Virus record (IMG/VR): IMGVR_UViG_3300045240_000072 | Location: 1-50,210 of that record | Source of the DNA: a virus | Taxonomy: Duplodnaviria; Caudoviricetes | Length of the DNA: 50,210 nt | Direction: 5' to 3' (one strand) | Shown here: positions 1-50,210 of the stretch, piece by piece | Position numbering within the stretch: the first letter of the stretch is position 1 | Layout of the letters: each line of letters opens with the position of its first letter | Translations under genes and position numbers: made by a program | The notes under the pieces: generated by a model | Told to the model about the DNA's origin: nothing | Database searches by the model: none | The model's input: only the letters and a program-made list of their open reading frames with translations

Positions 1-127
1 TGGCCGGGCTTGCGGCGCGCCATTTAAGAATTGCTTGTTTCATTTCCTCGTCGGTAAAAAATTCGTCCGCCCCGAACGCTTTCCACGCCCCGATCCATCC
101 TTGGTAACCGGAAGCCAGCTCGGCGAG
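1..127. repeat. Terminal direct repeat (assembly overlap; circular or circularly permuted genome), copy 1
   Basis: Bases 1-127 are identical to 50084-50210; 127 is a common assembler k-mer; the polymerase ORF stays in frame across the join. Confidence 0.95.
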
Positions 128-1732
128 CTTGCCGACCTTTTTACGCATCGGGTGATGACCGCCGGTTTCCCGCTTGTGCCGCTCGAATTCCTCGAACGGT
201 ACGCCGGTAATTTTACTGGCCGACATTTCGTAAATTTTACCATGCGTGCGGAACACATCGATACGCCATTGCTCGCCGGCCAGCATCGCCAAACCGACGG
301 CCTCGATCGCTGAATAATCGGAGCATATGAGATCGTGGCCCTCCGCCGCAATAAGCAGGCCGCGCAACGAGCCAGACACGGCTGGCATAGCGTCGCCGAA
401 ATAATATTCAACGGTGCGTAAATCGCGCGTGTTGACCACGGCTATCGCGTCGGCAGCCGCACCAGCGGTCCATTCCGGGATCGGTTTCTTGCCTGGCGGT
501 TGCGGCATCTTGCACCAAGGGCAGACGGTATGCTGCAGGCCGAAATGTCGACCGCATCCGCATTGCAACACGGGCGGCCCGCTATTCGGCAAGTTGGTTG
601 GTTGCGGTCCGTTACCGGTCGCTCGGCCCGTGCGCGCAGCGTGGTAACTAAACAGGTCATGCAACCGGCCGGCGCGAGTCGTTTGGTTCCGCATCGCAAA
701 TACTTTTTTGACCGAAGCGGACCCAATGGCCTGACGGATTTCCAGCGCGCGGCGGCAGTCGGGCGGCAACCCTTCGGATTTGAGCATTGATTCGATTGCA
801 TCCTCGTCCATATTCGACATGTGGATACCGCGCTGATGTAGCCAATTTTGCAGTTTGGCCAGCTCGGACGCGCGTGCCACTTGGCCGCCGGTCAATTGGT
901 ATAGTTCGGCGTTATATTTCGCGTGCGCCTGTTCGATCACAGCGATGCAGGCATCAACCGATACCGTGTCGACCTGGACGCCGCGCGTGTTGATTCGTTG
1001 GTCACATATCCAGAATTCGAGTTCTTCGCCCTCAAGGTCGGGGCAACGGCTCGACGCTTCGGCCTCGGCGATGATGTCCTGCTCGTTGTACGTGTACAGC
1101 TTGGCCGCGTCGATCGGGTCGTCTTCGGGCCGGACGCGGCGGCGCGGGTCGGATTTGGTCGGGTTTCTCGGCATGCTGAATTTTTTCAACAGTCGATCGC
1201 CGTCGGCATCTTTCTGGTTGACCAGGCGCATGACCTCGGCGGATTTACCGAGCGTGCCGGGGTAGCACGAGGCCCGAGCCTTGGCCATGGCGCAGCGTGT
1301 TGAGGCGATGTGTAGCTCGGGCCAGCCGTAGCGGGGAACGCAAACCTTGTTCCAGATCCAGCGTTCAAACGCTACGTTCCAGGCTTCCAGCCAACCCGAC
1401 ATCGCCTCGAAGAATAAGTCTTCCGGGTTCGCCATACCCGGACACCAGAATCGCCGCCCTTTACCGTCTTTCAGATCGTAATAGAGGGACAGCACTTCCG
1501 TGCTCGGGTGCTCGGCATAGACCGCCGCGCCGACGACCGTCAAGCCTTTTTTCGTTGCACCGGGCGGGCAATCCCACTTTTGCGTTGCGTCGTTCCATAT
1601 TTGGCCCGCTTCGCTGTACGTCTCGAAGTCGAAATCCGGCATCACCGTGGCCACGCCCATACCGGCGAATAGGCGCGTGCCGGCCGAAAGTTCCTGGACG
1701 GGACGTGGGGGTGGCGGTAAATTATTCGTCAT
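1..1732 (-). CDS. Phage family A DNA polymerase, N-terminal part (continues across the junction to 49530; ~761 aa in total)
   Basis: Partly hand-translated from ATG at 1732 (MTNNLPPP...): exonuclease motif DFDFETYS, ARTGR..G.GPQPTNLP, motif A DYSAIEA, motif B KLAELASGY. Same frame as ORF 49530..50126. Missed by the ORF track because it runs off the edge. Confidence 0.92.
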   Translation of the reverse strand, partial: MTNNLPPPPRPVQELSAGTRLFAGMGVATVMPDFDFETYSEAGQIWNDATQKWDCPPGATKKGLTVVGAAVYAEHPSTEVLSLYYDLKDGKGRRFWCPGMANPEDLFFEAMSGWLEAWNVAFERWIWNKVCVPRYGWPELHIASTRCAMAKARASCYPGTLGKSAEVMRLVNQKDADGDRLLKKFSMPRNPTKSDPRRRVRPEDDPIDAAKLYTYNEQDIIAEAEASSRCPDLEGEELEFWICDQRINTRGVQVDTVSVDACIAVIEQAHAKYNAELYQLTGGQVARASELAKLQNWLHQRGIHMSNMDEDAIESMLKSEGLPPDCRRALEIRQAIGSASVKKVFAMRNQTTRAGRLHDLFSYHAARTGRATGNGPQPTNLPNSGPPVLQCGCGRHFGLQHTVCPWCKMPQPPGKKPIPEWTAGAAADAIAVVNTRDLRTVEYYFGDAMPAVSGSLRGLLIAAEGHDLICSDYSAIEAVGLAMLAGEQWRIDVFRTHGKIYEMSASKITGVPFEEFERHKRETGGHHPMRKKVGKLAELASGYQGWIGAWKAFGADEFFTDEEMKQAILKWRAASPA

Positions 1733-1807
1733 CCGGCAAATACCCTTCAATGTCTTCCAAACGTTTCACCCCTGCGGGCAATACCGGTTTTGCGCCAGGG
1801 CGAAATT

Positions 1808-2029
1808 TCAAATAGCCGACAGGCAGCCCGAAGTCACGGCGTTGCGCTCGAAGTCGCGTATACCATCCGGGCTATCGGGCGACGGATGCGTCGCCCGATA
1901 GCCCATGACAAGCGCCACTTCCATCTCGGTAGCAGGAGGCGGACAATCTCCCTCGTAGATGTATTTTTCCGGCCCTTGGCCGGTCGTCTTCCAACCTCTA
2001 CCAAATGCGTAACGTTTCGCTTGTTTCAT
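1808..2029 (-). CDS. Hypothetical protein (MKQAKRYAFGRGW...), possibly frameshifted
   Basis: ORF in the leftward operon; internal ATG at 2029 preferred because the upstream region looks like structured non-coding RNA. Confidence 0.45.
   Translation of the reverse strand: MKQAKRYAFGRGWKTTGQGPEKYIYEGDCPPPATEMEVALVMGYRATHPSPDSPDGIRDFERNAVTSGCLSAI
1869..1904. repeat. Perfect 16-bp inverted repeat with 4-nt loop
   Basis: GGGCTATCGGGCGACG-GATG-CGTCGCCCGATAGCCC. Confidence 0.95.
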
Positions 2030-2202
2030 CGTACCCAATATGGTCAATTCCCGCGCTTTCGGGCTTCCTACTTGCGGGTATCCGCCCGTTTGAACGAACA
2101 ATCCGCCGCCATGTAACATCGCTCGTGGGCTGGCGGCGGTCAGTCAGCGCGGGCTGTGTACCACGATGACCAATCGCAGCCAGGATCGGATACCCCCACG
2201 AG
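2027..2202 (-). ncRNA. Candidate structured ncRNA or cis-regulatory RNA with two pseudoknot pairings
   Basis: Complementary pairs 2041-46/2167-72, 2050-57/2146-53, 2060-64/2084-88, 2103-11/2131-39, 2122-29/2195-2202 and 2077-83/2188-94 in an intergenic gap; strand inferred from the operon. Confidence 0.55.
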
Positions 2203-2217
2203 GGCCGCTCTACTCAT

Positions 2218-2511
2218 TTATCGCCGTGTCAGGGAGGCAGCAAACCGAACGATTAGGGGCGTTTCGATTTCTGTTGTCCCGCCCCAACGGTCCTTTTTCT
2301 CGACCACACGAGGGATAGGGTTCGGCAGAGCATCCAAAAGCGCATGCAGCTGTCCGACCTCGGCCACCAAAGCGTTTTTCTCTTCTCTCGCGGAATCTTT
2401 ACTATTTTCAGAACATTTCGCGGAATTTTTTGCGTCGTCGCGTTCCTTCGTGAGTATGCGAACTTGCTCGGTCAATTCCGTAACTTTTTGAAGCAATGTA
2501 ACTTTTGCCAT
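2218..2511 (-). CDS. Small coiled-coil hypothetical protein
   Basis: 97-aa ORF with heptad-like N-terminal half; AGAGGA RBS upstream. Confidence 0.75.
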   Translation of the reverse strand: MAKVTLLQKVTELTEQVRILTKERDDAKNSAKCSENSKDSAREEKNALVAEVGQLHALLDALPNPIPRVVEKKDRWGGTTEIETPLIVRFAASLTRR

Positions 2512-2557
2512 GATTGGGTATCCTCTAAAATTATTCCGGCGGGGTCGCTCTACTCAT

Positions 2558-3499
2558 TTACCGCATGTGGCCATTCGCCACGAGTGCATCATCGGTCCAT
2601 TGCGGATCAGCCTTGAACTGCGCGTACGTGTACGTCGGATTCAACCACATGCGACCTGGCGGCAATCCGCCTGGCGCTGCAGGTGGCGCGGGTGGTGCGA
2701 CCGGCGCGCTAGGTGGCGGCGGAACCTGAACGAAGCTCGGCGCCGGATGCACGGGCACCGGCGGCGTGACAGGGGCCGCAGAGACCGGGGCGACGGGTGC
2801 CGGCACAGCAGGGGAGGCAGACGCCGGCCCTGGGGCCGGCGGTAGGTTTGGGAGTGTGGCGACTCCGACCGGTACAGCACTTGCGCCGGGCGGCAAGGAT
2901 GTGGCTCCGAATGTCGCATCTGCCAGGCTCGGACCTTGGATGATTTCCTCGCCATAGGCAATGCGGCAAACAATGGCCGGATTCCAGTACAGGCCGGGCG
3001 ATTGACTCGGCTTGTTGTCTATGACGGAAACGAGGACTTGCACGTAGTAGCCGGGCTTGATGGCTTGCGGTTCCATGATGAATTCGGGCGCGGCCCCGTT
3101 CAATGCGGCGGCGCGCGGCGCTTGGGCCGACGACATCCAGATCACCCAATTGCCGGGGTAACCGATACTGTCGCACGGTTTCTTGCCGCGCTTATTCGGA
3201 ATCTGGCTATCGCCGTCCGTGATCTTCCACGCGAAATCAGGGCGTTGCGTTTCGCCGTTGACGAATGCGGCGTGCGCCAGCGCCCAGATCGGGCCGCCCC
3301 ATGGTTCGTTGGCCCAGTGCGCGCAGCCGGGCGTTTTGGGGATGGCCACGCCTATGCTGAAACGCTGCGTCGGTTGGCCCGCGTTCTGGCCGGATTTGAT
3401 GACGAGCGGCTTGCCGTCGTAATCGGTCGTCTCCGTCGTGTAAAGCGATCCGCCGATAAGGCGACCGGTCGGGGTGGTAAATTTGTGAGCATTTGCCAT
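2558..3499 (-). CDS. Single-stranded DNA-binding protein (DUF2815/T7 gp2.5-like) with Pro/Ala-rich tail
   Basis: TPTGRLIGGSLY, WKITDGDS, IKPGYYVQV and PGLYWNP motifs; lies between the Cas4-like nuclease and the polymerase. Confidence 0.75.
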   Translation of the reverse strand: MANAHKFTTPTGRLIGGSLYTTETTDYDGKPLVIKSGQNAGQPTQRFSIGVAIPKTPGCAHWANEPWGGPIWALAHAAFVNGETQRPDFAWKITDGDSQIPNKRGKKPCDSIGYPGNWVIWMSSAQAPRAAALNGAAPEFIMEPQAIKPGYYVQVLVSVIDNKPSQSPGLYWNPAIVCRIAYGEEIIQGPSLADATFGATSLPPGASAVPVGVATLPNLPPAPGPASASPAVPAPVAPVSAAPVTPPVPVHPAPSFVQVPPPPSAPVAPPAPPAAPGGLPPGRMWLNPTYTYAQFKADPQWTDDALVANGHMR

Positions 3500-3512
3500 T
3501 TGGTAAATCCTT

Positions 3513-4652
3513 TCAGGTGGTAGGGAAAGACTTCAGTAATTCGTTGGTAGATTCCGGTACCAATTTCGGCGAGCCGGGCGGAAAAAAACTGTACTCGTCG
3601 ATCAGTTCGCGGGGTATGCCGGCTTTCTCCGCTTGCTTGGGTGTTAATAACGCCGGCTTGCGCAAATCAACGCCGAACATATCGCCGAGTGTGGCGATCT
3701 CCTGCGGCGGTCTGCCCCATGCTTGTCGACCCTTCGTGTACTCAATTGCATAACCCCGGACCCGTTCGCCGCGTTGGATCATTGAGTGCGCCGATTCCTT
3801 TAAGCCCGAGATACGGCCTTCGAGTGCGGCCTGGGCGCGTTCCAGCATGGCCAACTCGGCACCGGTTTGCATCGGCGTCAAGTCGACCGGTGTGCTACGC
3901 ATGGCCAGGTCCGCCGCTTCCAATGCGGTGCGCTGGTACGGCTCGCAGGCGTGGCGCCCGGAGCAATGCTTGCACTTCGGGTTCACTGTCGCGACCGGGT
4001 TCGGCTCATGCGCGGCTTCAGCAGCCATGCGCAGCTTGTTGACGTGGCCACGTAGTTCACTGGCGCGCACCGTGACGCGGCGGACCGGCTCGCGCAGGTA
4101 GCAACGGGGTTGAACGATAACCATATGCACCACGACGTGTTGATCGTCCTCCCCGCGCAACCCGAACCATTCGATTAATCCGGCCACATAGTCCATCAAT
4201 TGCCAGTTCTCGTATTCGTCCACGTAGTCATGTCCGAACTTGTAATCTATACAGTGTATGACGTGGCGTGAATCTCGAAAGTACGCGGCAAAATCAGGCG
4301 TTCCCCAGTTGTTTGCATGTACTCGGGAAATCGGAATTGTTTGCTCTACGAGCGGGTGGACTTCCGCACCTGAAGGATTCGAACGGGCCAATTCCTCGTG
4401 TACCGTATCGTAAAACAATTGCGCCCCGTCGCACATTTCATCGGTCAGCACAACCCCATTCGGCGCGATCAGACCGGCGTCAATCGGTTGCCCGGCGAAC
4501 AGTTGTTCGAACGCCCAATGTGCGGCGGTTCCCTCCGTTGCGGCAATTGAGTCTTCCGGCTCGGGATATCGTTGCCACATGCTCGGGGCGGCGGCGCACT
4601 TGACCCATATCGCGGCGCTGGACGGCGGAAGGAATGCGTGATTGCCGCTCAT
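3513..4652 (-). CDS. Cas4-like PD-(D/E)XK exonuclease (DUF2800 family)
   Basis: HAFLPPSSA, EGTAAH, WGTPDF, IDYKFG, NWQLMDY, IVQPR and CKHC..C motifs; ATG overlaps the upstream stop. Confidence 0.85.
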   Translation of the reverse strand: MSGNHAFLPPSSAAIWVKCAAAPSMWQRYPEPEDSIAATEGTAAHWAFEQLFAGQPIDAGLIAPNGVVLTDEMCDGAQLFYDTVHEELARSNPSGAEVHPLVEQTIPISRVHANNWGTPDFAAYFRDSRHVIHCIDYKFGHDYVDEYENWQLMDYVAGLIEWFGLRGEDDQHVVVHMVIVQPRCYLREPVRRVTVRASELRGHVNKLRMAAEAAHEPNPVATVNPKCKHCSGRHACEPYQRTALEAADLAMRSTPVDLTPMQTGAELAMLERAQAALEGRISGLKESAHSMIQRGERVRGYAIEYTKGRQAWGRPPQEIATLGDMFGVDLRKPALLTPKQAEKAGIPRELIDEYSFFPPGSPKLVPESTNELLKSFPTT

Positions 4653-4846
4653 AGCCCGCCTTTCGACGCGCCGAGACGGACTTTTCCGCACGCGCATTTA
4701 TATTGTCCCCGCGCCGATATCCTCACGCTTGACCCGTTCGGGCCGTGCCGCTCGTTACGAATCGTCACGTCACGAAACCATTCGTACTTATGCTTTTTGC
4801 CGGTTACCGAACAAGGCTCGGGCTTTGGTTTGTCAAGATAGTTCAT
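4649..4846 (-). CDS. Small Cys/His-containing hypothetical protein
   Basis: 65-aa ORF with ATGA coupling; C..H and CAC motifs. Confidence 0.65.
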   Translation of the reverse strand: MNYLDKPKPEPCSVTGKKHKYEWFRDVTIRNERHGPNGSSVRISARGQYKCACGKVRLGASKGGL

Positions 4847-5055
4847 GCCGCCTCACCCGCAAGCCATTTCATGTACTGCGCGCCAATAATGCCCGCTTCA
4901 CCCGCGTTCAATTGCTCGGCGGTGAAACCGGTAATCTTTTCGTGCGAAATCCAGCAGCCCGCACCGAACTGTACGCCCTCGGTTCCGACGAACACTTCCC
5001 GCTTACTCGGCCCGTCCTCGGGGTATCCGACACACTCGACGCACTGGCACGTCAT
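4843..5055 (-). CDS. Small hypothetical protein (N-terminal CxCxxC)
   Basis: 70-aa ORF, ATGA-coupled on both sides. Confidence 0.65.
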   Translation of the reverse strand: MTCQCVECVGYPEDGPSKREVFVGTEGVQFGAGCWISHEKITGFTAEQLNAGEAGIIGAQYMKWLAGEAA

Positions 5056-5903
5056 GACTGCACCCCAAAGATCGCGTCGTGTACCTGCGGCACAAGATCA
5101 GCGCGCGGGGCCAACGCCGGCAAGTGCGGGAACCCGAACCGCTGCAATACCGCGTCGACATGCTCTTTCGTAATCTGGCCAGACGTAAGTGCGGCCGTCA
5201 CTTTTGGCATAAGCTTGATAAACGTCATCGGGCCTGCAGGCGCGGCCGGAACGCCAGGTGGTGGGGGCGGTGCGCCGGGTACGGGCGGCGCTGGCGGGGC
5301 GGGGATCGCCATCACTTGCCGCAATTCAGCGGTAACCCGTGCGATTTCCTCGTCCGATACGCCGCGCTTGTTACGCCATGTCGCATCGGCGTTTTGCGTC
5401 TTCGTCGACGCATGAATTCGGCTATCCCACGGCAAGCCGTTTTTATCGAGAGGGACAAGGCTCGCTTGGGGTGCGGCAACAGTGCCCGGCGCAGCGGGAA
5501 TTGGGGGCGTTACAGGCAGTAAGGATGGGGCAGCGCCAACAACCGGAACCGCCGCAGTAGATGCACCCGTTACCGTACCGCCCGATGCGTTTGGGACGGC
5601 GAAGCTCGCCAGGTCGGGATCGATGCCGGTTGACGGGTTGTCGGCCGGTGAAAGGATCGCGCCGCCGAATGCAGCAAGGTCCGACGATACTGTATGTTCA
5701 ACATGCACAGTGACCGGCAGCTTACGACGGGCACGATCCGCTTCGGCCAATTCAGCTTTAACGGTTTGCACGGCAGGCGAATCCAACATGCCCTCGGCGA
5801 TCTTTTCCGCATTCCCCGTTTGCATCACGGCGACGAACGCGGCCAGGGCGGACCACTCCCGCTCGGTCGTTTCTGCCGCATTCAGCGTTATATTAATTCC
5901 CAT
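5052..5903 (-). CDS. Replication-module hypothetical protein with Pro/Ala-rich linkers
   Basis: Motif LDKNGLPWDSRIHASTK...WRNKRGV recurs in phages with this replication module; ATG 5903 lies downstream of the promoter at 5935-5963. Confidence 0.8.
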   Translation of the reverse strand: MGINITLNAAETTEREWSALAAFVAVMQTGNAEKIAEGMLDSPAVQTVKAELAEADRARRKLPVTVHVEHTVSSDLAAFGGAILSPADNPSTGIDPDLASFAVPNASGGTVTGASTAAVPVVGAAPSLLPVTPPIPAAPGTVAAPQASLVPLDKNGLPWDSRIHASTKTQNADATWRNKRGVSDEEIARVTAELRQVMAIPAPPAPPVPGAPPPPPGVPAAPAGPMTFIKLMPKVTAALTSGQITKEHVDAVLQRFGFPHLPALAPRADLVPQVHDAIFGVQS

Positions 5904-5934
5904 AATTTCATCCGATTGGTTAGTAGGAAGTCGT

Positions 5935-5963
5935 AAGATATGATACATTAACTAAAACGTCAA
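5935..5963 (-). promoter_or_regulatory. Sigma70-like promoter of the leftward replication operon
   Basis: TTGACG-17 nt-TATCTT on the minus strand. Confidence 0.7.
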
Positions 5964-5979
5964 CAGGAATTTTTCAAGT

Positions 5980-6333
5980 ATGGAACTTACCGTAGAGATT
6001 TTACAAAACATGGTGGCGGAACTCCTGAAAAACGCGCCGCCGAAACAGAATTTAATAGTTCATGCGGGAACGGCGTATTTGCTCGATGACGTACCCGATC
6101 CGTATTTTATTCCACTCGATATCCCGAAGTTTGAAATCACGCCACGCATGCCCTACCTCGGGACATATGGCACTATTATCGCGGACCCGATGTCGATGTG
6201 CCACCTCGTCGACGCAAGCCTGGTGCCCGACGCCCGACCGATCCGCCTCAGTTTGCGCCACTACCTCAAGCATTACGGCTACCGCATGTATACTGCGATC
6301 AAACGTCAACGCCGCGAGCGCGCATGTCGGTAA
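5980..6333 (+). CDS. Hypothetical protein
   Basis: 117-aa ORF overlapping the helicase start. Confidence 0.55.
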   Translation: MELTVEILQNMVAELLKNAPPKQNLIVHAGTAYLLDDVPDPYFIPLDIPKFEITPRMPYLGTYGTIIADPMSMCHLVDASLVPDARPIRLSLRHYLKHYGYRMYTAIKRQRRERACR

Positions 6334-8126
6334 CGTTACGCCTTTACCAACAACGTCTAGACGACGATATCTCCATGCACTGGGCGGCCGGTCACCGCGT
6401 GGTCATGGCCGTCGCCCCGACCGGGTCCGGGAAGACCGTCCTGTTCTCCGAAAAACTACGCAAGCATAACGGTTCGTGTTGTGCCATCGCGCACCGTCGC
6501 GAACTGGTCGGGCAAATGTCGCTTGCACTGGCACGCAACGGCGTGCGCCATCGCGTGATCGGCCCTGACAAAACCGTCAAAGCATGCCAGCGCCTACAGA
6601 TCCGAAAGCTTGGCCGGCACTTCGTCGATCCGAACGCGCGGTGTGCAGCCGCCAGTGTGGACACCTTGATCAACATGAACCCGGCGGATCCGTGGCTTGG
6701 CCAAGTGACGCTATGGATCGGCGACGAGGGACACCACTTTCTAAAGGTGAACAAGTGGGGCAAAGCCGTCGCGCTATTCACGAACCCGGCGTGCCGCGGC
6801 TTGTTGGTCACAGCGACGCCGACCAGGGCCGACGGTAGAGGACTCGGCGCCGATAACGACGGACTGGCGCATGCGCTGGTCGAGGCACCCGGGCTGCGCG
6901 AATTGATTCACATGGGGTACTTGACGGATTACCGTATCTTTACGCAACCGTCCGATGTCGATTATTCAAGCGTTCCGGTCGGGCCGTCCGGCGAACTCGT
7001 TCACGCAAAACTATGCGAGGCGGTTCACGCATCGGGTACGTTCGTCGGCGATGTGGTCAAGTCATACCAGAAACACGCAGCCGGCAAACTGGGCGTTACG
7101 TTCGCGGTCGATGTCGAATCGGCGAGCGAGATCGCGGCAGCGTTCCGGGCGGCGGGCGTTTCGGCCGAGTGTGTGCATGCGGGGACGCCAGACGACCTAC
7201 GCGCCGATATTTTGGCGCGGTTCGAACGGCGCGAAGTGATGCAGCTCGTGAACGTGGACCTGTTCGGCGAAGGGTTCGACTTGCCGGCGATTGAGTGTGT
7301 ATCGCTGGCGCGTAAGACCGAATCGTTTTCGTTATTTGCGCAGCAGTGCGGGCGCGCGCTTCGACCTATGGAAGGGAAACAACATGCAATCATTATTGAC
7401 CACGTCGGTAACGTCTTTCGCCACGCCGTCATGCGAATGGATCCGTGGCTTGGCAGACCGGTTATCGACCTCTGCTACCGAATCTGGTCACTCGATCGGA
7501 AAGGATCTCGTGGTGGTCAAACCCCTGCAGATACCATGCCGGTACGGTATTGCCTCGGTAAAGACGGTATCAGAATGCTCGCCCCTGGAGTTCGAACCGA
7601 TTACGCCGACCGATCAGTCGAGGCTCTTGTACTTTCTGGAATGGCAGCGCGAACGGGCGCGGTTTGCGGCCTGCCGTTTGAGCGATTCCGACGTAAATGC
7701 CCTTTCTGCGATGAACCTATCCCCGAACCCGCCGGCCGAACCTCCCCCGAGCAAGTAGAGGGTGATCTCGGGGAGCTGGACCCCGCAACCCTTGCCGAAC
7801 TATTTGCCAAGATCGGCGGCGTGCAGACAGCGCGCATACCCGGGCACCTGGATGGCCCGGCGCGGATTGCAGCGCAGCGAAACATTGATGGCCGGCGCGA
7901 GGCGCAAGCAGCGATACAAAACGCGCTCGCCTGGTACGGCGGGTGGCTTGCGGCGCGCGGCATCGGCGACCAGGGCGAGCAATGGCGGGAGTTCTGGCAA
8001 ACGTTCGGCGCCGATGTGGCCACGATTCAAGCATTGCCCGCTCGCGGCATGTGGGAGTGGTACGGGAAAATAGGTGCGAAATTATCCGAATACGGTATTG
8101 ACGTTTCGGTCAATGCGGGTTTATAG
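6324..8126 (+). CDS. Superfamily 2 (DEAD/DEAH-like) DNA helicase with C-terminal Zn ribbon
   Basis: LRLYQQ Q-motif, APTGSGKT Walker A, DEGHH, TATPTR, EGFDLP, QQCGRALR, IIDHVGN; CPFC. Confidence 0.93.
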   Translation: MSVTLRLYQQRLDDDISMHWAAGHRVVMAVAPTGSGKTVLFSEKLRKHNGSCCAIAHRRELVGQMSLALARNGVRHRVIGPDKTVKACQRLQIRKLGRHFVDPNARCAAASVDTLINMNPADPWLGQVTLWIGDEGHHFLKVNKWGKAVALFTNPACRGLLVTATPTRADGRGLGADNDGLAHALVEAPGLRELIHMGYLTDYRIFTQPSDVDYSSVPVGPSGELVHAKLCEAVHASGTFVGDVVKSYQKHAAGKLGVTFAVDVESASEIAAAFRAAGVSAECVHAGTPDDLRADILARFERREVMQLVNVDLFGEGFDLPAIECVSLARKTESFSLFAQQCGRALRPMEGKQHAIIIDHVGNVFRHAVMRMDPWLGRPVIDLCYRIWSLDRKGSRGGQTPADTMPVRYCLGKDGIRMLAPGVRTDYADRSVEALVLSGMAARTGAVCGLPFERFRRKCPFCDEPIPEPAGRTSPEQVEGDLGELDPATLAELFAKIGGVQTARIPGHLDGPARIAAQRNIDGRREAQAAIQNALAWYGGWLAARGIGDQGEQWREFWQTFGADVATIQALPARGMWEWYGKIGAKLSEYGIDVSVNAGL

Positions 8127-8127
8127 T
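8098..8127 (+). promoter_or_regulatory. Sigma70-like promoter
   Basis: TTGACG-18 nt-TATAGT; shares TTGACGTTTnnGTnAATG with the promoter at 5935-5963. Confidence 0.6.
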
Positions 8128-8153
8128 TGCAACTCACTTACGAAGGAATCCCG

Positions 8154-8429
8154 ATGCGCTACCTGCAAATTCTCCCGCACTTGATTATTCTTGTGGCGCT
8201 TATCTGTCGGCAATATTATCGTTGGCGGGAGATGAAAGCCCGGCGGGCGTCTCGCGAGGCGGATCGGGAACAAGCGCGAATTAACGACGCCCCGACTCGA
8301 TTTCGTGCGTATGGCGCGAATCGCTCGGCCTACTATGACGAAATAATCAAAGCGCATTGCGCGGCTTTCTTGGCGGCCAACTGCGTGGCGAGAGGAGAAT
8401 TTTTCTCAATCGAAGAGGTGCCGGCATGA
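8154..8429 (+). CDS. Hypothetical protein with N-terminal transmembrane segment
   Basis: AAGGAA RBS, ATG at 8154, hydrophobic ILPHLIILVALI, ATGA coupling to the next gene. Confidence 0.65.
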   Translation: MRYLQILPHLIILVALICRQYYRWREMKARRASREADREQARINDAPTRFRAYGANRSAYYDEIIKAHCAAFLAANCVARGEFFSIEEVPA

Positions 8430-8884
8430 CTGACGATCTAATCGCCTGGGCAATTCGTCACCACGTTTCATTCGAGGCGATCGCCGAACTGCGCGCCATG
8501 TGGGGCGATGCGGGCGGCCCGAGTCACGTCGACGATACGCTGCGCGGCCACGTAAGCGAAGCGGCTATTCAATCCCATTGCATCCTGGAAGCCCCGCGCC
8601 GTGGCCTACATCTGTTCCGCAATAACGTCGGCGCGCTCAAGTCGGAAGATGGCCGCATGATTCGCTTCGGACTGGCGAACGATTCGAAGCGACGTAACGA
8701 GATTATCAAGTCGGGTGATTTGATCGGTATCGGGCCGGGCGGTCAATTCGTTTCGATTGAGTGCAAGCGGCCCGGATGGACGTATTCGGGGCAGGGGCGC
8801 GAACCGGCACAGCTCGCGTGGATTCAGCTTGTAATCGCGGCCGGTGGGCGGGCGAAATTTGTTACTGACGCGGGGGAATTGTGA
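8426..8884 (+). CDS. VRR-NUC domain nuclease (Holliday junction resolvase-like)
   Basis: SEAAIQ, LFRNNVG, SGDLIG, FVSIECKR and Q..W...V...GG.A motifs. Confidence 0.88.
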   Translation: MTDDLIAWAIRHHVSFEAIAELRAMWGDAGGPSHVDDTLRGHVSEAAIQSHCILEAPRRGLHLFRNNVGALKSEDGRMIRFGLANDSKRRNEIIKSGDLIGIGPGGQFVSIECKRPGWTYSGQGREPAQLAWIQLVIAAGGRAKFVTDAGEL

Positions 8885-9051
8885 AAACGAACGAATCGCC
8901 GTGGCAAGAATATTTCAAACTCAGATTCGAAGCGTTGGTCGAAGAAGCCGCCGAATATGGCTTCGTGGCCACGGTTGAGCAATGTCCGTTGTTGCCGCTC
9001 AAAATGGGCAACTACGAAACGGTCGTAACGATTCGGGAGATGCGATCATGA
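8881..9051 (+). CDS. Small hypothetical protein (56 aa; MKTNESPWQEY...)
   Basis: Hand-translated; GTGA and ATGA overlaps with both neighbours; fills the gap. Confidence 0.7.
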   Translation: MKTNESPWQEYFKLRFEALVEEAAEYGFVATVEQCPLLPLKMGNYETVVTIREMRS

Positions 9052-9491
9052 ATCGAATCGTACGACATTACTTCGCCCAAAAACCCGATGTTACTATCGG
9101 TTCGCCCGACGACCCACACTTATTGCGTTGGTACGTCATACCGCGCAATCGGTTCTTTAACATCTACCTGCATTTGTTTCTGCGTAGCGATAATGACCGG
9201 GCCTTACACGATCATCCTTGGCTATTCAATCTCTCAATTTTGCTTGAGGGCGAATATGACGAGATAGTCACATCGGGCCGCGCTCGGCGCCACGCCGGAC
9301 AATGGAAACTTCGTATTGGTCCTGCGCCGCATCGTTTAGAACTCGTAGACAAACAATTTTGCTGGACGCTTTTTGTTACCGGGCCGCGCTATCGGACATG
9401 GGGGTTCTATTGCCCGCAAGGTTGGATACCTTGGATGGAATTTACCAAAGCGGATAATCCCGGCGAAATCGGGCCGGGGTGCGGTGAATGA
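9048..9491 (+). CDS. Cupin-fold protein
   Basis: LHDHPW...SILLEGEYDE and H(R)LEL...WTLFVTG cupin metal motifs. Confidence 0.75.
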   Translation: MNRIVRHYFAQKPDVTIGSPDDPHLLRWYVIPRNRFFNIYLHLFLRSDNDRALHDHPWLFNLSILLEGEYDEIVTSGRARRHAGQWKLRIGPAPHRLELVDKQFCWTLFVTGPRYRTWGFYCPQGWIPWMEFTKADNPGEIGPGCGE

Positions 9492-9679
9492 AATCAGTCG
9501 GTCAACAACTCGAAAAACTCATCACACTTTGCGGCACGAAAGACGTGAACTGGTGGGAAGAAACATTTATCCGGGGCATGTGGGCGGCGTACTTACGCGC
9601 TAACGAATCGACCGGGGGCATGACCGGGCCGATGGTGGAAAAGATCGAACAAATTTACAGAAAACATTTTCCCGCATGA
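9488..9679 (+). CDS. Small hypothetical protein
   Basis: 63-aa ORF, ATGA-coupled. Confidence 0.7.
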   Translation: MKSVGQQLEKLITLCGTKDVNWWEETFIRGMWAAYLRANESTGGMTGPMVEKIEQIYRKHFPA

Positions 9680-9969
9680 AATTTAAACCGGAAGACCGCA
9701 AAGCGCAGATTATCGCCGAAGCGTTGCGCCAGGCTCGCCAGCGTGGCTATCAGAACGTTCGCGTCGAGCATATCGCCGAGGTCTTGAGCATCACGCCGGG
9801 CCTGATCTACCACTATTACAAAACAGTGCCGTTGCTCAAGCGGGCCATTATGGGCGCGGCCATCGCGCAGCGGGTACCGGAGATCGTGGCGCAAGGGCTC
9901 GTGTCTAAAGATCCGCGTGCGCTGAACGCGCCGGACGAGCTGAAGGAATTGGCGAGGGCTACGGTATGA
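9676..9969 (+). CDS. TetR-like helix-turn-helix protein
   Basis: RKAQIIAEAL...GYQNVRVEHIAEVLSITPGLIYHYY matches the TetR_N pattern. Confidence 0.85.
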   Translation: MKFKPEDRKAQIIAEALRQARQRGYQNVRVEHIAEVLSITPGLIYHYYKTVPLLKRAIMGAAIAQRVPEIVAQGLVSKDPRALNAPDELKELARATV

Positions 9970-10403
9970 AAACCGCCGTTCACTTTTCAAGTGCGACAGA
10001 CCTGCACGCTACGCCGCAATCCTATTTTGACGAAATCAATACCGAATTTGGCGGATTTATCCTCGACGTATGCGCAACGCACGAAAACGCCAAATGCGCA
10101 TGGTATTTTACAGAAGACGAAGACGGGTTACAACAAAATTGGGACACGGCGGGACTCGGGCCCGTGTGGATGAATCCGCCCTATGGCCGTGGCATAGGCG
10201 CATGGGTTAAAAAAGCACATGAAACGGCACTTACCGGAACGACCGTCGTAGCACTGCTTCCGGCTCGAACCGATACCGCTTGGTTTCAAGATTACTGCAT
10301 TCCCTTTGGTGAAATACGTTTCATTCGCGGGCGCCTAAAATTTGGCGGCGCGTTGAACAGCGCGCCGTTTCCGTCGGCGCTCGTGATATTCCGCGCTCAG
10401 TAA
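9966..10403 (+). CDS. dam: Phage DNA N6-adenine methyltransferase (Dam family)
   Basis: TPQ, LDVCA, EDGL..W, WMNPPYG, LLPARTDTAWF and RGRLKF motifs. Confidence 0.9.
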   Translation: MKTAVHFSSATDLHATPQSYFDEINTEFGGFILDVCATHENAKCAWYFTEDEDGLQQNWDTAGLGPVWMNPPYGRGIGAWVKKAHETALTGTTVVALLPARTDTAWFQDYCIPFGEIRFIRGRLKFGGALNSAPFPSALVIFRAQ

Positions 10404-10407
10404 CCCG

Positions 10408-12690
10408 ATGCGCTCACTTCCCGACGCCCTGGCGCCTTTGGCCGCCTACCGCCAATTTATCCTTTGCAAGCTCGTTCCGAACGGTGCGAAAACGCTAAAA
10501 CTCCCGTGCGATTGGCGAACCGGGCAACCGTGCGATGCTCACGATCCCCAATTCTGGTCAACGTTCGAGCATATCGCCAGCGTTGTCGTATCAAATCCCG
10601 AACAGGGCTATTGCGTCGGCTTCACGTTCACCGCGCATGATCCATTTTGGTTTATCGACATTGATCATTGCTGGACCGGAACAACCTGGACACCGATCGT
10701 TTATGAACTGTGTGGTCAACTCGCTGGCTGCGCGTCGGAAATATCGCAATCCGGAACGGGCCTGCACCTTTTTGGTCGTGGAACGCCGCCGACGCTTCGG
10801 CGCATCAAAGACCACACAAACCAACTGTTCGACCTGTACACCGAACGCCGATTTGTTGCGCTCACCGGTGACGGGGCGGCCGGCGACGCGAATACCGACC
10901 ACACCACCGCGTTGGGCACAATTGTCGCGAAGCACCTCACGCCTACTACGCCAACGCAGGCCGCGAGCTGGACAACCGAGCCGATGCCCGAGTGGCGCGG
11001 TCCGACCGATGATGACGACCTGATACGCCGGGCGCTTATGTCCGCCGGCCTGTCATCCTTCGGGGGCGCTACGTTCGCCGACCTATGGCAATGCAACGTT
11101 GACGTGCTGGCGCGTGTGTATCCCCCCGATCCGAACTCGTCCGATGCGTTCGGCGCCAGTACGGCGGATAGCGCCCTCGTGTCTCACTTGCTGTTTTGGA
11201 CTGGTAAGAACTGCGAACGTACCCGCGAACTGATGAAGCGGTCCGCCCTCGTGCGCGACAAGTGGCAGCGCGAGGATTATCTCGAACGGACGATACTCAA
11301 AGCCGCCGCCGTTGTGGCCAAAGTGCTACAGGATAAAGAGATCGCCCCGCCGGTGACCGTCTCGGCGCCGACGAGCATCGCGACCAGTACGTTCGTGCCG
11401 TCTCAAAAACTCGGGGAGGTGTTCGCCGGCTGTGTGTATGTCCAGGATAACAATGCGATGCTGATGCCGACCGGTAAGATCATCGATCAACAACGGTTCA
11501 ATATGCACTTCGGCGGTATGGCGTTCTGCCTGGACGCCGAGAATGACAAGATCGCTAAACATCCGTGGGACGCGTACGCAAACAACCGGGTGACCCGCTT
11601 GCCGCGTGCCGAATCGACATGCTTTCGTCCGGACATGCCGTTTCAATCGTACCTTGACATCCAGGGCTTGAGCTTCGTCAACGCGTACAAACCGCCTGTC
11701 GTGGCGCGCAAACCAGGCGATCCAACCCCGTTTATTACCCACATCCGCAAATTGCTGCCACATGGCGATGACGCATTGATTTTCATTTCCTACATGTGCG
11801 CAGTGGTCCAGTATCCGGGATATAAATTCCGTTGGGCGCCGTTCCTGCAGGGCGTGGAAGGTAACGGCAAGGGCTTGATACTTGAAGCGTTGATCCGCGC
11901 GTTGGGCGACAAATATGTGTTCATGATCGGCCCGGACATGATCGCCAACGGTTTCAATGCCTGGGCAGAAAACAACGTCCTGTATGTGGCGGATGACATT
12001 TTCCGCACCGACAACCGGGAAACAATGATGGATGGCCTGCGCCGGTACATTACCGAACAACGGCACCCGGTGACCTATAAGGGGATCGACGCCACGAACA
12101 AGCGCATTTGCGGCAATTGGGTGTTTTTCGATAACCACGCTGAGCTGATGCGTATTACTGATAAGACACGGCGTATTTGCGCGTTGTATTGTGAGCAACA
12201 GCACGTATACCAACTCGAATCGTCCGGATTGAACGAATCATATTTCAATTATTTTTTCATTCCCTGGTTGAACAATGGCGGATATGAGATCGTGGCAGAT
12301 TATCTGCATACTGCGCCAATCGACCCCCGTTACAACCCGGCCGGCGCATGCCAGCGCGCACCAAAGACAACCAGCACCGCGCTCGCCATCGCCGACGGCC
12401 GCACCGTGTTTGACGCAGATCTGGTCGAGTGGATCGAGACGGGCGAACCCGGGTTTTGTGGTGGGTATATCAGCGTTACGATGCTTAAGCGGCGCATGGA
12501 CAAGCCGCCATCATCGGTTCGCTTGCGGCAAATGCTGGGCGCCCTCGGATACGTTGCGGCGGGACGTGTGTCGCGTAAGGTACACCCGGACGAGGCGCAA
12601 TCGATTATTTACGCCAAAATCGGGATGGTTGTTGTGGACCTGGCCGCCGAATACGAAGCGGCGCAATTACGGGGAAATTTCCATGCATAA
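10408..12690 (+). CDS. DNA primase fused to an SF3-type (D5-like) helicase/NTPase
   Basis: FIDIDHC, EISQSGTGLHLF and RFVALTG primase motifs; Walker A GVEGNGKG; FNAW and YVADD. Confidence 0.88.
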   Translation: MRSLPDALAPLAAYRQFILCKLVPNGAKTLKLPCDWRTGQPCDAHDPQFWSTFEHIASVVVSNPEQGYCVGFTFTAHDPFWFIDIDHCWTGTTWTPIVYELCGQLAGCASEISQSGTGLHLFGRGTPPTLRRIKDHTNQLFDLYTERRFVALTGDGAAGDANTDHTTALGTIVAKHLTPTTPTQAASWTTEPMPEWRGPTDDDDLIRRALMSAGLSSFGGATFADLWQCNVDVLARVYPPDPNSSDAFGASTADSALVSHLLFWTGKNCERTRELMKRSALVRDKWQREDYLERTILKAAAVVAKVLQDKEIAPPVTVSAPTSIATSTFVPSQKLGEVFAGCVYVQDNNAMLMPTGKIIDQQRFNMHFGGMAFCLDAENDKIAKHPWDAYANNRVTRLPRAESTCFRPDMPFQSYLDIQGLSFVNAYKPPVVARKPGDPTPFITHIRKLLPHGDDALIFISYMCAVVQYPGYKFRWAPFLQGVEGNGKGLILEALIRALGDKYVFMIGPDMIANGFNAWAENNVLYVADDIFRTDNRETMMDGLRRYITEQRHPVTYKGIDATNKRICGNWVFFDNHAELMRITDKTRRICALYCEQQHVYQLESSGLNESYFNYFFIPWLNNGGYEIVADYLHTAPIDPRYNPAGACQRAPKTTSTALAIADGRTVFDADLVEWIETGEPGFCGGYISVTMLKRRMDKPPSSVRLRQMLGALGYVAAGRVSRKVHPDEAQSIIYAKIGMVVVDLAAEYEAAQLRGNFHA

Positions 12691-12735
12691 GAGTGCCATT
12701 TACGAATATCAACGGTGGGTTCGCCTGTTTCTTGA

Positions 12736-13104
12736 TCAGGCGAACGATTTGCCCGTCTTAGGGTCGGCGCCTTGTGACAACATCGATTCGATCGCGGCAT
12801 CCAAATCAGAAACCCAGTCCGGCGAGCCGTGCAAGTAGGCTTGTTGTAATTGGAAAAACCTCTCGTGTAACTCGAACGGTATGCTTATTGCGAACAAGCA
12901 AGGATTTCCTGCAGCCTTGTGTTTCGCGTAATACCGTATCGAATCGTTCTGTGCGCGCTTTTTCGCGGCGTACTCTTTCATACATTCCACACAATTTCCC
13001 GTAGAGACGTATCGAACGCCTGTGTGTCCGCGGCGGCATGGTGCGCCTGTCGAGTACGTCTTTCCCCCTAGTTCCAATGCCGAAATTCTAGGATCCGCGC
13101 TCAT
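12736..13104 (-). CDS. Zinc-finger protein (C-x3-H...CxxC)
   Basis: YSTGAPCRRGHTGVRYVSTGNCVEC resembles the N-terminal finger of phage HNH proteins; no HNH domain follows. Confidence 0.7.
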   Translation of the reverse strand: MSADPRISALELGGKTYSTGAPCRRGHTGVRYVSTGNCVECMKEYAAKKRAQNDSIRYYAKHKAAGNPCLFAISIPFELHERFFQLQQAYLHGSPDWVSDLDAAIESMLSQGADPKTGKSFA

Positions 13105-13168
13105 AATTAAATTCCCCATAAATGTAGTCGGAACGTAGCATTATAACTAGCAAACACCAATTTCGCAA

Positions 13169-13281
13169 CCCCCTATAATTCATTTCAGACTATATTTATA
13201 CTATATATTCTAACGCGAGAGAATCTTATTATAAATAAAATACGTATAACATAATCATAGTCTGAAATGAATTATAGGGGG
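13169..13281. repeat. Perfect 25-bp inverted repeat around a 63-bp AT-rich spacer (candidate origin or packaging site)
   Basis: CCCCCTATAATTCATTTCAGACTAT (13169-13193) / ATAGTCTGAAATGAATTATAGGGGG (13257-13281); outer CTAGCAAAC/GTTTGCTAG. Confidence 0.9.
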
Positions 13282-13318
13282 GTCGAAAATCACCGTTTGC
13301 TAGCTATCGTGCTATGGT

Positions 13319-13347
13319 TTTACCGTACCGTAACGCTGTGATACGAT
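13319..13347 (+). promoter_or_regulatory. Putative promoter of the terminase operon
   Basis: TTTACC-17 nt-TACGAT with an extended TG. Confidence 0.4.
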
Positions 13348-13917
13348 GTGGCCATTATGACGCCCGACCAAATCGCCTTATTCGACCGATTAACGCCACT
13401 TCAAAAAGAGGTTGCGACGAATGTGCTGTCTGGAATGAAACCGATTGATGCGTACCGGGCGTCGAGCGGGAAAGCCAAGGACGACAACTCGCGAAGTGCG
13501 GCGGTGAATCAAATCTTGGGCAATCTTAATGTGGTCGCTTTTATGAAATCGGTACAAATCCCCGCCGTGGATAGCGGGATAATGACGCGTGACGAGGCGT
13601 TACGGCGTCTCTCTGCGCTGGCCCGTACGCAATTGTCGGAACTGGTAATTTTTACCGAAGCCGAAATTCAACGCCCGAACGGCGGGACGGAAATTCAAAC
13701 GTTGTGGTCAATAATCCCAAGCGCATTGCAAGATCCCGAAAAGCTAGCCGCTATCGCCGAATTGACCGCAACGAAGGATGGCCCGAAGATCAAACTACAC
13801 TCGCCGCTTGCCGCGATAAAACAAATTGCCGAAATGCAAGGGTGGCTATCGCCCGAAGCAAGCAATCCTCAATCCGACAATATCCTGGTGATTAAAGGCG
13901 GTTTGCCCGATGCCTGA
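13348..13917 (+). CDS. terS: Terminase small subunit (start may be ATG 13357)
   Basis: AYRAS HTH-like N-terminus, MTRDEALRRLSALAR, KIKLHSPLAAIKQ; immediately upstream of terL. Confidence 0.85.
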   Translation: MAIMTPDQIALFDRLTPLQKEVATNVLSGMKPIDAYRASSGKAKDDNSRSAAVNQILGNLNVVAFMKSVQIPAVDSGIMTRDEALRRLSALARTQLSELVIFTEAEIQRPNGGTEIQTLWSIIPSALQDPEKLAAIAELTATKDGPKIKLHSPLAAIKQIAEMQGWLSPEASNPQSDNILVIKGGLPDA

Positions 13918-15217
13918 AATCACGCTTCCCACGCTGCACGCCGGCCAGGTAACCCTATGGCAAGACCGCGCACGATTCAATGCCGTGTGTTGCGGCCGGC
14001 GATGGGGCAAGACTAAAGACCTGATAACGAAAGCGGGAAATGCTTGTGCACGCGGCGAAAAGGTCGGAGTGTTCACGCCGGAGTATAAGCAATGGTCGGA
14101 AATCTTTGACGAACTGAAAGCCATTTTGCAACCGATTCGGACAACGGTTAATAAATCAGATGGAGTGTTGCGAACCGGGTTTAAAAACTTGCGCGGCTTT
14201 GTTGATTTTTGGTCTGTCAACGATAACGAGTTGGCCGGCCGGGGGCGCGAGTATGACTTGATCCTCGGCGACGAAATGGCGTTTACCAAGAATAAGCAAA
14301 TGCTTTGGACTTGGAAAAAAGCGATTCGCCCGACCTTACTTACCACGCGCGGCGACGTTTGGATGTACAGCACGCCAAACGGGAACGATCCGGAGAATTT
14401 TTTCTACGCGATCAACCATGATGAAAAATTAGGCTTTAAACAACACCATGCGCCAACCAATACCAATCCTTACGTGCCGCTTGAAGAGTTCGAGCTTGAG
14501 CGGTTGAATAACCATCCGCTTGTATTTGAGCAAGAATTCCTCGCAAAGTTTGTCGATTGGTCCGGCGTCGCGTTTTTCTCTCTCGACAAGCTCACAGTAC
14601 TCTCTCTCACAAATGAGACAGGTCGTACAGGCGTACCGTGGCCGATGCGCTGCGATGCGATATTTGCAGTGATTGATTCGGCGTTGAAAGATGGCAGCGA
14701 GAATGATGGGACGGCGGTAAAATGGTTCGCCATAACGAAGGGCTGGGGCGTACCGCTTGTGGTGCTCGATTGGGAAATCCTGCAGATCAAGGCCGATATG
14801 CTCAACACGTGGCTACCGAGTGTCGCCCAGCGCGGCGAACAACTGGCCAAGATATGCGAATGTCGGGGCGGGTTTATCGGCGGGTTTATCGAGGACAAGG
14901 GCAGCGGTATTGCCTTGAATCAATATGCGCAGCGGGTCGGCCTGCCGTTCCAGCCGATCCAGGGCGACATCACGTCGATCGGAAAAGATGGCAGGGCGAT
15001 CATGGCGTCCGGCGCGGTCCATCGTGAAGAAGTCAAGTATTCCGCGCATGCGTATGATAAAGTGCTGGAATTCAAGGGCCAGACGCGAAACCATTCGATT
15101 AGTCAGGTATGCGGCTACCGGATCGGCGATAAAGACGCAGCGAAACGCGCCGATGACCTTGCGGACTGTTTCACTTATGGCATCATTCTCGGCCTCAACG
15201 GGGCAGACGGGTTTTAG
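13910..15217 (+). CDS. terL: Terminase large subunit
   Basis: CGRRWGKT Walker A, GREYDLILGDEMAF Walker B, YSTPNG, nuclease IDSA, IEDKGSG, DDLAD. Confidence 0.95.
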   Translation: MPEITLPTLHAGQVTLWQDRARFNAVCCGRRWGKTKDLITKAGNACARGEKVGVFTPEYKQWSEIFDELKAILQPIRTTVNKSDGVLRTGFKNLRGFVDFWSVNDNELAGRGREYDLILGDEMAFTKNKQMLWTWKKAIRPTLLTTRGDVWMYSTPNGNDPENFFYAINHDEKLGFKQHHAPTNTNPYVPLEEFELERLNNHPLVFEQEFLAKFVDWSGVAFFSLDKLTVLSLTNETGRTGVPWPMRCDAIFAVIDSALKDGSENDGTAVKWFAITKGWGVPLVVLDWEILQIKADMLNTWLPSVAQRGEQLAKICECRGGFIGGFIEDKGSGIALNQYAQRVGLPFQPIQGDITSIGKDGRAIMASGAVHREEVKYSAHAYDKVLEFKGQTRNHSISQVCGYRIGDKDAAKRADDLADCFTYGIILGLNGADGF

Positions 15218-15471
15218 GCCCCTTTATTGCCGATCCATTGACCCTGGATTGTCCAGTAACCCGGAATGATTAGGCCGTGAGCGGAGCGCACGAGCCGGGC
15301 ATTTGTCAAATGCACTTCAGCGTTGACGTATTCTTCGGAGAACTCGGCGAGGATTTGAGCGCAGCGGTCAGCGATCTTGGAGTCGTGCAATTTGCCGAGG
15401 TTGACCGTTTTGACGCGGGAGTCGGTCAAAGTGATTTGGAGTTGCTTTTCTGAGGGCTTGGTTGCTTTCAT
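15214..15471 (-). CDS. Small early (moron-like) hypothetical protein
   Basis: ACGGAG RBS; driven by the repeat promoter at 15503-15531; opposite strand to its neighbours. Confidence 0.75.
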   Translation of the reverse strand: MKATKPSEKQLQITLTDSRVKTVNLGKLHDSKIADRCAQILAEFSEEYVNAEVHLTNARLVRSAHGLIIPGYWTIQGQWIGNKGA

Positions 15472-15502
15472 GATCTGCTCCGTTTCGTTGATCGATGAAC
15501 CC

Positions 15503-15531
15503 ACTTTAGTTGAATAATTCAACCATGTCAA
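15503..15531 (-). promoter_or_regulatory. Repeated sigma70 promoter with palindromic operator, copy 1
   Basis: TTGACA-TGGTTGAATTATTCAAC-TAAAGT (17-nt spacer holding the GTTGAAT-N-ATTCAAC palindrome). Confidence 0.88.
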
Positions 15532-15581
15532 GCAGTATTTTACGTTGTAGAATGCGATAACATCCCAACCGAACGCATATC

Positions 15582-15911
15582 ATGAGCAATTCAGGCTTTC
15601 CAAACGCACAAAACAATCCGGGCGCGGCCACGCCGGTCTATGAGACGGGGTATGCCGCCAAGAACATCACGACCAGTACGAACACGCTCGTCAAGACCGG
15701 TGTCGGTACGTTTGGGCGCGTAACGGTCAATACCGCGCAGGCCGGCGCAACCGTAACGGTGTACGACGGGATCGATAATACCGGCGTGAAACTGGCCACA
15801 ATCAGCGCGGCGGCGCAGGTTTCCCTCGCGTACGGCATCGCCCTAGCGACGGGCTTATACGTCGTGACGGCGGGCGGGTCGCCGGCGGACATCACTATCG
15901 CTTACGCGTGA
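15582..15911 (+). CDS. Small beta-rich putative virion protein (paralog of 27154..27528)
   Basis: VKTG.G..G.V.V....A....YD motif shared with the ORF at 27154. Confidence 0.7.
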   Translation: MSNSGFPNAQNNPGAATPVYETGYAAKNITTSTNTLVKTGVGTFGRVTVNTAQAGATVTVYDGIDNTGVKLATISAAAQVSLAYGIALATGLYVVTAGGSPADITIAYA

Positions 15912-15912
15912 T

Positions 15913-17319
15913 ATGAGCGAAATCTTCGTTCAAGGCTCGGCGCTGGGCAACCAGCTGCAGCAGTTCCTCATGTCCGATTATGTCGAGGCGGGAACCGAGC
16001 CGAGCTATCAGCTGTGCAAGATCATTTACGAATGGCACCCGCTTGGTCTCAAAATGGCGCAAAAGCCACTGCGTATCGCCATGAGCCAGGCGCGCGAGAT
16101 CGTCATCAAGAACGCACCAGGCGATGCGGTCAAAGAGGCGTTCCTGACCGAATGGACGGCCCTGGGCGCAGATGATCACATCTTGAATGTCGGCACACTG
16201 GCGCGCATCTACGGTATCGCCTCGTGCGCATATGGTGCGCCGGAAATCCCGACGAACGAGGATATCCCGCTGGCGAAGCTTCCCGGCTTACGGCTCTATT
16301 TCAATGATCTGGACCCGCTCAACACGTCCGGCTCGCTGGTCCTGAATCAAGATCCGAACTCGCCCGACTTCCAGAAACACGCCGCGATCACGGTAGCCGG
16401 CCAGCCATACGCCCGGTCGCGCTCGGTCACGATCATGAACGAGAAGCCGATCTACATCAGCTATACGTCGTCGGCGTTCGGGTTCTCCGGGCGGTCGGTC
16501 TACCAGCGTGCGCTATTCCCGCTCAAGTCATTCGTCCAGACGATGATCACGGATGACATGGTGACGAAAAAAGCCGGCGTCATTGTGGCTAAGATCAAAC
16601 AGGTCGGCTCGATCGTCAATAACCTGATGGCCGGCGCGCTGGGCATCAAGCGCGACATCATTCAGGAATCGGCGACGAACAACGTTATCAACATCGGCCC
16701 GGACGATTCGGTTGAAACGCTGGACATGCAGAACGCCGAAAAAGCGAACTACGCGCGCAAGAACATCCTTGAGAATATCGCGGCGGCCGACGATATGCCG
16801 GCGCGTATGCTGACCGAGGAAACGCTCGCGGAAGGGTTTGGCGAAGGGTCGGAGGATGCGAAGAAAGAGGCGCAGTACATCGACCGCATGCGCAAATGGC
16901 TCGCGCCGCTCTATTCGTTCTTTGAACCAATCGTGATGTACCGGGCGTGGAATCCGGAATTTTACAAGACGATGCAGGCGTTACACCCGGACATTTACGG
17001 CGGGGTAGAGTATTCCGTCGCCTTCACGTCCTGGGTCAATTCGTTTAAGGCGGAATGGCCGAACTTGCTCAAGGAGCCGGATAGTGAACTCGCGAAGGCC
17101 GAGAAGGTCAAGCTTGAGGGCATCGTCCAGTTGTTGCAAACGTTGCTCCCGTTGCTGGATCCGGAGAACAAGGCCCGGATGATTCAATGGGCGTGTGACA
17201 ATTGCAACGATATGAAATTGTTGTTTGGGGCGGCGCTGGAATTCGATATGGACGCGCTGATGGCGTACGTGCCGCCGGAGTCAGAGAAGCCCGATAATGG
17301 ATCGCCTGAAAAAGATTGA
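15913..17319 (+). CDS. Portal protein (DUF1073 family)
   Basis: 468 aa after terL; YQLCK.IY..HPLG.KM, LDPLNTSGSLV, FGFSGRSVYQRAL, GFGEGSEDAK. Confidence 0.88.
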   Translation: MSEIFVQGSALGNQLQQFLMSDYVEAGTEPSYQLCKIIYEWHPLGLKMAQKPLRIAMSQAREIVIKNAPGDAVKEAFLTEWTALGADDHILNVGTLARIYGIASCAYGAPEIPTNEDIPLAKLPGLRLYFNDLDPLNTSGSLVLNQDPNSPDFQKHAAITVAGQPYARSRSVTIMNEKPIYISYTSSAFGFSGRSVYQRALFPLKSFVQTMITDDMVTKKAGVIVAKIKQVGSIVNNLMAGALGIKRDIIQESATNNVINIGPDDSVETLDMQNAEKANYARKNILENIAAADDMPARMLTEETLAEGFGEGSEDAKKEAQYIDRMRKWLAPLYSFFEPIVMYRAWNPEFYKTMQALHPDIYGGVEYSVAFTSWVNSFKAEWPNLLKEPDSELAKAEKVKLEGIVQLLQTLLPLLDPENKARMIQWACDNCNDMKLLFGAALEFDMDALMAYVPPESEKPDNGSPEKD

Positions 17320-17470
17320 ACACGCGCGGCAAACGCAACCTCTCGCCGAATTGCGGCGTAAATGGGAAAAGTCGCGCGGACGGCATTCTAACGCCCGTTG
17401 GTCGCAAGAGGCAGTCGATCTCGTGTATGCGGAGGGCCGAGAATTGATGAAAAATATTCGGCAAGAGTGA
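17297..17470 (+). CDS. Small hypothetical protein (57 aa; MDRLKKIEH...)
   Basis: Hand-translated; fills the gap and ends in a TGATG junction with the next gene. Confidence 0.55.
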   Translation: MDRLKKIEHARQTQPLAELRRKWEKSRGRHSNARWSQEAVDLVYAEGRELMKNIRQE

Positions 17471-18282
17471 TGAGTAATTTTTATACTCTCATCAACGAAG
17501 CAATCGCCGACATCGAAGCGCACGGCTACGACAGCCAATCGCGCATTGACCGCTGGATGGAGCGGATCGAGCAAGCGGCGCGCGCGGCCATGTTGCCCGA
17601 ATCGTCCGTTCGTAACGCCCTAGCGAATTCACTCACCGGCATATGGCGCCGCCAGGTTGAGCGCGGCATTGTGCTCAAGAACCACCCGGGCATCAGTCGT
17701 TTCAGCCTGGAGCACATCAAGCCGATGCTGCGCGCGGACCTTGACCGCCGCATCATGGCTTCGGCCCAGTTGATCAAATTGAACCGGCAGCAGAGCATCG
17801 CCAAGACGCTGCAACGGTTCAGCGGGTGGGCCACGTCGATACCGGCGGGCGGGTCGAAAGCGGTCGACAAGCCTGAGGTACGGGACGATCTCAAGAAAGC
17901 GTTGCGTTCCCTGCCGTATGAGGAACGGCGGGTCGCGATCGATCAGGGGCACAAGCTCGTGGCCACGATCAACGATATTCTGGCCGTCGAAGGCGGCGCG
18001 ATCGCAGCGGAATGGCATAGTAATTACCGACAGCCGGGGTATGACGCGCGGCCCGACCACAAGGAACGGGACGGCGGTGTGTACCTGATTCGCGGAAACT
18101 GGGCGAGCGCGCAAAGTCTCGTCAAGCCCGGACCGGCCGGATGGTCGGACGTGATTACACAGCCGGCAGAGGAACCGTTTTGTCGGTGCCAGTTCGATTA
18201 TATCTACTCATTGCGCCGGTTGCCCGAGGGCATGCTCACGGCGAAGGGTCGGGCGGCGTTGGTGCCGAAGCAGGCGGCTTAA
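17470..18282 (+). CDS. Minor head morphogenesis protein (MuF/SPP1 gp7-like)
   Basis: DQGHKL, WHS, RPDHKERDG and QPAEEPFCRC motifs; follows the portal. Confidence 0.85.
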   Translation: MSNFYTLINEAIADIEAHGYDSQSRIDRWMERIEQAARAAMLPESSVRNALANSLTGIWRRQVERGIVLKNHPGISRFSLEHIKPMLRADLDRRIMASAQLIKLNRQQSIAKTLQRFSGWATSIPAGGSKAVDKPEVRDDLKKALRSLPYEERRVAIDQGHKLVATINDILAVEGGAIAAEWHSNYRQPGYDARPDHKERDGGVYLIRGNWASAQSLVKPGPAGWSDVITQPAEEPFCRCQFDYIYSLRRLPEGMLTAKGRAALVPKQAA

Positions 18283-18470
18283 TCCGAGTAGATCGGGTTT
18301 TCTCGTTCGACGTCGTCAGCTTCGACCAGCAAGCATGAAGCGGGGTCGGATTGTTTCGAAATGAATACGCGGCAAGGGGCGTGAAGCATCGGCCATCCGG
18401 TAATGCGGCGGTATTTGCCTGATTTGCGCATTCGAACGTATACGTGGTATAGACGCGTGTTCTCGTTCAC
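18279..18470 (-). CDS. Small hypothetical protein
   Basis: 63-aa ORF, GTGA-coupled, last gene of the leftward cassette. Confidence 0.6.
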   Translation of the reverse strand: MNENTRLYHVYVRMRKSGKYRRITGWPMLHAPCRVFISKQSDPASCLLVEADDVERENPIYSD

Positions 18471-18709
18471 AATTCATTCTCCAAATACCGTCCCACAAAT
18501 TCCGTCTGAACCGCACGCGGTGCTTGGTGTACCGTCGTCACGGTATCGTCCAATATCGCGAACAGCTCGTCTGACAGGGCTTGATGGCCTTGCGCCTGCA
18601 GCACGCCCGACAGCCGTGCAATGAACGACCGGGCGCGCGCGTTGGCGTCTCCGTCCGTGCGGGTCGTCTGCTTCACAAGGTCGGCGATGATTCTGGTATA
18701 ACGCGGCAT
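18467..18709 (-). CDS. Small hypothetical protein
   Basis: 80-aa ORF with GGGGAA RBS. Confidence 0.6.
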   Translation of the reverse strand: MPRYTRIIADLVKQTTRTDGDANARARSFIARLSGVLQAQGHQALSDELFAILDDTVTTVHQAPRAVQTEFVGRYLENEL

Positions 18710-18885
18710 GGCAGTTCCCCAGTCGGCAAAGTTTCGGAAAGTTTCCCATCGAGAAACACTTTTGTATTGCGCAAGCCCATCAGGTAGAAGGGCTTGCCGG
18801 GATTGAGCTTTGACAGCGCGATCAGGTGGCGTTCCTGACGGTGCGCCTTGCCGGCTATCCGGGGCATCATGGCGAAGTGGGTCAT
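18673..18885 (-). CDS. Small hypothetical protein
   Basis: 70-aa ORF, ATGA-coupled to the upstream gene. Confidence 0.55.
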   Translation of the reverse strand: MTHFAMMPRIAGKAHRQERHLIALSKLNPGKPFYLMGLRNTKVFLDGKLSETLPTGELPCRVIPESSPTL

Positions 18886-19109
18886 TTCATCGCCTCAATC
18901 ATCCGGTCCAGCGTTGCGAGTTGGCGTTCCATCCGCTCGATTCGGCGCGCAACGCTCAGGCGCTCCATCTCGACTTCGCGGATATCGCCCGTTGCGGTCA
19001 ACAGCGTCACGTCCTCAAACAGCAGGAAAACGGTGTCCGGGCCGCGCCGTTGAACCGTAATGGCGGCCTTGTCCTCGGCGTGGCGCATGATGGTGTTGGC
19101 AGAGATCAT
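18882..19109 (-). CDS. Small hypothetical protein with C-terminal coiled coil
   Basis: ATG 19109 overlaps the lipoprotein stop (ATGA). Confidence 0.6.
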   Translation of the reverse strand: MISANTIMRHAEDKAAITVQRRGPDTVFLLFEDVTLLTATGDIREVEMERLSVARRIERMERQLATLDRMIEAMK

Positions 19110-19423
19110 TGTCCGACTATCGTATCGTGGAATGGGGTAGCGCGCATGTCGGGTGCAGCCACGATCGGCAGATTGCCGGGCAGCGTCCAGTACGGTTCCG
19201 CCTGACAGACTTTGCCGCACAGCACATTGAACCCGAGCTCGATCCGGTCGGACAGCTCGACCGTGCGGGCGATTCGGGCGTCCGCTTCGGCATCTTCGGC
19301 AGCGTTCCGCGCTTCCAGGCGGGCGATAGCGGCCCGGTATTTCGAGTCGTCCGGCTCGGCGGGTTTCGGGGCGCTGGCGCAAGCGGCCAGGGTGAGGACG
19401 AGTAACAGCGGTGCGTATTTCAT
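19106..19423 (-). CDS. Lipoprotein (possible superinfection exclusion)
   Basis: MKYAPLLLVLTLAAC signal with LAAC lipobox; AGGAGA RBS. Confidence 0.8.
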   Translation of the reverse strand: MKYAPLLLVLTLAACASAPKPAEPDDSKYRAAIARLEARNAAEDAEADARIARTVELSDRIELGFNVLCGKVCQAEPYWTLPGNLPIVAAPDMRATPFHDTIVGQ

Positions 19424-19465
19424 GGTTGGATCTCCTGCCCCAGTGGCCCGAGGCGCGGCGTTGAA

Positions 19466-19669
19466 TTAGGCGCGTTCCAGATAAACAGCGGCGCGCTTAT
19501 CGCCGTTCGCATAATCGTATTCGTAAAACTGAACGAGGTTAGCGAAAACCGGCGAAACGGCTTTAAACTCGCCCGTCTTTTGCCAATGGTCGGTATCGAA
19601 AAGGAAACATCAGATTTCGCCAGTCGTTACGTCTTTGCACTGAACAGTGTAGTTAGTCAAGCAAGCCAT
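19466..19669 (-). pseudogene. Paralog of 49262..49465 with an in-frame TGA at codon 20
   Basis: MACLTNYTVQCKDVTTGEI*CFLFDTDHWQKTGEFKAVSPVFANLVQFYEYDYANGDKRAAVYLERA; same 204-nt length; stop at 19610-19612. Confidence 0.85.
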
Positions 19670-19702
19670 TTTCGTGATCTCGTTGTGTTAGTAGGAGTCA
19701 TC

Positions 19703-19731
19703 ACTTTAGTTGAATAATTCAACCAAGTCAA
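19703..19731 (-). promoter_or_regulatory. Repeated sigma70 promoter with palindromic operator, copy 2
   Basis: TTGACT-TGGTTGAATTATTCAAC-TAAAGT. Confidence 0.88.
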
Positions 19732-19832
19732 GCGATACTCACCTCTAAATGCCGCTCGGCCCGTTCTCGCGTCCCAAATAGGTCGTGCGAATGCAGCGGG
19801 TTGGCTTTCTCGACCAATTTCCACAGGGTCAG
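19728..19832 (-). pseudogene. Possible gene remnant (TLWKLVEKANPLHSHDLFGTRERAERHLEVSIA)
   Basis: Open, protein-like frame starting at CTG where an ATGA overlap would be; ends inside the -35 box of promoter copy 2. Confidence 0.3.
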
Positions 19833-20218
19833 GCGCGGAGCAAGCGAACGTTATGCCGTGCGGCGATTTCGACGCTTTTCGCATCCGAGGCCAAATATTC
19901 GGCATGTACCAACTTTTTAAATTCAAGGCCGACCAAGCCCGTACGACGTGCGGCGGTGAGGGCAACTTCATACGCGAGGTATTCAGGTGATTTTCTGAAC
20001 TCGGACAGGGCCGCGTCCATTCGGGTTTCGTATGCTCGGTCGATTGCCTTTTTAACGGCCGGAGCGGTCATGCCGGTATGGCGAGTGGCGCATACGCTAC
20101 CGTAATGAAAGATTTCGCCTTCAACTTCAACCGTAACGGTATGTTTCAATCCAGTTTTGCCGCAGCAGTCGCAGGCGTTAACAGAATCGTCAGTACCGAG
20201 GATTTTAAACATTTTCAT
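19829..20218 (-). CDS. Zn-binding hypothetical protein (CDCCGK...HYGSVCA)
   Basis: 129-aa ORF with ACGGAG RBS, downstream of promoter copy 3. Confidence 0.8.
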   Translation of the reverse strand: MKMFKILGTDDSVNACDCCGKTGLKHTVTVEVEGEIFHYGSVCATRHTGMTAPAVKKAIDRAYETRMDAALSEFRKSPEYLAYEVALTAARRTGLVGLEFKKLVHAEYLASDAKSVEIAARHNVRLLRA

Positions 20219-20283
20219 TTACTCCGTTGCGTTGTCGATGTCCGTACTTTAGTTGAATAATTCAACCAAGTCAAGCGTTATTT
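20213..20283. repeat. 71-bp near-perfect repeat (promoter, leader, RBS and start codon), copy A
   Basis: Matches 49465-49535 with one mismatch. Confidence 0.95.
20246..20274 (-). promoter_or_regulatory. Repeated sigma70 promoter with palindromic operator, copy 3
   Basis: TTGACT-TGGTTGAATTATTCAAC-TAAAGT. Confidence 0.88.
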
Positions 20284-20305
20284 CGCGTGGTATGATTCCG
20301 ACACT

Positions 20306-22099
20306 ATGCCGACAACATCCGAAGCCCAACACCGCGCCATGGAAGCCGCAGTACACGGCAAATCGACGCTTGGCATCCCGGAAAAGGTCGGCAAGGAATT
20401 CGTAGCGGCCGATAGTGAACAAAATTCCCCGGATGGCGCAGGCATCGCGCTATTGTCCGCCGGGCGCGTGCTCCTGCTGAAGCGTGGCAACGGCGGCGAT
20501 TACCCCGGCCATTGGTGCTTCCCCGGCGGTCACGTCCACATCGACGAGCCGTTCGAAGATGCCGCACGCCGCGAAACGCTCGAAGAAACCGGGTTCGCCG
20601 TCATTGGCGCAATTCGCCAGATCGCCACATCGAGCGCGGGCGAGACGATTTTCACGACTTACGCCCGCAACGTGTCGCCATTCGAGCCGATTCTATCCGA
20701 CGAGCATACTGAGGCGAAATGGGCCAAGCCTGACGAGTTGCCCGAACCGATGCACCCCGGCGCGCTCCTGACGCTGCAATCGGGTGCCCTCGACCGGATC
20801 GACCCGGCCAAGCTGAACGAACTGGAAATTGCCCGACTGATGGCGGCCGGCGAGCTGGACAGCCCACAGCGAGTATTCAACATGTCGCTGTTCGCGATCC
20901 GGATCACCGGAACCGGCACGGCGTACCGTTCGCGTGATAAGCAATTCACGTTTCGGCCGCCCGAACACTACCTCAATGACGAGTTCTTGGCGCGCTGTAA
21001 CGGCCTGCCGGTAATTTACGAGCATCCGGAGAAAGCTACATTGGATAGCGAGGAATACGCAGATCGGTCGATCGGCTCGATCCTGTTGCCGTATATCCAG
21101 GGCGATGAAGTATGGGGCATCGCTAAAGTATTCGATGACAATGCAGTCGAGGAAATGAGCGACCCGGATAAAAAAATGTCCACGTCGCCTACTGTTTGGT
21201 TTCGCAATTTGGAAGATAACGTTATAATTGAACTTGACAACGGTAAGCCGATACTGATAGAAGGTATTCCTAGCATCCTCGACCATGTGGCTATTTGCCC
21301 GTATGGCGTGTGGGATAAAGGCGGCGAGCCTACCGGCGTATTGAACAATTCACTTGGAGTAGCGGACATGGCAATGACCGAAGACGAAATGAAATCGAAG
21401 ATGGACGCTTTCGAGGCGAAAGCTAAGGCCGATGCTGCCGAGTACGAAAAAAAGATTGCCGACATGCAAGCCAAGATGGATGCGATGATGCCGCCCGTCG
21501 CCGCGGCTGCAGATTCGGAAGAGGAAAAGAAGGCTAAGGCGGACGCTGAAGCAAAAGCGAAAGCTGACGCGGAAGAGGCCGAAGCCAAAAAGAAGGCGGA
21601 CGCCGAGGAAGAGGAAAAGAAGGCCAAGGCCGACGCAGCCGTCCGCGCCTTGACTCAAGAAGTCGCTACCATGCGCGCCAGTTTGAACCTGACCGACGCT
21701 GACCGCGCCAAGATCGCCGACGCTCAAATGAAGGGCGATTCATTGGCCCGCGCATTCGGCGATAGTGCCCCGGCTCCTACGCTTGGCGAATCCTGCCTCG
21801 CGTATCGTCGTCGCCTAGTTGGTAAGTTCAAGGAACATTCTCCCGCCTGGAAGTCGGTCGACATGGCCGCGATCAGCGATGCCGCGCTCGATGTGGTGGA
21901 ACAGCAGGTATTCGCCGATGCGCAAGCCGCGTCCCGCAACCCCGCGACCGTTACGGGCGGCCTGCGTGAAATCAAACGCACCGGACCGGGCGGCCATCAA
22001 ATCAGCGATTTCGTCGGCTCGATCAGCGAATTTACCCGGATGCACAAGCCGCCAGTTCGCGGGTTTGGTGCGATCCGTAAGGGCGTTGTACAGAACTAG
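20306..22099 (+). CDS. Nudix hydrolase fused to head maturation protease (DUF2213-like) and scaffold
   Basis: Nudix box GHVHIDEPFEDAARRETLEETG; protease region GLPVIYEHP, STSP, DHVAIC..GVWDKGG; E/K/A-rich KADAEE scaffold tail. Confidence 0.88.
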   Translation: MPTTSEAQHRAMEAAVHGKSTLGIPEKVGKEFVAADSEQNSPDGAGIALLSAGRVLLLKRGNGGDYPGHWCFPGGHVHIDEPFEDAARRETLEETGFAVIGAIRQIATSSAGETIFTTYARNVSPFEPILSDEHTEAKWAKPDELPEPMHPGALLTLQSGALDRIDPAKLNELEIARLMAAGELDSPQRVFNMSLFAIRITGTGTAYRSRDKQFTFRPPEHYLNDEFLARCNGLPVIYEHPEKATLDSEEYADRSIGSILLPYIQGDEVWGIAKVFDDNAVEEMSDPDKKMSTSPTVWFRNLEDNVIIELDNGKPILIEGIPSILDHVAICPYGVWDKGGEPTGVLNNSLGVADMAMTEDEMKSKMDAFEAKAKADAAEYEKKIADMQAKMDAMMPPVAAAADSEEEKKAKADAEAKAKADAEEAEAKKKADAEEEEKKAKADAAVRALTQEVATMRASLNLTDADRAKIADAQMKGDSLARAFGDSAPAPTLGESCLAYRRRLVGKFKEHSPAWKSVDMAAISDAALDVVEQQVFADAQAASRNPATVTGGLREIKRTGPGGHQISDFVGSISEFTRMHKPPVRGFGAIRKGVVQN

Positions 22100-22183
22100 G
22101 CTGCCCCCTCAACAGCCCGTATTGGGTGGGGCAGTAGTCGCGGGGTCCCTGGCGCGCATCCAGGGAAAACCGAATTCATAACC

Positions 22184-22205
22184 TAACGCCGTGATGGCGC
22201 TGGAG
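22184..22205 (+). promoter_or_regulatory. Conserved hairpin-plus-RBS leader motif, copy 1
   Basis: TAACGCCGTGATGGCGCTGGAG, 8 nt before the ATG. Confidence 0.75.
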
Positions 22206-22213
22206 AACGCAAG

Positions 22214-23098
22214 ATGGCCACACCAAATATCGCAATCAACCCGATGCAGACGACCAACGCGGCCGGCCTGTTCGGTATCCAGTCCGACGGCTTTACGCAG
22301 GGTGTCGCGCATGACGATCCGGCGGTACGGTTCCAGCTCGCGGGCGGTTATCTCGCCACGACGGAAACCCTGCCGATGTGGGGCGGTGTGGCGATCAGCG
22401 AAACGCTCCCGCTCGTTACGTCCAATGGCAACCTCGGCAACTCGATCACCCGTGCCGCGAACAACGCCGGTATCACGGGTTTCTCGGTGTTCAATCAGTC
22501 GCACAATGCGATTAATACGCCGCAAAGCCCTGTCCCGCTCTTGTCGGGCAATATGACAGTGAACTTCTACCGCCTGGGTAGCCTGGCGCGTATCCCCCTC
22601 GCCGCTGATCCGTCGCTCGTCGCCTCATTGGCGTCGGGCCTGATCAATCAACAGGTAAGTTGGGATTTCAACAACCAACGTCTGCAACCGTACGATGCGG
22701 CGACTTCGACTTATGCGGTTACGTCGATGACGTCCACTTACGCGAACGGCGTGTATACCATCGTCGTCGTGATGGCCGTGGCCTCGTTGGTCGGCGCCGT
22801 TGGCGACACGATCAATATCAGCGGTGTGACCGGTACCGGTGCGGCGCTGGTCAATGGCGATCAGACTGTAACGGCTTTCACCGACAATCAGCATTTCACG
22901 TTCCAAGTTACCGCGGGCGTTGGCGCGATCGCCACGGGTGCACTGAGTGGTACGATCGTGTTGAATGCCGGCACTGGCGCGCTCGCTTGCAAGATTCTGC
23001 AACTGGGCCAAGCCAACAGCCGTATCGTCAGCTACAATAGCGTGACGCAGCAAGCGACCTGGGTCAATAACGGGTCGTGCATCTTGGTACAGATTTAA
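22214..23098 (+). CDS. Capsid decoration/cement protein with inserted beta-domain
   Basis: Between scaffold and major capsid genes; QG...DDPAVRFQLAGG, PMWGGVAI, FYRLGS.ARIPL. Confidence 0.75.
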   Translation: MATPNIAINPMQTTNAAGLFGIQSDGFTQGVAHDDPAVRFQLAGGYLATTETLPMWGGVAISETLPLVTSNGNLGNSITRAANNAGITGFSVFNQSHNAINTPQSPVPLLSGNMTVNFYRLGSLARIPLAADPSLVASLASGLINQQVSWDFNNQRLQPYDAATSTYAVTSMTSTYANGVYTIVVVMAVASLVGAVGDTINISGVTGTGAALVNGDQTVTAFTDNQHFTFQVTAGVGAIATGALSGTIVLNAGTGALACKILQLGQANSRIVSYNSVTQQATWVNNGSCILVQI

Positions 23099-23135
23099 CG
23101 CGCATCGTCGCGAGACGCCCGCACTTGTTTTAACT

Positions 23136-23157
23136 TAACGCCGTGATGGCGCTGGAG
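23136..23157 (+). promoter_or_regulatory. Conserved hairpin-plus-RBS leader motif, copy 2
   Basis: TAACGCCGTGATGGCGCTGGAG, identical to copy 1, 8 nt before the ATG. Confidence 0.75.
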
Positions 23158-23165
23158 ATCGAAAA

Positions 23166-24188
23166 ATGGCCGCATTGACCCCAAGTTTCGTGCGCGTATC
23201 GCCGTCGTACGTGATGCCGGAATGGATTTTGCAGTATCAACAAGCTTCCGGCGCGTTCGAGTTGCTTGCGGGCGGCGACCCTATGGTCCGCTTGAGCGAA
23301 GGCGATTTGTACGTCTACGCGAAAACTCTGTACCTGAAGACCAAGGTTGCGACGGGTCAAGCGGCGTTCAATATGCTGCCGTCCGTTTCGATGGAAGCTG
23401 CGCAGATCAGCACGCCAACGTATCTCATGCGCGCCCGCGCCGAGTACGACCACCACGACACGGCCGCCGCCGGTAACTGGGGTTTGCCGATCGATGAAGC
23501 GTTCCGCCTCGGCATGCGCCAAGGCATCTTTCAGGGCTTGCGCGACTTCGAGCTGTACGGCGTCAATCCGCAACTAGGCGAAGGCTTGGTCAATTCGGCC
23601 GGCGCCACGAGCGTATCGCTCCCGCCCGACTCGAATGGCAATACCACGCTGGTCACATACGACAACGGCCAGCTTGCGATCTACATGCTCGGTATCGTGC
23701 AACAGCTCAAGACCCGTACGAATCAATTCGGCATGGCCTCCCGCGTGGTCATCACCGCGCCTCAACGCGTTCTCGGTACGATGGATTACCAGAACGTTGT
23801 GCAGTTGACCCAATACCAGCGTGAGGGCGCCGGTTCCTCGACCACGCTCAAGATGTTGCAAGACGTTGTCGAGCGCAATGGCGATACGATCGAATGGACC
23901 TATGACGATACGTTGATCGGCAAAGGCGCCGGCGGTAACGACCTCGTTATCGTCACCGTTCCGGAAATCAAAAAGCCTGTCGGCGGCCAGATCAATACCA
24001 ACGAATTCGCCGGTCTCGCGCCAGGTTTGAACGCCTGCAACGTGCAATTGTGCGACATGGCTGCACCGCGGGAGATTCGCACGCCGCTACCTGGCGGCGC
24101 AATCGATATCGTTGCAGAATTGCGCGCTACACCGGGTTGGACCTTGCGCCCGGAAGCGTTGACGCTCCTCAGTATCCAATACCAGTAA
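23166..24188 (+). CDS. Major capsid protein (HK97 fold, DUF2184-like)
   Basis: 340 aa; position in the head module, strong RBS, followed by a terminator; C-terminal G...RPEA motif. Confidence 0.85.
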   Translation: MAALTPSFVRVSPSYVMPEWILQYQQASGAFELLAGGDPMVRLSEGDLYVYAKTLYLKTKVATGQAAFNMLPSVSMEAAQISTPTYLMRARAEYDHHDTAAAGNWGLPIDEAFRLGMRQGIFQGLRDFELYGVNPQLGEGLVNSAGATSVSLPPDSNGNTTLVTYDNGQLAIYMLGIVQQLKTRTNQFGMASRVVITAPQRVLGTMDYQNVVQLTQYQREGAGSSTTLKMLQDVVERNGDTIEWTYDDTLIGKGAGGNDLVIVTVPEIKKPVGGQINTNEFAGLAPGLNACNVQLCDMAAPREIRTPLPGGAIDIVAELRATPGWTLRPEALTLLSIQYQ

Positions 24189-24221
24189 GCCGGTCTCCCC
24201 CAGCGGTTTTATGGTATCTTA

Positions 24222-24247
24222 GGGGGCCGGCGAAAGTCGGCCCTTTT
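24222..24247 (+). terminator. Rho-independent terminator after the major capsid gene
   Basis: GGGCCGGC-GAAA-GTCGGCCC-TTTT. Confidence 0.75.
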
Positions 24248-24270
24248 CGCTTAATTTCACTGGGGGCACC

Positions 24271-24789
24271 ATGGCAAAACTGTACGTAATGAACTGTAAG
24301 ACGCAGGACGAAGTATTCTCATACCGCGTCCCCGAGACCGGCCAACTGATCAATCAAACGATCCCGCGCGGTGGCCAGGTCCAAATTTATCGAGACGAAA
24401 CTGAAACCGTGTTGCGGGCGATCGCCGAGCAGCATCGGGCATATGGTATGGTCGAGTCTCACGAGGTCGACCGCACCAAGCCGTTTATCAATCTGGCATA
24501 TCAGTTTGATAAACCGTTTACGCCTGACCAGATCATGTACGGCCTGCAGCACAATACCGACGTGCTCGAAGACCGCGGTATCGAGCAGCGTACCGCCGCC
24601 GCCGTGGCGATCAGCGACATTCTCGATAAAGCCGCGACCACCAACGGTACCGTACGTTCGATGGAATTGCAGATCGAGGACCAGACGCGCAATGGCGATC
24701 CGACGATCAACGAGCGTATCGTCGTGGACAAAAACCCGAACCTGCAAGGGTCAGACCGCAAAGGTAAGAACAAGCGTAAAGGGGCGTAA
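24271..24789 (+). CDS. Head-module hypothetical protein
   Basis: 172-aa ORF after the capsid gene. Confidence 0.75.
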   Translation: MAKLYVMNCKTQDEVFSYRVPETGQLINQTIPRGGQVQIYRDETETVLRAIAEQHRAYGMVESHEVDRTKPFINLAYQFDKPFTPDQIMYGLQHNTDVLEDRGIEQRTAAAVAISDILDKAATTNGTVRSMELQIEDQTRNGDPTINERIVVDKNPNLQGSDRKGKNKRKGA

Positions 24790-24791
24790 TT

Positions 24792-25466
24792 ATGCCAACG
24801 TTGACCGGCTTCATCGCGTGGATTCGGGCGGTAATGGGCATTCCAGCCCAATACTTGCCGGATTCCGCGCCGGTCATCACAACGGCGTACAACGTCGCGG
24901 TATCAATCGCCAATCTGCAAATGGCGAGTATCGACATGAGTATCTACGCGCTCATGGTGTACAACCTGGGCGGCGACAATCTGGTGAATTACGCGCCGGA
25001 TATCTCGGCCTCGATCACCGACATTACCTGGACGAGCGGGACGGCGACGGCCACGACTGCGGCGCCGCATGGATTTGTCACGGGCGACGTCGTCCTGATC
25101 GCCGGAAATGCGCCGTTGGCCTACAACAGCCAGCCCGGCCCGGCGCAAACCACGCTCGGCACCCCGATTGTGGTCACGGGTGCGTCGGCGTTCACCTACG
25201 TCGTGTCAGCGAATCCCGGCGCGTTTGCGCAAGGCGGGACGGCATCCGAAACATTTTTCGTTGGGCTACGTACCAAGTTCAACACGGGCGGGTTCATGGC
25301 CGGCGTGATTTCGGCGAGCAATGACGAATCGACTGGGCAATCGATCTTGAATCCCGAATTCATGAAAACGCTGACGCTGGGGAATTTGCAGAACCTGAAG
25401 ACCCCTTGGGGCCGGCAGTATTTGGCGTTTGCGCAAGACTTTGGCGAGATGTGGGGGATTTCATGA
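24792..25466 (+). CDS. Head-tail adaptor (DUF4054-like) with inserted beta-domain
   Basis: YALMVYNLGG, GVISASND.ST and LKTPWGRQYL motifs; insert TATTAAPHGFVTGD. Confidence 0.75.
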   Translation: MPTLTGFIAWIRAVMGIPAQYLPDSAPVITTAYNVAVSIANLQMASIDMSIYALMVYNLGGDNLVNYAPDISASITDITWTSGTATATTAAPHGFVTGDVVLIAGNAPLAYNSQPGPAQTTLGTPIVVTGASAFTYVVSANPGAFAQGGTASETFFVGLRTKFNTGGFMAGVISASNDESTGQSILNPEFMKTLTLGNLQNLKTPWGRQYLAFAQDFGEMWGIS

Positions 25467-25906
25467 TCCTGCATCTCGGCGTAATCGACGTCCCTTATGC
25501 AACCGAGGGAACGAGCACGGGCGACGTGGCGGAAATCCTCGAAAAGCAGTATTCCGTCATGGGGAACTTTGCTGCCTTGCACGCTGACGAAATTCAGGAA
25601 CTGGTCGAAATCGCATTTGCCGAAGCCATTGAAAATGTTCTTGCGGGCCAGCCGGCGCGCTTGGCCAAGCCGATGAACCAGGCCGCGAGCGACATCAAAA
25701 AGATTTTCACGACATATCTCAACAACGAAGAAATCGCTGAGACGGGTCAAGAGGGCGTGCCGACGGCCGCCGCGCTCGCTGGCAAGCGAACGAGCTTGAA
25801 GAAAATGAAGGAATTGAAAAAACCGCGCCGCCGCGTACGTACCCGCCGCCCGTCCTTTGTGGACACTGGCATGTACCGTAACTCGTTCAAAGCCTGGGCG
25901 GATTGA
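25463..25906 (+). CDS. Neck/tail-completion protein
   Basis: LHLGVIDVPY, TGDVAEILE, RPSFVDTG.Y; ATGA-coupled. Confidence 0.72.
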   Translation: MILHLGVIDVPYATEGTSTGDVAEILEKQYSVMGNFAALHADEIQELVEIAFAEAIENVLAGQPARLAKPMNQAASDIKKIFTTYLNNEEIAETGQEGVPTAAALAGKRTSLKKMKELKKPRRRVRTRRPSFVDTGMYRNSFKAWAD

Positions 25907-26184
25907 TGATTTCTCCAGACATGGTGAATATGGCCTTCGAAATCGCGGGCGCGATTTTCAATACGATGAATGTCCTCGAACTCTTAAAGGACCGCCGGAC
26001 TAAGGGAACCTTTTGGCCCGCCTGGATCGCGTACGGGGCCTGGGGCGTGTGGGATTTGATCTATGTCTATCCGGCGCTCGGCATGTGGTGCGCGGAAAGT
26101 GCCGCTTTCGTGCGGGTCGGGGCGGGCCTCGTTTGGTTGGGGTATGCTGCGTACTTTAACCGTCGGCAAGAGGCTACCGCATGA
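25903..26184 (+). CDS. Small 3-TM membrane protein (SemiSWEET/PQ-loop-like)
   Basis: Three hydrophobic segments with a N...L.KD...KG...W pattern between TM1 and TM2. Confidence 0.6.
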   Translation: MMISPDMVNMAFEIAGAIFNTMNVLELLKDRRTKGTFWPAWIAYGAWGVWDLIYVYPALGMWCAESAAFVRVGAGLVWLGYAAYFNRRQEATA

Positions 26185-27122
26185 CAACCGCCGCCGAAGC
26201 GGTCGGTGCCGCATCGCCCCTCAATGCCGCGCTCGTGGCCGGCGTCGAGAACATTTCCCAATCGCAAACGGTCGAGTTTCTGGAATACTCGCGCCAGGTG
26301 TTACCGTTGGATGGCTATATTTTCTGGCTGAAGACGGGCCGATCGTTCAAGGCGGCCGGATCGTTCCACATGGCCACAACGCTTGAACAGCGCGAATCCG
26401 AAACGCTCGGCGTGAATCACGTCGTGTTCACCGCGCAGGAAGCGATTCAAGATTTGAACGCGATCAAGCCGAATTCGATGTATATCGGATCTGCCGACGG
26501 CATGCGCTACGCATTTTCGCGGACGAAGAATTTTTACGTCCAGGCCGGGCTATACCACTACATGGGCGATGCAGTGAACCCAATTTTCGATCCGCAGATC
26601 GTGGACGACCCGGCGACCCTGGACCTGACGAATGTCATCGTATCGAACAGCTTGCCGGTCTGGTTGATGCTGGGCAGCACGACGACTTTCGGCCTGACGC
26701 CGCCGACGTTCCCGATTTACCCTTCGTTCCTCGTGCCACAGAACGTCGCGCCGCCATACGCCTCGGTACACATCGGGGAAGACGATACCGAGGCGCTGCA
26801 ATCGGCGCCGGGATTCGATTTCGAGGGAACGCACACGCAATTGTGCCGCGACCGGGTACGCATCACGTTCTACGGGCTGCGGAATAATGAAGCCCTTGAT
26901 TTTCAGGATTACGTGTTCCAATATTCCCTAAACACTGATATTATCGGTTTTATGAGCATGCCCGTAATCCGGGATGCGAAGCGGACGCAAACAGAGATCG
27001 GCGTTATCGCACAAAAGAAAGAATTTTCGTGCGAGGTCAGCTACTACCAGCAACGGCTGGAAACTGAGACCCGGCAACTGATTGAGTCTGTGCTCGTGAC
27101 GTACTTGCCTCAACCTCTGTAA
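26181..27122 (+). CDS. Head-closure/tail-terminator-like structural protein
   Basis: VLPLDGYIFW, QAGLYHY.G, VSNSLP.W, PPYASVHI; lies before the sheath gene. Confidence 0.7.
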   Translation: MTTAAEAVGAASPLNAALVAGVENISQSQTVEFLEYSRQVLPLDGYIFWLKTGRSFKAAGSFHMATTLEQRESETLGVNHVVFTAQEAIQDLNAIKPNSMYIGSADGMRYAFSRTKNFYVQAGLYHYMGDAVNPIFDPQIVDDPATLDLTNVIVSNSLPVWLMLGSTTTFGLTPPTFPIYPSFLVPQNVAPPYASVHIGEDDTEALQSAPGFDFEGTHTQLCRDRVRITFYGLRNNEALDFQDYVFQYSLNTDIIGFMSMPVIRDAKRTQTEIGVIAQKKEFSCEVSYYQQRLETETRQLIESVLVTYLPQPL

Positions 27123-27126
27123 CCCT

Positions 27127-27147
27127 TAACGCCGCGAGGCGCTGGAG
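27127..27147 (+). promoter_or_regulatory. Conserved hairpin-plus-RBS leader motif, copy 3
   Basis: TAACGCCGCGAGGCGCTGGAG (loop variant GCGA), 6 nt before the ATG. Confidence 0.7.
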
Positions 27148-27153
27148 TGAAAC

Positions 27154-27528
27154 ATGCCACAGAACCCCTTGCAGGCGACCGTCGCCGTCAACACCTCGGG
27201 CCAGCAAGCCCCCCTCCAGATTACGACCCTTGGTGAGGCGAAAGTCGTCAGTGCGCCAGCTTTGAGCGTGCTCGCTTTGACCGCCGCGCAAGTCGTGAAA
27301 ACCGGCGCCGGCCGAGTTGGCACGGCGAATGTGGTCGTAGCGGGTAGCGCAGCCGGCGGCCTGTACGATTGCCTGACCACAGCGCAGATCAACGTCACCA
27401 ACCAGATTTGCGTGTTGCCGACTTTGTCGACCAACGCAATCGGCGTGCTCAAGCTGGAAATGCCTTTCCAGACAGGCTTGGTGGCCCAGCCCGGTACCGG
27501 CCAAACAATCTCGCTCAGCTACGAATAA
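27154..27528 (+). CDS. Small beta-rich putative virion protein (paralog of 15582..15911)
   Basis: VVKTGAGRVG...YD, MPFQTGLV..PGTGQ. Confidence 0.75.
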   Translation: MPQNPLQATVAVNTSGQQAPLQITTLGEAKVVSAPALSVLALTAAQVVKTGAGRVGTANVVVAGSAAGGLYDCLTTAQINVTNQICVLPTLSTNAIGVLKLEMPFQTGLVAQPGTGQTISLSYE

Positions 27529-27537
27529 GGCTTCGCC

Positions 27538-28923
27538 ATGTCGATCGTAACCGTAAATGTTACACAGAACGTCGGGAGCGCGCCAAGCCAGCTGCAACGC
27601 ACGGGTGCGCTGATATCGACCGGCGGGACGACTCTCGCCGCGAACGCCAGTTCGTTGCTCACTCAAGCATCGGATCTTACGCCGTTATTGGCGGGTGCCG
27701 TCTCGATTACGGCGGGGTCGACAACCTGGTCGGGCGGTACGGTAACGATGACGACGGCCACGCCGCACGGTTTCACGACCGGCGATAGCGTAACAGTCGC
27801 GGGTTTTGTCGGCGCCGGCTATGTAGGCTATAACGGCACATACGTAATTACCGTGACGGGCGCGAGCACTTTCACGTACGCGCAAGCGTCGACTCTCACC
27901 ACACCGGCCAGCGGCACCGCCGTGGTCACGGATGCGGATGTTGCGCAATTGGTCGCGATGGCAACCACGTTTTTCGCGCAGGGTTCGAATGTTGCCGTGT
28001 ACGTGCTCGAACTGGGCCATGGAACGATTACGGCCGCAGTCGCAGCCCTTGCGGCTTACTTGACGGCGAACCCGCTCAAGTATTACCGGTACCTGGTACC
28101 GCGCGGGTTTGACGCGGACTCGACTTTCGTTACCCTGGTCGGCTTGTACAACTCGACAAGCGCGAAAGTGTATTTCCATGTCACGGCCACATTATCGAGT
28201 TATTCAAGTTTCACCGTCGCGAACGGCAAATCTGTCTTGATGACGATTGAAGCGGCGGGTATTCCGGCGACGGAGTTCACTTCGGCCGCGTTGATGTGGG
28301 TCGCGCTGAACTACAACCCGTCCAGCACGAACCAGGTCACGCCTTACTGCTTCTCGTTCCTGGCGAATGGGTCGTGCACACCGTACCCCGTTACGCCGAC
28401 GCAAGCAACGACGTTCAAGACGGCAAATTTGAACTACGTCACGACCGGCGCCGAGGGCGGGATCAGCAATTTGATTCTGGTCAACGGCACGCAAGCCGAC
28501 GGCAACCCCTTGAACTACTGGTACTCGGTCGACTGGTTCCAGATCAACGGCGCGCAAACGCTGGCCGCCGCTGTCATCAACGGCAGCAACAATCCGTTGG
28601 CCCCGCTATATTACGACCAGCCGGGCATCAATTCGCTTGAAACGAAAATGAACGGTGTGGCCGCTTCTGGCGTGTCGTACGGTTTGGCCGTTGGCCCCGT
28701 GACCAGTTACCAACTTACCGCAGCGCAATTTACCGCGCTGCTCGGCAGCGGTAATGCGCCGCTGGGCGTGCTGATCAATGCCGTCCCATTCGTCTCGTAT
28801 GTGGCGCTGAATCCGAATGATTACCCGATCGGGAAGTATACCGGAATCTCGATTTCGTACACCCCGGCGCGCGGCTTTCAATCGATCACGTTCAATATCT
28901 CAGTATCGAACTTCATCCCGTAA
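27538..28923 (+). CDS. Contractile tail sheath protein (DUF3383-like)
   Basis: FFAQG, NY...GAEGG, YWYSVDW.QIN, NPL.PLYYDQ.GI; 461 aa ahead of the tube gene. Confidence 0.88.
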   Translation: MSIVTVNVTQNVGSAPSQLQRTGALISTGGTTLAANASSLLTQASDLTPLLAGAVSITAGSTTWSGGTVTMTTATPHGFTTGDSVTVAGFVGAGYVGYNGTYVITVTGASTFTYAQASTLTTPASGTAVVTDADVAQLVAMATTFFAQGSNVAVYVLELGHGTITAAVAALAAYLTANPLKYYRYLVPRGFDADSTFVTLVGLYNSTSAKVYFHVTATLSSYSSFTVANGKSVLMTIEAAGIPATEFTSAALMWVALNYNPSSTNQVTPYCFSFLANGSCTPYPVTPTQATTFKTANLNYVTTGAEGGISNLILVNGTQADGNPLNYWYSVDWFQINGAQTLAAAVINGSNNPLAPLYYDQPGINSLETKMNGVAASGVSYGLAVGPVTSYQLTAAQFTALLGSGNAPLGVLINAVPFVSYVALNPNDYPIGKYTGISISYTPARGFQSITFNISVSNFIP

Positions 28924-28935
28924 GGACACTAGGCC

Positions 28936-29397
28936 ATGGCATCCAATCCGATGATCCCGCAAGGGACACTAAACCGGCTTCGTGCAAGCGTGAACTACGC
29001 CGGCAATGGGCCGGCCGGCGACGTATCGGCCTTGAACGTTACAGCGTCGTACCTCGGCAAAGCGGGTATCAAAACCAGTTTGGAGGGCGTGGCCACGGAT
29101 ATTCTACCGACGATGGTCGGGACGGTAACCAGCCCAGCGCCGTATATGATGGCGTCCTGCGTGGTCAATATCTTGAAGACGCAGAACCTGGCCGCCGTGT
29201 ATAAGGCACAAATGGAGAACAATTCGGTGATCGGTGATTTTACCGTGATCTCCGACGCTTCCACTTTGCCGAATTATACGATCCGCAACGCGGCGATCGA
29301 ATCGGTTGAGCCGATGTCATTCAATGGTGAAGACGCCGGCTTTGCGATTACGCTCAAAGGCTACTATCAAGTTAACAATGCCTTGTGGAATATCTGA
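28936..29397 (+). CDS. Tail tube protein
   Basis: 153 aa after the sheath; NP..PQG.LNRLR, GTV.SP.PY. Confidence 0.8.
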   Translation: MASNPMIPQGTLNRLRASVNYAGNGPAGDVSALNVTASYLGKAGIKTSLEGVATDILPTMVGTVTSPAPYMMASCVVNILKTQNLAAVYKAQMENNSVIGDFTVISDASTLPNYTIRNAAIESVEPMSFNGEDAGFAITLKGYYQVNNALWNI

Positions 29398-29429
29398 TAT
29401 AATAGCCCTGCTATAACCTGGGGGCTACT

Positions 29430-29972
29430 ATGAAACTCGACAAAAATCTGAATATCGTTCAACCGATTGAAACTGATACGGGAACGGTCTATGTTCACTC
29501 CTCGCCCATTCGGCGCGAGACGTTCAAAGAATTCTTTCTGCCGTTGTCCAAGACGCTAAACGCGATCTATGCCGAAGGTTTGCGCACGATCACCGGCCCG
29601 CGCATTGCGGGCTTGATGCTTCGTGAAATCGGCGGCGAGGGGATCACGCCGTTGCTTAACGAAATTTACCGATTGACCAACGTATCGGCGCTGACGCCCG
29701 ATGGATGGCAATCGGTCGGTTTGGCCGATGCTGTCGCGCAAAAATACCTGACGGAAGACGAGGTCGAGGAGGCCGAGGGATTCATTGTTTTTTTTACGTG
29801 CGTCTGGCACGTCCATCGCAAGGCCGAGATATCGACCATGCTGCAGCCGCTGCAGGCTGTTTGGGATGTGGAGACTACCTTATTGAGTGCTACGGAATAT
29901 CGCGCCTCGTTGCCGACATCGACCGAGACCGAGACTTTAGTGCCTCTCCCTCCGTCCTCCATACCCATGTAG
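29430..29972 (+). CDS. Tail assembly chaperone (a -1 frameshift extension to 30097 is likely)
   Basis: Lies between tube and tape measure; the -1 frame is open to 30097. Confidence 0.7.
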   Translation: MKLDKNLNIVQPIETDTGTVYVHSSPIRRETFKEFFLPLSKTLNAIYAEGLRTITGPRIAGLMLREIGGEGITPLLNEIYRLTNVSALTPDGWQSVGLADAVAQKYLTEDEVEEAEGFIVFFTCVWHVHRKAEISTMLQPLQAVWDVETTLLSATEYRASLPTSTETETLVPLPPSSIPM

Positions 29973-30093
29973 ATTTTCTTGTCAACGAGGGATTCGCGGT
30001 TTTCTTTCAGTCGTTGTATGATGAATGGCCGTGGCGAACAGCACACGAGTTCCGACAGCGGCATTTGATCCGCGCGATTGAAAGGCTTGGATT

Positions 30094-32112
30094 GTGACTA
30101 CCCGCTCAATCATCGATATTGAAGTACGCGACCAGGCGTTCAAGGATTTCGCGCAACTATTCGCCAAGTACCAGAAGCAAGTCGAGAACGTTCCGAAGGG
30201 GTGGGACAAGGTCGGCGCGGCCATCAAAGCCGCAAATACCCCTTTCGATAAAGTCGCGGCCGGCGTCAAGAGTACCGTTGATCTTCTCAAGAACGCACAT
30301 ACCGCACAAGAAAAATTCCGTCTATCCGCGCAGCTTACCGGCAAAGCGTTCGGCTCGATGGCCACGGGGGCGGGGAAGCTTGCCAAGAATATCAAAGCCG
30401 TAACTCTGGACCTGTTGAAATGGGGCACGCTCACGGGCGTGTTTTCCGGCTTGCTCGGGGCGGGTAGCCTATTCGGAATGGACCGCCTCGCCCGTGCGGC
30501 AAGTACATCGCGTCGGGAAGCGCAAGGCCTGGGTATCTCGCCGGGCGAGCACGAAGCGGCTAAGGTCAATTACCAGAAACTTGTTGACGTCGATTCAATG
30601 CTATCGAAAATCAACGAGGCCAAGCTCGATGTGACCAAGCGTTCCGCATTCTCGGCGGCCGGGTTGCAGCCCGATGAATGGGAAAATAAAAACGCGGCGG
30701 ACATTCTTAAGACATTGATTCCGCAAATGAAAAAGCGATTCGACGAAGTCGGCGGGACGCAACAGGGTGCGCAAGCGGCGGGCCTGACACAATTTACCGA
30801 CATGGATACGTTGTTGCGCTTGAAAGCCGTCACGCGCGAGGAAATCGACGCGACTGGGCAACGGTACGAAGCGGATAAAAAGTTACTGGCTGTGTCGGAC
30901 GAAATACAGCGCAAGTGGCAAGACCTCGGCATTCAGCTACAGCGGTCCGGTTCGCAGATCGAAAATTCGTTCATTAAAGGGCTGGCCCCGCTCGCGCCAC
31001 ATATTGAGCGGTTGTCCGCAGCCGTGGCCAGCGCGGTTGATGTATTCCTTGCGAGCCCGAAAATAGGCGAATGGATCGAAGAAGTCGGCGCGGGGTTGGA
31101 AAAATTTGCCAAATACCTGACGTCGGACGATCTCGGCCACGACATAAAAGGGTTTCTTGACGCGGTCGACGTGTTCGCCGGCTCGTTGTGGGGCGTGGCC
31201 AAGACGATCGGCAAAGTGTTCAACTTCGGTAACGAGCAAGGGCTCCGCGCCAGTCAGTACCGCCAGCTCGAACAGATCGACAAAGTTGACCACAACCTCG
31301 CCAAGACATTGGAGCGGGTGCTAAAAAATCCCTCGGCGGCCAATAAATTCTCCGCAATGTCGTTGTCGACCCCCTCGGCCGACTTGGCGCAAGCAATGAA
31401 AGATGCGACGCCTGAAATGCGCGCGCTGGCGCAACAATTGCAGAATTCGACGAAACCGGGCGAAGCCGCAACGCATCAAGACGAAAAGGGAGGGTCGACG
31501 GATTTTGAAAAGGCGTTGCAGAATCTTCAACAACGTACGCCCGCGCTCGGCAACAAACCCGCGCCGACCCCGACCGCTGGTGACAAATTCAGCGCACTCG
31601 AGAAACAGTACAATTTACCGCGCGGTTTGCTCGCCAGCGTGGAAAAACAAGAATCCGGGGGCAACCCGAACGCTCGGAGCCCGGTCGGCGCGGAAGGGGC
31701 ATTTCAGTTTATGCCGGCCGCATGGAAACGGTACGGTGCCGGCGGCGACATTCATAACGAAATGGATTCGGCCCAAGCCGCGGCAAAGTATTATCATGAC
31801 CTGCTTGACAAGTTTCAGGGCGACCTACCGAAAGCACTTGCCGGGTACAACTGGGGCGAGGGCAACGTCGACCGCAAAGGGTTGAACGCGGCGCCCGAAG
31901 AAACGCGCAATTATGTCGCCTCAATCGTGGCCGACATGAACCGTCGAAACGCAGCGCCGCAAGCCGGATCGACCAGCGCGTCGTATGGCTCTACGCCCGC
32001 GCCAATGCCGCAACGTCAGCAAGCCCCTGCGCCGATTCAGGTCAACATCACGAAAGCGGCCGGTGCCGATGTCAATGTGCAGGTCAACGCGCTATCCGGT
32101 GTGCCAGGATAG
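30094..32112 (+). CDS. Tape measure protein with C-terminal lytic transglycosylase (SLT) domain
   Basis: Helical Ala-rich body; QESGGNPNARSPVGAEGAFQFMP, ALAGYNWGEGNV, PEETRNYV. Confidence 0.92.
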   Translation: MTTRSIIDIEVRDQAFKDFAQLFAKYQKQVENVPKGWDKVGAAIKAANTPFDKVAAGVKSTVDLLKNAHTAQEKFRLSAQLTGKAFGSMATGAGKLAKNIKAVTLDLLKWGTLTGVFSGLLGAGSLFGMDRLARAASTSRREAQGLGISPGEHEAAKVNYQKLVDVDSMLSKINEAKLDVTKRSAFSAAGLQPDEWENKNAADILKTLIPQMKKRFDEVGGTQQGAQAAGLTQFTDMDTLLRLKAVTREEIDATGQRYEADKKLLAVSDEIQRKWQDLGIQLQRSGSQIENSFIKGLAPLAPHIERLSAAVASAVDVFLASPKIGEWIEEVGAGLEKFAKYLTSDDLGHDIKGFLDAVDVFAGSLWGVAKTIGKVFNFGNEQGLRASQYRQLEQIDKVDHNLAKTLERVLKNPSAANKFSAMSLSTPSADLAQAMKDATPEMRALAQQLQNSTKPGEAATHQDEKGGSTDFEKALQNLQQRTPALGNKPAPTPTAGDKFSALEKQYNLPRGLLASVEKQESGGNPNARSPVGAEGAFQFMPAAWKRYGAGGDIHNEMDSAQAAAKYYHDLLDKFQGDLPKALAGYNWGEGNVDRKGLNAAPEETRNYVASIVADMNRRNAAPQAGSTSASYGSTPAPMPQRQQAPAPIQVNITKAAGADVNVQVNALSGVPG

Positions 32113-32115
32113 CCT

Positions 32116-32886
32116 ATGAGCGCCGGCCGCCTAGCTTTTCAACTCGGGTTCCAAGTTTCCCCGATCCTGTTCACCGGGGGGATCGCCGGGAACATACCAG
32201 GCAGTACTTTACCGATCCTGGCGCTGACGCAGGCGGCGAGTTTCGTATCGGGTTTGCTCCAAGGCAATGTGGACGTCAACCCCGACAATTATTTTGCCCA
32301 ATTTGTGCCATTGCCCGGCGCTACGTTGTCGAGTAACCAGATCGGGATGTACCCATTCGCCAACCAGGCGACGGCGGCAAATGCGATCATTGCGCAACCG
32401 CTGAACGTCTCGCTCAAGATGATTTGTCCGTCGCGCAAGCCGGGCGACTTTATCGTTCGCCTGGCGACAATCACCGCCCTGAAAAAGGCGATCGATAATC
32501 ACACGGCACAGGGCGGTACATTCACCGTTGCAACGCCATCGTATCTCTATACGAATTGCATTTTGACCAACTTGCGCGACATCACGCCCGCGGACAATCC
32601 GAGCAAGCAGGCACAGATTGAGTGGCAATGGGATTTCATCCAACCGTTGATTTCGCAAGCCGATGCGAATATGGCGAATAATTCACTGATGAGCAAACTA
32701 TCCGGCGGTCTACCGATCAGCGGCACGCCGACCTGGTCGGGCCTCGGTTCCGCCATCGGCTCGACCGTATCGAACGCCGTATCGTCTGTGATACCATCGG
32801 CAAGTGGCCTTATCGGGTCATCGGCGGGCGGTAGCGCGATCAGTCAGGGCGTTGACTTTATTTCAGGTGGAGCGAACATAGCATGA
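32116..32886 (+). CDS. Baseplate/tail tube initiator-like protein
   Basis: Follows the tape measure; YPFANQ..AANA, H...GG.F.VATP, QWDF.QPL. Confidence 0.7.
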   Translation: MSAGRLAFQLGFQVSPILFTGGIAGNIPGSTLPILALTQAASFVSGLLQGNVDVNPDNYFAQFVPLPGATLSSNQIGMYPFANQATAANAIIAQPLNVSLKMICPSRKPGDFIVRLATITALKKAIDNHTAQGGTFTVATPSYLYTNCILTNLRDITPADNPSKQAQIEWQWDFIQPLISQADANMANNSLMSKLSGGLPISGTPTWSGLGSAIGSTVSNAVSSVIPSASGLIGSSAGGSAISQGVDFISGGANIA

Positions 32887-35270
32887 AAAAGAATTTCGGA
32901 TGGATCGTGACTTGGGCGTTGCTCACTTGGGTATTCACGTGGGGCGCGCTCGTGGCGCATGCCGGCAACTCAACAATCAACACGACCGTACCAGCGGCGA
33001 ATTCCGCGCTACAGTCCGCGCCGATCCGGGCGAATTTCCTGGCCGCCGCGACCGACATCAACGGCCTGATCGGGATGAACAACAGTGCCACGGCGCCCGC
33101 CTCGCCCGTTCTCGGCCAGTTGTGGCTAAACACGACCGCCACGCCGTATGTGCTGAACGTGTGGGATGGCGCGGCTTGGGACGCCGTCGGCACACTCAAC
33201 AGCTCGGCGCACCGGTGGCTTGTGCCGATCCCACAAGGCGGTACGGGCCTTACCTCGCCGGGTGCCGTGGGCAATGTGCTCACCTCGACGGGTACCGCAT
33301 GGGCCAGCACAGCGCCGACGAATATCGGCACGGTGACGAGTGTCGGCCTGATCCTGCCGACGGCGTTGTTCAACACAACCGGTTCGCCGATCACGACGTC
33401 GGGCACGTTCGCTGCCTCGCTAAACAGCCAATCGACTGGCACGTTTTTTGCGGGTCCGGCAACCGGAGGTAGCGCGGTTCCGACGTTTCGGGGGATTGCC
33501 GTATCGGATGTGCCGACGCTGAACCAGAATACGACCGGCACGGCGGCGAACGTTACCGGCGTGGTGGGCGTGGCAAATGGCGGGACGGCCCTTACATCAC
33601 CAGGGGCGAGCGGCAATGTGCTCACGTCGAATGGCACTGGCTGGGTCAGCTCGACGCCGACGGCCGGCAGCGTATCGAGCGTGGGGTTGTCGCTTCCACT
33701 GTCGCTTTTCAGCGTGTCGGGTTCTCCGGTCACGACGTCGGGAACATTGACCGGAACGTTGAATACCGAGCCGGCCAATTACGTGTGGGCCGGACCGACG
33801 ACGGGGAGCGCGGCGCAACCTGCTTTCCGGGGCTTGGTGCTCGGCGATCTTCCCTCGATCGCTTGCGGCAATCTATCGAATGCCACGACGGCATGCTCGA
33901 CGGCAATCGGGACGAGCGGGGCGGTACTACCCTTGATCAACGGTAACAACCAATGGGGCGGCTTTCAAATATTTGGCAACAACGTACTGGAATTGCTAGG
34001 GTCTTCGACAGGTGTTACTTCCTTCGCCAGCGCGAACGCATCGGCCACGAATTACACGATCACATTTCCGGCCGCCACAGGCACCGTGGCCACGACGGCG
34101 AACATCAACACTGCATTGCCCTCGACTTCGGCGCTATACAAAGGCACTGGCGGCGCAGGCGTGGCGCAAGCGGCGACGAGCGGGACGGATTACGCGCCGG
34201 CCACAAGCGGTTCGGCAATCCTGAAAGGGAACGGCGCGGGTGGGTTTTCAAGTGCCGTATCGGCGACGGACTACGCCCCCGCGACAACGGGCAGTTCGGT
34301 GCTCAAGGCCAGTTCGGGCGGATTCGCCAATGCGTTGAATTCCGACTTGCCCGCCATGTCCGCAACAGTCGGCGGGGCCGTCCCGACACCGCCGAACAAT
34401 ACAACGACTTTCCTGCGGGGGGATGCGACGTTCGCTGCCCCGGCTATCTCATGGTCCAGCCTAACCGCGCCGACAGCGAACAATAGCGTGACGGCAACGA
34501 TCAATACGACGCAAACTGTTCTTGACCATTTCGACACCAGCGCGACAGCGAACCAGGCGATCTTGGCCCTGGGCGAAGACGTGGCCAGTACGAAAGCGGC
34601 CGGCGCGGCGAATGCGGCGAATTTGCTCAAGATTTCCACGCTTTCCGGTTCGACCGCGTGGCCTTTCGCCGTGTATCCCCAAGGGGCGCGGACCTTTTAC
34701 CTCACGAATGTGGGGGCTTTGAATTTTGCAGGGCTATCGGATGCCGTCACTGGTGCGGGGGGTTCTGGCGTCAATTTCGCGGGAGGCCCTTCCGCTTCGG
34801 CGAATGCGGCCGGAAATATTACTTGGACAGGCGGCGCCAATTCTTCAAGTGGGCAGGGGGGTAGCGTAGGACTAGCCGGTGGTGCTGCGTCCAGCGGCCC
34901 CGCCGGAAACGTAGTCCTGACTTCGGGCCTGTCCACTTCCGGCGTGAATGGCACGATCAAAATGGTTGGCAACGTGGTGCTCGGCTATACGGCAAATTCG
35001 TCCGCCTCTTACACCGTCACGGCGACCGACTATTGCGTCACAAATAGCTTTGCGGGTACAACGACTTTGACGCTACCCGCTGCGGCTTCCTACACAGGCA
35101 TGATTCTGCATGTCCGCGTCGTCACCGCAAACACCGTAGTTTCCGCAAGTTCCAACATCGTCCCCCTTGCCGGCGGATCGACCGGAACTGCAATACTTGC
35201 CGCAACCGCCGGAAAATGGGCTGATCTGCAATCGGACGGCACGAACTGGCAAATCACCGCTTCAAATTAA
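32883..35270 (+). CDS. Fibre/adhesin-like G/S/T-rich protein with N-terminal signal peptide
   Basis: Repeats GTVTSVGL.LP..F...GSP.TTSGT, GGTG.TS.GA.GNVLTS.GT and TDYAPAT; N-terminus MKK-hydrophobic-AHA. Confidence 0.8.
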   Translation: MKKNFGWIVTWALLTWVFTWGALVAHAGNSTINTTVPAANSALQSAPIRANFLAAATDINGLIGMNNSATAPASPVLGQLWLNTTATPYVLNVWDGAAWDAVGTLNSSAHRWLVPIPQGGTGLTSPGAVGNVLTSTGTAWASTAPTNIGTVTSVGLILPTALFNTTGSPITTSGTFAASLNSQSTGTFFAGPATGGSAVPTFRGIAVSDVPTLNQNTTGTAANVTGVVGVANGGTALTSPGASGNVLTSNGTGWVSSTPTAGSVSSVGLSLPLSLFSVSGSPVTTSGTLTGTLNTEPANYVWAGPTTGSAAQPAFRGLVLGDLPSIACGNLSNATTACSTAIGTSGAVLPLINGNNQWGGFQIFGNNVLELLGSSTGVTSFASANASATNYTITFPAATGTVATTANINTALPSTSALYKGTGGAGVAQAATSGTDYAPATSGSAILKGNGAGGFSSAVSATDYAPATTGSSVLKASSGGFANALNSDLPAMSATVGGAVPTPPNNTTTFLRGDATFAAPAISWSSLTAPTANNSVTATINTTQTVLDHFDTSATANQAILALGEDVASTKAAGAANAANLLKISTLSGSTAWPFAVYPQGARTFYLTNVGALNFAGLSDAVTGAGGSGVNFAGGPSASANAAGNITWTGGANSSSGQGGSVGLAGGAASSGPAGNVVLTSGLSTSGVNGTIKMVGNVVLGYTANSSASYTVTATDYCVTNSFAGTTTLTLPAAASYTGMILHVRVVTANTVVSASSNIVPLAGGSTGTAILAATAGKWADLQSDGTNWQITASN

Positions 35271-35285
35271 ACGAAAGGAATACTC

Positions 35286-35750
35286 ATGCCAAGCGCACAT
35301 TTTCAAGAACAGTACTCCGCCGGTACGGCGATCCCAACCGGAACCGCTTCAGCGTTGAATCCGCGCATGCTGAACATGCAGACCTCGAACGGGATTCCGG
35401 GTGTGGTATTCAATCCGGCTACGGGCATCACGACGATCAACGCGCCGGGCGGGTACGAACTGGTCGCCGAGTCAGCCACTTCCGACTATGAATCCGTCCA
35501 GACGCAAATCGTGGTAGTTGGCGGTGGCGCCGTGGCGATCGGCCTGTCCTCGGCAGACCATGGCGGCGGCCCGACGTCCCAATCGACCAAGACCTCGACC
35601 GCGCGCGGCTCGTTGCGCGTGGACGGTCCGGTGCAAGTTCAGGTCTTGTCGTGGGTCGGCCCAGCGATCACCAGCACATCGCCGACGCTTTGCCCCGTAA
35701 CTGGCGCGGCGGTTGACGTCGGCGCGCATCTCGCCATCCATACCAAGTAA
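35286..35750 (+). CDS. Beta-sandwich protein (fibre-tip/C1q-like?)
   Basis: AAGGAA RBS; TGITTINAPGGYEL pattern; follows the fibre gene. Confidence 0.6.
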   Translation: MPSAHFQEQYSAGTAIPTGTASALNPRMLNMQTSNGIPGVVFNPATGITTINAPGGYELVAESATSDYESVQTQIVVVGGGAVAIGLSSADHGGGPTSQSTKTSTARGSLRVDGPVQVQVLSWVGPAITSTSPTLCPVTGAAVDVGAHLAIHTK

Positions 35751-35752
35751 TC

Positions 35753-36130
35753 GTGGCCACAACGCGCATACCTTCCTGGGATGACAACGTAACCGACTGG
35801 GATCAGCCGAGTACGTTTTGGGATGTATCGCGTCAGATTACCGAACCGTTGCCCGTCAACCCGGCAACGGTTTATGTTCCATTCACTCCATCCGCAAGCA
35901 CCAATTTCCGATTCCAGGCCACGCTAGACGGCACCGTGTACAACGTGATCGTCAATTGGAACCTATTCGGGCAGCGATATTACGTCAACATTTACGACCT
36001 GACTAACGTTCGAGTCTTGACGATTCCGTTGATCGGTTCCCCCAATTTTTTCAATATCTCAATGACTGCCGGGTACTTCACCACGATGCTGTTGTATCGG
36101 CCGGGGAGCGGCAACTTTGAGATTCTATAA
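35753..36130 (+). CDS. Small baseplate protein with Trp/Asp-rich N-terminal extension
   Basis: FQATLDG..Y.V.V.WN.FGQRYY; N-terminal WDDNVTDWDQPSTFWD. Confidence 0.72.
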   Translation: MATTRIPSWDDNVTDWDQPSTFWDVSRQITEPLPVNPATVYVPFTPSASTNFRFQATLDGTVYNVIVNWNLFGQRYYVNIYDLTNVRVLTIPLIGSPNFFNISMTAGYFTTMLLYRPGSGNFEIL

Positions 36131-37079
36131 AATCGAGATCAGTGACCCGACAAGCGGCACGCTGTTGCGCAAGTGGTCCAGCCAAGATAATGCCGGCAAC
36201 ACGATGCTGGGCGCGCTCAATGTCGAAATCGACATGCCGATCTATGCTTTTGCAAATCCGGCGGGATATAGCTCTTTGCGCATTTGGGGGATCGATCTGA
36301 AGGAGATCGTCGGGGCATCCTATTACAATAAAAAACTGATTCGCGTAACGGTCGGCATGGCGAAGGGTCTGCCGCTCGCGAACAGCCAACCGCCGCCCGG
36401 CCTTGTCCTGGAGGGCATCGTCAATCAATGCTTCGGTAATTGGCAGGGTACCGACATGACGCTAGATTTCATCGTCGTGTACGGCATCGGCGGCACCGAA
36501 CCGTTGCCGAAAAATATCGTGTTGAATTGGAAAAAAGGCGTCACGCTCGGAGCGGCGGTTAAATCGACGCTTTCCGTAGCGGCTCCCACAGTCAAGTGTG
36601 TGGACAACACGAGCCAGTCGTTAATACTCGGGCAGGACGAACCGGGCTTTTACTACAACATGGCGCAATTCGCAACGTATGTGCGCGAGGTTTCGCGCCA
36701 TATCAACCCCGATCCGAAATATCCGGGCGTGCAAATATCCTATCGGGGCAGCACTTTTTACCTCTATGACGGGACGAGCCCGGCCACGCCCAAGGCGATC
36801 GCGTTCAATGACTTGATCGGACAACCCGCCTGGATTTCGTTCAACGTGGTGCAGTTCAAGACCGCGATGCGCGGCGATTTCAACGTGTCGGATTACATCA
36901 CGCTGCCCAAGGGAGCCGTGACCACGCAAGCGCAAAGCGCTTCCCAGTTTCGTGATTCGTCGGTGATCTCGGGTGTGTTCCAGATCCAAACAATTCGGCA
37001 TGTCGGTAATTTCCGGCAACCTGACGCGAACTCCTGGGTTACCATATTCGAAGCGTACATACCGAATGCCGGAACATGA
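36117..37079 (+). CDS. Baseplate hub protein
   Basis: GMAKGLPLAN, Q.FGNWQG, DLIGQP.W, RHVGNFR.PD..SWVT. Confidence 0.78.
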   Translation: MRFYKIEISDPTSGTLLRKWSSQDNAGNTMLGALNVEIDMPIYAFANPAGYSSLRIWGIDLKEIVGASYYNKKLIRVTVGMAKGLPLANSQPPPGLVLEGIVNQCFGNWQGTDMTLDFIVVYGIGGTEPLPKNIVLNWKKGVTLGAAVKSTLSVAAPTVKCVDNTSQSLILGQDEPGFYYNMAQFATYVREVSRHINPDPKYPGVQISYRGSTFYLYDGTSPATPKAIAFNDLIGQPAWISFNVVQFKTAMRGDFNVSDYITLPKGAVTTQAQSASQFRDSSVISGVFQIQTIRHVGNFRQPDANSWVTIFEAYIPNAGT

Positions 37080-37705
37080 GCCTTGCCCAAAAACTACCGC
37101 TGCAGCGGACGCTTCCGAAAGCGATTCACGAACAAGTGAACGACGCTTTCCAGCGCACGGGCCAGGCCTTACCCGCGTCAGTCGTGTCGGTGGTGGGCGC
37201 GATCATGACGATCAAGTTCGAGGTCAATAGCGCATTCACATTACCGAATGTGACCATCCCGTTATTCGGCCCGGAGTATATCCGCTATCCGATTCAACCC
37301 GGTTGTAAAGGGATGGTAGTGCCGTGCGATGCACGTCTGGCTGGCATGTCCGGGATCGGCGGGGGCGTCTCGGATCTGTCGCAGCCAGCGAATCTGACGG
37401 CGCTCGTGTTTTTGCCAATAGGAAATACCGGGTGGTTTCACACTGACCCGAACGCGGTTACAATATACGGGCCGGACGGCGTCGTTATTCGCAGCCAGGA
37501 CAACGTCACAAACGCCACCTACTTGCCGACCAACATCACCGTGGTGACGCCGAACGGCATTGTGACGACCGCGCAAGAATACGTCATCGGGAGCATGAAC
37601 GTGTCGCAAAATGTCACCGTGGGGAATGGGGCCAGTGGCACATTTACCACGCCGCAGGGGCAGACAGTGACGGTGCAAGATGGCATCGTGACGAATATTT
37701 TCTGA
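37076..37705 (+). CDS. Baseplate central spike (gpV/gp45-like)
   Basis: N-terminal OB-fold-like region, IRYPIQPG.KG, beta-rich C-terminus GASGTFT...VTV.DGIVTNI. Confidence 0.8.
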   Translation: MSLAQKLPLQRTLPKAIHEQVNDAFQRTGQALPASVVSVVGAIMTIKFEVNSAFTLPNVTIPLFGPEYIRYPIQPGCKGMVVPCDARLAGMSGIGGGVSDLSQPANLTALVFLPIGNTGWFHTDPNAVTIYGPDGVVIRSQDNVTNATYLPTNITVVTPNGIVTTAQEYVIGSMNVSQNVTVGNGASGTFTTPQGQTVTVQDGIVTNIF

Positions 37706-37713
37706 GGTGAAGC

Positions 37714-38265
37714 ATGTCAGTTCCGCAAGGGTCGACCGTTCTCAACACGCAGTATTTCACGGCGATGCAGACGCGCGCGCAGGCGTGTAGTTCGTGCGCC
37801 CAGTTGCAACAGCTTTACGCGGAAATGAGTACTTCGGTCGGCGCTACGCAATCGGCGATGACCAGCCAGCTCGCGGCGGTACAAACGCAAGTTACCAACG
37901 TGGCCAACCAGATCACGACGCTTTACAACCACATCGCCACGCTGGCGGCTTCGCAAACCTCGACTACGGCGGTCGGCGTGGTGGGCGCGACGGCGGCCGG
38001 CATCAGCGACTTGGGGTCGTGCATCGCGTACTGCAAGGCCCAAGGCCTGGCGCTCGTTTCGTTCGGCTCAACCAATACGGCGACGTTCATCGAGCAAGCT
38101 TTGGCGCTTGAGGCGGATTACACGACCATCACGCAAGCCTACAGCCTGATCACGAATCAACTCGCGAACTTGACTTCGCAAATCACCGGCATCGGCTCGC
38201 AGCTCACCGCCACGCAGGCGGCGTTCGCGACGGCCGCCACACGCTTCCCGAGCTGCACGCTATGA
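37714..38265 (+). CDS. Q/T/A-rich coiled-coil protein next to the spike
   Basis: GAGG RBS; heptad pattern; CSSC near the N-terminus; ATGA-coupled. Confidence 0.7.
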   Translation: MSVPQGSTVLNTQYFTAMQTRAQACSSCAQLQQLYAEMSTSVGATQSAMTSQLAAVQTQVTNVANQITTLYNHIATLAASQTSTTAVGVVGATAAGISDLGSCIAYCKAQGLALVSFGSTNTATFIEQALALEADYTTITQAYSLITNQLANLTSQITGIGSQLTATQAAFATAATRFPSCTL

Positions 38266-38609
38266 GGACCTATGGCCGTGTGACCAACGAGGACGGTACC
38301 AAGACGTGGACCGTGGTGACGACTGACGCGAACGGATATAACGACGCGGTGATGATCACAACGCTGGCGCAATGCCTGAAACTATCGATCGGGGAATCCC
38401 CGTTCTACGCGAATTTCGGGATCAACGCGCAGCAGTCGGTCACGACGCAAATCTTCCCCGACTACTACGTGCAGCAGACACAGCAGCAATTCTCCCCGTG
38501 TTTCGCCAGTCTGGTAATATCCAAAGTGCCGGGCATTACGTCGCCCGTCTATACCGTCAACCTCGTCACGCATCAAGGCGCGCGCGTGTCATTCCCGGTG
38601 CCGACATGA
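38262..38609 (+). CDS. Baseplate wedge subunit (gp25/gp46-like)
   Basis: MRTYGR, L.Q.LKL..GESPFYAN.GI. Confidence 0.78.
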   Translation: MRTYGRVTNEDGTKTWTVVTTDANGYNDAVMITTLAQCLKLSIGESPFYANFGINAQQSVTTQIFPDYYVQQTQQQFSPCFASLVISKVPGITSPVYTVNLVTHQGARVSFPVPT

Positions 38610-40030
38610 GCCTGAGTTATTCTTTTCCGATTATTATCGATCAGACCGGCCTGGTGCCGCAGGCGCCAGCGTCCATCCTGTCGCAATTGATCGCCAATGT
38701 TTCAGCGTCGAATCCGGGGTACACGGCAAACCTGCCCGCCTCGCTGATCGAGGACGTGTCGAGCACCGATGTCGCCGCTATCGTGCTGTGCGACCAGGCG
38801 AAAGTGGACCTTGTCAACAGCCTGACGCCCTACGGCGCGAATGTTCCGCTGCTGATCCAGATCGGCAACCTGGTCGGCGTGCCGATCAACCAGCCGACGA
38901 ACACCAGCGTGTATGTCGTGTTCTCCGGGCCGCCCGGTTTCGTCATTGCGCAGGGCTTTATCGTTTCTGACGCATCGCACCAATACATCGTGCAGGATGG
39001 CGGAATCATCGGCAGCAACGGCCAAACGGCCCCGCTATATGCGCTGGCCTCCGACCCCGGCACCTGGGCCGTGCCGAGCGGTACTGTCATCGATCTGATC
39101 ACCAGCATCCCGGTAATTTATACGGTGACGGTATCGAACCCGAGCGATGGCCTACCCGGCGTGGCTACCGGCGAGACCGAGGAAAGTTATCGCGCGCGCG
39201 TCATCATGGCCTACGCGGCGCCGTCGCAAGGGATGGCCACGCTGCTGCGCTCGTTGCTCGGCACCGTCGCCGGCGTTCAAACCCGGCTGATTTCAATTTT
39301 GCAGCAATCGGGCGGCGGCTGGTCGGTGATCTGCGGCGGGGGCGATCCGTACCAAGTGGCTTATGCGATTTACACGGCATTGTTCGATATCTCGACCCTG
39401 GTCGGTTCGCAGCTCGCCGTGTCAGGCATCACGCAGGCGAATCCCGGTGTAGTGACGACGAACCTCGCCCATGGCCTGACAACCGGCGCAGTGCTGGAGC
39501 TGACTGGCGTTGTCGGCATGACGGCGCTGAACGGCGTTTCATTCACGGCAACGGTGCTTACACCGACGACTTTCAGCATTGGGGTCAACACGACTGGATA
39601 CGGCGCATACGTGAGCGGCGGCATCCTGGTGCCGAACCCGCGCAATGTCATCGTATCGATCAACGATTTTCCCGATATATACCTCGTGACCTACGTGAAC
39701 CCGCCCCAACAGGTCGTCACGATGATGGTGACCTGGCATTCGACGTCGCCCAATTTCGTCAACCCGGCGACTGTGGCGGCCAATGTGCAGATTTCCGAAG
39801 CGGCCTATATCAACACCGTGGTGGTGGGCCAGCCAATCAGCTTGTTGAAGCTCAAGGACGCTTTCACGTCCGTACTGCCTTCCTCGATTCCGGAAGAATC
39901 GATCCAGACACTGACTTTTGCTGTCTATATCAACGGAGTGCTGACCGCGCCGACCGGCAACCTGATCTACGGTGACCCGGAAAGCTACTTTTTCACCACG
40001 CAGAACGGCATCACGGTTACGCCGGTCTGA
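38606..40030 (+). CDS. Baseplate J-like protein with inserted FCCH-like beta-domain
   Basis: PGYTANLP.SLIED, ETEESYRARV, GGGDPYQVA; insert ITQANPGVVTTNLAHGLTTG. Confidence 0.88.
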   Translation: MSLSYSFPIIIDQTGLVPQAPASILSQLIANVSASNPGYTANLPASLIEDVSSTDVAAIVLCDQAKVDLVNSLTPYGANVPLLIQIGNLVGVPINQPTNTSVYVVFSGPPGFVIAQGFIVSDASHQYIVQDGGIIGSNGQTAPLYALASDPGTWAVPSGTVIDLITSIPVIYTVTVSNPSDGLPGVATGETEESYRARVIMAYAAPSQGMATLLRSLLGTVAGVQTRLISILQQSGGGWSVICGGGDPYQVAYAIYTALFDISTLVGSQLAVSGITQANPGVVTTNLAHGLTTGAVLELTGVVGMTALNGVSFTATVLTPTTFSIGVNTTGYGAYVSGGILVPNPRNVIVSINDFPDIYLVTYVNPPQQVVTMMVTWHSTSPNFVNPATVAANVQISEAAYINTVVVGQPISLLKLKDAFTSVLPSSIPEESIQTLTFAVYINGVLTAPTGNLIYGDPESYFFTTQNGITVTPV

Positions 40031-40032
40031 TC

Positions 40033-40632
40033 ATGCTCGCGCAAACGATCCCCAGTTACGCGTATCAGCAGTACTATGATGACTCCGATATTCAGGCGTT
40101 CGTCACGAATTACAACGCGATGGCGCAGATTTACGATACCTGGTTCGCGACGGCCAGCCTGCCGATTTATACGTTGCAATCCGGCGATTTGCTCGACTGG
40201 ACGGTGCGCGGGTTGTACGGGATCGCCCGCCCGACGCTCGGAAGCACGCTCGCCACGGATGAAGTTTATAAGCGCGTGGTCACGTGGGCGTTCTATAAAG
40301 GCGACGGGAAGGTATTCAATATCCGATGGTTGAAACGCCGGGTAATGCGTTTCCTTGAAGGAACGAACGATATCAACCAGACGTACCAAGTCAGCGTGCG
40401 ATTCGGCGTGCACCCAATTGTCTATATCGACATTTTGGGCGGGATCGCCGAAATTACCGGCGGGGCGATTTTCAACACGTCGCCGTTCAACACTCGGCAG
40501 TATAATGAACTCGATTTGAACATCCAACATTACGCCGACACGACCCTGGCGGTCGAGCTTCAAGAGGCGATCAATGCTGGCGTTTGCGAACTTCCGTTTC
40601 AGTACACCTATATCGTGAGCGTGAACCCATGA
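40033..40632 (+). CDS. Baseplate wedge protein (DUF2612/gpI-like)
   Basis: YQQY.DD.DIQAFV, LLDW...GLYG..RP, DEVYKR..TW.FYKGDG. Confidence 0.78.
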   Translation: MLAQTIPSYAYQQYYDDSDIQAFVTNYNAMAQIYDTWFATASLPIYTLQSGDLLDWTVRGLYGIARPTLGSTLATDEVYKRVVTWAFYKGDGKVFNIRWLKRRVMRFLEGTNDINQTYQVSVRFGVHPIVYIDILGGIAEITGGAIFNTSPFNTRQYNELDLNIQHYADTTLAVELQEAINAGVCELPFQYTYIVSVNP

Positions 40633-42131
40633 GCAACCCGCTAATTCTCGGCGCAAATAACGCGGTTACGGCGCTGGCCGGCGCGATATCGAGCGGTGCG
40701 CTTTCGCTCACCGTCACGACCGGAACCGGGGCGCTGTTTCCGCAGCCGACTGGCGGGAACTATTTCGTCATTACGGCGGTAGATGCGGCAACCGGCTCGC
40801 TTCGGGAAATCATGCACGTTACCGCCGTGGTCGGCGATGTGTTCACCGTAGTGCGCGCGCAAGAAGGTACGACGGCGCATGCCTACGCGTTGAACGACCC
40901 AATCGCAAATCTTTGGACGATCGGCCAATTCAACGCCCTAGCGCAAACGAACCAACTGGGCAGCGCGGCATACCTGACCGCTTCCGATCAGATCGGCGGC
41001 GTGTCGGCAATCCAGCCCTTCGCTGGAGGGAACCCGAACGGTTTTGTGTCGGGCAATGCATCGGCCGGCAGCGTCCCGCCTTCGATGGTATGGGATACAC
41101 AAGATCAAATATTCTGGATTTGCGTCACGACGGGCAATTCGGCGTCTGCCGTGTGGATACCGCTCAATCAGTTGCAGGGTACCGTCTGGTGCGGCACATC
41201 GGGCGGGTCGGCCAATGCGCAGACCCTGACGCCGACGATCCCGATCACCGGCTACGGGCCGGGTCTGGCGATATCGTTTCAGGTCGGCGCAGGCCTGACG
41301 AATACCGGCGCAATGACGGTCAATGTGTCGGGCAAGGGCAACGTATCCGTGTACAAGGATACCCCAAGCGGCCCGGCACCATTGACCGGCGGCGAATGCG
41401 TGGCGGGAAATATCGTTGCGATGCGGTACGACGGCACGCATTTCCAGCTTACCGCTACCGACCTTGGTACCGCATCGCTCTACAATACTGGCGCAACGGT
41501 CGTGCCGATCGCGGGCAACCTCGAAATCGCTTCGCCCTTCGGCACCACGGTAACCGGCGTGTCGTATAGCTTCATCCAGGCGGACCGGGGGAAATCCCGC
41601 AAGCGTTCGAATGCTGGTAGCGCCATGACCGACACATTGCCCGTCGTGGCCACGTTGGTGGATGGCTGGTGGGTCAATGTCAATAATATCGACGCTACGG
41701 CGAACGATACGATTTCGCCGCCGGCTGGCGCGGCGTTGAATGGCGTTGTGGGCGCTTCGTTGGTTTTGTCGCCCGGCAGCGCGGCGCGTATCGGATTCGA
41801 CGGATCCGGGTTTTGGGTCACGACGCAGCCGGTATCGAAACTCGCTGCGGCGCAATTCGCCTATGTGAATATTCTCAATGCCGGCCAGGTTATCCCGCCG
41901 GGGGCCTATGAGGTCGATAGTAGCGGCGGGATATTTCCGTTGTTGCTTGAACTTTCGGCCGTCACGGGCGACAATTACATTTTCAGGGACTTTGCGCGCA
42001 CCTGGGGGCAATTCCCGGTGACCCTGAACGGGAACGGGAATACCATCGCAGGCAGCGCGACATCGAACCTTGATGTAACCGGCGCGACGGCGCAAATTAC
42101 CTTTTCACCCTCTAATTGGGCGTACCAATGA
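40629..42131 (+). CDS. Tail fibre protein
   Basis: NNA...LA..I, GTGALFP and VVRAQEGT.A fibre N-terminus; TNTGA.T.NV.G.G and YDGT.FQL. Confidence 0.85.
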   Translation: MSNPLILGANNAVTALAGAISSGALSLTVTTGTGALFPQPTGGNYFVITAVDAATGSLREIMHVTAVVGDVFTVVRAQEGTTAHAYALNDPIANLWTIGQFNALAQTNQLGSAAYLTASDQIGGVSAIQPFAGGNPNGFVSGNASAGSVPPSMVWDTQDQIFWICVTTGNSASAVWIPLNQLQGTVWCGTSGGSANAQTLTPTIPITGYGPGLAISFQVGAGLTNTGAMTVNVSGKGNVSVYKDTPSGPAPLTGGECVAGNIVAMRYDGTHFQLTATDLGTASLYNTGATVVPIAGNLEIASPFGTTVTGVSYSFIQADRGKSRKRSNAGSAMTDTLPVVATLVDGWWVNVNNIDATANDTISPPAGAALNGVVGASLVLSPGSAARIGFDGSGFWVTTQPVSKLAAAQFAYVNILNAGQVIPPGAYEVDSSGGIFPLLLELSAVTGDNYIFRDFARTWGQFPVTLNGNGNTIAGSATSNLDVTGATAQITFSPSNWAYQ

Positions 42132-43999
42132 GCAATCTAAGCGGCATCATCTCAAATGGCCAGACGCTGAACCTGCGCGCCGGAACCGGGGCGATCAATG
42201 CGGGCGACCTGATCCAGGTCGGCGGCCCGGCGGGTGAAGCCTGGTCGGTCGTTACGTCCGATCACGCGGCCTTGTCAATTCAGCAGGTCATCACGCCGGT
42301 AACGATCGAGGCGGGCGCGGTGAACAATTACGCCCGATGGGGTATTGAAACCGATACGCTCGGGAACGTTTTCACCGCTACGCCGAACGCTTCAAGCCAG
42401 GGCGTGGCGATCACAAAATACGCTCCTAGCGGCGCGTTGCTGGCCGGCCCGATTGTGGTCGACGCAACGGCGCATGCGATGATATCGATTCGCTTGATCG
42501 TCCTGAGCAACGGGGCATATGCAACGATATACGCCGACTCGACCACGGGCGGCGTGCGATTCGTGGTATTCGACTCGAATTTGAATATTATCGCTGGGCC
42601 GACCGCTGTAGCCACGGGGTACCTGTCCGGTGCCGTGGCGTATGCCGACGCTTGCCCTTTGCTGGGCGGCGGGTTCGCGGTGGTCTATCAGAATAGCCTA
42701 CACACCGCGATTGATCTGCAAACCTACACGAACGCTGGCGGCGCGGTTCTGGCAGCTACATCAATCCAGGCATTGACCGGTACCGCGCTGGCTTACCTGC
42801 GCATCAACCAGCTGCACAGCGGAAATCTGGTCGTTGGAATCCGCACGACTGCGACACCAGCCGGCACATCCTTCGTGATTGTCACAACGGCGGGCGTATC
42901 AGTACAAACGAACGTCATCGTGGATTCGACCGCGACGGCGGGATTCCTGAGTTTGAGCGTACTCACGGGCGGGGGTTTTGCCATTGGGTGCCAGGATGGC
43001 ACGAACGCCGTCGCAGCCGTGTACAACGATGCCGGCGCGGCGCAGGGTTCCGCCTACACGTCCGCCGATACACTCAACAGCACCACCTATATCCAATTCA
43101 AAGTTACGAACGACGGGACGAATTTTTATTTTGCCTATGTTCAATCAAGTGGCGGCCTGACGGTCGTCCAGCTCACCCCGGCGGGCGTTTCAACCGTTCT
43201 GGCGAGCAGCCTGATTAGCGCGACTTTCACGTCGACCAGCTCGATCGATGGGATGATCTGCAACAATACACTGGTCATGCTGCGCGCCAGCATTACGAAT
43301 GGCGGCCAGCAGTATGTCACGATCGGCTTGCCAGACGCATCAATCGGGGCGTTCTATGCCGAAGTGATCAGCGGTCCGACGGCCGTCGGCAGCGCGGCGG
43401 CCACGACTGGTTCATATTGGCCGACCCTTCGCGCTGTGGGTGACTTTACGGCCCTGACGGTCTATGACCAGCAAACCACGGCTGCGGTGCTGTTCGGAAT
43501 TATAAAATTCGCCTCGTCCACGATTCAGGGTGTGGCACAGAATGCCGTCGTGGCAGGAAACCCCGGCGCGAATGTAACCATCAATCCCGGTGCCGGGAGC
43601 TATCCACTACCGAACGGTATCGCCGGAAGTTCGGCGCTGTTGTTCGACCATTCTGGAACTGGCGGCAATAAAGGATCGATATTCTCTGGCGGCGTTTCAT
43701 TGTCAAATCCGGCTGCCGCGCCGGTCGTATCCGGTTCGCTCGCTTCACTGGCTGCTATCCTCACAACCGGTCCCTTGTCCTATACTTACGTCGCCTCGGC
43801 GGCGGTCGGCATCACGGTGGTTTGCGGGACATCGGGCGGCGGGGGCGGCGCCGTAGTCATTGGGGGCGCTCGGATCGGCCCCGGTTCTTCGCTTTATGAA
43901 CAACTGATCGTGCCGCTGAACTTGGCAGCTGGGCAGTCCGTTACGATTGCGACGGAAGTCGGCGCCAGCGCCATCATTTCGATCGGCGCACCTCGCTAG
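42128..43999 (+). CDS. Putative receptor-binding/tail tip protein (beta-repeat, propeller-like)
   Basis: Recurrent ~50-aa units with L..GGFA..Y; ATGA-coupled to the fibre gene. Confidence 0.7.
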   Translation: MSNLSGIISNGQTLNLRAGTGAINAGDLIQVGGPAGEAWSVVTSDHAALSIQQVITPVTIEAGAVNNYARWGIETDTLGNVFTATPNASSQGVAITKYAPSGALLAGPIVVDATAHAMISIRLIVLSNGAYATIYADSTTGGVRFVVFDSNLNIIAGPTAVATGYLSGAVAYADACPLLGGGFAVVYQNSLHTAIDLQTYTNAGGAVLAATSIQALTGTALAYLRINQLHSGNLVVGIRTTATPAGTSFVIVTTAGVSVQTNVIVDSTATAGFLSLSVLTGGGFAIGCQDGTNAVAAVYNDAGAAQGSAYTSADTLNSTTYIQFKVTNDGTNFYFAYVQSSGGLTVVQLTPAGVSTVLASSLISATFTSTSSIDGMICNNTLVMLRASITNGGQQYVTIGLPDASIGAFYAEVISGPTAVGSAAATTGSYWPTLRAVGDFTALTVYDQQTTAAVLFGIIKFASSTIQGVAQNAVVAGNPGANVTINPGAGSYPLPNGIAGSSALLFDHSGTGGNKGSIFSGGVSLSNPAAAPVVSGSLASLAAILTTGPLSYTYVASAAVGITVVCGTSGGGGGAVVIGGARIGPGSSLYEQLIVPLNLAAGQSVTIATEVGASAIISIGAPR

Positions 44000-44007
44000 G
44001 ATAAAAC

Positions 44008-44673
44008 ATGGCAACCAAACGCGCAGCAGTTACCGATGATCACGAAGCGAAAGAAACGCTGGCCCTCGACATTTATGTGCCGGGTCACGAGGCGCGCGGC
44101 TCCGCAACGCCATTATTTTTGCGCACACGCAAAGAATTGATTGCTCGGATGCGCGGCCGGTGCTGGGTTTCCGGCATGACCGCCGAAGAATCGGGCCATC
44201 CGCTTGAAGCGCATCACTACCCGATTGAACGCTGCTTCGCAACGGCAATCGATTGGCCACGCTTTGCCAAGGAATGCCAGGCGGGCGAATGGGGGCCGCA
44301 CGCGAAAGCCTTCGACTGGGTCGCGTTCTTTGTCGGCTGCAAAACGGTGGTACGCCCCGATACTGGACTGCCCTACGTTGAAGTGGCCGATCCGTACCTA
44401 TTCGTGGATGACATGACGGTCAACGGGCGGCTACTTGCAAAGCAGTTCCATATCGGTAAAAATGAAGGTGTGCACGGCACGACCGAGCCGTACTTGATCG
44501 CGCAGAAATACCTTGCCGAAGGGTACAAATTTTCCGATTTTGAAGTCATTCACCACGCCCAAGAGGACGACATGCCGACCCCAACACCCGCGCCAGTTCC
44601 CTCCCCAACACCTACGCCGGTCACGCCGAACGCAGTTCCGCCATCTGGCGGCGATGGACCGGAGCCGAAGTAA
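44008..44673 (+). CDS. Hypothetical protein (degenerate HNH-like His motifs) with Pro/Thr-rich tail
   Basis: RCWVSG, LEAHH, FHIG...GVH; tail MPTPTPAPVP...GGDGPEPK. Confidence 0.7.
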   Translation: MATKRAAVTDDHEAKETLALDIYVPGHEARGSATPLFLRTRKELIARMRGRCWVSGMTAEESGHPLEAHHYPIERCFATAIDWPRFAKECQAGEWGPHAKAFDWVAFFVGCKTVVRPDTGLPYVEVADPYLFVDDMTVNGRLLAKQFHIGKNEGVHGTTEPYLIAQKYLAEGYKFSDFEVIHHAQEDDMPTPTPAPVPSPTPTPVTPNAVPPSGGDGPEPK

Positions 44674-45083
44674 TGCAACGGCTAGGGGCGCTGTTGGCAT
44701 GGTTGGCCGTGGAATACCTGGCCTTCCACGTGAACGCGCTCGCCCCGCGCAACGCCTGGTACTATCCAATCGCGTCAATTTTTGATGTGATGAGCATTTC
44801 GATATTCCTGTCATTCCGGCCAACGCAGCTCGTTGTAGACCTCGCAAAACTGACAGCTTGTCAGTTGGCAACACAAGCGCTAGGATGGGGTCTCTACATG
44901 CTCCATTTTCACCCTACGGCCCTGGTCTATAATTGGAGCAATTGGGCGACTGAAGCCCTCATCCTGGCGCGGTTCGCGATAGTAGGGAAACATGACGGAG
45001 ATATTAGGGTCCCTGCTGATAGCCGCCTATTTTATTTGGGCGCTTTCTTGGGCCGTCGTCAAAATCCGGGGGATCACGCATGA
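44673..45083 (+). CDS. Multi-pass membrane protein
   Basis: About four hydrophobic segments; TAATG coupling. Confidence 0.7.
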   Translation: MQRLGALLAWLAVEYLAFHVNALAPRNAWYYPIASIFDVMSISIFLSFRPTQLVVDLAKLTACQLATQALGWGLYMLHFHPTALVYNWSNWATEALILARFAIVGKHDGDIRVPADSRLFYLGAFLGRRQNPGDHA

Positions 45084-45397
45084 ATTTCGTTCACGATGTG
45101 GCCACACATCCCGTCCTGACGACTGTCGCGGGAATGGCGACGGCGACAGTGGGAGCGCTGAATAATTTCGCGCCTGACCTTCCGCTGGTCCACGATATCC
45201 TTTCCGATGGGTGCATGCTGGTCGGCATTTTCACTGCAGTTGTAGGCCTAGCCGTCCAGCTGCGAATTTGGAAGATCAAGGGCATGGAACAGGTAAAGCT
45301 CCAGCAAGAGATCGACAAAGGCCGACGCGACGAAATGCGCGCCGAAAACGCAATTTACGTGCCGAATAAAACGCCGGCCGACATGGTGGCCAAATGA
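45080..45397 (+). CDS. Putative holin/antiholin
   Basis: Two hydrophobic segments and a charged C-terminal tail, directly upstream of the endolysin. Confidence 0.6.
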   Translation: MNFVHDVATHPVLTTVAGMATATVGALNNFAPDLPLVHDILSDGCMLVGIFTAVVGLAVQLRIWKIKGMEQVKLQQEIDKGRRDEMRAENAIYVPNKTPADMVAK

Positions 45398-45867
45398 CTC
45401 CCCAACAGATCGCCTTCATCGGAAAAGTCGCCCCCGGCGCACAAGTCGCGCAGAAGGAACATGGCGTGTTTGCCAGCGTGTCGATCGCCCAATCGATCTA
45501 TGAATCATCCTGGGGGCGTAGTGAACTGACCGTCGAGGCGAACAACCTGTTCGGCGTCAAGGTCAGCGCCGGTTGGCACGGTGATTTCATCAGCATGAAA
45601 ACCGGCGAGGATACGAAAGACGGCAAGTCTTATACGATTACCGCCGAATTCCGCAAGTATGCCAATTGGGCCGATTCGATCAATGACCACGCGCTGTTCC
45701 TGACGAACAACGGGAAGCCGGACCGTTACCGCGCTGCGCTGCAATGCAAAAACGGGATCGATCAGGCCCGCGCGATTGGGGCGGCGGGATATTCGACCAA
45801 TCCGAAATATGGTGACATGCTCGTGGCGGCGATCAACGATTACGATTTGACGAGGTACGACAAATGA
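45394..45867 (+). CDS. Endolysin, glucosaminidase/FlgJ-like (GH73)
   Basis: AQSIYESSWG, NNLFGVK, FRKY....SI.DH, GYSTNPKY. Confidence 0.92.
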   Translation: MTPQQIAFIGKVAPGAQVAQKEHGVFASVSIAQSIYESSWGRSELTVEANNLFGVKVSAGWHGDFISMKTGEDTKDGKSYTITAEFRKYANWADSINDHALFLTNNGKPDRYRAALQCKNGIDQARAIGAAGYSTNPKYGDMLVAAINDYDLTRYDK

Positions 45868-46070
45868 ATTCGACGTCATCCGTAATTACCGGCGCTGCAA
45901 TGTCGGCGGGCGTGGCAATCGCGCCGCTCGTGGACTGGATTCTCAACACGCTATTGCACTGGGCGGCACCGCAACAAGTCGTTTTGATCATTTCGGGCGG
46001 CCTAGTGACGGGCGGCCATTTCGTGGTGAACCGGGTCAACGCTCGGTCAAATCTAGGGGGTGTGCAATGA
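45864..46070 (+). CDS. Small 2-TM protein, putative holin
   Basis: 68 aa, hydrophobic, ATGA-coupled to the endolysin. Confidence 0.6.
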   Translation: MNSTSSVITGAAMSAGVAIAPLVDWILNTLLHWAAPQQVVLIISGGLVTGGHFVVNRVNARSNLGGVQ

Positions 46071-46405
46071 AACTCATTATGGTATTTGCGGCTTGTGCCG
46101 CACTGTCGGCATGCGGCTCGATCAACACATGGAATGCCGCCGTGTTGGCAAACGGCGAATCGAACTATGCGGCCACGGTCAAGAATTTGAAAGACGTGGA
46201 CGACATGAAACTCAAACTATGGGCCGATGGAGCCTGTGCGGTGAACGTCGGCGCGTTGCAGCGGGTGTCGAGCACGACCAATAACCTGAACTTGGTCAAT
46301 GCGATCCTGATGGCCTGCCCCGTGCCGAATGTTGGCGTTACGGCGATTCTGCCAAGCGGCAATATGATGGTGCAGACCACGAACGTTACGCCGCCGGCGA
46401 AATGA
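46067..46405 (+). CDS. Lipoprotein in the lysis cassette (spanin-like position)
   Basis: MKLIMVFAACAALSAC with LSAC lipobox; two further Cys. Confidence 0.75.
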   Translation: MKLIMVFAACAALSACGSINTWNAAVLANGESNYAATVKNLKDVDDMKLKLWADGACAVNVGALQRVSSTTNNLNLVNAILMACPVPNVGVTAILPSGNMMVQTTNVTPPAK

Positions 46406-47046
46406 GCATTTCGGCCACCTTTCGCAAGAGTCTGGCCTATTGGGCCTGCATTGCGGCGTACAACACCGCGACGACGGATCAGTTCAGCCAAGTGCTGACC
46501 GTCGAGGATGTGACCATCTGCATTCGGTACGAGGGGCCGGATACCGTGATCATTTTCCCCGGCTCCGAGAAACTTCTCGACTGGCGTGATGATTTCGAGG
46601 CATTCCCATTCTCACATCCGAAGCTTGGCATTTTACATCTCGGGTTCTGGAAATTCATTCCGGAAGTGGCCGACAAGATCCAGCCGTTAATTCGGGGCGA
46701 TGTGTATCTGGGTGGCCACAGCTTGGGCGGCGCGCATGCGGCCGGCGTTGCGGCGGAACTTGGCTTGCGCGGCGTCAAAACGAAATTTCTCGCGATGTTC
46801 GAAGCGCCGCGCGTCGGGTGGCTGAAGTTCGCCATGCACCTGAAGACGTGCGCGGAAGACGCGGTACTGACGTGGAATGGCCTCGACCCCGTGGATATGG
46901 CCCCGCCGCCGCCCTGGCGTGACTCGTGGGGAATCACGCGAATGGAAGGCTTGCCGGGCGGCCTGGCAGACCTGAACCCGTTTGCGTACCACATGGGCCA
47001 AATCGTCTATGACACTTATTGCGCATCATTGCAGGGAGTCGAGTAG
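46402..47046 (+). CDS. Class 3 lipase (alpha/beta hydrolase)
   Basis: FPGS, DW..D, H.GF, GHSLGGA nucleophile elbow, F.APRVG, N..DPV, late His (AYHM). Confidence 0.9.
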   Translation: MSISATFRKSLAYWACIAAYNTATTDQFSQVLTVEDVTICIRYEGPDTVIIFPGSEKLLDWRDDFEAFPFSHPKLGILHLGFWKFIPEVADKIQPLIRGDVYLGGHSLGGAHAAGVAAELGLRGVKTKFLAMFEAPRVGWLKFAMHLKTCAEDAVLTWNGLDPVDMAPPPPWRDSWGITRMEGLPGGLADLNPFAYHMGQIVYDTYCASLQGVE

Positions 47047-47391
47047 GGCGCGGTATGCGTGCCGCATGCTTGCCGTGCCGCTCGCGGACGTCTTGTAATG
47101 CCGTCGGAACGCCGCGTACATCGCACCTACCTGTTCAACGGTCAATTCCTCTGGCGTAGGCATCTTGCGCCGCTTGATCGGTTCATCCGGCGAGACGAAT
47201 TCCTTGCGCGCGGCAACCGTGGCGGGGGTGCCGGATACAATGTGCCGCTTCCGCTTGCATGCTGGCGGGTCAGGATCATTGACCGCCCAGCGCATCCCGC
47301 ATGCGCACGCCCATTCGTCGCCTTCGTGGCGGGCCTCGCAGGACACCGGGCGGCCGTGTTTCAGTTCGGCAGACAGCGGCAAGTCACTCAT
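47026..47391 (-). CDS. Hypothetical protein with Zn-ribbon-like motif
   Basis: CEAR..GDEW.C.CG.RW..ND.DPP.C. Confidence 0.7.
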   Translation of the reverse strand: MSDLPLSAELKHGRPVSCEARHEGDEWACACGMRWAVNDPDPPACKRKRHIVSGTPATVAARKEFVSPDEPIKRRKMPTPEELTVEQVGAMYAAFRRHYKTSASGTASMRHAYRALLDSLQ

Positions 47392-47509
47392 CGTCGTGGC
47401 CCTCGGTCAAGTCGAGCACTTCCCCGGCATCGTCGGAGTCCAAGAATTGCGCCACGCCCATGATAGTCACGCCGGCGAGCAAGCCGGCAGCAAACGCGAT
47501 CAGAATCAT
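47384..47509 (-). CDS. Tiny single-TM protein with acidic tail (41 aa)
   Basis: Hand-translated MILIAFAAGLLAGVTIMGVAQFLDSDDAGEVLDLTEGHDDE; GGGAG RBS. Confidence 0.6.
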   Translation of the reverse strand: MILIAFAAGLLAGVTIMGVAQFLDSDDAGEVLDLTEGHDDE

Positions 47510-47592
47510 TTCGATAACTCCCGTTCGATGTAAAGAATAAAACAGATCGCGCCGAGTAGGGCGAAATCGGTCACCAGGTCAAGCCAGATCAT
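47506..47592 (-). CDS. Tiny single-TM protein (28 aa)
   Basis: Hand-translated MIWLDLVTDFALLGAICFILYIERELSK; ATGA overlaps at both ends. Confidence 0.55.
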   Translation of the reverse strand: MIWLDLVTDFALLGAICFILYIERELSK

Positions 47593-47801
47593 TTCGCATT
47601 CTCTGCGACGATGTCAGCGTCGATCGCTTGGTCGTAACCTGCGGGGGTGCCGCCGTAATCGCGGGTCACCCATTTGCGGATATACGAGTACCGCTCCGCG
47701 TCTTGATTGCGAGCATGCACGCCGATCAAGACCCCGAGAATATACCCGAGCAACCCGCCTATCAGAATCCAGAGACCAGTCTCGAGGGCGATGCCTGTCA
47801 C
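47589..47801 (-). CDS. Small single-TM protein
   Basis: GTGA-coupled start; LWILIGGLLGYILGVLIGV; DAERY motif. Confidence 0.6.
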   Translation of the reverse strand: MTGIALETGLWILIGGLLGYILGVLIGVHARNQDAERYSYIRKWVTRDYGGTPAGYDQAIDADIVAENAK

Positions 47802-48160
47802 GATTGCACCATGACCGACACGGCGCACAGCAGCGTGGCCACAAGAGCCGCCAGAACGTATCCGCGCGCCTGTTCCCAACGGGTCGGTTCGGGCGGCGTA
47901 AGGCGCGCGCCGGGGCCGAACGCTTCCTCAATCGTGCGCGGAAACCGGTCGCCGTAATATTGTGACGGCGGTATCCAGCGGGTCGAGCGTTGAAGGTTTA
48001 AGGGCTGTTCGGCCGGAAACGGGTACAACGCGGACTTGATTGATTTCAAAGCGTCGAGATTTCCCTGAAGCCGGGCCATGACAAGTTCGTCACGATGTCG
48101 ATCTGCCCGAGCGTTTGCCAAATCTTGGGAGATACCGCTTAAATCATAGAGCTGTCCCAT
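47798..48160 (-). CDS. Hypothetical protein with C-terminal TM
   Basis: RFPRTIEEAFGP motif; hydrophobic C-terminus; AAGGAA RBS. Confidence 0.7.
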   Translation of the reverse strand: MGQLYDLSGISQDLANARADRHRDELVMARLQGNLDALKSIKSALYPFPAEQPLNLQRSTRWIPPSQYYGDRFPRTIEEAFGPGARLTPPEPTRWEQARGYVLAALVATLLCAVSVMVQS

Positions 48161-48348
48161 TATTTCGATTCCTTTCGTTCGATAAGAATTTCGTCCGCCC
48201 CGATCAAAGTCGCTTTATAACCGTTCGCTTCTGCGTCTTGAACTATTTGCCGAAGCGACTCTCGCGCCATTTCGCCCGCTTTCCTCGACTGGGCCAGCCA
48301 TTGCGACATTTTCGCAGACGGCGGCGAAACGCCCTTCAAACCGATCAT
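48160..48348 (-). CDS. Small hypothetical protein
   Basis: 62 aa; GAGG RBS; coupled stops and starts. Confidence 0.65.
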   Translation of the reverse strand: MIGLKGVSPPSAKMSQWLAQSRKAGEMARESLRQIVQDAEANGYKATLIGADEILIERKESK

Positions 48349-48524
48349 TTTGCCTCCTCTTTTTTAATTCGCCATTCACGATACCAATTCGCTTTGCAAA
48401 TTGCGCTAATCGAGATCCCCGACTGTTGCGCCGCTTTGCTCGGCGCTACACCCTGGACGAGTACCAGCTCGCGCGCCTTGCGCATTGCTTCGGATTCATG
48501 GGCACCCATTAGCCGCCCGCTCAT
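48345..48524 (-). CDS. Small helix-turn-helix protein (candidate repressor of the repeat promoters)
   Basis: AMRKARELVLVQGVAPSKAAQQSGISISAICK fits an HTH pattern; start uncertain (48524 or 48509). Confidence 0.65.
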   Translation of the reverse strand: MSGRLMGAHESEAMRKARELVLVQGVAPSKAAQQSGISISAICKANWYREWRIKKEEAK

Positions 48525-49080
48525 CTTCTTGCCGAAAATACTCTTGCGCCACATTCGCGATCCCGAGATAAATCAGGCCATGGCCGGTATTACCGTATTT
48601 TTCGCTGACGCGTTGACGGAAGTCATCAATTGGCAACAATTGGCAACCGCAGCGAACCCAAATACCGCCCTCGGTATTGAAAAATTGGGTATTGCGGCGA
48701 ACCGAACCAAAACGGTCGAACTGGATCAACGGATTGCCTGGTTTTGATTTAAAATCCATCGCCTCGAACTTGGCCCCGTTGCCGAACTCGGCCCAGTTGC
48801 CGAACTCGGCCCAGTTGCCGAACTTGGCCGACTCGCCGAACTTGGCCCCCTTGCCGAACTTGGCCCCATTGCCGAACGCGGCCCCATTGCCGAACGCGGC
48901 CCAGTTGCCGAACGCGGCCCAGTTGCCGAACTTGGCCCAGTTGCCGAACTTGGCCCCATTGCCGAACTTGGCCGACTCGCCGAACTCTTCAATTTCCGAA
49001 TAGTCCGTATCGGCGGGGCAAATTCTCCAACCCTTAATTACCGGCAGAGCGGCGTACTCTTCTTTCGTGATTTTTTTCAT
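48496..49080 (-). CDS. Hexapeptide-repeat (beta-helix) protein with C-terminal CGC domain
   Basis: 12 x FG(N/E/K)(W/G/S)A(K/A/E); C-terminal IWVRCGC...F...V; GAGG RBS. Confidence 0.85.
   Translation of the reverse strand: MKKITKEEYAALPVIKGWRICPADTDYSEIEEFGESAKFGNGAKFGNWAKFGNWAAFGNWAAFGNGAAFGNGAKFGKGAKFGESAKFGNWAEFGNWAEFGNGAKFEAMDFKSKPGNPLIQFDRFGSVRRNTQFFNTEGGIWVRCGCQLLPIDDFRQRVSEKYGNTGHGLIYLGIANVAQEYFRQEDERAANGCP
48769..48984. repeat. 18-bp coding tandem repeat, 12 copies
   Basis: Plus-strand unit approximately CTTGGCCCAGTTGCCGAA. Confidence 0.92.
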
Positions 49081-49262
49081 TTAATCCTCGTGAAATAGTC
49101 GGCCCGCGCTTTTGCGATACTTAGGCCGTCGTCAGTTAATGGGTAGCTGCTGTCGCTCGTTGAATACGTGACGCCGATCCGAAACACTGTGTAGCGGGCG
49201 TTCCGTTTGTCGCGGTAGACCCAAGCTTTCGCATTTTCATAGGCGATGTCAGATTCACGCAT
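49077..49262 (-). CDS. Small hypothetical protein
   Basis: 61 aa; TAATG and ATGA-type coupling. Confidence 0.7.
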   Translation of the reverse strand: MRESDIAYENAKAWVYRDKRNARYTVFRIGVTYSTSDSSYPLTDDGLSIAKARADYFTRIK

Positions 49263-49465
49263 TAGGCGCGTTCCAGATAAACAGCGGCGCGCTTATCGCC
49301 GTTCGCTTTATCCCACTCATAAAACTGAACGAGGTTAGCGAAAACCGGCGAAATTGCTTTGAACTCGCCGGTACGCCGCCAATGGTCTGTATCAAAAAGA
49401 AAACAGCCAGTTTTACCGCTGACCACGTCTTTGCACTGAATCGTGTAGTTGGTTAAACAAGCCAT
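49262..49465 (-). CDS. Small hypothetical protein (intact paralog of 19466..19669)
   Basis: 67 aa; first gene after promoter copy 4. Confidence 0.8.
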   Translation of the reverse strand: MACLTNYTIQCKDVVSGKTGCFLFDTDHWRRTGEFKAISPVFANLVQFYEWDKANGDKRAAVYLERA

Positions 49466-49535
49466 TTCATTTACTCCGTTGCGTTGTCGATGTCTGTACT
49501 TTAGTTGAATAATTCAACCAAGTCAAGCGTTATTT
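49465..49535. repeat. 71-bp near-perfect repeat, copy B
   Basis: Matches 20213-20283; includes the last codons of the polymerase (AAATAA). Confidence 0.95.
49498..49526 (-). promoter_or_regulatory. Repeated sigma70 promoter with palindromic operator, copy 4
   Basis: TTGACT-TGGTTGAATTATTCAAC-TAAAGT. Confidence 0.88.
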
Positions 49536-50210
49536 ACTGTACCGTTTTTTCCGCCATCCACCCGACGCCCGAACCGGCCAGTCGGCCGCCCACGCCGGCA
49601 TCGTGGCCATGACCCGTTCAAATTCCTCGATACTGCCGGACCCCTCGGGGATCTCGCATACGATTTCGTCATATACATGCAGCACAACCGGGTATCCGGC
49701 GCGCTCTAAATTCACGATCGCATGGCGCAGGATATCCCGGCATGTCGCTTGCGTGATGTTTTCCGCGAGGCGGCCGCCCCACGTATCCATACGTTGCCAA
49801 CCAGGTGCGCCGTTCTTGATATTCGTGTTCCACCCTTCATACGAGATCGACAGGCCCCCGCGTTCGTAGTTCGGGCGCAGCCTGGGCGCGTGATAAGTCA
49901 GGTACCGCCCGGAGATCAAACGCAAGTACACGGCGTCCCCGCGCATTTCGAACGTCATACCGCGACATTCGAATACTCGGCCCGGGTACTGAATCGCTTG
50001 AATGAAAGCGCCCTCGACGCCGTACATTTCCGGCACATTCCCCGCATGAGTGCGGCGAGACTGACCGCCCCACAATTCCACGATGGCCGGGCTTGCGGCG
50101 CGCCATTTAAGAATTGCTTGTTTCATTTCCTCGTCGGTAAAAAATTCGTCCGCCCCGAACGCTTTCCACGCCCCGATCCATCCTTGGTAACCGGAAGCCA
50201 GCTCGGCGAG
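49530..50210 (-). CDS. Phage family A DNA polymerase, C-terminal part
   Basis: L.SGR.L.Y..P, TWGGRLAENITQA..RD, motif C VVLHVYDEIVCE, MP.WA..WP, RY.K end. Confidence 0.93.
   Translation of the reverse strand, partial: LAELASGYQGWIGAWKAFGADEFFTDEEMKQAILKWRAASPAIVELWGGQSRRTHAGNVPEMYGVEGAFIQAIQYPGRVFECRGMTFEMRGDAVYLRLISGRYLTYHAPRLRPNYERGGLSISYEGWNTNIKNGAPGWQRMDTWGGRLAENITQATCRDILRHAIVNLERAGYPVVLHVYDEIVCEIPEGSGSIEEFERVMATMPAWAADWPVRASGGWRKKRYSK
50084..50210. repeat. Terminal direct repeat (assembly overlap), copy 2
   Basis: Identical to 1-127. Confidence 0.95.

Follow-up and report, generated by a model that had tools for sequence, protein, structure and literature searches.

A predicted structured RNA with two interlocked loop dockings, most likely a cis-acting leader, in the replication-gene mRNA of uncultured phages

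The gap at positions 2030-2217 of a complete phage record of 50,210 bases with direct terminal repeats (the window, meaning the whole stretch of DNA analysed) appears to be a non-coding structured RNA within the minus-strand mRNA of the replication genes, and the best explanation overall, held with somewhat more confidence than doubt, is a cis-acting leader. In the proposed fold, about 165 nt (2041-2202) would form stacked closing stems, S1 and S2, that enclose two hairpins, H2 and H1, and the loops of H2 and H1 would pair side by side with one continuous strand 5' of the stems, giving two mutually crossing pseudoknots. This structure, both pseudoknots included, is very probable on the comparison of three sequences, which amount to two effective lineages. 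The three sequences are the window, L001 (a complete 52-kb IMG/VR record found by polymerase search) and L171 (a complete 44.9-kb IMG/VR record found by a scan with the small-ORF family alignment); each is a complete phage record with one copy of the RNA. The element belongs to the replication operon of uncultured soil and peat phages.

Structural genes on the window record include tail sheath, baseplate, terminase and portal. Minus-strand genes surround the gap, and the folded strand is therefore the sense-strand mRNA, the reverse complement of the letters shown. The preliminary description had placed the fold in the letters as shown; the helices are there, but the plus-strand letters are the antisense of the RNA. 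In the direction of transcription the order is DUF2800 nuclease, SSB, ORF97, gap (2217-2030), small ORF and polymerase. The gap, earlier put at about 190 nt, measures 188 nt (2030-2217) given the start of the downstream ORF at ATG 2029, and that start is kept in the relatives. The genes and the stop block are as follows.

4697-3513, minus strand: DUF2800 nuclease (Pfam E 1e-34)
2558..3499, minus strand: Gp2.5-like protein that binds single-stranded DNA, the SSB (phrog_7011, E 1.5e-65)
2218..2511, minus strand: ORF97, 97 residues, coiled-coil-like; among the three phages, in the window genome only
2210..2220, minus strand: three-frame stop block TAAATGAGTAG, which includes the ORF97 stop and lies just 5' of the RNA
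1722..2029, minus strand: small conserved ORF directly downstream of the RNA; its end overlaps the polymerase start
2..1732, continuing at 49530-50210 across the record ends, minus strand: family A DNA polymerase (Pfam DNA_pol_A; PHROG DNA polymerase)

The SSB gene had been named DUF2815 earlier, and its match to Pfam Enc34_ssDNA-bd (formerly DUF2815) is merely E 0.039. ORF97 is flanked by a 23-nt direct repeat (copies at 2202-2224 and 2542-2564); L001 is without ORF97, and the RNA there stands directly after the SSB gene. The sequence TAANTGANTAG has two matches in the genome, here and at 2550-2560, and two matches were seen in 0/100 shuffles. The stop block reads TAACTGAGTAG in L001 and is absent from L171. 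The closest relatives of the polymerase have 64-81% identity.

Six perfect Watson-Crick helices were confirmed by script at the positions given in the preliminary description: 2041-46/2167-72 (S1), 2050-57/2146-53 (S2), 2060-64/2084-88 (H1), 2103-11/2131-39 (H2), 2077-83/2188-94 and 2122-29/2195-2202 (the two dockings). All are uninterrupted, the docking blocks 2188-94 and 2195-2202 abut as had been stated, and both docking helices cross the nested helices and each other. The RNA reads, 5' to 3', stop block, docking strand (2202-2188), S1 and S2 5' strands, H2, linker, H1, S2 and S1 3' strands, an 11-nt tail and AUG, with the following parts.

2188..2202, minus strand: docking strand, 15 nt, RNA 5'-CUCGUGGG-GGUAUCC-3' (second hyphen at the block boundary); block 1 pairs with the H2 loop and block 2 with the H1 loop
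2167..2172, minus strand: S1 5' strand UGGUCA, partner 2041-2046
2154..2166, minus strand: internal loop between S1 and S2, which holds CGUGGNACACAG, invariant in all three phages
2146..2153, minus strand: S2 5' strand, partner 2050-2057
2103..2139, minus strand: hairpin H2, with a 9-bp stem (2131-2139/2103-2111) and a 19-nt loop (2112-2130), of which 2122-2129 docks on 2195-2202
2089..2102, minus strand: variable linker between H2 and H1; 8/14 positions differ between window and L001, about the neutral level
2060..2088, minus strand: hairpin H1, with a 5-bp stem (2084-2088/2060-2064) and a 19-nt loop (2065-2083), of which 2077-2083 docks on 2188-2194
2050..2057, minus strand: S2 3' strand, partner 2146-2153
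2041..2046, minus strand: S1 3' strand UGACCA, partner 2167-2172
2030..2040, minus strand: variable tail with the ribosome-binding region of the small ORF; 5/12 columns identical between window and L001

Judged from this one sequence, the case for a fold beyond chance is only weak. The MFE of 2020-2220 had a z-score of -1.85 for the minus and -0.53 for the plus strand; that of the whole gap was z -0.99 (32/200 shuffles as good) and that of the 132-nt core at 2041-2172 was z -2.61 (3/200 as good), and the values for the gaps of the three phages (-0.99, -0.43 and -0.81) are unremarkable. In the nested ensemble, H2 has a base-pair probability of 0.94-0.98; the probability is low for S2 and H1 in L001 and for S1 in both the window and L001. 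At least four perfect helices of at least 7 bp were found in 1.6% of 3000 dinucleotide shuffles, and two adjacent helices docking into two hairpin loops in 13/3000; a cruder helix-packing score was not significant (30/300 shuffles). The same docking topology was present in 9/2001 sliding windows of the genome, which correspond to three loci, the present one included. From these loci and the shuffle rates, such a pattern is expected by chance about once or twice per 50-kb scan. The topology had been considered unlikely by chance; it does beat the shuffled controls weakly, but it occurs at two further loci of the same genome. As a lesson in method, one-sequence energy and shuffle statistics were uninformative, and a single distant homolog settled the structure.

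That homolog, L171, is matched by model R1 over the full length of the model (78 bits, E 6e-23) at a site between the SSB stop and the small ORF. Other searches were negative within their scope. No homolog was found with blastn (distant mode) of 1700-2600 against GenBank phages, and polymerase-based scans of 80 IMG/VR and 80 GTDB loci gave no further RNA by model R1 or R2 and nothing by blastn/nhmmer in 81 loci. One DNA pattern scan of IMG/VR returned the L001 contig alone, and another gave two extra hits that were rejected by the model. The SSB-based scan gave no RNA homolog and an extra locus, L166, that ends inside the SSB gene. A protein search with ORF103 gave a self-match only. The window small ORF, alone or aligned with the L001 copy, led as query to no further RNA homolog, tblastn of two small-ORF proteins against GenBank phages returned nothing, and an Atlas search with the small ORF gave no usable lead. 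Among the sequencing runs checked, no RNA run was listed with this sequence, and one independent run, X2, spans 1700-2047, that is, the S1 3' strand only, and is thus uninformative on the fold.

By comparison with these relatives, the gap is under strong selection. It is identical to that of L001 at 159/188 positions (85%), whereas four-fold sites of the flanking genes are identical at 296/528 (56%; binomial P 3e-18 for the gap against neutral sites). Local recent exchange does not explain the similarity, since four-fold sites stay low in the 80 and 100 codons adjoining the gap (24/39 and 25/45 identical). Against L171, the identity of the RNA is 103/165 (62%) and that of four-fold sites 38-39%. 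Within the gap, the helices, hairpin loops and 5' block are identical to L001 at 118/124 positions, the linkers at 35/53 and the tail at 5/12. Substitutions fall on 5/86 paired and 18/76 unpaired positions (Fisher P 0.0014), and the H1 loop is invariant between window and L001 bar one G-U-compatible change. The selection does not have the mark of a protein, and by substitution pattern and reading frames the gap is not coding. By codon position, its 23 core substitutions are distributed 6/9/8, whereas the polymerase has 73/47/268. A single frame stays free of stops across the gap in the window and nearly as far as the small-ORF start in L001, but this sole open frame is without ATG, GTG or TTG. 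Coding by ORF 1808..2119 had been named as a finding that would speak against the fold; in L001 this frame, that of ORF103, runs into a stop after 9 codons, and the two gaps differ in length by 1 nt.

Across the three sequences, 82/84 nested pair cells are paired and six pairs are changed on both sides (four in S2, one in H2 and one in H1), which is the outcome of the homolog covariation check that the preliminary description had proposed. The paired percentage was reached by 0/500 shuffles, and slid controls were 29-41% paired. The result was identical on model-fitted and structure-blind MAFFT alignments, and RNAalifold unaided recovers S2, H2 and H1. In S2, 24/24 cells are paired and 4/8 pairs are doubly changed in L171 (C-G to G-C, C-G to A-U twice, and U-A to A-U). 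In H2, 27/27 cells are paired, and the closing pair is A-U, G-C and U-G across the three sequences. H1 has 14/15 cells paired; one of its pairs is doubly changed, and L171 has an A.G in it. S1 has 17/18 cells paired with one A.C in L171; it is the least certain helix because it has zero double changes and because an alternative partner 9 nt downstream, 2157-2163, fits equally well. The 5' hairpin P0 (2204-2208/2176-2180) and the longer 5' hairpin of RNAalifold were rejected, being kept in L001 and broken in L171, as was a mini-hairpin inside the H1 loop, broken in L171.

In L001, all 43 pairs are kept on the minus strand; one has a double change, A-U to G-C, and three have single changes compatible with G-U. 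On the plus strand, by contrast, 40/43 pairs would be kept and three would be A.C mismatches. When the L001 substitutions were placed at random, 0.02% of trials left every pair intact; which types of substitution occur at paired sites (second null, L001) is by itself weak evidence. Two of the three sequences are close, and the covariation in effect rests on one distant comparison.

The dockings follow the same course. They are perfect in the window (15/15 pairs); in L001 the docking strand is invariant and the pairing is kept with one U-A to U-G change. In L171 the docking strand has become CACGG-GGUUCC and is complementary to the loops of that phage. It was re-found by a blind search for the longest complements between the 5' region and the loops, which gave CACGG/CCGUG for the H2 loop and GGUUCC/GGAACC for the H1 loop, directly adjacent, in the same order as in the window and at the same end of each loop. 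The arrangement in L171 had P 0.006 when the 5' region was shuffled and P 0.005 when the loops were shuffled. Compared with the window, the H2 docking of L171 goes from 8 to 5 bp, with two compensatory pairs, two outer pairs lost as A.A and one pair removed from both strands; in the H1 docking the middle pair is removed from both strands. The earlier idea of a folded RNA with interlocked dockings is thus borne out by strong non-coding constraint, by nested covariation and by dockings that are re-formed with changed letters in L171. Blocks that are unpaired in the model are also invariant in all three phages, namely CGUGGNACACAG, the AUCCU that follows the docking strand and a GCAA within the H1 loop; this conservation points to a putative binding or active site.

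The small ORF that follows the RNA belongs to a family with 15 hits at E up to 0.001 (full HMMER search), in which the motifs TSPGNPxWY and FRPGAKPVLPAGVKRLEDIEGY are conserved. The N-terminus of the protein is basic and rich in glycine, the tail is acidic, and the structure prediction is of low confidence (pLDDT 0.35). In the window genome a frameshift at a perfect 16-bp palindrome (1869-1904) breaks the ORF in two, and a relative in sequencing run X2 has an additional base after 1866. Similarities between the small ORF and giant repeat proteins were set aside because they look compositional; Pfam shows Ig-like repeats in those proteins. The RNA and the small ORF occur together in 3/3 genomes, and both are missing from the other polymerase-related loci examined; this co-occurrence is confounded, since the three phages are mutual nearest relatives in the set examined.

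The position of the element is the main guide to what it may do. It starts 9-16 nt from the upstream stop codon and ends 11-16 nt before the small-ORF AUG in all three genomes. As a cis leader, the compact fold would stand against the ribosome-binding region and set the output of the small ORF, at the level of translation or of stability. The overlap of stop and start, present in the window and in L001, would let it determine the output of the polymerase as well, relative to the abundant SSB encoded upstream, and the action may involve binding by a phage replication protein. Action as RNA, action in cis and control of translation are each what this reading would predict from position and conservation. 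The mechanism is put forward tentatively, at slightly less than an even chance. Its link to polymerase expression is not general, because another ORF lies between the small ORF and the polymerase in L171. For the same reason the element, introduced before as lying upstream of the DNA polymerase, is better described as directly upstream of the small ORF. A minus-strand terminator, an ATG-hiding helix and an SD helix were examined, and no conserved expression platform was found among them. The helix 2027-32/2163-68, which had been suggested to hide the ATG, pairs in the window but has a central A.A mismatch in L001 and is not conserved. An anti-SD helix between AUCCU and the ribosome-binding site was rejected, as it beats shuffles in L001 only (21/2000; window 1612/2000, L171 841/2000). 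No sigma-70-like promoter or intrinsic terminator was found on the minus strand in the gap.

Among the alternatives to a cis leader, a self-cleaving ribozyme that would separate the upstream genes from the small ORF by cutting the operon transcript, or a small-molecule riboswitch that would change expression, would fit the invariance of CGUGGNACACAG, AUCCU and GCAA at sites unpaired in the model. Ribozymes and aptamers typically have complex folds of this kind, locked by pseudoknots and with unpaired nucleotides that do not vary. Such a reading is nevertheless unlikely: no Rfam class is matched with the E limit raised to 10, neither a conserved terminator nor an SD-sequestering helix with consistent support is present, and the hammerhead-like GAAA of the window is GCAA in L001. 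More broadly, the element could represent a new class of phage RNA, complex in fold and active in its own right, as a ribozyme, as a metabolite or protein sensor, or as one half of an RNP with the small protein, in which the invariant unpaired blocks would be the site; we give this a low but real chance. Catalysis or ligand sensing by the element would make it a new class.

A stand-alone or trans-acting RNA, processed from the operon transcript or partner of the small protein, with a role in replication initiation or against host defence, is a little less likely again. It would fit the joint presence and absence of RNA and small ORF and the charge pattern and low-confidence structure of the small protein, but the co-occurrence carries the confounding by relatedness noted above, and on the strand of the element no flanking promoter-like or terminator-like sites were found. 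A search of the genome for another target of the loops or docking strand stayed at chance level (three matches at up to 3 mismatches, with 14/100 shuffles as good), which also speaks against it.

A role at the level of DNA, whether in single-stranded form (an initiation signal or origin structure) or in the duplex (inverted repeats bound by protein), is very unlikely. The element does belong to the replication module, with the SSB gene on one side and the polymerase gene on the other, and covariation alone fits single-stranded DNA as well as RNA. Against duplex sites, however, five pairs are G-U on the sense strand (A.C on the other) and just one is the opposite; the gap contains no iterons and no AT-rich unwinding region, and the packing of the fold exactly between stop codon and ribosome-binding site in 3/3 genomes fits an mRNA element. 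Finally, the view that there is no functional fold, only chance GC-rich complements or a protein-coding region, can draw on the ordinary energy z-scores, the two other places with the docking topology and the one open frame, but it is already largely refuted and scarcely credible given identity far above neutral sites, six compensatory pairs, dockings re-found in L171 and substitutions spread evenly over codon positions.

The statement that the RNA could not be matched to a known family agrees with the searches of Rfam. At gathering score the whole window had 0 matches (4227 families, Rfam 15), and at E up to 10 no match in 1700-2600 overlapped the gap. For L001 (3400-3800, E up to 10) there was a single weak match, sR11 (E 1), at 3714-3772, on the small-ORF start and outside the gap. 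ARAGORN found 0 tRNA or tmRNA genes in the window. The element thus stands without an Rfam match beside an uncharacterised small protein family and a family A polymerase. The phage-linked motifs of Rfam named after DUF2800 and DUF2815 had been offered as comparators; the gene neighbourhood is alike (DUF2800, DUF2815/Gp2.5-like SSB and polymerase A), but their covariance models have no match in the gap.

Interlocked multi-helix RNAs are rare, and most of those studied have proved to be ribozymes, riboswitches or regulators that bind protein. In HDV-like and twister ribozymes (double-pseudoknot) and in the purine riboswitch (loop-loop locked), the hairpin loops of a junction are tied by extra Watson-Crick helices into a compact fold. 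The hairpin loops of the present element are likewise tied down by extra helices. The strand order is different from that in those RNAs, with a single external 5' strand here taking both loops side by side; their conserved cores are all absent, and their Rfam models are unmatched.

A catalogue from 2023, based on comparative prediction in IMG/VR intergenic regions, lists 8495 candidate structured RNAs (csRNAs) from viruses and phages, of 29-151 nt with a mean of 67 nt, 12 of them upstream of GP32-type SSB genes (PMC10690425). By that length range, the present fold is too long to be listed whole, since entries reach 151 nt at most, and part of it may be listed (PMC10690425). The literature search, whose scope did not extend to the csRNA entry lists, found no description of the element.

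The closest functional likeness is with phage T4, where the 5' pseudoknot of gene 32 (SSB) and the hairpin of gene 43 (DNA polymerase) are autoregulatory leaders through which a replication protein limits its own translation (PMC3014915). The gene 32 pseudoknot is described as a small two-stem H-type structure 67 nt upstream of gene 32 and followed by an A+U-rich tract, and the gp43 operator as a single hairpin overlapping with the ribosome-binding site (PMC3014915). The present element is like these leaders a structured RNA by replication genes just upstream of a ribosome-binding site, and by analogy its leader logic would resemble that of genes 32 and 43, with a putative protein-binding role. 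It differs from them in size and form, with a fold of about 165 nt made of four nested helices and two dockings, a multi-helix junction in place of an H-type pseudoknot. Unlike the gene 32 leader as described there, it follows the SSB gene and precedes a small ORF, and it has no A+U-rich tract, the tail between S1 and AUG being just 11-16 nt. Compared with gene 43, the polymerase here is of family A and not of the T4 type. If the element is a translational operator, it would extend T4-style autoregulation of replication genes to an unrelated phage group, with a far more elaborate RNA.

The small ORF that lies between the predicted double-pseudoknot fold and the family A DNA polymerase belongs to an uncharacterised family of small proteins. 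The N-terminus in this family is basic and rich in glycine (RYxFGGG), the central motif is TSPGNPxWY, and the tail is acidic (EDIEGYxPDDE). The predicted structure of the protein was of low confidence. Searches of Pfam and PHROG returned zero matches for the family, and none was found in the GenBank phages searched. Features of this region are listed below for the window and for L001 and L171, complete IMG/VR phage records carrying a close and a distant homolog of the RNA, respectively.

Window 1722-2029, minus strand: small ORF, divided between two frames in this genome
P0123-P0134 and L001 3718-4008: members of the small protein family
Window 2210-2220 and 2550-2560, L001 3525-3535: stop block TAANTGANTAG, giving every reading frame a stop codon
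Window 2218-2511: ORF97, a coiled-coil-like gene in a cassette between direct-repeat copies at 2202-2224 and 2542-2564
L171 2262-2439: gap of about 178 nt between the small ORF and a 68-residue CxxC-type ORF

The stop block occurs in the window genome at these two gene ends only; it is retained in L001, where the sole difference is a spacer base, and is absent from L171. It may exclude ribosomes from the fold downstream. The repeat flanking ORF97 (23 nt, copies 91% identical) includes the upstream stop codon and the stop block. The cassette is absent from L001 and L171, so it was either gained in the window genome by insertion or lost from these two by recombination between the repeats. In L171, the CxxC-type ORF sits ahead of the polymerase.

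The chance rate of the docking topology was calibrated using two further window loci (about 33051-33313 and 38726-38963) that pass the same formal test, namely two adjacent helices, each of at least 7 bp, docking into two hairpin loops. R1, a model of the RNA, gave a weak partial match at window 31559-31693 on the plus strand (13.3 bits, E 0.1), and this site was not recovered with a second model, R2, at E up to 1.

The frame break in the window's small ORF falls within TSPGNPxWY, its most conserved motif, where a palindrome (1869-1904) has 16 perfect base pairs closing a loop of 4 nt. In a relative from an independent sequencing run, one additional base after 1866 restores the frame, and the palindrome is imperfect because its four differences from the window are all confined to one arm. 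The split has the appearance of either a template-switch mutation or a pseudogene. The IS1222 frameshift element gave a weak match, below threshold (E 0.32), that overlaps the break site.
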